From Chitinophaga pinensis (lineage in GTDB: Bacteria; Bacteroidota; Bacteroidia; Bacteroidales; Prolixibacteraceae), in contig CAMDGL010000001.1 of assembly GCA_945897845.1 (NCBI GenBank), positions 1-35,671 of the forward strand: a stretch of 35,671 nt of DNA, written 5' to 3'. Both the position numbers and the translations under genes were made by a program. Below the pieces are notes generated by a model, which was not told the origin of the DNA, ran no database searches, and was given only the letters and a program-made list of their open reading frames with translations. The stretch's first letter is position 1. Each line of letters begins with the position of its first letter. Below, piece by piece: positions 1 to 35,671 of the stretch.

Positions 1-23
1 AACTCTTGCGTTTTTAGCGGCTG

Positions 24-54
24 CAAAGGTATTTTTCTTTTTATCTATTCCAAA
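24..54 (-). promoter_or_regulatory. Bacteroidota primary-sigma promoter pointing out of the window (downstream member of a tandem pair)
   Basis: Minus strand TTTG (51-54), 19-nt spacer, TACCTTTG (24-31); matches the -33 TTTG / -7 TAnnTTTG consensus. Confidence 0.75.
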
Positions 55-149
55 ACTTTTTAAAATTATTTTGAAACTTTTTTCCAGATCTTCCTTTGCT
101 TGCCTTTGCCCCCGTTGCCGGATAACAAACTTTCCTTTGAAAGCGGTCA

Positions 150-180
150 CAAAGATAGAGGCAGAAGATTACCACGCAAC
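150..180 (-). promoter_or_regulatory. Second Bacteroidota promoter pointing out of the window (upstream member of the pair)
   Basis: Minus strand GTTG (177-180), 19-nt spacer, TATCTTTG (150-157). Confidence 0.65.
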
Positions 181-468
181 ACTTAGAAAAACCTTTTCTG
201 AAACTATTTCATCAATCCATTAGCCAAATACTGAAAACCAGGATTTTAATGATATCAGTTAATGTGAAGTTAAAGTTAAGTGGACACCATTAACTATCGT
301 TATCCAAATATAATAAGGATATCCATCTTTCATTTACATTGTAAAAATAACTTCAGGAAGGATATGACAGCATAAATAAAGGGATCAAACCATGAAACTC
401 GATGTCATCTGATTGCAGGAAACCAAAATTAAAAAACTGATTGACATACTCCTGTTGCTCAGTTTTTA

Positions 469-476
469 TACCTTTG
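469..476 (+). promoter_or_regulatory. -7 promoter box of the nadB operon
   Basis: TACCTTTG 25 nt upstream of the nadB ATG; no cleanly spaced -33 box. Confidence 0.6.
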
Positions 477-501
477 CGCCCTCGAAAGAAAAATTCTTCA
501 G

Positions 502-2091
502 ATGGCACATTCTTATTCCATTGAAATTAAAGAGTTTGACACCATTATCGTTGGAAGCGGTTTGGCTGGCCTGACTGCGGCTTTTCATGCCTCAAAAAAA
601 GGGAGTGTCGCCATTATTACCAAATCGCAGCTCGATATCAGTAATTCGTATTATGCACAGGGCGGTATTGCAGTTGTAATGGATGAAAATGATTCCTTTG
701 AATCCCATATTCAGGATACTTTAATTGCCGGACGTGGACTTTGCGACCTCGATGCAGTAAAGATACTGGTTGCCGAAGGGCAGGAATGTGTTCAGGAACT
801 GATCCGTATTGGAATGCAATTCGACAAGGAAAACGGACTCTTTGTTCAGGGACTTGAAGGTGGGCACAGCTTTCGCAGGATTCTTCATGCAGGTGGCGAT
901 GCAACCGGAAAGGGTCTTACGATGTTCATGCTGAAAAAAGTTCAGGAACAAAAAAACATACAGGCATTCGAATATACCACGGTGGTCGAACTTCTGGTCA
1001 GCGATCAGGTTTGTACGGGAGTTCAGGCATTCGACTTTGTGAGCAGTAAAAACATTGTTTTCAAATCGAAATCTACAATCATTGCAACCGGCGGATTATC
1101 GCGAATATACGACCGATCGACAAATCCACACACTGCTACCGGCGATGGTATCGCGTTGGCCTACCATGCAGGTGCCAAACTTTCCGATATCGAATTCATT
1201 CAGTTCCATCCAACAGCATTGAGTATTCCCGGCGAGGAAGCATTTTTGATCAGCGAAGCAGTTCGCGGCGAAGGTGCCTGGCTGCTGAATCCGAAAGGAG
1301 AACGATTTATGCAACATATCCATCCACTTGCAGAACTCGCACCGCGCGATGTGGTTGCTTATGCAATTTACAATGAATTACAGTTGCATCAGACCGATTT
1401 TCTTCATCTCAGTTTAAAACACCTCAATCCTGAGATTATAAAGAAGCGTTTTTCGAATATTCATGATACCTTATTAAAATACAACATTGATTTTACCCGC
1501 GATTTGTTGCCGATCTCACCTGCCGCGCATTATATGGTAGGTGGTATTCAAACCGATTTGCACGGTGAAACCAACATCAAAGGTTTGTTTGCCTGCGGCG
1601 AAGTAGCTTCAACCGGAGTAATGGGTGCCAACAGACTGGCAAGTAACTCCTTGCTCGAATGTTTGGTATTTGGTAAACGTGCAGCCGAAAAAGCGATGTT
1701 ACAGGAAAATATACTAACAGAATTGCCTGAAATAAACAGCATTCATATTGCTCAGGAAAATGAAAATCTTTTTCTTGAAACAAAAAACCAAATTGCAGTA
1801 TTAATGAGTAAAAAAGCCGGGATTGTACGGTCGGGAATAAAACTAACTGAGGCAATTGACGAACTTAATACAATAAGAAATCAATTACCGCACAAAATTA
1901 ATGAATACAATCTTTTAAAAATCAAACACATTACTGATATTTGCACCCTCATTTGCAGATCAGCGTTAATCAGGGAAGAAAGCCGTGGCGGGCATATTCG
2001 GGAAGACTTCAAATTAGAAGATCCTAAGTTTTGTGCCCATCTGGTTCAGCAAATAGGTCAAGTGTTTAAATTTCAGGAAATTCGCAAATAA
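502..2091 (+). CDS. nadB: L-aspartate oxidase
   Basis: FAD-binding IVGSGLAG, SYYAQGG, LEGGHS, QFHPT, SEAVRGEG, HYMVGG, GANRLASNSLLE, ESRGGH; adjacent to nadC. Confidence 0.95.
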   Translation: MAHSYSIEIKEFDTIIVGSGLAGLTAAFHASKKGSVAIITKSQLDISNSYYAQGGIAVVMDENDSFESHIQDTLIAGRGLCDLDAVKILVAEGQECVQELIRIGMQFDKENGLFVQGLEGGHSFRRILHAGGDATGKGLTMFMLKKVQEQKNIQAFEYTTVVELLVSDQVCTGVQAFDFVSSKNIVFKSKSTIIATGGLSRIYDRSTNPHTATGDGIALAYHAGAKLSDIEFIQFHPTALSIPGEEAFLISEAVRGEGAWLLNPKGERFMQHIHPLAELAPRDVVAYAIYNELQLHQTDFLHLSLKHLNPEIIKKRFSNIHDTLLKYNIDFTRDLLPISPAAHYMVGGIQTDLHGETNIKGLFACGEVASTGVMGANRLASNSLLECLVFGKRAAEKAMLQENILTELPEINSIHIAQENENLFLETKNQIAVLMSKKAGIVRSGIKLTEAIDELNTIRNQLPHKINEYNLLKIKHITDICTLICRSALIREESRGGHIREDFKLEDPKFCAHLVQQIGQVFKFQEIRK

Positions 2092-2095
2092 AAAC

Positions 2096-2938
2096 ATGAA
2101 CAAAAACGTAAGAAAAGCAGCACACATACTTATCGACCTTGCACTAATGGACGACGTTGGTGATGGTGATATCACAACCGACAATATTGTTCCATCTGGA
2201 ACCAGGCGCAAAGCAAAAATGGTTGCCAAGGCAGATGGCGTAGTTGCAGGACTTCCGATAGCTGAAATGGTTTTTAGAAAACTCGATGAGAACCTGATTT
2301 GGAACGAGTTGGTTGAAGAAGGTGCAAAGGTGAAAAATGGCGATGTCTTGGTTGAGTTTGAAGGAACCTACCGGTCGCTCCTAACAGGAGAACGAACTGC
2401 CCTTAACTTTTTACAGCGGTTATCCGGAATTGCAACCATGTCAGCCAAATACGCTGATGCAGTTAAAGATTTTCAAACCGTTATACTTGATACCCGCAAA
2501 ACCCTTCCCGGATTTAATAAGCTTGACAAATATGCTGTAAAAAAAGGCGGCGCCAGCAACCACCGCCATGGACTTCACGACATGGCAATGATAAAGGACA
2601 ACCACATTGAAGTGGCCGGTGGAATCACCGCAGCTGTAAAAGCGGTACGCAGCGGCGTTGAACACGGGATAAAGATTGAAGTGGAAACCACTTCACTTGA
2701 TCAGGTCCAGGAGGCAATTGATGCGAAGGTTGACATCATCATGCTCGACAACATGGACAATGAAACCATGCGTAAAGCTGTTGAACTGATTGCAGGCCGG
2801 GCAAAAATTGAAGCGTCAGGGAATATGACCTTTGAACGGCTGCACGATGTCGCAGCAACTGGTGTCGATTACATTTCAATCGGTGCACTGACTCATTCGG
2901 TCAGTGCATTGGATATCAGTCAACGAATAGAAGATTAG
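2096..2938 (+). CDS. nadC: Nicotinate-nucleotide diphosphorylase (quinolinate phosphoribosyltransferase)
   Basis: ERTALNFLQRLSGIAT, DTRKTLPG, NHRHGLHD, KDNH, IMLDNM, EASG, SIGALTHS. Confidence 0.97.
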   Translation: MNKNVRKAAHILIDLALMDDVGDGDITTDNIVPSGTRRKAKMVAKADGVVAGLPIAEMVFRKLDENLIWNELVEEGAKVKNGDVLVEFEGTYRSLLTGERTALNFLQRLSGIATMSAKYADAVKDFQTVILDTRKTLPGFNKLDKYAVKKGGASNHRHGLHDMAMIKDNHIEVAGGITAAVKAVRSGVEHGIKIEVETTSLDQVQEAIDAKVDIIMLDNMDNETMRKAVELIAGRAKIEASGNMTFERLHDVAATGVDYISIGALTHSVSALDISQRIED

Positions 2939-2941
2939 TCA

Positions 2942-3679
2942 TTGATAAACCTCGTCATAGATATAGGAAATAGCCGGACAAAGATCGCTTTGTTCAACCA
3001 GCATGATTTGATGTTCAATGTTCCGATTGATCATTTAACAGTCAATCATGTGCTTAGCCTGAAAGCGGATTATCCACAATTAAATAAGGTAATACTTTCT
3101 TCGGTAAAACCATACGACGAAGAATTAAAACGTCTTTTGTCCGAAGAATTTGATCAGTTTATAGAACTTGACCATCATACGGAATTGCCCATCGGGAATT
3201 TATACGAAACGCCCGAAACGCTTGGGAAAGATAGGATTGCAGCAGCAGTTGGCGCCAACGAACTTTTTCCGGATCAGAATTTACTGATTATTGATGCAGG
3301 CACGGCCATTACCTACGATCTGGTTTCAGAAAAAAATCAGTTTATCGGCGGAAATATTTCACCAGGGCTTGAGATGCGTTTCAAAGCCCTGAACCATTTT
3401 ACGGGCAAGCTGCCACTTGTTGATTATAGTAATGATTTTGAACCGGTTGGGAGAAACACAATTGATGCAATACGTGCGGGAGTCCAGAACGGGATTCTTT
3501 TCGAAATTGCACAAACCATTGATTTATTTAACAGAAATTATCAAAATTTACATATCATTATGACCGGAGGTGATTCTTATTTTTTTGATAAAAAATTAAA
3601 TTATTCCATATTTGTACACTTTAATTTAACCCTCATCGGTTTAAACAGGATTCTGGAACACAATGCGAAAAAGAACTAA
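2942..3679 (+). CDS. coaX: Type III pantothenate kinase
   Basis: DIGNSRTK, LGKDR, DAGTAITYD, GGNISPG, TGGD; TTG start. Confidence 0.93.
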   Translation: MINLVIDIGNSRTKIALFNQHDLMFNVPIDHLTVNHVLSLKADYPQLNKVILSSVKPYDEELKRLLSEEFDQFIELDHHTELPIGNLYETPETLGKDRIAAAVGANELFPDQNLLIIDAGTAITYDLVSEKNQFIGGNISPGLEMRFKALNHFTGKLPLVDYSNDFEPVGRNTIDAIRAGVQNGILFEIAQTIDLFNRNYQNLHIIMTGGDSYFFDKKLNYSIFVHFNLTLIGLNRILEHNAKKN

Positions 3680-4946
3680 TGCACTATCAGTCGTGATGGT
3701 TTTGATTATCTGCGGATTATCTGGCTTTGCGCAAAACAACAACACAACTTCTCCCTTTTCGAGATATGGATTAGGCGATTTACATCATTACGGCTACGGT
3801 CGCACCGCAGCAATGGGAGGAGCTTCGTTAGGCAGCCGACATGCTGTGCAGATCAATTCGGCGAATCCCGCCTCTTATACAGCCAACGACAGTTTGTCAT
3901 TTATTTTCGAATTTGGTTTAGATGGCACTTTATCAAATTACAAAAGCAATTTTGGAAACACGCAGACCGACGATGTCAACTTCCGTTACTTTTCACTGAG
4001 TTGGCCAGTTACAAAATGGTTAGGTGGGGCAATGGGTATTCAACCCTTCTCTGATATGGGATATGAAGTCGGATTTGCAGACAGTCTTAGTGGTGTAGGA
4101 AATACTTATCACAGTTATTTAGGTGAAGGAACCACTTCAAAAGCATTTATCGGAACTTCAGTAAGTCCATTCAAAGGTCTATCAATCGGTGCAAACCTGA
4201 ATTATATATTCGGACGTATAAATAAAAATACGAAATTGGAATTTGCCGATCCTACCGTTTTCTTGCTTTCAAAAACTGAAAGCATGCGGCTCCGCGACTT
4301 TACCCTTTCTTATGGCCTTCAATACGACCTTAGGCTAAAGCAGAACCAATATCTCACTTTGGGTGTTACATTTGAAAACAAATCGGATTTCACAGTTCTT
4401 TATCAATCATTAACCTATAAAGGTATTGTAATCGGATCGCAGTTATACCAGGACAAGTTGGACACAACATACGAAATAGAATCAAAAAATTCTATCAGAC
4501 TGCCTTCTACAATTGGGGTTGGTTTATCGTATAACAATATTAATAAACTCGAAATTAATGCTGATTATTACCATGCGGCCTGGAGCAAATCCACTTTTCT
4601 GGGTGCGACCGACCAGCTTATAACTGATCGCAACAGATTTTCAGCCGGATTTGAATATATTCCGGAAGCATTTTCAATCAGAAGTTATTTTAAAAGAGTG
4701 AAATACAGGGCTGGAATTCATTACGAAGAATCGTACCTGAAATTGAACAATCATCAGATAAGTGAGTTTGGCATAAGTTTTGGGGCAGGACTACCGTTCC
4801 CAAAATCAAAATCGACCGCAAATTTCGCATTTGAACTTGGTAAAAAAGGAACTACTGATTATGATCTTGTAAAAAACAACTATGCAAAATTCAGTCTGTA
4901 TTTGAATTTTTACGATTATTGGTTTGTAAAGCGTAAATTTGATTAG
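3663..4946 (+). CDS. Outer membrane beta-barrel protein, FadL/PorV-like Bacteroidota family
   Basis: Signal peptide, SPFSRYGLG and AMGG...NPAS N-terminal motifs, alternating beta strands, C-terminal WFVKRKFD; position after coaX. Confidence 0.75.
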   Translation: MRKRTNALSVVMVLIICGLSGFAQNNNTTSPFSRYGLGDLHHYGYGRTAAMGGASLGSRHAVQINSANPASYTANDSLSFIFEFGLDGTLSNYKSNFGNTQTDDVNFRYFSLSWPVTKWLGGAMGIQPFSDMGYEVGFADSLSGVGNTYHSYLGEGTTSKAFIGTSVSPFKGLSIGANLNYIFGRINKNTKLEFADPTVFLLSKTESMRLRDFTLSYGLQYDLRLKQNQYLTLGVTFENKSDFTVLYQSLTYKGIVIGSQLYQDKLDTTYEIESKNSIRLPSTIGVGLSYNNINKLEINADYYHAAWSKSTFLGATDQLITDRNRFSAGFEYIPEAFSIRSYFKRVKYRAGIHYEESYLKLNNHQISEFGISFGAGLPFPKSKSTANFAFELGKKGTTDYDLVKNNYAKFSLYLNFYDYWFVKRKFD

Positions 4947-4977
4947 AAGAAGTAAAAACCTATTAAAAATTACTATA

Positions 4978-6603
4978 ATGAAAACGTTCAAATTAAAATC
5001 AATTTTCCTTACACTGGCAATTGCTGCAATGATTTCCTATTCTGCAGTTGCACAACGTGTTGTTAAGGGAACTGTTTACAGGGAAGGCAAAGTAGCTGCG
5101 GGTGTAACCGTTGAAGTTCACAAGTCAAGCGAAGTATTTAGAACCAGTTTCGACGGTTTATACGAAATTAAAGTACCGGATAAAGCTAAATACTTAAAGT
5201 TTACTTTTATCGACGATGCCCGAAAAGTTGACATTGAAACCAATACCAGTGATGTGATCGATTTCAGTTTCGATGGTGTGATTCCAGAAGCAGTTGAAGT
5301 TAGTGAGTCGGGGGCAATATTAAAAACCTCTGCAGAATTGATTGCTGCCAAAGACAAGGATTTCATGAGTTCATACACACTCGAAAAACAATTCTACGAC
5401 CAAAAAGACTACAAATCAGCTCTTGGTATGTGGCGAAAACTTTACAGAACCTATCCGCTATCAACCATCAACATTTATTTGCATGGTATCAATATCTATC
5501 AGAACCTGATTGAGGGAACAAACGATCATAAACTGAAAGATTTGTATATAGATACTTTAATGCATGTTTACGATCGTCGTATTAAACATTTCGATCAGAA
5601 AGGATATATATTAGGACGTCAGGGAACTGACTATCTAAAATACAAACTTGATAACGAAAATATTACAGACGATCAGAGGAAACCAATTTTATTGAAAGGC
5701 TATAAATACCTGGAAGAATCAGTTAAACTTCAAGGCCTCGAATCAGAAGCACCTGTTCTTATCCTGTTGATGCAATCTACCCGCGGACTTTTCGGCCTGG
5801 GTGAATTAGGAAAAGAAAAAGTAATCGAAAATTATGATATCGCTTCAAAAATCATAAGTTCTGCTCTTCAAAAAGACGCTACAAACAACAATTTCATTAT
5901 TGCACGCGACAACATCGAACAGGTTTTCCAATCGAGCGGAGCTGCAGACTGCGAAGCATTGATCAGCATTTACACTCCTAAATTCGATCAGGTTGCCACC
6001 AATCTCGAAGATCTGAAAAAAATGATCAGGTTGCTTGACCGTCAGAATTGTGATGCAAGCCCACTGTATGCAAAGGCAGCAGAAAAACTTTATCAACTTG
6101 AACCATCAGCTGAAGCGGCTTATAACATGGCACGCATGTATATAAAAGCCGAACAGCATGATAAGGCCCAGGATTATTACAAACTCGCAATCGATTCTGA
6201 AAAAGATCCTTTGAACCTTTCAAAGTACTATTACGAAATGGCAACTTTGAATTTCACAAGTAATCCGCAAACAGCAAGGACTTATTTAAAGAAATCCATC
6301 GAAAACAATCCGAATTTCGGAAAACCATACCTTTTGTTAGGCGATCTTTATGCCCACAACAGCAAATCGTATGGAGAAAATGATTTTGAACGCTCAATGG
6401 TATTCCTTTTGGCGGTTGATTACTATGCCAAAGCAAAAAAAGCTGATTCATCTGTTGAAGCAGAAGCAAACGAAAAAATTGCTCTTTATTCAAAATATTT
6501 CCCAGTTAAAGAAGAAATCTTCTTTAATGGATTAACAGTAGGTCAAACGTATTCTTTGGGTGGTTGGATCGGCGAAAGCACAACTATCCGCGAAAAACGA
6601 TAG
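4978..6603 (+). CDS. Exported TPR-repeat protein with N-terminal carboxypeptidase-regulatory-like beta-sandwich domain
   Basis: ATG 4978 (MKTFKLK) with signal peptide ending AVA-Q; VKGTV...GVTV...T..DG.YEI; helical TPR repeats; C-terminal GWIGESTTIR. Confidence 0.75.
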   Translation: MKTFKLKSIFLTLAIAAMISYSAVAQRVVKGTVYREGKVAAGVTVEVHKSSEVFRTSFDGLYEIKVPDKAKYLKFTFIDDARKVDIETNTSDVIDFSFDGVIPEAVEVSESGAILKTSAELIAAKDKDFMSSYTLEKQFYDQKDYKSALGMWRKLYRTYPLSTINIYLHGINIYQNLIEGTNDHKLKDLYIDTLMHVYDRRIKHFDQKGYILGRQGTDYLKYKLDNENITDDQRKPILLKGYKYLEESVKLQGLESEAPVLILLMQSTRGLFGLGELGKEKVIENYDIASKIISSALQKDATNNNFIIARDNIEQVFQSSGAADCEALISIYTPKFDQVATNLEDLKKMIRLLDRQNCDASPLYAKAAEKLYQLEPSAEAAYNMARMYIKAEQHDKAQDYYKLAIDSEKDPLNLSKYYYEMATLNFTSNPQTARTYLKKSIENNPNFGKPYLLLGDLYAHNSKSYGENDFERSMVFLLAVDYYAKAKKADSSVEAEANEKIALYSKYFPVKEEIFFNGLTVGQTYSLGGWIGESTTIREKR

Positions 6604-6629
6604 AAAACTAAATTTTGTCCTATTTATTG

Positions 6630-6674
6630 AAAGCATTGTATTTCCTTTATACCGAGATACAATGCTTTTCTTTT
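6630..6674 (+). terminator. Intrinsic terminator after the TPR gene
   Basis: Stem aaagcattgtatttc / gagatacaatgcttt followed by a T-rich tract. Confidence 0.65.
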
Positions 6675-6690
6675 ATTACCTTTTTATTCA

Positions 6691-6698
6691 TAGCTTTG
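6691..6698 (+). promoter_or_regulatory. -7 promoter box for lptC
   Basis: TAGCTTTG just after the terminator and upstream of lptC. Confidence 0.5.
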
Positions 6699-6762
6699 CC
6701 ACATCAATCGGGAGTGAAAATTCAATATTAATTAATGAATTCCGATTTTCTTTTTCTTAACA

Positions 6763-7371
6763 ATGAGCGTTATACTTTTTTTAAAAACCCTTTACCTGTC
6801 ATGCAGTTACAATTCTGCTAAAAGGATTAAAACGGCCTGTCTGATGATTGCGACTGGCCTGTTGCTTGCTTCGTGTGCGAACGATATTGAAAAAATTAAA
6901 ATATATTCAGTTACCGAAATATTGCCAAGTCTTAAAGCCGAAGGTTATGAAATGCTCTACTCCGATTCTACGGTGATAAGGTTTAAGCTTCAAACTCCTG
7001 AACTCCTCAGACACGACAATGAAAAAGAACCTTATACTGAATTTCCTCTGGGAGTTAATATTATCAAATACGATGGCAACATGAATGTCATTTCAAGTAT
7101 CAGTGCGCTCTATGCCAAAAATTTCGACTCCGACGACCGGTGGGAAGTAAAGAACAATGTAATTGCAGTCAATCTCAAAGGTGATACCCTGAAAACAGAA
7201 TACCTTGTTTGGGATCAGAAAAAAGGAAAGATTTTCTCCGATCAATTTGTTAAAATCATTCAAAAAGATCAAATTTATACAGGAATCGGATTTGAATCCG
7301 ATCAGGACTTTTCCTCCTACAAGATAAAAAACCTGAAAGGTCAGATGTACGTTGATGTTGATGAAAATTGA
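6763..7371 (+). CDS. lptC: LPS export ABC transporter periplasmic protein LptC (start codon uncertain)
   Basis: Lipobox-like LLASC, YSDS, EFPLG, GDTLKTEYLVWD, GIGFESDQ beta-jellyroll pattern; conserved synteny. Confidence 0.8.
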   Translation: MSVILFLKTLYLSCSYNSAKRIKTACLMIATGLLLASCANDIEKIKIYSVTEILPSLKAEGYEMLYSDSTVIRFKLQTPELLRHDNEKEPYTEFPLGVNIIKYDGNMNVISSISALYAKNFDSDDRWEVKNNVIAVNLKGDTLKTEYLVWDQKKGKIFSDQFVKIIQKDQIYTGIGFESDQDFSSYKIKNLKGQMYVDVDEN

Positions 7372-7378
7372 TCTTCCC

Positions 7379-8650
7379 ATGAATTTAATTCTTATCATAT
7401 TTTTCACCATTCTTTTTTCAGCCTTTTTCTCCGGAATGGAAATTGCTTTTATCTCAGCCAATAAACTCAGGCTGGAATTGGATAAGAAGCAAAATATGGT
7501 CTATTCGAAACTCATCACGCTCTATACTCAAAATCCGGCACAGTTTATTGCCACAATGCTTATTGGCAATAACATTGCATTGGTTATTTATGGTATTGCC
7601 TTTGCCAGGCTTCTTGAACCCATTTTTATTGAATATCTTCCAAACTCGCTGGTACTTCTCGTTCAAACCCTGATTTCAACCATCATCATTCTGGCAACTG
7701 CCGAGTATCTGCCAAAAATGTTCTTTCGGATCAATCCAAACGGCCTCCTGAAATTCTTCACAATTCCCATCTCATTTTTCTACTTTCTATTTTATCCGGT
7801 CACCAAGCTCACCATGGGCATTTCAAAGATAGTGCTGAAAGTATTCTTAAATGAAGAGATTAAAAATGTAAACGAAAAAATTGTTTTTAGCCGCATTGAT
7901 CTTGACCATTTTGTAAATGAGCCGGACAACAGCAACAGTGTATCGCAAAACAAAGAAGAAATTGACAATGAAGTAAAACTCTTTCGCAATGCCCTCGATT
8001 TTTCGAAAGTAAAACTGCGGGAGATTATGGTGCCCCGAACCGAGATGGTGTCAATGGACATAAATTCTACTGTGGAAGAATTGCACCAGAAATTTATCGA
8101 AACCGGATATTCCCGCATCATATTTTACGACGATAACATCGATAACATTGTTGGATACATTCACCATTCAGTAATTTTCACCAATCCCGATTCAATCAAA
8201 TCGAATTTGCGCAAAGTATTGATTGTTCCTGAAACGATGCCAGCCAGCAAACTTTTGGGCAAATTTATTCAGCAACGACTTAGCATCGCCATTGTTGTCG
8301 ATGAATTTGGCGGAACTTCAGGAATGGTGACAAGCGAAGATATACTTGAAGAAATATTCGGAGAAATTGAAGATGAGCACGATACCGTTTACCTTATAGA
8401 AAAGCAGATTTCGCCGAGTGAGTTCGTATTTTCAGGCCGTGTTGAACTCGATGAACTAAATGACAAGTTCAATCTCGATTTTCCCGAAAATGAAAATTTC
8501 GAAACTTTGGCAGGCTTCATCCTTTTCAATTACCAGAGTATTCCGAAAATCAATTCAATCATTAACATCGGGCAGTACCGCTTTAAAATATTAAAAGCAA
8601 GCAATACCAAAATTGAGCTGGTACACCTTAATATATTGGACAATAACTAA
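7379..8650 (+). CDS. Hemolysin/CNNM family protein (DUF21 TM + CBS pair + CorC/HlyC domain)
   Basis: [64 protein letters not shown]. Confidence 0.9.
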
Positions 8651-8744
8651 AATAAAAATTGAATTCGGAGGTTTAATATTGAAAATTATTATCTTCGTAC
8701 CTCGAAAATTTTAATAAATAATTATTATAAAATAACAACAGTCA

Positions 8745-10862
8745 ATGGCTACATTACAGAACATAAGGAATCGGGGAAGTTTAATGGTAGCGATCGTAAT
8801 CGGTCTTGCCTTAGGTGCATTTATACTGGGAGACATGCTTAATTCAGGCAGCAATTTAATGAAACCCAGTCAAATGAAAATTGCGGAAATTGATGGTGAA
8901 TCAGTTCAATATCCTGATTTCCAGAAAAAAGTAGAAGAGCTTTCCGAAATTTACAAGGAGAATTCCCGGCAAACCCAAATTGATGAAAACACATTGGAAC
9001 AAATCCGGGATCAAGTTTGGCAAAGTATGCTTCAGGATAAAATTTTAGGAAAAGCCTCTTCCGAATTAGGCATAACTGTTGGAGCTGATGAATTATTTGA
9101 CATGGTTCAGGGAAACAATCCCCATCCAATCATTCAACAAATGTTCAAAAATCCACAAACCGGAGAAGTTGACAAATCTTCTATGCTGCAGTTTTTAAAA
9201 TCACTTGAAACAAATGCAACACCGCTACAAAAATCATATTGGTTGTACATTGAAAACCAAATAATTCAGGATAAATTACGGACGAAATACAACAGCCTGG
9301 TTTCGAAAGGTTTATATGTAACTTCGGAGGAAGCGAAAACAAGTTTGGAAGGCAGAAACAAAAATGCAAGTTTCCAGTTCATTGCTTTAAATTATTCGTC
9401 GGTCGCCGATAGTGCTGTAAAAGTTACTGACAGTGAACTGAACGATTACTACGCAAAACACAAGGAAGAATACAAACAAGAAAAAACCCGCAAAATAGAA
9501 TACATCACTTTTGATGTCCTTCCATCAGCCGCAGACAATGCAGCTACCCAAAAATGGGTTACCGACAGCAAAGCAGAATTTGCAACCGTTCAGGACAACG
9601 AACAATATATAAACGTGAATTCAGAAACACGTTTTGACCCAACTTTTTTCAAAAAGGAAGAATTGGTTCCTGAAATGGCAGAATGGGCTTTCGCTGCTCA
9701 ACAAGGCGATATTTACGGGCCATATTTTGAAAACAATGCTTACAAACTGGCAAAAGTTGATCAGTTTAAACTTATACCTGACTCAGTTCAGGCAAGTCAC
9801 ATCCTTATTAACCCGCAAACTGTAGGTGGAGCACCACAAGCGCAGGCATTGGTTGACAGTCTTAAAAAACTGATAGAAAATGGCGCAAGCTTTAGTGAGC
9901 TGGCAATGAAATACTCAGGTGATCCGGGATCTGCTTCAAAAGGCGGTGACCTTGGCTGGTTTAAACGTAAACAAATGGTCCCTGAATTTGAAGCGGCAGC
10001 TTTTAACGGTGAAGTAAATAAACTATACGTTGCTGGCACTCAATTTGGATTGCACCTGATTAAACCAACAAAAAAAGGGAAAGAAACCAATCAGGTACGC
10101 ATTGCAATTCTTTCAAGAAATGTTGAACCAAGCACCGACACTTATCAAAAAATATATGGCGAAGCCAGCAAGTTTGCAAGTGAAAATCCAAATCCTGAAA
10201 ATTTCAACAAAGCTGTGTTGGAGCAGAAACTGAATAAAAAGATTGCTGCGTTGAAAGAAAATGATCGCGAAGTTGTTGGTCTTGAGTCATCAAGACAATT
10301 GGTTCGCGCCGCATTCACAGCTGATAAAGGTGAGATTTTGGTGAACAACGAAGGCTCTTCAATTTTCGAATTCGGAAACAAATTTGTGATTGGTATGCTT
10401 GCGGAAGCAACGGAAGAAGGAAATTCAACCTTCGAAGAAGCTAAAAGCCTTGTTGACCTTGCCGTTCGTAAACAGAAAAAGGCCGAGTTACTTGCAGCAA
10501 AAATGAAAAATGCATCTTCAGGAGAAAGTAGTCTCGAAAGTATCGCCTCAAAACTATCGACAAATGTAAATGAGGCTTCCGGCCTGAACTTCGATACTTA
10601 TTCTATTCCGGTAGCAGGATTTGAACCGGCAGTTGTTGGAACAGTTTCTAATCTTTCAGAAAACAAAATTTCAGAACCTATCGAGGGAATTAATGGTGTT
10701 TATTTGGCAAAAGTAACTGCTATTGTGAAAAATGCAGGCGAGGACCTCAAAGGTGAAAAAACCAGACTTGCACAGGCATTAAGTTATAGGGCAGGCTCTC
10801 AGGCTTTCGAAAGCCTGAAAAAGCTGGCCGACATTGAAGACAAACGATCTAAATTCTATTAG
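8745..10862 (+). CDS. ppiD: Membrane-anchored periplasmic chaperone / parvulin PPIase (PpiD/SurA-N family)
   Basis: N-terminal TM helix, SurA-N-like region, rotamase motifs ASHILI, FSELAMKYS, GGDLGWF, MVPEF, TQFGLHLI. Confidence 0.85.
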   Translation: MATLQNIRNRGSLMVAIVIGLALGAFILGDMLNSGSNLMKPSQMKIAEIDGESVQYPDFQKKVEELSEIYKENSRQTQIDENTLEQIRDQVWQSMLQDKILGKASSELGITVGADELFDMVQGNNPHPIIQQMFKNPQTGEVDKSSMLQFLKSLETNATPLQKSYWLYIENQIIQDKLRTKYNSLVSKGLYVTSEEAKTSLEGRNKNASFQFIALNYSSVADSAVKVTDSELNDYYAKHKEEYKQEKTRKIEYITFDVLPSAADNAATQKWVTDSKAEFATVQDNEQYINVNSETRFDPTFFKKEELVPEMAEWAFAAQQGDIYGPYFENNAYKLAKVDQFKLIPDSVQASHILINPQTVGGAPQAQALVDSLKKLIENGASFSELAMKYSGDPGSASKGGDLGWFKRKQMVPEFEAAAFNGEVNKLYVAGTQFGLHLIKPTKKGKETNQVRIAILSRNVEPSTDTYQKIYGEASKFASENPNPENFNKAVLEQKLNKKIAALKENDREVVGLESSRQLVRAAFTADKGEILVNNEGSSIFEFGNKFVIGMLAEATEEGNSTFEEAKSLVDLAVRKQKKAELLAAKMKNASSGESSLESIASKLSTNVNEASGLNFDTYSIPVAGFEPAVVGTVSNLSENKISEPIEGINGVYLAKVTAIVKNAGEDLKGEKTRLAQALSYRAGSQAFESLKKLADIEDKRSKFY

Positions 10863-10872
10863 TAGAAACCAT

Positions 10873-10907
10873 AAAAAAAAAGCGGGTTATCAACCCGCTT
10901 TTTTTTT
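10873..10907 (+). terminator. Intrinsic terminator (bidirectional type)
   Basis: A-tract gcgggtt atc aacccgc T-tract immediately after the ppiD stop. Confidence 0.9.
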
Positions 10908-10923
10908 AATATTAATTCGCGGC

Positions 10924-11325
10924 ATGGAACACAGGATAAAAAAGCTTGAGCAAATTTTAAAGAACGACCGTTTTGCCGTTTACAATGACATTCGCCTTGT
11001 CTCAATTGGAATTGGTGAAGCCATTGCCGAAATGCCTGTTTCTGAAAAGCATTTGAATGGGGTAAATGTTGTACAGGGAGGGGCTTTGTTTACCCTCGCC
11101 GATTTTGCTTTTGCAGCCGCCTCCAACTCACACGGACGGATTGCAGTTGCCTCCAATGCAAGCATCTCATTCTTCAAAGGTATCTCTGCAGGAAAGCTCA
11201 CAGCAATTGCCAGGGAATTGAATTCTGGCAAAACATTGTCACATTATTCAGTCGATATTATAGACGAAAACGAAAATAAAATTGCGTATTTCACCGGTAC
11301 TGCCTTCCGCAAAGGTGAATATTGA
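10924..11325 (+). CDS. PaaI family hotdog-fold thioesterase
   Basis: HLNGVNVVQGGALFTLADFAFAAASN; ATG 10924 chosen because the upstream extension overlaps ppiD and its terminator. Confidence 0.88.
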   Translation: MEHRIKKLEQILKNDRFAVYNDIRLVSIGIGEAIAEMPVSEKHLNGVNVVQGGALFTLADFAFAAASNSHGRIAVASNASISFFKGISAGKLTAIARELNSGKTLSHYSVDIIDENENKIAYFTGTAFRKGEY

Positions 11326-11360
11326 ACACAACCTGATAGAACAAGCGAATGAATTTTAAT

Positions 11361-11368
11361 TAAATTTG
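11361..11368 (+). promoter_or_regulatory. -7 promoter box for guaB
   Basis: TAAATTTG 28 nt upstream of the ATG. Confidence 0.55.
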
Positions 11369-11396
11369 CCCAATTTTTCATTTTAAAGAAAACAAT

Positions 11397-12893
11397 ATGG
11401 CCAGATATTTCAACCATGTTTCCAGAACATTTAATGAATACCTTTTAATTCCCGGGTTAACTACCAAAGAATGTTTTCCCGATAATGTTTCGTTAAAAAC
11501 ACCACTCGTAAAATACCACAAAGGATCAACTCCTGAATTGGAACTGAATATTCCATTTGTGTCAGCCATAATGCAGTCTGTATCCGATCATAAAATGGCC
11601 ATTGCACTGGCAAAAAACGGTGGACTGTCGTTCATTTTCGGATCTCAGCCCATCGAACCGCAAGTGGAAATGGTCAGGAAAGTGAAAAAATTCAAGGCCG
11701 GTTTTGTTGTCAGCGATGCCAACCTGAAACCCGACAACACGCTTGGTGACGTTATTGCATTGAAAGCCAGAACGGGTCATTCAACCATTGGAATTACAGA
11801 CAGCGGAACTTCTAACGGCAAACTGCTCGGCATTGTTACCAGCCGCGATTACCGCGAAACAAAAGACAATCTGGAAACAAGCATCAGTGAGTTTATGACT
11901 CCGTTCTCGAAGATTATAACAGGACAACTGGGTATTTCGCTGACCGAGGCCAACGACATCATCTGGGAACACAAACTCAACACACTTCCCATTATTGACA
12001 AAGACCAGAACCTGCAATACTTTGTTTTCAGGAAAGATTACGACGAACACAAAGAAAATCCAAACGAGTTGCTCGATCCCAATAAAAAATTATTGGTTGG
12101 CGCAGGTATCAACACCCGCGACTACAAAGAACGGGTTCCGCAATTGGTGGAAGCAGGCGCCGATATTTTATGTATCGACTCGTCTGACGGATTTTCAGAA
12201 TGGCAAAAAGAAACCATTGAATTCATTAAAACTACCTACAACGGAAAAGTAAAAGTGGGCGCCGGAAATGTGGTCGATAAAGACGGATTTCTGTATCTGG
12301 TTGAAGCAGGCGCCGATTTTGTGAAAGTTGGTATTGGCGGCGGATCGATTTGTATCACACGCGAGCAAAAAGGAATTGGCCGCGGACAGGCGACCTCGCT
12401 GATTGAAGTGGCAGAAGCACGTGACGAATACTTTCAACAAACCGGCATTTATGTTCCGATTTGTTCTGACGGCGGCATTGTGCAGGATTACCACATGGTG
12501 CTGGCTTTGGCGATGGGCGCCGACTTTATCATGATGGGACGCTACTTTGCACGTTTCGACGAAAGCCCTACCAAGAAGCTAAAAATCGGCAACAGCTACG
12601 TAAAAGAATACTGGGGCGAGGGTTCAAACAGGGCGCGCAACTGGCAACGCTACGACATGGGTGGAAACGAAAGTCTTAAATTTGAAGAAGGTGTTGACAG
12701 CTATGTTCCATATGCCGGAAAACTGAAAGACAACCTGGACATCACTGTTGGAAAAATCATTTCAACCATGGTGAGCTGCGGTGCACTCAGCTTGCCTGAC
12801 CTTGAGAAGAATGCAAAAATCACGCTCGTTTCTTCCACCAGTATCATCGAAGGTGGAGCACATGATGTTATTCTGAAGGATACAAATATTTAG
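11397..12893 (+). CDS. guaB: IMP dehydrogenase
   Basis: SAIMQSV, CBS subdomain, catalytic loop [27 protein letters not shown]. Confidence 0.95.
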
Positions 12894-12909
12894 AACTTTA
12901 ATTGCTACC

Positions 12910-12948
12910 AAAAGCGAAAGCGGACTATTAAGCCCGCTTTCGCTTTTT
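12910..12948. terminator. Bidirectional intrinsic terminator after guaB
   Basis: 14-bp stem aaaagcgaaagcgg / ccgctttcgctttt. Confidence 0.9.
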
Positions 12949-13064
12949 ATCAAATATGCAAAAAGGTATATATGCCAAAAATAGTTGGTAAAATCTCCTG
13001 AAATCCTTGTTAGGAAAGGATTAGCTAAAAGTTTATCGAAATTCGATTCGATAAACTTTTTTTT

Positions 13065-14053
13065 ATGGAAAAAACGGTCAAAAAAACGCGTAAAAGTCGC
13101 TGTTGGTCCTGTGGCAGTTTGGATGTAATCAGGTGGGGGAAACAATCCGGGAAACATCGATTTAGATGTAAGAAATGTGGTATTTACTTTACTCCAACGA
13201 AGCCACAATTAAGTGAGCAAAATCGCTTCATCTGGTTTAGGGAATGGATTGAAGGCAAGCAAACATTTTCCCAGTTGGTTATGCGAAGTACTTATAGTGA
13301 ACGAACTCTGAAACGCTACTTCTATAGCTATCTAAAATCTTATCCTGTTTGGAAAATCAGGCCGGCAGAAAAGGTGAATCTGCTCATTGATGGTACCTAC
13401 TTCGCAAATAAAGTGTGTTTAGTTTTGTATCGGGATAACAATGTCAAAGCAACTCAACTATACCGGCTAGTGATGGCGAATGGGAAGAAGAAATCAGGGA
13501 GGATCTGTCGAATCTCTTATCCTTAGGCATTACAATTGAAAGCGTTACCTGTGATGGATTAAGCAATATCTTAAAAGCCATCAGGAAAACTTGTCCTCAA
13601 GCTATTATCCAGCGATGTCTGGCTCACATCCAGCGGGAGGTGCTGATCTGGCTGACCAGGAACCCAAAGAGCGATGCCGGGATAGAACTTCGGGAGATTG
13701 TGAAGAAACTCCACTTGATTGATGACAAAAACAAATGGGGATATTGGGTGGTGGAAATGATGCAATGGTATCAGAGATATCAGTCAATTGTGAATGAGAA
13801 AAGCTATGCCCCACAAACTAAACGATACTGGTTCACCCATAAAAGTATCCGGAAATCATTCATTCACATCAAACGAGCTTTACCAGACATGTTCCAGTAT
13901 TTAGAGAATCCAGATATCCCAAAGACAACCAACGGACTGGAGTCGTTCTTTGGTCATTTGAAGCAAAACATCTCCCTTCACAGAGGACTTTCCAAGGAAC
14001 ATTACAAGAACTATATCAAGTGGTATCTGTATTTTAGAAGCAATGAAAAGTGA
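13065..14053 (+). pseudogene. Transposase split by one frameshift near 13469 (329 aa if restored)
   Basis: CWSC...FRCKKC zinc ribbon and LIDGTYF in frame 1; the alternative frame continues SDGEWEEEIREDL...VTCDG...IQRCLAHIQRE...IPKTTNGLESFFGHLK. Confidence 0.85.
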
Positions 14054-14072
14054 GTTTTTTTAAAGCCATTTA

Positions 14073-14187
14073 GGATACCAGTAATGAAAAAGGAGGAGCC
14101 TTGAACTCCTCCCATTACTGTTTATCCGTAAAGCCTATTGCTGGCAAGTTGCTCTCCAGCAGAGCCTGCTTCCTCTTCAACTTTACG
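14073..14187. ncRNA. Candidate structured RNA element in the IS 3' non-coding region
   Basis: Nested stems ggata/tatcc, cagtaatg/cattactg, ggaggag/ctcctcc; second domain gtaaag/ctttac enclosing gctct/agagc whose loop ccagc is complementary to gctgg; no expression evidence. Confidence 0.45.
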
Positions 14188-14278
14188 CTTATAATTTACC
14201 TATACTTTGGCTAATAGTCACCAACTATTTTTGGCATCATTACCGCAAACCAATATTTCAGGTTCTGAAATTGTATTT

Positions 14279-14728
14279 TTAGCTTAACAGCTCTTTCACT
14301 TTTTCTGAGATGTCTTTCCCATCGGCCAGACCAGCCAGCTTTTTGGAAGCGATTCCCATTACTTTACCCATTTCCTTGATGCTCGTGGCGCCTACTTCAG
14401 TAATAATAGCCTGAATGGATGCTGTCAACTCGGCATCAGACATTTTTACCGGAAGGTAGGTTTCGAAAACTTTTACCTGAAACATTTCCTGATCATACAA
14501 ATCGTCGCGACCCTGTTCTTTGTAAATGTTGGCAGAATCGGTTCCCTGTTTTGCCAGTTTCTGGATAATCTTCAGCACTTCCTGATCGGTGAGTTCGCCA
14601 GTTGCACCAGCCGCAGATTTTGCTTCAATCATTACCTTTTTTATTCCGCGCAAAGCTTCTAGTTTATCCTTTTCACGCGCTTTCATCGCGGTCAAAATAT
14701 CACTGCTTATCTGATCAAATAGATTCAT
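14279..14728 (-). CDS. yqeY: GatB/YqeY domain protein
   Basis: AMKAREK..L..LR, YLP..MS, KEMGKVMG, ADGK; usual position after ftsZ in Bacteroidota. Confidence 0.9.
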   Translation of the reverse strand: MNLFDQISSDILTAMKAREKDKLEALRGIKKVMIEAKSAAGATGELTDQEVLKIIQKLAKQGTDSANIYKEQGRDDLYDQEMFQVKVFETYLPVKMSDAELTASIQAIITEVGATSIKEMGKVMGIASKKLAGLADGKDISEKVKELLS

Positions 14729-14739
14729 GTTCTTAAATA

Positions 14740-16158
14740 TTAGTCAACGTTATCGTGCAAATATGAATTGTTGTCACGTAAAATTACATCATTATTTTCA
14801 TCCGGAGAAATAGAGAATCGGGAGAATTTTTCTTCAACTTTTTTTTTAAACCCTGAAAACCGGAGATTCTTCCGACGATAGGCAGGAATATTCTCCAACT
14901 CATCAACCGCCTCTTCGGTTGTTTGGGTGAAATCGACCGGCTCGTTTAGCTGATTGTAATTTTCCTTTTTGGGATGATTTCCGTAAAGTTCTTCAAACTC
15001 GTCGAACACACTTGTATTAATTTCAAATTCAAATGTTTTTTGCTTTACATTCTTCGAACCGTACAATTCATTTTCAACCGAAGATTTAACTTCCGACTTT
15101 ACTGCAGATTTGTTCTCATGAACTTCGTCACTCAGGGTATGGTAAGTTTTTTCCTGATTTTGGTTCATTGCCATTTCAGGAATACTGCTGGTACTGAATC
15201 CAGTAGCAATAATTGTTACTGAAATTTTGTCGCCCAGTTCTTCATCAACACCATTTCCCCAGATCAAATCGGCAGAATTACCGGCTTTTTCCTGAATAAA
15301 GTCGGTGATTTCTCCAATCTCGTCCATTGTAATTTCTTCCGATCCTGAAGTAATGTTCAGCAAAATGTTGCGCGCACCCAAGATGTCGTTGTTGTTCAGC
15401 AATGGAGAATTCAAAGCTTCTTCAACGGCAATCAGCGCACGATTTACTCCTGAAGCAACCCCGGTTCCCATGAGGGCAACGCCACTGTTGCGCATCACTG
15501 TTTCAACATCGGCAAAGTCAACGTTGATATAACCCGGAACCGTAATAATTTCGGCAATTCCCTTTGCCGCAGTAGCCAGAATATTGTCGGCTTTTGCAAA
15601 TGCGTCCGAGATTTTAAAATCGCCGTACATTTCGCGGATGCGTTCGTTGTTGATCACCAGCAGCGAATCGACATGTGTTTCCATGGCTGCAATCCCGTCA
15701 ATGGCCTGTTTGATGCGGCGGCGTCCTTCGTTGCGGAAAGGAATAGTCACAATTCCGACTGTCAGAATACCAAGTTCTTTGGCTGCCTGAGCAATTACCG
15801 GAGCTCCACCCGTGCCAGTTCCACCGCCCATTCCGGCAGTAATGAAAACCATTTTTGTATTGCTGCCCAGTATCTTTTTTACATCTTCAATGTTTTCGAT
15901 GGCAGCATCGCGACCGGTTTCAGGTTTATTTCCGGCGCCGCGGCCTTCTGTAAGCGAGGAACCAAGTTGAACCTTGAATGGAACCGGACTGTTTACCAAT
16001 GCTTGTGAATCGGTATTGCAAACCATAAAATCCACATCACGAATTCCCTGATGGTACATGTGATTTACTGCATTTCCACCACCACCGCCTACACCAATTA
16101 CCTTTATGATTGAACCCAAGTTCGAGGCAATTTCAAAATTCATTATTTCGTTCGACAT
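14740..16158 (-). CDS. ftsZ: Cell division protein FtsZ, canonical copy
   Basis: [26 protein letters not shown]7 loop NVDFAD; C-terminal IPAYRRK and [10 protein letters not shown]. Confidence 0.97.
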
Positions 16159-16193
16159 GATCCTGTATTTTTTTCGTGTTAATATTCTGATTT

Positions 16194-17471
16194 TTATTGC
16201 ATCTCTTCTGATTCCGGGGAATCCTTGCCCTCAAAGAATTTTGTAAATTGACGAGAGAACCAACTGTTTGTATCTTCCGGAGTTGATTCGCCGACCAGTT
16301 CATTTTTCCGGCGCGCTTTTCGTTTTGCGGATTTTTCATCCTGAAGCGGATGGTTTTTAACCTCCTTCAAAATCTCCCTTTTCGGAGTGATGGCTTCTAC
16401 TGCTTCCAATGATTTTTCATCTTCAAGATTGATTTCAAATTCATTGGGCTCCAGCATCAATTCCACCACTTCGGCAGGACGCTGAAATATCCGGTTCGGG
16501 TTCACATCGAAACCTGTCGCTATAATTGTAACACTTATCTGGTCGCCAAGTCTTAAATCAATGCCGTTTCCCCAGATAATTGTCGCATCCTGGCCTGCTG
16601 CTTCCTGCAAATAATCGATGATTTCGCCAATTTCGCCCATCGTGATTTCCTCCGTTCCAGAGATAATATTGAGCAAAATATCTTTGGTACCTTTGATGCT
16701 GCTGCTGTCTAACAAAGGCGATTCGAGCGCCTGTTGAACCGACTTCATGGCGCGGCCTTCGCCGGTTGCAAAACCAGTCCCCATGATAAACACTTCACTG
16801 CCGGCCATCACCGTGCAAACGTCGGCAAAGTCGATGTTGATGTTTCCGTGAAGGGTAATTATTTCGGCAACTCCTTTTACGGCAGTGGTAATAATATTGT
16901 CGGCCTTTTTAAATGCCTGTGAGGCCGGAAGATTTCCGTATATTTTATGTAGTTTCTCGTTGCTGATTACCAGCATACTATCCACATGATCTTTTAGTTT
17001 GTCGATTCCTGCACGTGCCTGATCGTACCTCCTTTTCCCTTCGGAAGGTGATGGAAGCGTAACAACTGCAATGGTCAGGATTCCTAAATCACGCGCAAGT
17101 TGTGCGATTACCGGGGCAGCTCCGGTTCCGGTTCCACCTCCCATTCCCGCGGTGATAAACACCATTTTTGTTGAACCTTCCAGAACATTCCGGATATCGT
17201 CCAGATTTTCGATGGCAGCCTGTTCGCCCTGCTCCGGTAAATTGCCGGCACCACGCCCTTCAGTAAGGGTCACCCCGAGCTGAATGCGGATTGGTACCGG
17301 ATTGTTTTGCATCGCCTGAGCATCGGTATTGCAAATAACAAAGTCAACGCCAATAATGCCTTCATCAAACATGTGTTTGACTGCATTACACCCACCTCCT
17401 CCAACACCAATTACCTTGATGATTGAAGAGTTTGCTTGCTCTATTCCGAAATTTAGAATGTCGTCGATCAT
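16194..17471 (-). CDS. ftsZ: FtsZ paralog with atypical C-terminus
   Basis: [30 protein letters not shown] intact; no IPAY/F peptide; ends SWFSRQFTKFFEGKDSPESEEMQ. Confidence 0.93.
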   Translation of the reverse strand: MIDDILNFGIEQANSSIIKVIGVGGGGCNAVKHMFDEGIIGVDFVICNTDAQAMQNNPVPIRIQLGVTLTEGRGAGNLPEQGEQAAIENLDDIRNVLEGSTKMVFITAGMGGGTGTGAAPVIAQLARDLGILTIAVVTLPSPSEGKRRYDQARAGIDKLKDHVDSMLVISNEKLHKIYGNLPASQAFKKADNIITTAVKGVAEIITLHGNINIDFADVCTVMAGSEVFIMGTGFATGEGRAMKSVQQALESPLLDSSSIKGTKDILLNIISGTEEITMGEIGEIIDYLQEAAGQDATIIWGNGIDLRLGDQISVTIIATGFDVNPNRIFQRPAEVVELMLEPNEFEINLEDEKSLEAVEAITPKREILKEVKNHPLQDEKSAKRKARRKNELVGESTPEDTNSWFSRQFTKFFEGKDSPESEEMQ

Positions 17472-17496
17472 AAGGCAGACATGATTATATTAATAG

Positions 17497-18789
17497 CTAA
17501 CTCATTTCAGTGTCTTCAGGATTTTCTTCAAAAAAACCAAGAACACCCTGAAATATTTTATTTTGCATTACTTTAATTAAGCCGGGTTCATTTGATTTCA
17601 CTTTTGGAACCTTTGTCTTTTTGCCACGCTTTCCAACCGGCCCTTCTTCTTCGGCAGCCATTTTCAGCAAGCCAAGAACAGTTGAAAACCGCGGATCGTC
17701 CACTTCTTTGCGAGCCACAAAATAATTCAGGTTCGGCCTGCCTTTTCTGACGTCAAAACCGGTGCGGAACTTTATCAACTGGCCCAGGTTTGGCAATAAT
17801 GATGTTCCTCCTGTAATTACAATTCCGGCGCCCAACTTATCCGCATATCCTGATTTTCTGATCTGGAAGGCAAATCCATCCACGATTTCTTCCATTCGTG
17901 CCTGAATAATGTTGGCCAGGCTTTTAAACGATATCTGGCGAGGTTCCCATCCCTGAATCGGAATGGTCACCACTTTATCTTCAGGAGCAAAATCGGCAAT
18001 GGCCTGACCAAACTGAACTTTTAGCGATTCGGCCTGACGAATGGTGATGGAACATCCTTCTTTTATGTCGTGGGTCAGTACATTTCCACCAAACGGAACC
18101 ATCGAAGTGTAACAAAGTACACCATCGCAGAAAATGGAAATCTTGGTAGTACCTCCGCCAATATCAACCAGGGCAACACCAGCTTCCTTTTCATCTTCGG
18201 TCAGAACGACCTCCGAAGAGGCAATCGGATCCAGAATTGATTTCTGTACATTGATTGAACCCTGCCTGAAGCAAGTGGCAATGTTTCGCGTATAATATTC
18301 AGGAGCAATATGCAATTTAAAATTACCTTCAATTTTTTCGCCGACAGCTCCAACTGGATTGACAATCCCAGCCTCATTATCAACTGTGTAAAATTCTGAA
18401 TTGATGTGGTAAACGCACATGCCATCCGGCAGTACAATTTTGCGCGCCTGCTCAGTCATTTGAACGACATCGGCTTCAGTTACAAAATGATCACGTCCGA
18501 TATTTCCATGAATGCGGGTAGTGAGCGTGGTCAGGTGTTGTCCTGATATGTTGACAAAAACGTTTTCGATTGGCTGACCACATTCCTTTTCAGCATGATT
18601 AACAGCGTCATTCACCGCAGCAAATGCCTCCTCAACATTCAGTACCACACCACGTTTGATACCGCGCGACGGACTGTGACCCAATCCAACAATCTGGATT
18701 TTATTGTCGTCCACCTTCTTACCGGCGAGGGCCACCACTTTTGTCGATCCGATGTCAACTGCTGCAAAAATTTTTTCGTTCTTGTCCAT
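17497..18789 (-). CDS. ftsA: Cell division protein FtsA
   Basis: DIGSTKV, DIGGGTT, GGNVLTHDI, AESLK, IIQARMEEI, ITGG; C-terminal amphipathic helix. Confidence 0.96.
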   Translation of the reverse strand: MDKNEKIFAAVDIGSTKVVALAGKKVDDNKIQIVGLGHSPSRGIKRGVVLNVEEAFAAVNDAVNHAEKECGQPIENVFVNISGQHLTTLTTRIHGNIGRDHFVTEADVVQMTEQARKIVLPDGMCVYHINSEFYTVDNEAGIVNPVGAVGEKIEGNFKLHIAPEYYTRNIATCFRQGSINVQKSILDPIASSEVVLTEDEKEAGVALVDIGGGTTKISIFCDGVLCYTSMVPFGGNVLTHDIKEGCSITIRQAESLKVQFGQAIADFAPEDKVVTIPIQGWEPRQISFKSLANIIQARMEEIVDGFAFQIRKSGYADKLGAGIVITGGTSLLPNLGQLIKFRTGFDVRKGRPNLNYFVARKEVDDPRFSTVLGLLKMAAEEEGPVGKRGKKTKVPKVKSNEPGLIKVMQNKIFQGVLGFFEENPEDTEMS

Positions 18790-18792
18790 AAT

Positions 18793-19548
18793 CTATTTTT
18801 TTGTACAAACAACCTGGTTCTGGTATTTCACACTGATGGCTTTATATTTGTTCCAGCCAAAATTCTTAAAACCCTGCTGGTAAACTGCTTTTAAATTCCT
18901 GAATTTCAACTCGTAATCATCGGGCCGGCCAAATTCGATGAGGTAATCGCCAACCTGTGGCAACAACCATAATTCACCGTTTGGCTGAATTAAAACCTGT
19001 TCGATCTGTGCCTTCCAAAAATCATCTTTGTTCACAAAATCGGTCATTTTCAGCAAATTGCGTTTAATCGTTTCATCAGGAATTGCGCCGCTGGCTATCA
19101 TGATCCGTTCAATGTATTTCGACGAAACCGGAATTTTCACTCCCTCCCTATCGAGGTAGTAATCTTCGTCGGCATCTTTAATCCTGAGTATCGGTGTCCG
19201 TTCATCGACGTTGATGATCAGCTTTCCTTTGAACGACCATCCATGTGCATCAATTTTCCGGTAGATTTCCACATTGGTCAGGGTAGCAAAGGTGGTCAGT
19301 TTTGTTTCGAGCATCTCAATATTAATGGCCGAAAGCCGGTGCCCGATAATTGGCTCTCCCGATTTTTCGATCATCCCGGCGATCTCCTCCTCATCCATAA
19401 ACCGGGGAGAATTAGGATTGATGAAGACCACAATTGACTGGCACCTCACCGCTTCCATTTGCGTGTAGGTGAAATAAATTGTAAATCCGACAAATCCTGC
19501 CAGGCCCAACCATCCTAAAATGACCAATATTTTTTTAACTATCGCCAT
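18793..19548 (-). CDS. ftsQ: Cell division protein FtsQ/DivIB
   Basis: N-terminal TM, POTRA-like region, ERTPILRI, C-terminal QVVCTKK; between murC and ftsA. Confidence 0.88.
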   Translation of the reverse strand: MAIVKKILVILGWLGLAGFVGFTIYFTYTQMEAVRCQSIVVFINPNSPRFMDEEEIAGMIEKSGEPIIGHRLSAINIEMLETKLTTFATLTNVEIYRKIDAHGWSFKGKLIINVDERTPILRIKDADEDYYLDREGVKIPVSSKYIERIMIASGAIPDETIKRNLLKMTDFVNKDDFWKAQIEQVLIQPNGELWLLPQVGDYLIEFGRPDDYELKFRNLKAVYQQGFKNFGWNKYKAISVKYQNQVVCTKK

Positions 19549-20920
19549 ACTTCAACAATTGCTTTTTTACCGGTTCAACCAGTGTATCAATATCCCCGGC
19601 ACCCATCATCAACACTATTCCCGGTTTAAACAATCCGGAAATTACGGGCAACTCTTCTTTGGTACAAATTATCTTCTTCCGCTTTTTCATTAATTTAAAA
19701 ATCATTTCTGAACTGACTCCTTCCATCGGAAGCTCGCGTGCCGGATAAATATCCAGCAATACAATCTCGTCTAACAAATCCAGGCTCTGGGCGAAACCGG
19801 CAGCAAAATCCTTTGTGCGGCTGTAAAGGTGCGGCTGAAATACGCCCGTCAATCTCCGTCCTTTGTAAATATCCCTTACAGACTGAATGGTTGCCCGCAG
19901 TTCCGCAGGATGATGCGCATAATCGTCTATCAGCACAAAAATTCCGTTGTTCAGCTGAACATCGAAACGCCTTTTTACTCCTGAATAAGTTGCCAAAGCC
20001 TGTCTGATTTCTTCCGGAGAAACGCTCGCAAGCAATGCCAAAGCCGATGCTGCAACAGCATTTTCAACATTCAGCAAACCAGGGTAATTCAGTACCAGTT
20101 TTTTAATTCTGAAATCCGGAGTTTTCAAATCGAATTGATAAAATCCGGCTTTTAACTTGACATTTTCAACACAAAAATCGGCATCTTCAGTAATTGAATA
20201 GTTGTATATCCGAATGTTCGGAAGATCTGCACCCACCGAAAGTCCTTTTTTAAACAGCAATACTCCACCCTCTTTAACCTGAGCTGCAAACAACTGAAAA
20301 CTTTCGATGACTTTTTCGTGCGAACCATAAATATCGAGGTGGTCGGCATCCATCGAGGTAATTACCGCCAGCTCCGGCTTGAGTTGCAAAAATGAACGGT
20401 CAAATTCATCGGCTTCTGCCACAATCCATGGACTGCCTGTATCATCGAGCAACAAATTGCTCTTGTAATTTTTTGAGATTCCACCCATAAATGCAGCACA
20501 TCCAATAGTCGATGACTTCAGTATATGAGCTGTCATGGTTGAAACCGAAGTTTTTCCATGAGTTCCGGCAACGGCAATGGTTCGCTGACTGTTGCAGATA
20601 ATACCCAGTACTTCCGAACGTTTGTGAATTGGAAAGCCACGATCAATCAGTACCTTTAATTCATGATGATTGGCCGGAACTGCCGGTGTGTAAACGATCA
20701 ATGAGTCGGTAACATTCAAATCAGAAGGCAACTGAACCGGATCGTCCTGATAATGCACTGCAATTCCTTCTTTTTCAAGCTGAAGCGTTAGTTCGGTTGA
20801 AGTGCGGTCGTAGCCGGAAACAGCGATGCCCTGACTCGCAAAATAGCGTGCCAGAGCGCTCATCCCGATTCCCCCGATACCCAGGAAATATACTTGTTTT
20901 ATGTCGGTTAATTCAATCAC
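19535..20920 (-). CDS. murC: UDP-N-acetylmuramate--L-alanine ligase
   Basis: GIGGIGMSALA, AGTHGKTS, EADEFDRSF, DDYAHHP, FQPHLYSRT, MGAGDI. Confidence 0.97.
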   Translation of the reverse strand: MIELTDIKQVYFLGIGGIGMSALARYFASQGIAVSGYDRTSTELTLQLEKEGIAVHYQDDPVQLPSDLNVTDSLIVYTPAVPANHHELKVLIDRGFPIHKRSEVLGIICNSQRTIAVAGTHGKTSVSTMTAHILKSSTIGCAAFMGGISKNYKSNLLLDDTGSPWIVAEADEFDRSFLQLKPELAVITSMDADHLDIYGSHEKVIESFQLFAAQVKEGGVLLFKKGLSVGADLPNIRIYNYSITEDADFCVENVKLKAGFYQFDLKTPDFRIKKLVLNYPGLLNVENAVAASALALLASVSPEEIRQALATYSGVKRRFDVQLNNGIFVLIDDYAHHPAELRATIQSVRDIYKGRRLTGVFQPHLYSRTKDFAAGFAQSLDLLDEIVLLDIYPARELPMEGVSSEMIFKLMKKRKKIICTKEELPVISGLFKPGIVLMMGAGDIDTLVEPVKKQLLKYGDS

Positions 20921-21039
20921 TTTATGTTGTTATGTCTTTAAAACTCAATTTTGATCGCTATCACTATTTCGTCAAAAAAAATACTTTCACTCTTTTCATC
21001 TATATCCCGCAGACGGGTTCCTTCGTTTTCTCATTTGAT

Positions 21040-21062
21040 CCGTTGGCTAAAGCCAACGGCAA
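21040..21062. repeat. REP-like palindrome
   Basis: ccgttggc-taaa-gccaacgg perfect hairpin in the murG-murC spacer, no poly-T tail. Confidence 0.6.
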
Positions 21063-21088
21063 AGGATATTTTCCTAACAATGAACTTT

Positions 21089-22219
21089 TTACTTCTGACT
21101 CCTGACTTCCGACTTCTGACTCTCAACCACCCCCATTATTACATCCACAATATCTTTTGCAGCATTGGGTCGCCCCAGTTTTTGTATGTTTTCAGAAAGG
21201 CTTTTTAGCCTCTCTTTATCGTTCAGCAAGCTAAACGTTTCTTTCATCAATTGGTCTTTCGAATCGGCATCTTTTATTAACAAAGCAGCCTGATTTTCAA
21301 CAAGTGCCATCGCATTTTTTGTTTGATGGTCTTCAGCCACATTGGGCGATGGAACCAGTATGCAGGGTTTTGCCAGCAAACAGAGTTCCGAGATTGTACC
21401 GGCGCCGGCTCGTGAAATCACCACATCGGCTATCGCGTAAGCCAAATCCATACGCGAAACAAACTCCATCGGGAACAGGTTATCGGGGCAATTCTCTCCC
21501 AAACGATCCATCATCTCTTTATAATAAAAGCTTCCGGTTTGCCATATTACCTGTGCCTCCGTTTGACGGATCAGTTGCAGGTTGGCCATTACACTTTCGT
21601 TGATCGTGCGTGCGCCAAGACTTCCGCCAATAATCAAAACCACCGGCTCGCCATCGTACAGCTTAAAATATTCGTAAGCCTCTTTTTTATCAACGATGGT
21701 TTCTATCAGGTTTTTACGAACGGGATTTCCGGTTAATACAATTTTATTCTTTGGAAAATACCTTTCCATATTTGGATAAGCCACACATATTTTATTCACT
21801 TTCGACGACAACAGTTTGTTGGTCACACCGGCATACGAATTTTGTTCCTGAAGTATGGCTGGCACTCCGCTGCGCACTGCCGCTTTTAATACCGGTCCAC
21901 TTGCAAATCCACCGACACCAATGGCTACATCAGGTTTAAAGTCGGCAATTACTTTACGTGCCAAACGCATACTTTGAAATAATTTCAGAAAAAACCCAAC
22001 CATTTTAAGCGAAGGTTTACGTGGAAATCCCACTACCGGTAACCCGATAATGCGGTAACCGGCCGAAGGAACCCGTTCCATTTCCATCTTGCCAAGAGCC
22101 CCGACGAACAAAATCTCCGTTTCCGGATAACGCTCTTTCAGTTCATTGGCAATTGAAATGGCCGGAAAAATATGTCCCCCGGTTCCTCCCCCACTTACTA
22201 TTACTTTTAGTCTTTTCAT
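21089..22219 (-). CDS. murG: Lipid II N-acetylglucosaminyltransferase
   Basis: GGGTGGHIFPA, EQNS, TGNPVR, GGSLGA, SRAGAGT, DHQTKNA; ATG at 22219 (MKRLKV). Confidence 0.97.
   Translation of the reverse strand: MKRLKVIVSGGGTGGHIFPAISIANELKERYPETEILFVGALGKMEMERVPSAGYRIIGLPVVGFPRKPSLKMVGFFLKLFQSMRLARKVIADFKPDVAIGVGGFASGPVLKAAVRSGVPAILQEQNSYAGVTNKLLSSKVNKICVAYPNMERYFPKNKIVLTGNPVRKNLIETIVDKKEAYEYFKLYDGEPVVLIIGGSLGARTINESVMANLQLIRQTEAQVIWQTGSFYYKEMMDRLGENCPDNLFPMEFVSRMDLAYAIADVVISRAGAGTISELCLLAKPCILVPSPNVAEDHQTKNAMALVENQAALLIKDADSKDQLMKETFSLLNDKERLKSLSENIQKLGRPNAAKDIVDVIMGVVESQKSEVRSQK
21092..21119. repeat. Four degenerate heptamer repeats at the murG 3' end
   Basis: cttctga ctcctga cttccga cttctga. 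Confidence 0.7.
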
Positions 22220-22220
22220 A

Positions 22221-23426
22221 TCATAAAGCCTGGTCTTCGTTTGGCACATCAACAACAACCAATTGTTCGGCAGGCGCTTTGTTTTTCTGATTGTGAGAGC
22301 TGACTGCCAGAATGATCCCGAAAGATGCGGCAGTAAACAGCATTGACGATCCGCCCATACTTACCCAGGGCAAAGGCTGGCCTGTCACTGGGGCCGCCCC
22401 TACAGAAACAGCCATATTGATAAAAGCCTGAAATACAATCAGCACAATCAGTCCGGCCACCATAAAAGCGGGAAAAGTACGATCGCACCGCCGGACAATA
22501 CTGACGCCCCGGAACAATAAAATCAGGTAAAGCAATGCGAGGGAAACACCTCCAACCAGGCCGTATTCTTCGATAAAAATTGCATAAATAAAATCGTTGT
22601 AGCCAGCCTCCATATAATTACTCACTTCGCTGTTACCGGGACCTTTTCCGAACATTCCGCCTTCAAAAACGGCCAGTTTCGCATAGTCGGCCTGGGTCGT
22701 TCCCATGGTTTCATCCTTGTCGCCTGAAATAAAGTCGGTAATTCGTTCTTTGAAAGTATGCACACGACCGAAACTGGCTGGCATTAAATCAGCCGTAAAA
22801 AACAACAGCACGCCCATCAAAATACCAGCGCCTGCCAGCAATGAAAACAACTTAAACGGCACGCGTGCGATCAGCATCAAAACCATAACGCTCAAAAAAA
22901 TAAGCGCTGCCGTCGAAATATTGCTCATAAAAATCAGGAAACAGACTACACCGGCAACACCGGTCACCCACCAAAAAGCTTTTTTTAGTTCATCTTCTGT
23001 TTTCTGCGATTTCGACAACATCCGGGAAGCAAACATGATTAGCGCTATTTTTGCAAGTTCAGATGGCTGAAAACTAAAAAATCCAACATCGAGCGAACGT
23101 GCGGTTTCCTTGTCCGGATTACCAGTCATCTTATACTGAATAATAGCTAATATCAACGCAAATATGGTGACACCAATGAGTACCGGCGATATCTTAAAAT
23201 AAACCACCACCGGAACAATATTGACAAGGAAGAGCATTATCCCAAAACCTGTCAGGATAAAAACAATTTGCCGGACCAGATAATAAACTGTATTTCCGTC
23301 AGCTTCGCGGTAGGCCAGTTTACCCGTTGCACTGTACACAATCACCAGTGAAACAAGCGATAAGAAAATCAGCACTACCCACAGTGTCCGGTCGCCCCTG
23401 AATATTTTACCCAGTACACCTGCCAT
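22221..23426 (-). CDS. ftsW: SEDS peptidoglycan glycosyltransferase FtsW
   Basis: Multi-TM, FQPSELAK, GKGPGNS, NDFIYAIFIEEYG, PVTGQPLPWVSMGGSS. Confidence 0.95.
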   Translation of the reverse strand: MAGVLGKIFRGDRTLWVVLIFLSLVSLVIVYSATGKLAYREADGNTVYYLVRQIVFILTGFGIMLFLVNIVPVVVYFKISPVLIGVTIFALILAIIQYKMTGNPDKETARSLDVGFFSFQPSELAKIALIMFASRMLSKSQKTEDELKKAFWWVTGVAGVVCFLIFMSNISTAALIFLSVMVLMLIARVPFKLFSLLAGAGILMGVLLFFTADLMPASFGRVHTFKERITDFISGDKDETMGTTQADYAKLAVFEGGMFGKGPGNSEVSNYMEAGYNDFIYAIFIEEYGLVGGVSLALLYLILLFRGVSIVRRCDRTFPAFMVAGLIVLIVFQAFINMAVSVGAAPVTGQPLPWVSMGGSSMLFTAASFGIILAVSSHNQKNKAPAEQLVVVDVPNEDQAL

Positions 23427-23427
23427 T

Positions 23428-24765
23428 TTACAATTCTTTTACTGCATTTTTAAACTGATATCCGCGATCTTCATAGTTCTCGAATAAATCAAAACTTGCA
23501 CAGGCAGGCGACAACAAAACGGTGTCGCCATTTCTCGCAAGATAATAAGCAGAACGCACGGCATCTTCCATCGATTGCGTTTCAACCATGTCGATTCCGA
23601 TGTGCCTGAAAGCTTCCATAATTTTCGAGTTGTCTTTCCCGAGGCAAACAATTGCTTTTACTTTTTTCTTCACCAATTCTGTCAACTGACCATAGTCATT
23701 TCCTTTATCGATACCCCCAACAATCCACACCGTTGGTTGACTCATGCTTTCGAGTGCATACCAGGTCGAATTAATGTTGGTTGCTTTCGAATCGTTGATA
23801 AATTCGATACCATGAACTTTCAGAAAACGTTCGAGCCTGTGTTCAACACCCTTAAAATCAGCCATGCTCTCGCGAACCATTTCATTCCTGATATTAACAG
23901 CCATTCCTGAAATACCCGCAGCCATTGAGTTGTAGGTATTGTGATTTCCCTGTAATGCAATATCTAAAATCGACATAGTAAAAATATTTTGTTTCCAGTT
24001 AATAATCAAGTTGTTGTCAATCACCCCGGCACCTTCGGCAGGAGGCAGTCCCAAGCCAAAAGGCACGCAGTGGGCATTAATTTTTCGTTTTTCCATTTCA
24101 AGTTTCAGCACCGGATCGTCGCTGCACCAGATGAAAACATCCTCTGCTGTTTGGTTCTGTGCTATGCGAAACTTCGAATCGATGTAGTTTTGCATATTAT
24201 AATTGTAACGATCCAAATGATCAGGTGTAATGTTCAGCAAAACGGAGATGTCGGCTTTAAATTCATACATTCCGTCGAGCTGAAAACTGCTCAGTTCAAG
24301 CACATAGTAATCAAATTCCTTTTCGGCTACCTGCCAGGCGAAACTCTGTCCGACATTTCCGGCCAGTCCAACATTGTACCCGGCTTTTTCAAGCATGTGG
24401 TAGGTCAGCAGGGTGGTGGTCGTTTTTCCGTTGCTTCCGGTAATGCATATTTTTTTTGCTGAAGTGTATTTTCCGGCAAATTCAATTTCAGAAATAACGG
24501 GCACCCCTTTTTCTTTCAGCTTCACAACCAATGGCGCCTTATCCGGAATTCCCGGGCTTTTGATCACCACATCAGCATTCAATATTTTTTCTTCGGAATG
24601 ACGGCCTTCTTCAAAATCAAACTGACGATCGGTCAACTCCTTCCGGTATTTCGCCTTGATAGATCCAAGATCGGAAACAAACACGTCAAAGCCTTGCTTT
24701 CGTGCCAGAATGGCTGAACCAACTCCGCTCTCCGCGGCTCCCAATATCACTGCACGTTTGTTCAT
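23428..24765 (-). CDS. murD: UDP-N-acetylmuramoyl-L-alanine--D-glutamate ligase
   Basis: KSPGIP, ITGSNGKTTT, ELSSFQL, DHLDRY, NDSKATN, LLSPACASFD. Confidence 0.97.
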   Translation of the reverse strand: MNKRAVILGAAESGVGSAILARKQGFDVFVSDLGSIKAKYRKELTDRQFDFEEGRHSEEKILNADVVIKSPGIPDKAPLVVKLKEKGVPVISEIEFAGKYTSAKKICITGSNGKTTTTLLTYHMLEKAGYNVGLAGNVGQSFAWQVAEKEFDYYVLELSSFQLDGMYEFKADISVLLNITPDHLDRYNYNMQNYIDSKFRIAQNQTAEDVFIWCSDDPVLKLEMEKRKINAHCVPFGLGLPPAEGAGVIDNNLIINWKQNIFTMSILDIALQGNHNTYNSMAAGISGMAVNIRNEMVRESMADFKGVEHRLERFLKVHGIEFINDSKATNINSTWYALESMSQPTVWIVGGIDKGNDYGQLTELVKKKVKAIVCLGKDNSKIMEAFRHIGIDMVETQSMEDAVRSAYYLARNGDTVLLSPACASFDLFENYEDRGYQFKNAVKEL

Positions 24766-24800
24766 ATCTAGTTTAGAATTTCGAAAAAAGAACGGGCCTT

Positions 24801-25026
24801 TTGATATTTCTCATTTCTTGTTCGATGTTTCTTATTTTATTATTTACAATTTCGTCCGAACTGAGATTTGAACTTTTTTCAGCCTCATCTCGCGGACGAT
24901 TTCCGATTCCACTCTTTTTCCCCGGGTTAAAACCCGGGGCTACAAATATTTCGCTCCTACGGAGCTGCAAACAACTTCAAGACGGTGCCCTCAGCTTTCC
25001 CCCATTTGGGGGAACGGGAGGGGGGT
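24801..25026. repeat. Composite palindrome-rich spacer (REP/BIME-like) between mraY and murD
   Basis: cccgggt-taaa-acccggg, tcgtccg...cggacga, ttccccc-attt-gggggaa and a degenerate AT-rich short-period tract. Confidence 0.55.
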
Positions 25027-25027
25027 C

Positions 25028-26278
25028 TTAACGCATTTTCAGGGTTACCATGGTCAGTACTGCCAGAATGATTCCGACAATCCAGAACCGGGTCACGATT
25101 TTTGCTTCCGGAATTCCCTGTTTCTGAAAGTGATGATGTATGGGGCTCATCAGGAAAACCCTGCGCCCTTCACCGTATTTTTTTCTGGTATATTTGAAAT
25201 AGGCTACCTGAATTACCACCGAAAGATTTTCGACCACAAAGATTCCGCACAAAATAGGGATGAGGAATTCTTTACGGATGATCACCGCGAAAACAGCCAG
25301 AATGCCGCCAAGGGCAAGACTTCCGGTATCGCCCATAAATACCTGGGCCGGATATGAATTGTACCAAAGAAACCCAACCGTGGCGCCAATAAATGCCGCA
25401 ATGAAAATGGTAAGCTCTCCCAGGTTTGGAATGTACATGATGTTCAGGTATTCGGCATAAATGACGTTACCGCTCACATAAGCCAATATCCCGAAAGTGG
25501 CGCCGCTAATGGCCGACGTACCTGTCGCCAGACCGTCAATCCCATCGGTCAGGTTGGCGGCATTCGAAACAGCGGTAATAATCAGGATAATAGCCAACGC
25601 ATAAGCAAGCCATCTCCAGATTGTTGAACGATCGCCCATAAAAGCCACGAGAATGCCATAATCAAATTCATGATTCTTGAAAAATGGAATGGTTGTTTTG
25701 GTCGATTTCACTTCTTTGGTCAAGTGCTGCAACCGGCCTCTGCCTGTAATACTGTCGGTCACGATCTCTTTTACATACATTCCGTTGGCATCAACAATGC
25801 GTTCACGAACCACCACTTCATCCGAGAAGTACAAGGTGGTGGCTACAATAAAACCAAGTGAAACCTGACCCAAAATTTTGAATTTACCGGCCAGTCCTTT
25901 TTTATCTTTCAGAAACACTTTGATATAATCGTCGAGAAAACCAATTAAGCCCAGCCATATTGTAGTGATGAGCATCAGGATAATGTAAATATTATCGAGC
26001 CGGGCAAATAACAAGGTTGGGATAATGATAGAAGCCAGAATGATGAGTCCACCCATTGTTGGCGTTCCTTTTTTCTGCATTTGCCCTTCAAGTCCCAGAT
26101 CGCGAACATCTTCGCCGATTTGTTTTTTACGTAAAAAATTGATCAGCCTCTTCCCAAATCCGACAGTGATTAGCAGCGAAATAATGATTGCCGCACCCGA
26201 CCGGAACGAGATGTACTGAAACATTCCCAATCCGGGGATATCCCAATCCTTTAAAAGCTGATACAAATGATAAAACAT
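25028..26278 (-). CDS. mraY: Phospho-N-acetylmuramoyl-pentapeptide transferase
   Basis: [42 protein letters not shown]; ATG at 26278 (MFYHLY). Confidence 0.97.
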
Positions 26279-26289
26279 AGTCTGGTATT

Positions 26290-27747
26290 TTAGTTGTTCC
26301 CGAAAATTTCGTTGATCACTTCCTTGTCGTCGAAATGGTATTTCACCCCTTTTATTTCCTGATAATCCTCGTGTCCCTTTCCTGCCACTAAAATAATATC
26401 GCCCGGACGTGCCAGCATACAAGCCGTTTTGATTGCCTCTTTCCGGTTCACAATCGACAGAACTTTCGACCGCTGATGCGCTTCAACACCCGCTTCCATA
26501 TCGGCCAGAATCTGCTCCGGCTCTTCAGAACGCGGATTGTCGGAAGTAAGGATTACTTTGTCGCTTTGCCTCACTGCCTCCTGTGCCATTTCCGGACGTT
26601 TTGTTTTATCGCGGTCGCCACCAGCACCAAGCACGGTGATTACCTGTTCGTTTCCGGTCCGGATATCTGTTATTCCTGACAATACATTCTGAATGGCATC
26701 GGGTGTGTGTGCGTAATCAACCACTGCATATTTTCCTTCAGGAGAACGAATGATTTCGAACCTGCCGGAAACAGGACGCAACTCGCTTAAAATCCTGAGA
26801 ATATCGTCATTGCCAACACCGAGAAGTACTGAAGCACCCATTACCGCCATTAAGTTACTGGCATTAAAAACACCGGTAAAATGGGTCCAGACTTCCTGTC
26901 CGTCAATACTCAGCAACATACCGTCGAAATGTTTTTCGAGCACTTTGCAATGAAAATTTGCCAGCGACCTCAACGAATATGTTTGTTTGATTGCATGTGT
27001 GTTCTGGAGCATCACCATGCCATTTTTATCGTCGGCATTGGTCAACGCGAACGCTCCTTCAGGAAGCAAATCGAAAAATTTCTTTTTAGCTTTCAGGTAT
27101 TCTGCAAAGGTCACGTGATAATCGAGATGGTCATGGCTGAGGTTGGTAAAAACACCGCCATCGAATTGAATTCCACTAATGCGGTCCTGATCGATGGCAT
27201 GGGAACTGACCTCCATAAAGCAATAATCGCAACCGGCTTCCACCATCCGGGCCATCAGTTCCTGAATCTGCAATGCATCAGGAGTGGTGTGAGTTGCATG
27301 AAACTCCTCTTTGCCCACGTAATATTTAATGGTCGAAATCAATCCGACTTTGTATCCAAGAAGCGTAAAAGTATTGTACAAAAGTGTGGCAATAGTCGTT
27401 TTTCCATTTGTTCCGGTCACACCCACAATTTTCAGGTTGGCAGAAGGATTATCGTAAAAAGCAGCAGCTATTTTTCCGAATGTTTTTTGTGAATCTTCGA
27501 TACGTGCCAATACAATTTGATATGGAAAATCTTCAGGCACATCTTCGCAAACCACAGCAACAGCGCCCAGTTCAATGGCTTTTGCGATAAACTGGTGCCC
27601 ATCGGCATGAACGCCCTTCACAGCAACAAACAAATCACCAGCTGCTATTTTCCGCGAATCGAACTGGATACTTCGGATCGAAACCGACAAGTCGCCCCTT
27701 GTTTCAAGCAACTCAATACCGTTCAAAATGTCGTTTAAAAGTCTCAT
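26290..27747 (-). CDS. murE: UDP-N-acetylmuramoyl-L-alanyl-D-glutamate--2,6-diaminopimelate ligase
   Basis: [38 protein letters not shown] (DAP-type), AGKGHE; ATG at 27747 (MRLLND). Confidence 0.97.
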
Positions 27748-27763
27748 TGTTGTTGCTTTTGGT

Positions 27764-30322
27764 TTAATCTGTTTTTTTTGCATTTGCATTTTTTGCATCC
27801 AACGCCTTTTGTGCTGCAACCTTTGCCTTCCACTTTGCAATAGCTTCGGGACTTGCTTTTGGTTTTACTGCATTTTTCGTCTTTGATTTCTTTGCATCCG
27901 CAGCCTTTTGAGCAGCAACCTTCGCCTTCCACTTATCAATGGCCTCTTGAGTTGGTTTTGGCTTTTCTGTCTTTTTAACAGTTGCATTTTTCCCCTCCGC
28001 GGCTTTTTGTGCAGCAACTTTCGCCTTCCACTTATCAATGGCTTCCTGGTTGGGTTTTGGTTTTTCCGTTTGACTTTGCGTTGACTTTTCTTCTTTAACC
28101 CTAACTGCGTCAGTTGTATTTTCAGCCTGACCCAAAGCCATTGGCGCTGACTGAATGGAATCATTGGCTGTAATGCTGTCTCGTTTCATGATTTCAAGCG
28201 CATCGAAACCCAGTTCAAGTGAAATAATTTCACCTTTGGCTATTGGCATTCCGGGTTGTAACGACTGTCGGAATACACGTCCAAAACCATTTATTTTGGT
28301 GGCAAGGCCGTTTTTTTCCAAAAGATAAACTGCATCTCCGGCTCCCATCCCAACAACATCAGGAACTGTACCCGGAGCATCAGCCACTCCCTGCACAAAA
28401 ACAGTCATGGTATCGTTGGCTACTGCAACATATTCAGCAGTCATATTTTGCGACTGGTTTTTTAATCCCAGTTCCTGGGTAAAAAGCAGGACATCATCTT
28501 TCAAACCAGGTTTCACAACCGGCACTTCGTTGTAAGGCGGTATTGAATCGGCAACAGGTTCGAGGTACGAGGCATAAACTTTGTCGGCAATTCCCCTGAA
28601 AACAGGACCTGCCACCGAGCCTCCGTAGAATTTCCCTTTCGGACCAACAATCACAACGATGCAGGTAAATTCAGGCTTATCAGCCGGAAAATAACCGACA
28701 AAAGATGCCTGATACTTTTTCACCCCGCCTGATTTATATCCTCTGTTTTCGTCGGCAATAACTGCGGTTCCGGTTTTTCCGGCAATCGTATAATAAGGAT
28801 TTTTCAGCGATTTGCCTGTTCCATTGGTGCAAACACCTTTCAATAAATCCTGTGCTTTTGTTAAAGTAGTCTTCGAACAAATAGATGGATTGACAACCTC
28901 TGTTTTAAACTTCCGGACAGGAATTCCATTCTCCCTGATTTCTTCAATAAATTTTGGTTTTACCATTACTCCATTATTTGCCACTGCATTGTAAAAAGTC
29001 AGGGTTTGAATGGGCGTTATTTTAAATTCATAACCATGTGCAATCCATGCCAGCGAAGGTCCCCACCAATCAGCATCCGTCGGATATTTGATTCTTGGTT
29101 CAGCTTCTCCCAAAAATCCGAGCCCGAGTGGCTTATTTAGCCCGAAACTGTATATGCGGTCGATAAAATCTTTTTCGCGGCCCTCATAAAATTTGGTGAT
29201 AATTTTTGCCACTCCAATATTTGATGAAAGTTCGAAGATGCGTTTCATCGAAATCATTCCGTGGCCACCATGATCGTAGTCGCTGTCGAGCATTGTTTGC
29301 CGCTTATATTCCCATTTGCCATTTGCAGTATCGAACATATCCATGGTATCCACATACCCTTCTTCCATGGCTACCATCAGCGACATCAGTTTAAAGGTCG
29401 ATCCGGGTTCGCTGCAACCGGCATGGCCAAATGCAAAATTGTAGGTTTCGCCATAAGTTCCATCTTTTTTACGTCCCATGTTGGCTATGGCTTTTATGTT
29501 TCCGGTTTTCACCTCCATCACAATGGCAGTGCCCCATTCAGCCTGGCTGATTTCCATTTGCTTGCCCAAAGAAGATTGTGCGTAATCCTGAAGGTTCACA
29601 TTGATGGTGGTAATCACATCTTTCCCTTCTTTTGGCTCAATGAGCGGAGTATTGATCCAGCTTCCGGAGTAATTTCTTTTCAGCGCCATCCCATTCTGGC
29701 CTGCCAGATAATTTTCCGACAATCCTTCAACGCCGGTATATCCAACGTAACCATGCATGCCGCCAAAAACGCCTTTGTTCAAAACGCCAATGGTACGGCT
29801 GGCCAGATCGCCATGAGGCAAAATGCGTTTGTTCTCGGTAACAACCACCAGACCAGAGCCAAAATGGCTACGTGACATGGATTTAAGTTGTCTGAAATCC
29901 TGAAATTTATTGTGGTCGATTTGTTGGGGATTAATTAAAAACCACCGGTTTTTCTTGTCAAAAGCTACTTTCAGGCGATTCCTGAAATCGGTGGGCGAGA
30001 AACCAAAAAATGCAGACAATTCAACAACCATCTGTTCCGACTCTTTGGCAAATACTTGCTGGATACGAGGTGCCTGCATATCCATCCTGATTTCGTAATA
30101 AGGAACCGATGTCGATAAAATGCTGCCATCGTCGGCACAAATATTACCACGTTTGGCCCAAATATCGGTAGTATTGTTTCTCAGGTCTTTTGCAATCTGC
30201 TGCCATTTTTCGGTATCCACATTCTGAATAATAAGAATCCGGCTTATTATAACAAGTCCGAATAGGGCAATCAAAAAATAGATGATGCCGAATCGTAAGG
30301 TTATGGCTTTCCTGATTTCCAT
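27764..30322 (-). CDS. ftsI: Class B penicillin-binding protein FtsI with PASTA domain and repetitive basic tail
   Basis: TM, KRGNI, active-site STFK, SSN, KTG; PASTA VPDVVGM; between ftsL and murE. Confidence 0.95.
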   Translation of the reverse strand: MEIRKAITLRFGIIYFLIALFGLVIISRILIIQNVDTEKWQQIAKDLRNNTTDIWAKRGNICADDGSILSTSVPYYEIRMDMQAPRIQQVFAKESEQMVVELSAFFGFSPTDFRNRLKVAFDKKNRWFLINPQQIDHNKFQDFRQLKSMSRSHFGSGLVVVTENKRILPHGDLASRTIGVLNKGVFGGMHGYVGYTGVEGLSENYLAGQNGMALKRNYSGSWINTPLIEPKEGKDVITTINVNLQDYAQSSLGKQMEISQAEWGTAIVMEVKTGNIKAIANMGRKKDGTYGETYNFAFGHAGCSEPGSTFKLMSLMVAMEEGYVDTMDMFDTANGKWEYKRQTMLDSDYDHGGHGMISMKRIFELSSNIGVAKIITKFYEGREKDFIDRIYSFGLNKPLGLGFLGEAEPRIKYPTDADWWGPSLAWIAHGYEFKITPIQTLTFYNAVANNGVMVKPKFIEEIRENGIPVRKFKTEVVNPSICSKTTLTKAQDLLKGVCTNGTGKSLKNPYYTIAGKTGTAVIADENRGYKSGGVKKYQASFVGYFPADKPEFTCIVVIVGPKGKFYGGSVAGPVFRGIADKVYASYLEPVADSIPPYNEVPVVKPGLKDDVLLFTQELGLKNQSQNMTAEYVAVANDTMTVFVQGVADAPGTVPDVVGMGAGDAVYLLEKNGLATKINGFGRVFRQSLQPGMPIAKGEIISLELGFDALEIMKRDSITANDSIQSAPMALGQAENTTDAVRVKEEKSTQSQTEKPKPNQEAIDKWKAKVAAQKAAEGKNATVKKTEKPKPTQEAIDKWKAKVAAQKAADAKKSKTKNAVKPKASPEAIAKWKAKVAAQKALDAKNANAKKTD
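27767..28063 (-). repeat. Three tandem 99-nt (33-aa) coding repeats
   Basis: KPKPNQEAIDKWKAKVAAQKAAE..., KPKPTQEAIDKWKAKVAAQKAAD..., KPKASPEAIAKWKAKVAAQKALD... Confidence 0.92.
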
Positions 30323-30687
30323 TATTTAGAAGCTATTTTTTTTACTTTGATTTTTTTTGCAGGCTCAAGAGGTTCAACGAGGTCAATCTTCCGTTCAATC
30401 ACTTTTTTGGTGACTTCCGACGGGCGGTTGATGTACATCAGTTGCGTTTCGTGAATCACCGATTCGGCTTTGTACTCCTTTAAAGAATCTCTCACCATAT
30501 CAATTTTCCGGATGGTTTTTTCAGTCCAGTACCGGTTGGTAATTAATCCAATACCCAGAAAAGCGATAAAAATTACGAATGGCAACTGTTTGGTTACTTT
30601 TTCGCTGGCCAAAATGGTACCCCCAAGTACACTTTTCAGGTCTGCCTTCGAAATCCGTTTGCTTTTATTTTCTTTCTTTTCTGTCAT
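30322..30687 (-). CDS. ftsL: FtsL-like cell division protein
   Basis: Single TM then coiled coil, RPSEV; between rsmH and ftsI. Confidence 0.85.
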   Translation of the reverse strand: MTEKKENKSKRISKADLKSVLGGTILASEKVTKQLPFVIFIAFLGIGLITNRYWTEKTIRKIDMVRDSLKEYKAESVIHETQLMYINRPSEVTKKVIERKIDLVEPLEPAKKIKVKKIASK

Positions 30688-31589
30688 GCTTTCTTTTCTG
30701 CAATTCTCAATTTTGCACTGCGGGCTCTTGGGTTCATTTCAAGTTCTTCCTCCCCCGGAACAATTACTTTCCGGTTGATGGCTATCAATGGCGAATCTAC
30801 ATTTCCGAAGAAATCTTGTTCCTGCTTTCCCGACGAATCGCCCGATCTCATAAAATTTTTCACCATCCGGTCTTCAAGTGAATGATAGGTGATTACCACC
30901 AACCTGCCACCCGGTTTCAGCAATTCGATGCTTTGTTCCAGAAATTCGAGTAAAACATCCATTTCCTTGTTCGTTTCAATACGCAAAGCCTGAAACACTT
31001 TTGCCAGGTATTTACTTTCCTGAAGGCGGGAAACACAGGGTGCGATTGCTTCCCTGAATTGCCCGATGGTTTTTACAGTTTTTTTGTTACGTGCTTCAAC
31101 CAGTTGACGTGACAACCGCCCGGCATTGTCGATCTCGCCATATTCACGAAATATCTTTCTGAGCTGGTCTTCGGTATAAGTATTCACAATGTCGGCAGCC
31201 GTCTGATCCGAATCACGGTTCATCCGCATATCGAGGTCGCCATCAAAACGAAAGGAAAACCCTCGTTCGGCAACGTCAAAATCGTGCGACGAAACGCCCA
31301 GGTCGGCCAAAATACCATCGACTTTGTCAACCTGGTAATACTTTAAAAAATTTCGGATGTATTTAAAATTGTGCCTGATAAAAAAAAAGCGATCGTCGTG
31401 AATGACATTCGCTGCGGCATCCTGGTCCTGATCGAAGGCAAAAAGGCGGCCCGATTTTAAACGGCTGAAAATTTCGCGTGAATGACCACCGCCACCAAAA
31501 GTTACGTCAACATAATCGCCATTCTCTTTAATTTCCAATCCGTTGACACTCTCGTTCAACAAAACCGGTATGTGATATGCTCTTTCCAC
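30684..31589 (-). CDS. rsmH: 16S rRNA C1402 N4-methyltransferase
   Basis: HIPVLL, DVTFGGGGHS, DLGVSS, RGFSF, LDMRM, FQALRI, YHSLEDR, NPRARSAKLR; GTG start. Confidence 0.97.
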   Translation of the reverse strand: MERAYHIPVLLNESVNGLEIKENGDYVDVTFGGGGHSREIFSRLKSGRLFAFDQDQDAAANVIHDDRFFFIRHNFKYIRNFLKYYQVDKVDGILADLGVSSHDFDVAERGFSFRFDGDLDMRMNRDSDQTAADIVNTYTEDQLRKIFREYGEIDNAGRLSRQLVEARNKKTVKTIGQFREAIAPCVSRLQESKYLAKVFQALRIETNKEMDVLLEFLEQSIELLKPGGRLVVITYHSLEDRMVKNFMRSGDSSGKQEQDFFGNVDSPLIAINRKVIVPGEEELEMNPRARSAKLRIAEKKA

Positions 31590-31591
31590 TT

Positions 31592-32047
31592 TTATACCTC
31601 TTCATTTCCAAACAATCGTGCATAATTACTTTCATAGTCATCAAACGACTCAACGTATCGTTTGTATTCCGCAGCATCCCAAAGCCTGATACGATCACCC
31701 TGACCAGTAAATACAACCTCTTTGGTTATTCCTACCTTTTCCAGAAAATTGTTCGGAATGTTCATCCGGCATGTTTCGGGAACCGGAACGATTTTAAATT
31801 TCCGGTAAAATGAATCGAGCACCCTGCTGTGTTCTTTGTTGTCACGGTTAAGTTTCGACTTGATAAAGGCAATCCTGGTTTCCCATTCGGCCATTGGATA
31901 AATATTCAGGCACTTTTCATACGGATCCATCTCGACGGCCATCTGGCCACCGGGAATAATTCCGCCCATTTCATTCTTGAAATCAGCTGGCAAAACGACC
32001 CTTCCTTTTTCGTCGAAGGTTGATTCTTTTTCTGCTGAGAAATTCAT
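31592..32047 (-). CDS. mraZ: dcw cluster transcriptional regulator MraZ
   Basis: DEKGRVVLP; two AbrB-like halves; first gene of the dcw cluster. Confidence 0.9.
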   Translation of the reverse strand: MNFSAEKESTFDEKGRVVLPADFKNEMGGIIPGGQMAVEMDPYEKCLNIYPMAEWETRIAFIKSKLNRDNKEHSRVLDSFYRKFKIVPVPETCRMNIPNNFLEKVGITKEVVFTGQGDRIRLWDAAEYKRYVESFDDYESNYARLFGNEEV

Positions 32048-32099
32048 TTTTTAGAGTACCTTTAATCCAAGTGTAAAAGTATGAAAAAATCATATAGCT

Positions 32100-32140
32100 T
32101 CAGTCACTTTTCTCCACTTTCAGTCCATTTCAGTCACACT
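32100..32140 (-). promoter_or_regulatory. Probable MraZ operator, four direct repeats with 10-bp period
   Basis: Minus strand agtgtgactg aaatggactg aaagtggaga aaagtgactg upstream of mraZ; MraZ is known to bind GTG(G) boxes at 10-bp spacing. Confidence 0.65.
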
Positions 32141-32329
32141 AACATACCGCGACAACTGTTAGCAAACTGTTAGCAAGCTGTGAACAATTAGTCAACAACA
32201 CATACAAAATACTGAATTACTGCATTTTGATATTTATTCACAATCAATAATCATCGTTAATAAATCACTTCAAAATGTTTAAAAAAACCCATTTATTTTA
32301 TATTTTCGCATTCCTAAAAATTGTTTCCA

Positions 32330-33178
32330 ATGGATCATGACAATCAAGAGCCGGTTAAACTGATAAATATTAAGGAAGTATTCCTGAAAAAGAATCCAAA
32401 GCTTGCCAAAAAGCTTCCCGGATTTGTTTACCGGTATATCAACCGCATCATGCACATTGATGAAATAAACGAAATCCTGATTAATCACGGCAACGAAAGT
32501 GGAATTGAATTCGCCAACAGCATGGTGAAACATTTTAACGTACAACAAACCCTGATCGGACTTGAAAACATACCGGCTTCCGGTCGTTTTATTTTCGCAT
32601 CCAACCATCCGCTGGGCGGTTTCGACTCTTTGCTGATTATGAGTAACCTCGACCGGATATTGGGAAATGTGGTTACTTTGGTGAACGACATTTTGATGAA
32701 TATTCCACAATTGCATCCCATTTTTGTTCCGGTAAACAAACATGGCGGACACAGTAAAGATGTGATCAGGAAAATACATGAAACGTATTTGTCCGACAAA
32801 CAAATGCTCATTTTCCCATCGGGGTTTGCTTCGCGCAGAATCAAAGGAAAAATTCAGGATTACGAATGGAAAAAGCATTTTATTGCCAAATCAATTGAAT
32901 ATCAGCGGGATGTAATTCCGGTACATGTAACCGGACGAAATTCAGATTTCTTTTACCGGCTAGCCAGTTTCCGCACTTTTTTCAGGATGAAATGGAACCT
33001 CGAAATGTTTTATCTGGCCGACGAGACTTTCAGGCATAAAAACCAAAAATTCACTATAACGTTCGGAAAACCAATATCGTATAAACATTTCGACAAAAGC
33101 AAAACATTGGATCAATGGGCCGCTGAGGTCAGGAACATTGTGTATAAATTACCAATTGAGGTTGGGACTCAAGATTAA
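32330..33178 (+). CDS. PlsC-like acyltransferase, probable glycine-lipid O-acyltransferase (GlsA-like)
   Basis: SNHPLGGFD (HX4D) and IFPSG motifs; paired with a GNAT gene and divergent from mraZ. Confidence 0.8.
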   Translation: MDHDNQEPVKLINIKEVFLKKNPKLAKKLPGFVYRYINRIMHIDEINEILINHGNESGIEFANSMVKHFNVQQTLIGLENIPASGRFIFASNHPLGGFDSLLIMSNLDRILGNVVTLVNDILMNIPQLHPIFVPVNKHGGHSKDVIRKIHETYLSDKQMLIFPSGFASRRIKGKIQDYEWKKHFIAKSIEYQRDVIPVHVTGRNSDFFYRLASFRTFFRMKWNLEMFYLADETFRHKNQKFTITFGKPISYKHFDKSKTLDQWAAEVRNIVYKLPIEVGTQD

Positions 33179-33247
33179 TTTGTTGACAAAACCAATTCTG
33201 ACAGTTTTTTTTTAGTTTTGTACCTCAATAAAAATATCAGATATCGT

Positions 33248-34207
33248 ATGAAGGATATAATTGCACCTGTGCCGAAGGAAGCCCTGCTGGCTGAATTGAC
33301 ACCGGACAAGTTGATGAGGAAAACGAACAAAGGCGATAACGAAATTTATATCATCACCAATCAGGATTCACCAAACGTGATGCTTGAAATTGGAAGAGTA
33401 CGAGAGTTAACATTCCGGGATGCAGGTGGCGGCATGGGTGATGAAGTTGATATTGACGACTATGATACATGCGAAGATCCTTACAAACAACTGATTGTGT
33501 GGGATCCGCAGGCACTTGAAATTATAGGCGGATACCGTTACATATTGTGTAAAGACGTTCCGATTGATGAAAATGGCATTGTTCACTTAGCCACTACCCA
33601 TCTTTTCAATTTTTCGGAAAAGTTTATCAAAGAATATCTTCCTTATACCCTCGAATTGGGCCGGTCGTTTGTTCAGCCACATTATCAGTCGAGCAAAGCG
33701 GGAGCAAAAGCGCTGTTTGCACTCGACAACTTATGGGACGGACTGGGCGCCCTGATTGTTGACCATCCGGAAATAAAATATTTCTTCGGAAAAGTAACCA
33801 TGTACACTCATTTTCACACGCAGGCCCGCAATCTGATCATGTATTTCTTCCAGAAATATTTTAACGACCATGAGAATCTTGTAACTCCTATTCACCCTAT
33901 GAATTTGGGAATAAATACGGAAGAAATGGAAAAAACATTTAACGGCGGATCTTACAAGGAAGATTACAAGATACTTTCGCAAAAAGTGCGCGAATTTGGC
34001 GAGAACATTCCACCTTTGATCAATTCGTACATGAACCTCAGCCCGTCGATGAAAACTTTCGGAACCGTAATCAACGATCATTTTGGAAATGTGGAAGAAA
34101 CCGGAATTATCCTGACCATTTCAGATATTTACGAAGCGAAGAAAGACCGCCACATAGAAACATATCTGCGCAACAAAGAAACATTCGACTGGCCTTTGCC
34201 GGAATAA
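33248..34207 (+). CDS. GNAT N-acyltransferase, OlsB/GlsB-like amino-lipid synthase
   Basis: EIGRVRELTFR, QLIVWD, IIGGYR, LELGRSFV, LWDGL, IPPLINSY; ATG 33248. Confidence 0.82.
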   Translation: MKDIIAPVPKEALLAELTPDKLMRKTNKGDNEIYIITNQDSPNVMLEIGRVRELTFRDAGGGMGDEVDIDDYDTCEDPYKQLIVWDPQALEIIGGYRYILCKDVPIDENGIVHLATTHLFNFSEKFIKEYLPYTLELGRSFVQPHYQSSKAGAKALFALDNLWDGLGALIVDHPEIKYFFGKVTMYTHFHTQARNLIMYFFQKYFNDHENLVTPIHPMNLGINTEEMEKTFNGGSYKEDYKILSQKVREFGENIPPLINSYMNLSPSMKTFGTVINDHFGNVEETGIILTISDIYEAKKDRHIETYLRNKETFDWPLPE

Positions 34208-34215
34208 CCGCTCCT

Positions 34216-34908
34216 ATGCCCTACTATCAAGAACACGAAAAATTCCATGTTGCTGTCGATTCCATAATTTTCGGATACGATGAAGAGGGCCGCGAACTGA
34301 AACTGCTGCTGCTGAAGAGAAATTTTGAACCGGCAAAAGGAGAATGGTCGCTGATGGGCGGGTTCCTGAAAAACAACGAAGCCATTGATACTGCCGCCAA
34401 ACGTATTTTACATCAGCTCACAGGACTTTCCGACGTTTACATGGAACAACTTTATACGTTTGGAGAACTTGACCGCGATCCGGGGGCACGCATCATTTCT
34501 GTGGCTTATTTCGCACTCATCAAAATCAATGCATCCGACCTCGAACTGGTAAAAACACACGGAGCAACCTGGGTCCCGATTTCATCGATGCCCCTGCTCA
34601 TTTTTGACCATTCAGCAATGGTGAACCGAGCCTTAAAAAAACTCCAGGTCAGGGCGAGAACGCAACCCATTGGATTCGAATTGCTACCCGACAAATTTAC
34701 TATCCCGCAGCTGCAGGGCTTGTACGAAGCAATCTACAACAAAACCCTTGACAAGAGGAACTTCAGACGCAAACTTCTATCGATGAATTTGCTGGAAAAA
34801 CTGGAAGAAAAGGAAAAAGAATCGTCGCGCAAAGGCGCATGGTACTACCGTTTCGAACCGAAGAATTACGAAGATTTACTAAACAGGGGATTCAATTTTG
34901 AATTGTAA
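34216..34908 (+). CDS. NrtR-family regulator (Nudix + winged HTH)
   Basis: VAVDSIIF, WSLMGGF, EQLYTFG..DRDP, FDH, FTIPQLQ.LYE, DKRNFRRK. Confidence 0.9.
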   Translation: MPYYQEHEKFHVAVDSIIFGYDEEGRELKLLLLKRNFEPAKGEWSLMGGFLKNNEAIDTAAKRILHQLTGLSDVYMEQLYTFGELDRDPGARIISVAYFALIKINASDLELVKTHGATWVPISSMPLLIFDHSAMVNRALKKLQVRARTQPIGFELLPDKFTIPQLQGLYEAIYNKTLDKRNFRRKLLSMNLLEKLEEKEKESSRKGAWYYRFEPKNYEDLLNRGFNFEL

Positions 34909-34914
34909 GAAGAA

Positions 34915-34942
34915 AGTCTGAAGACCGGAGACTGAAGTCTGA
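34915..34942. repeat. Four degenerate heptamer repeats just after the NrtR-family gene
   Basis: agtctga agaccgg agactga agtctga. Confidence 0.6.
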
Positions 34943-35022
34943 GAATACCATTGACAAACGTTCATTTCAATTGAGAATCTAGCAGTTTTCAAAAGAAGTT
35001 GAATAAACAATACTGAAGATAC

Positions 35023-35061
35023 CCGCTCAAAGATTTGTTTTGCTATTTTTGAGCGGTTTTT
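35023..35061 (+). terminator. Hairpin/possible terminator overlapping a candidate tRNA promoter box
   Basis: ccgctcaaa / tttgagcgg plus T-tract; TATTTTTG at 35044-35051. Confidence 0.5.
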
Positions 35062-35138
35062 AATAGTTCAAATACAACATTGCCTCAGCTTGGGAAGCTG
35101 AGGGTTCAAAGCAAAAAAATAAAAATCATCAATCAAAA

Positions 35139-35210
35139 GCGGGAGTAGCTCAGTGGTAGAGCATCAGCTTCCCAAGCTGAGGGTCGTGGGTTCGATCCCC
35201 ATTTCCCGCT
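35139..35210 (+). tRNA. tRNA-Gly (anticodon CCC), CCA not encoded
   Basis: Acceptor stem gcgggag/ttcccgc, D arm gctc/gagc, anticodon arm tcagc-ttcccaa-gctga, T loop ttcgatc, discriminator T. Confidence 0.96.
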
Positions 35211-35214
35211 CTTG

Positions 35215-35253
35215 AAAATCAGCAACTTAGTTTTTTATTGTTGCTGATTTTTT
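35215..35253 (+). terminator. Hairpin/terminator after tRNA-Gly
   Basis: aaaatcagcaac / gttgctgatttt plus T-tract. Confidence 0.7.
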
Positions 35254-35469
35254 ATTTTTATAACCACAACTATAATACCAATCTAAAAAATGTGGTTATA
35301 GCTCATTTTAGTTTTTTTTTTCAAATATGTGAGAAAAGGCAAAAAATACTTAATCAAAAACCAAAAAGAAAACCCACCAAAGCAGCGGGTTTTCAGTTGG
35401 CTTCAGTATTAAAATACTGCAAGAGCTGAAGCCAGTACACCTAAAAATATTTATTAAGAACAAAAGTCT

Positions 35470-35670
35470 TTATTCGGGCTGAAATTCATCTTCCGTTTTG
35501 GTTTCAGTATTTTCCGACCTAAGAGATTCATCCTGATGCATATCTTCTGTGATTTTGACCACTTCGTTAGATTCGTAGTTTTTTGATTGAAGTTCTTCTT
35601 CCTGGATCTCTTCAAGCTGCTCCTGAATAATAGGTTCTTCAAAACTCAAAATATCTCCAATACTGCCAGA
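35470..35670 (-). CDS. 3' end of an unidentified protein with acidic tail, truncated by the window edge
   Basis: Open frame from the edge: SGSIGDILSFEEPIIQEQLEEIQEEELQ...EDEFQPE-stop; not listed in the ORF track. Confidence 0.6.
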   Translation of the reverse strand, partial: SGSIGDILSFEEPIIQEQLEEIQEEELQSKNYESNEVVKITEDMHQDESLRSENTETKTEDEFQPE

Positions 35671-35671
35671 T

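Follow-up and report, generated by a model that had tools for sequence, protein, structure and literature searches.

The upstream of two tandem ftsZ genes in a Prolixibacteraceae genome encodes an intact, conserved paralogue, FtsZ-A, whose FtsA-like tail is likely membrane-binding and which probably co-assembles with the canonical FtsZ encoded next to it (FtsZ-B) into a two-subunit ring, a reading of the sequence to which we assign a probability of roughly 0.55. Such a ring would have two anchors, FtsZ-B being attached through FtsA and FtsZ-A directly to the inner membrane. The genes lie in a window of 35,671 nucleotides, the whole stretch of DNA analysed (contig CAMDGL010000001.1, positions 1 to 35,671 of the forward strand).

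An intact ftsZ paralogue between ftsA and a canonical ftsZ

The genes form a run on the (-) strand in the operon order ftsA, ftsZ-A, ftsZ-B. The ftsA gene (17497..18789; 430 aa; TIGR01174, 311 bits) ends 25 bp ahead of ftsZ-A (16194..17471), an intact open reading frame of 425 aa that scores 357 bits against TIGR00065 (curated cut-off 295.2) and carries the Pfam domains Tubulin (PF00091) and FtsZ_C (PF12327). A gap of 35 bp leads to the start of ftsZ-B (14740..16158; 472 aa, canonical tail; TIGR00065, 366 bits), whose product shares 62% identity with FtsZ-A across 321 aa. The final gene of the run, yqeY (14279..14728; PF09424), lies 11 bp past ftsZ-B, also on the (-) strand, and the run is closed by a putative terminator-like hairpin (14091..14113, (-) strand; 10-pair stem and T run, a consensus match); a promoter scan returned 12 sites against 11.3 in shuffles, no excess over chance. 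The first-pass annotation of this DNA had described the tailed copy as a second FtsZ: two ftsZ copies are indeed present, but the tailed one comes first in operon order. That ftsZ-A might be a pseudogene or an assembly artefact was rejected on the strength of the intact reading frame and a core pN/pS of 0.11, and an artefact is also countered by tandem ftsZ genes in closed single-contig genomes (e.g. G022, G062, G105, G158).

The tailed copy had been said to lack both the IPAY/F-type peptide and the LHDNVD end, and it does lack them, whereas FtsZ-B has both, with its C-terminal peptide (CTP; ENIPAYRRK) at 14869..14895 on the (-) strand. The same division holds across the family: the upstream copy is without a CTP pattern in 72/72 Prolixibacteraceae loci, while the pattern is present in 70/70 complete downstream copies, and a CTP HMM scored above background in only 1/70 FtsZ-A tails compared to 63/63 B copies (medians of -0.6 and 28.3 bits, respectively; 12.2 bits for E. 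coli FtsZ).

The FtsZ-A tail is conserved and FtsA-like

Behind the GTPase core, FtsZ-A continues on the (-) strand with a disordered linker (aa 323-379, 16335..16505; pLDDT below 50 across aa 346-400; pN/pS 0.44 for aa 323-397), a basic patch (aa 380-389, 16305..16334), a conserved amphipathic helix, SWFSRQFTKFFE (aa 403-414, 16230..16265), that is a predicted membrane-targeting sequence (MTS) by conservation, AlphaFold2 and profiles, and an acidic end with the stop codon (aa 415-425, 16194..16229). The helix lies exactly where it had been reported. In 61/72 orthologues some stretch of 10 aa ahead of the helix carries a net charge of at least +4, and the median net charge past the helix is -4. 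AlphaFold2 places one helix at aa 402-413 after the disordered linker, with low confidence (pLDDT about 50-58). The neighbouring FtsA, as had been noted, ends in the same layout of basic patch, amphipathic helix, FF and acidic end (17500..17631, (-) strand).

One such tail by itself is modest evidence against chance: 84/1968 C-termini of long ORFs in the same genome reach the hydrophobic moment of its best 11 residues (0.72). What takes the tail beyond chance is its conservation across Prolixibacteraceae loci. The first-pass annotation had named beforehand, as a refuting test, whether the helix is conserved among orthologues, and we found it family-wide, with the motif W[FL]xx[QKNRMH][FL] in 72/72 loci (70 distinct tails) and an invariant W. 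The consensus reads D/N-x-W-F-x-R-Q, its polar R and Q being kept in 55/72 and 56/72 loci, and among 21 congeners pN was 0.15 in the helix compared to 0.31 in the linker. The hydrophobic moment, another check it had proposed, has a median of 0.75 in FtsZ-A tails and 0.62 in the family's FtsA tails.

An alignment of these tails with those of FtsA had likewise been proposed, and profile tests with controls show them to be FtsA-like and not CTP-like. On an FtsA-tail HMM built from 27 single-ftsZ genomes, FtsZ-A tails had a median of 9.8 bits (n=70) and the family's own FtsA tails 7.6 (n=65), against -0.5 for amphipathic background C-termini (n=306) and 0.9 for shuffles (n=700). Akin to this, hhalign gave 94.8% for FtsZ-A tails with Bacteroidales FtsA tails (19 columns) versus 0.7% with the CTP, although only 24.7% with a phylum-wide FtsA-tail profile. 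Counted from the FF anchor, the two kinds of tail have their hydrophobic residues in the same register (-7, -3 and +8), the +8 residue being hydrophobic in 82% of FtsZ-A tails and in 83% of those single-genome FtsA tails that are long enough; a six-letter end motif occurs in 36/45 FtsZ-A tails versus only 14/92 single-genome FtsA tails. Two other derivations were rejected: a remodelled CTP, suggested by a register match by eye (by the CTP HMM median and hhalign value given above), and a relic of an LHDNVD-type end (0.6 bits, 0.25%). The tail from this genome scores just 5.8 bits on the FtsA-tail HMM, as high as or lower than 20/1968 background ends, and the highest background end, which we take to be DnaJ-like, reaches 11.1 bits. 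As this unrelated end exceeds the FtsZ-A median, convergence is able to reach such a likeness to FtsA.

Distribution and origin of the tailed copy

At least two FtsZ matches were found in 148/150 Prolixibacteraceae genomes, and the pair is present in the cultured Maribellus luteus and Prolixibacter bellariivorans. The same gene order recurs in 16/16 such loci from six other Bacteroidales families, in two families as triples, and 17/21 upstream tails from these six families score above the background 99th percentile. The Prolixibacteraceae A copies form a single clade (support 100/99). An AU test on trees built without families f15 and f105 and without E. coli left two topologies standing, one uniting all 23 A copies in a clade (p=0.28) and one joining the Prolixibacteraceae A and B copies (p=0.47). 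The tails of one further family, f124, score 17.6-30.4 bits on an FtsZ-A tail HMM, which suggests that at least the f124 and Prolixibacteraceae tails have one origin.

By sequence likeness, the FtsZ-A tail seems quite probably derived from ftsA itself. One tandem duplication of the segment between the 3' end of ftsA and the linker of ftsZ would yield ftsA, an ftsZ core with an FtsA tail, and a canonical ftsZ at once. The gene order is compatible with this model; the tails themselves align over only 19 columns, a likeness that common descent or convergence might produce. We advance more tentatively that several walled Bacteroidales families might build a two- or three-subunit Z-ring in which one subunit captured the FtsA anchor by a single tandem duplication, possibly repeatedly, and in which the filament interfaces of the paralogues were reshaped towards a preferred or obligate heteropolymer.

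Catalytic residues are kept while the filament interface is altered

The GTPase core of FtsZ-A (aa 1-322, 16506..17471, (-) strand; Tubulin and FtsZ_C; pLDDT mostly 85-98) retains the signature GGGTGTG (T4, aa 111-117, 17121..17141) and the T7 loop NIDFAD (aa 212-217, 16821..16838), as the first-pass annotation had stated. The former is invariant in 42/42 aligned orthologues; in the set of 46 A copies it is kept in 46/46, as are the N, D and D of the T7 loop (E. coli N207, D209, D212) and N24, N43, D45, E138, R142, N165, F182 and D186. The core is not wholly canonical, however, with changes in the T5 loop and at interface residues of H6-H7. In the remodelled T5 loop TLPSPSEG (aa 138-145, 17037..17060), S141 and S143 occupy the positions of E. 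coli F135 and F137, and A183 (16923..16925) that of L178 in the top interface. The F135 position is S or A in 46/46 A copies, as opposed to F in 46/46 B copies and 94/94 single FtsZs; the L178 position is A in 46/46 A copies as opposed to I, L or M in B copies; and the F137 position is mostly small or polar, so that the canonical hydrophobic top-interface set F135/F137/L178 is absent from the 46 A copies. Position 169 has also changed from R to mostly H and D273 to mostly G, and at 13 core positions in all FtsZ-A departs from the consensus of B copies and single FtsZs.

Loss of F135, F137 and L178 could block FtsZ-A polymerisation. FtsZ-A might alternatively act, membrane-bound, as a regulator or filament terminator whose intact T7 face docks FtsZ-B and triggers hydrolysis while its weakened top face takes up a further subunit poorly and so limits filament length or bundling at the membrane, or else form a separate polymer. 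The accessible portions of published work lend this some substance: the top-surface change F138A in S. aureus (E. coli F137) compromised polymerisation (PMC5414002), L178 and F137 make packing contacts with the adjoining subunit (PMC7010359), and L169R increased bundling (PMC5508204); in addition, neither MinC nor SepF was found in any of the 5 genomes searched. We nevertheless consider such a role unlikely, given that the top-face GTP contacts are all retained, which fits a subunit still completing GTPase sites, that the core is constrained (pN/pS 0.11), and that FtsZ-B too carries F137N (45/46), so that both interface faces have changed together in Prolixibacteraceae. On the basis of the operon, the 62% core identity and these joint interface changes, A and B would instead rather probably co-polymerise, with the altered top face of A and F137N of B tuning filament stability. 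A further alternative, a redundant dosage duplicate with a functionless tail, has precedents in the accessible text of two reports, the two FtsZs of S. copri being redundant (10.64898/2026.04.17.719208) and FtsZ1 dispensable in Agrobacterium (10.1101/412759); it appears very improbable in view of the retention of the copy across Prolixibacteraceae genomes, a tail conserved in all genera read and the 13 diverged core positions.

Lipid binding or protein docking

A HeliQuest-type discriminant (thresholds 0.68 and 1.34) gave medians of 0.42 for FtsZ-A tails and 0.94 for Prolixibacteraceae FtsA, compared to 1.91 for E. coli FtsA. Among 45 FtsZ-A tails, 3 exceeded 1.34, 12 lay at 0.68-1.34 and 30 fell below, as did 14/44 family FtsA and 1/27 single-genome FtsA tails; the value in this genome is 0.66. 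The FtsZ-A helix is nearly neutral and falls short of that of FtsA by about one turn. The proposal of a self-anchoring FtsZ-MTS stands as far as a conserved tail, FtsA-like by profiles, is concerned, but the helix scores weakly as a lipid binder. The notion that the canonical FtsZ depends on FtsZ-A for its tethering is weakened, since FtsZ-B retains its CTP and FtsA its docking helix (Q-x-R-x-x-E, the E. coli R300 region, in 41/44 Prolixibacteraceae FtsAs).

A shorter helix with a lower lipid-binding score than FtsA's leaves room for a protein-docking motif, whose partner would be either a divisome protein that reads the FtsA tail too or FtsA itself, with the membrane reached via an adaptor. 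The invariant W and the conserved polar R/Q of D/N-x-W-F-x-R-Q are stricter than lipid binding requires, and the acidic flanks point the same way. FtsZ-A tails are also closer to the FtsA tail of their own genome than to those of others, both when 29 genera are compared (p=0.003) and when these are grouped into 9 hand-drawn clades (p=0.03), with p>0.5 for three control segments; this suggests a shared constraint. A common lipid environment or gene conversion between the adjacent genes would, however, account for such covariation equally well, and kinship was only partly corrected for; the tails have no CTP likeness; and Prolixibacteraceae FtsA helices are likewise neutral and acid-flanked, yet are presumably membrane anchors. 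Docking is thus a doubtful explanation in our view. Under the preferred reading of a membrane-binding tail, the helix would quite probably bind lipid weakly and hold only when multiplied along a filament, aided by the basic patch.

Relation to known FtsZ systems

Two questions, whether FtsA actively organises the ring or simply tethers it and whether membrane-bound FtsZ can do work unaided, have been studied mainly via engineered FtsZ-MTS and in wall-less or organellar systems. In engineered FtsZ-YFP-MTS the CTP is swapped for an amphipathic helix, akin to FtsZ-A, but the construct is artificial and used without a canonical partner. If our reading is correct, walled bacteria that are in culture would offer a native test setting, as they have a natural FtsZ-MTS alongside both a canonical FtsZ and an intact FtsA. 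A two-subunit cytoskeletal polymer could then come from one local duplication. On the more tentative heteropolymer reading, FtsZ membrane attachment would be separated from FtsA despite septal wall synthesis, a bacterial parallel to the chloroplast FtsZ1/FtsZ2 ring.

Membrane-binding FtsZs are already known from Mycoplasma, Odinarchaeota and chloroplasts; we found no description of a self-anchoring FtsZ in Bacteroidales in the literature searched (mostly non-subscription, main texts). The comparisons that follow rest on the accessible parts of the cited reports. The FtsZ of Mycoplasma genitalium and M. pneumoniae, like FtsZ-A, has a C-terminal amphipathic helix and no CTP, and the adjoining FtsA keeps its own helix (10.1101/2023.08.29.555414). 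The M. genitalium helix binds liposomes and membrane localisation has been demonstrated, whereas attachment of FtsZ-A is predicted from sequence; and Mycoplasma is wall-less with a cholesterol motif, that text describing no canonical partner and proposing no FtsA origin (10.1101/2023.08.29.555414), whereas Prolixibacteraceae are walled, Gram-negative and have a canonical FtsZ next door. Chloroplast FtsZ1 and FtsZ2 divide their tails as A and B do, the C-terminus of FtsZ1 binding membrane weakly and the CTP of FtsZ2 binding adaptors, and they form heteropolymers, a co-assembly demonstrated there (PMC13650779) and postulated here; the setting is an organelle, with ARC6/PARC6 instead of FtsA and an unrelated duplication. 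In Odinarchaeota, too, one paralogue is self-anchored by an amphipathic helix and the other by an adaptor, but these are archaeal, the helix is N-terminal and the adaptor is SepF (PMC12583498), of which none was found in the 5 genomes searched here.

Other bacterial systems differ in the tail. Agrobacterium FtsZ1 and related tail-less alphaproteobacterial paralogues are, like FtsZ-A, bacterial and CTP-less, and Agrobacterium FtsZ1 polymerises only together with the main FtsZ; unlike FtsZ-A, it has no linker or tail and is dispensable, and the accessible text describes no membrane helix (10.1101/412759). Segatella copri is a Bacteroidales species with two ftsZ genes, both of which are reported to retain the C-terminal adaptor-binding region and to be redundant, an FtsA-like tail going unmentioned in the accessible text (10.64898/2026.04.17.719208). 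Finally, the Prolixibacteraceae tandem contradicts a statement, in the accessible part of PMC9871819, that additional ftsZ genes in bacteria are located outside the dcw cluster.

A tandem ftsZ pair in the dcw cluster

In the window the dcw cluster lies on the minus strand and ends with ftsA (17497-18789, minus), an upstream ftsZ copy (ftsZ-A; 16194-17471, minus; 425 aa), a downstream canonical copy (ftsZ-B; 14740-16158, minus; 472 aa) and yqeY, separated by 25, 35 and 11 bp, with a terminator-like hairpin 3' of yqeY. Both copies match TIGR00065 (357 and 366 bits, respectively; cut-off 295), and their cores are 62% identical over 321 residues. FtsZ-B ends in ENIPAYRRK ... LHDNVD. FtsZ-A has neither an IPAY-type C-terminal peptide (CTP, which docks on FtsA/ZipA/SepF) nor the LHDNVD end, and its disordered linker leads into a basic patch at aa 380-389, then a helix spanning aa 403-414 (16230-16265, minus) and an acidic end, exactly as the first-pass annotation had described.

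At least two FtsZ matches were found in 34/36 congeners and in 148 of 150 family genomes from 35 genera (a draw including nine genomes of the same genus), although such matches are not copy numbers, since genes are split in two genomes (G034, G119) and a stop falls within the match in two others (G086, G100). In all 72 family loci read (30 from one genus; 70 distinct tails), the copy adjoining ftsA lacks the CTP and carries W[FL]xx[QKNRMH][FL] with an invariant W, so that the helix flagged in the first-pass annotation is conserved among orthologues, while the CTP is present in 70/70 complete downstream copies. It is this conservation across the family that places the helix beyond chance, rather than its hydrophobic moment as a single sequence, which lies in the top 4% of C-termini of its own genome (84/1968 as high). 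The pair also occurs in named records (Maribellus luteus, Prolixibacter bellariivorans and a Tangfeifania MAG), from which the family can be named Prolixibacteraceae. One locus that its submitter assigned to Prolixibacteraceae (L085) contains one canonical ftsZ and clusters with non-Bacteroidales sequences in the tree.

The FtsZ-A tail resembles that of FtsA

Profiles were trained on genomes outside the family with a single ftsZ in the fetched locus (n=27 for the FtsA-tail HMM). FtsZ-A tails scored a median of 9.8 bits on the FtsA-tail HMM, compared to 7.6 for family FtsA tails, -0.5 for amphipathic background ends and 0.9 for shuffles, and 54/70 of them, along with 17/21 tails from other families, exceeded the 99th percentile of background. 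On the CTP HMM, FtsZ-A scored -0.6 bits, FtsZ-B 28.3 and E. coli FtsZ 12.2. With hhalign, FtsZ-A tails reached 94.8% when compared to the FtsA tails of Bacteroidales, 24.7% for a phylum-wide collection and 0.7% for the CTP, which upholds by profile the earlier view that an FtsA-like tail replaces the CTP. When aligned on the terminal hydrophobic pair, FtsZ-A and FtsA tails have hydrophobic residues in common at -7, -3 and +8, with basic residues ahead of this stretch and acidic ones after it in both. The likeness has limits: the match spans no more than 19 columns, the window's own tail reaches only 5.8 bits, a score equalled by 20/1968 background ends, and one unrelated end attains 11.1 bits. 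The two tails are likely homologous, although convergence can yield a match of this strength.

In favour of membrane binding, the tail resembles the one by which FtsA is anchored, as is well established and restated in 10.1101/2023.08.29.555414. One side of the FtsZ-A helix bears four or five aromatic residues, its median hydrophobic moment is 0.75 (family FtsA, 0.62; E. coli FtsA, 0.84), and a basic patch lies upstream in 61/72 tails. Counting against it, the helix is about one turn shorter than that of FtsA, with a charge of about +2 followed by -4 behind it, and a HeliQuest-type discriminant fell below 0.68 in 30/45 FtsZ-A compared to 14/44 family FtsA tails. We read it as a candidate weak anchor that would depend on filament avidity, akin to the weak membrane binding reported for chloroplast FtsZ1 (PMC13650779). 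The tail could possibly serve instead as a docking motif. It tracks the FtsA tail of its own genome (p=0.003 when 29 genera are compared and p=0.03 for 9 clades, with null results for the controls), which is compatible with a shared partner, and fits a shared lipid environment or gene conversion as well. Taken together, FtsZ-A is a real, family-wide and likely self-anchoring FtsZ paralogue.

Occurrence and proposed origin of the pair

Among 396 genomes of the order outside the family, 370 had one FtsZ match, six had none and 20 had two or more. Loci were fetched for 19 of these 20, and in 16 of them ftsA is followed by a single CTP-less copy or by two, with a canonical copy last (cut by a contig end in one): five in family f19, four in f124, four triples in f32, one triple in f69, and one each in f15 and f95, the latter with an atypical tail. 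Of the others, G472 carries a tandem in which the CTP-like copy precedes a truncated one, the second ftsZ is unlinked in both G411 and G489, and the two matches of G239 apparently represent one gene split across two contigs. In other Bacteroidota, all 95 complete FtsZs read stood alone within the stretch fetched.

A tandem duplication running from the ftsA 3' end into the ftsZ linker would join an FtsZ core to an FtsA tail and leave the canonical ftsZ behind the fused copy, and it predicts the gene order that all seven families display. The family A copies (CTP-less) form one clade (100/99), and f124 tails share the DNWF motif. In AU tests, one common origin for all A copies was not rejected (p=0.28), and nor was a duplication specific to the family (p=0.47).

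The triple arrays (L155-L158, L163) contain two CTP-less copies with differing amphipathic tails (A1 and A2), and A1 copies group across f32 and f69, as do A2 copies. The unlinked ftsZ of an f125 genome (locus L169, G489:C1:2293281-; 519-aa frame), away from ftsA and excluded from tail scoring, ends in an amphipathic stretch and an acidic end. Further unlinked, divergent second or third FtsZ-like genes (36-57% identity) occur at L070 (G019), L167 (G165), L170 (G411), G083:C281 and G085:C1; L167 and L170 have unrelated C-terminal extensions.

Remodelled filament interface

All GTP-binding and T7 catalytic residues checked (N24, N43, D45, GGGTGTG, E138, R142, N165, F182, D186, N207, D209 and D212) are retained in 46/46 A copies, and purifying selection acts on the FtsZ-A core (pN/pS 0.11). 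Beyond the first-pass account, the filament interface is remodelled (E. coli numbering): F135 is S or A in 46/46 A copies and F in 46/46 B (CTP-bearing) copies and 94/94 single FtsZs, F137 is mostly small or polar and L178 is A in 46/46 A copies, and FtsZ-B has F137N in 45/46. Both F137 and L178 make packing contacts with the adjacent subunit (PMC7010359), and S. aureus F138A impairs polymerisation (PMC5414002). Departures at the top interface occur elsewhere, in f124 B (F135A, 4/4), in f32 A1 (F137S/T with G139I, 4/4) and in f19 B (L068, L151-L154; F137I with G106K in the T4 loop, 5/5). Such recurrence across multi-FtsZ families suggests mutual adaptation of the paralogues, whether they are partners in one co-polymer or one regulates the polymer that the other forms. 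The f124 CTP-bearing copies (L159-L162) also have G103A and D186N (4/4); in f19 and f124 the odd core residues sit in the CTP-bearing copy.

The R300-type helix of FtsA is kept in 41/44. ZapA was found in 5/5 genomes searched, and SepF and MinC in none of the five. The position of E. coli L169 is Arg in 92/94 single Bacteroidota FtsZs and 43/46 B copies, and mostly His in FtsZ-A; the Arg is a natural equivalent of L169R, a bundling, ZipA-bypass allele (PMC5508204).

In the published accounts, as far as accessible, self-anchoring FtsZs are described in Mycoplasma (C-terminal helix) and Odinarchaeota (N-terminal helix), both experimentally tested, and in chloroplasts, and a CTP-less co-polymerising paralogue in Agrobacterium. 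For a Bacteroidales ftsZ pair within the dcw cluster and with an FtsA-like tail, a literature search of partial coverage found no description.

Elsewhere in the window, ftsQ (18793-19548, minus) is assumed by position only, with no NCBIfam or Pfam match. Two ORFs of 153 and 137 aa (13065-14053, plus), in the stretch that separates guaB from the 3' end of the dcw run, resemble an insertion-sequence transposase broken in two; the first gives a weak, sub-threshold match to an InsA-type zinc ribbon. FtsI/PBP3 (27764-30322, minus; 852 aa) has about 140 extra C-terminal residues beyond its PASTA domain (27764-28200, minus), with three repeats of a Lys/Ala-rich unit containing a W (PKPxQEAIDKWKAKVAAQKA-like), and this extension is present in 5/5 congeners searched.
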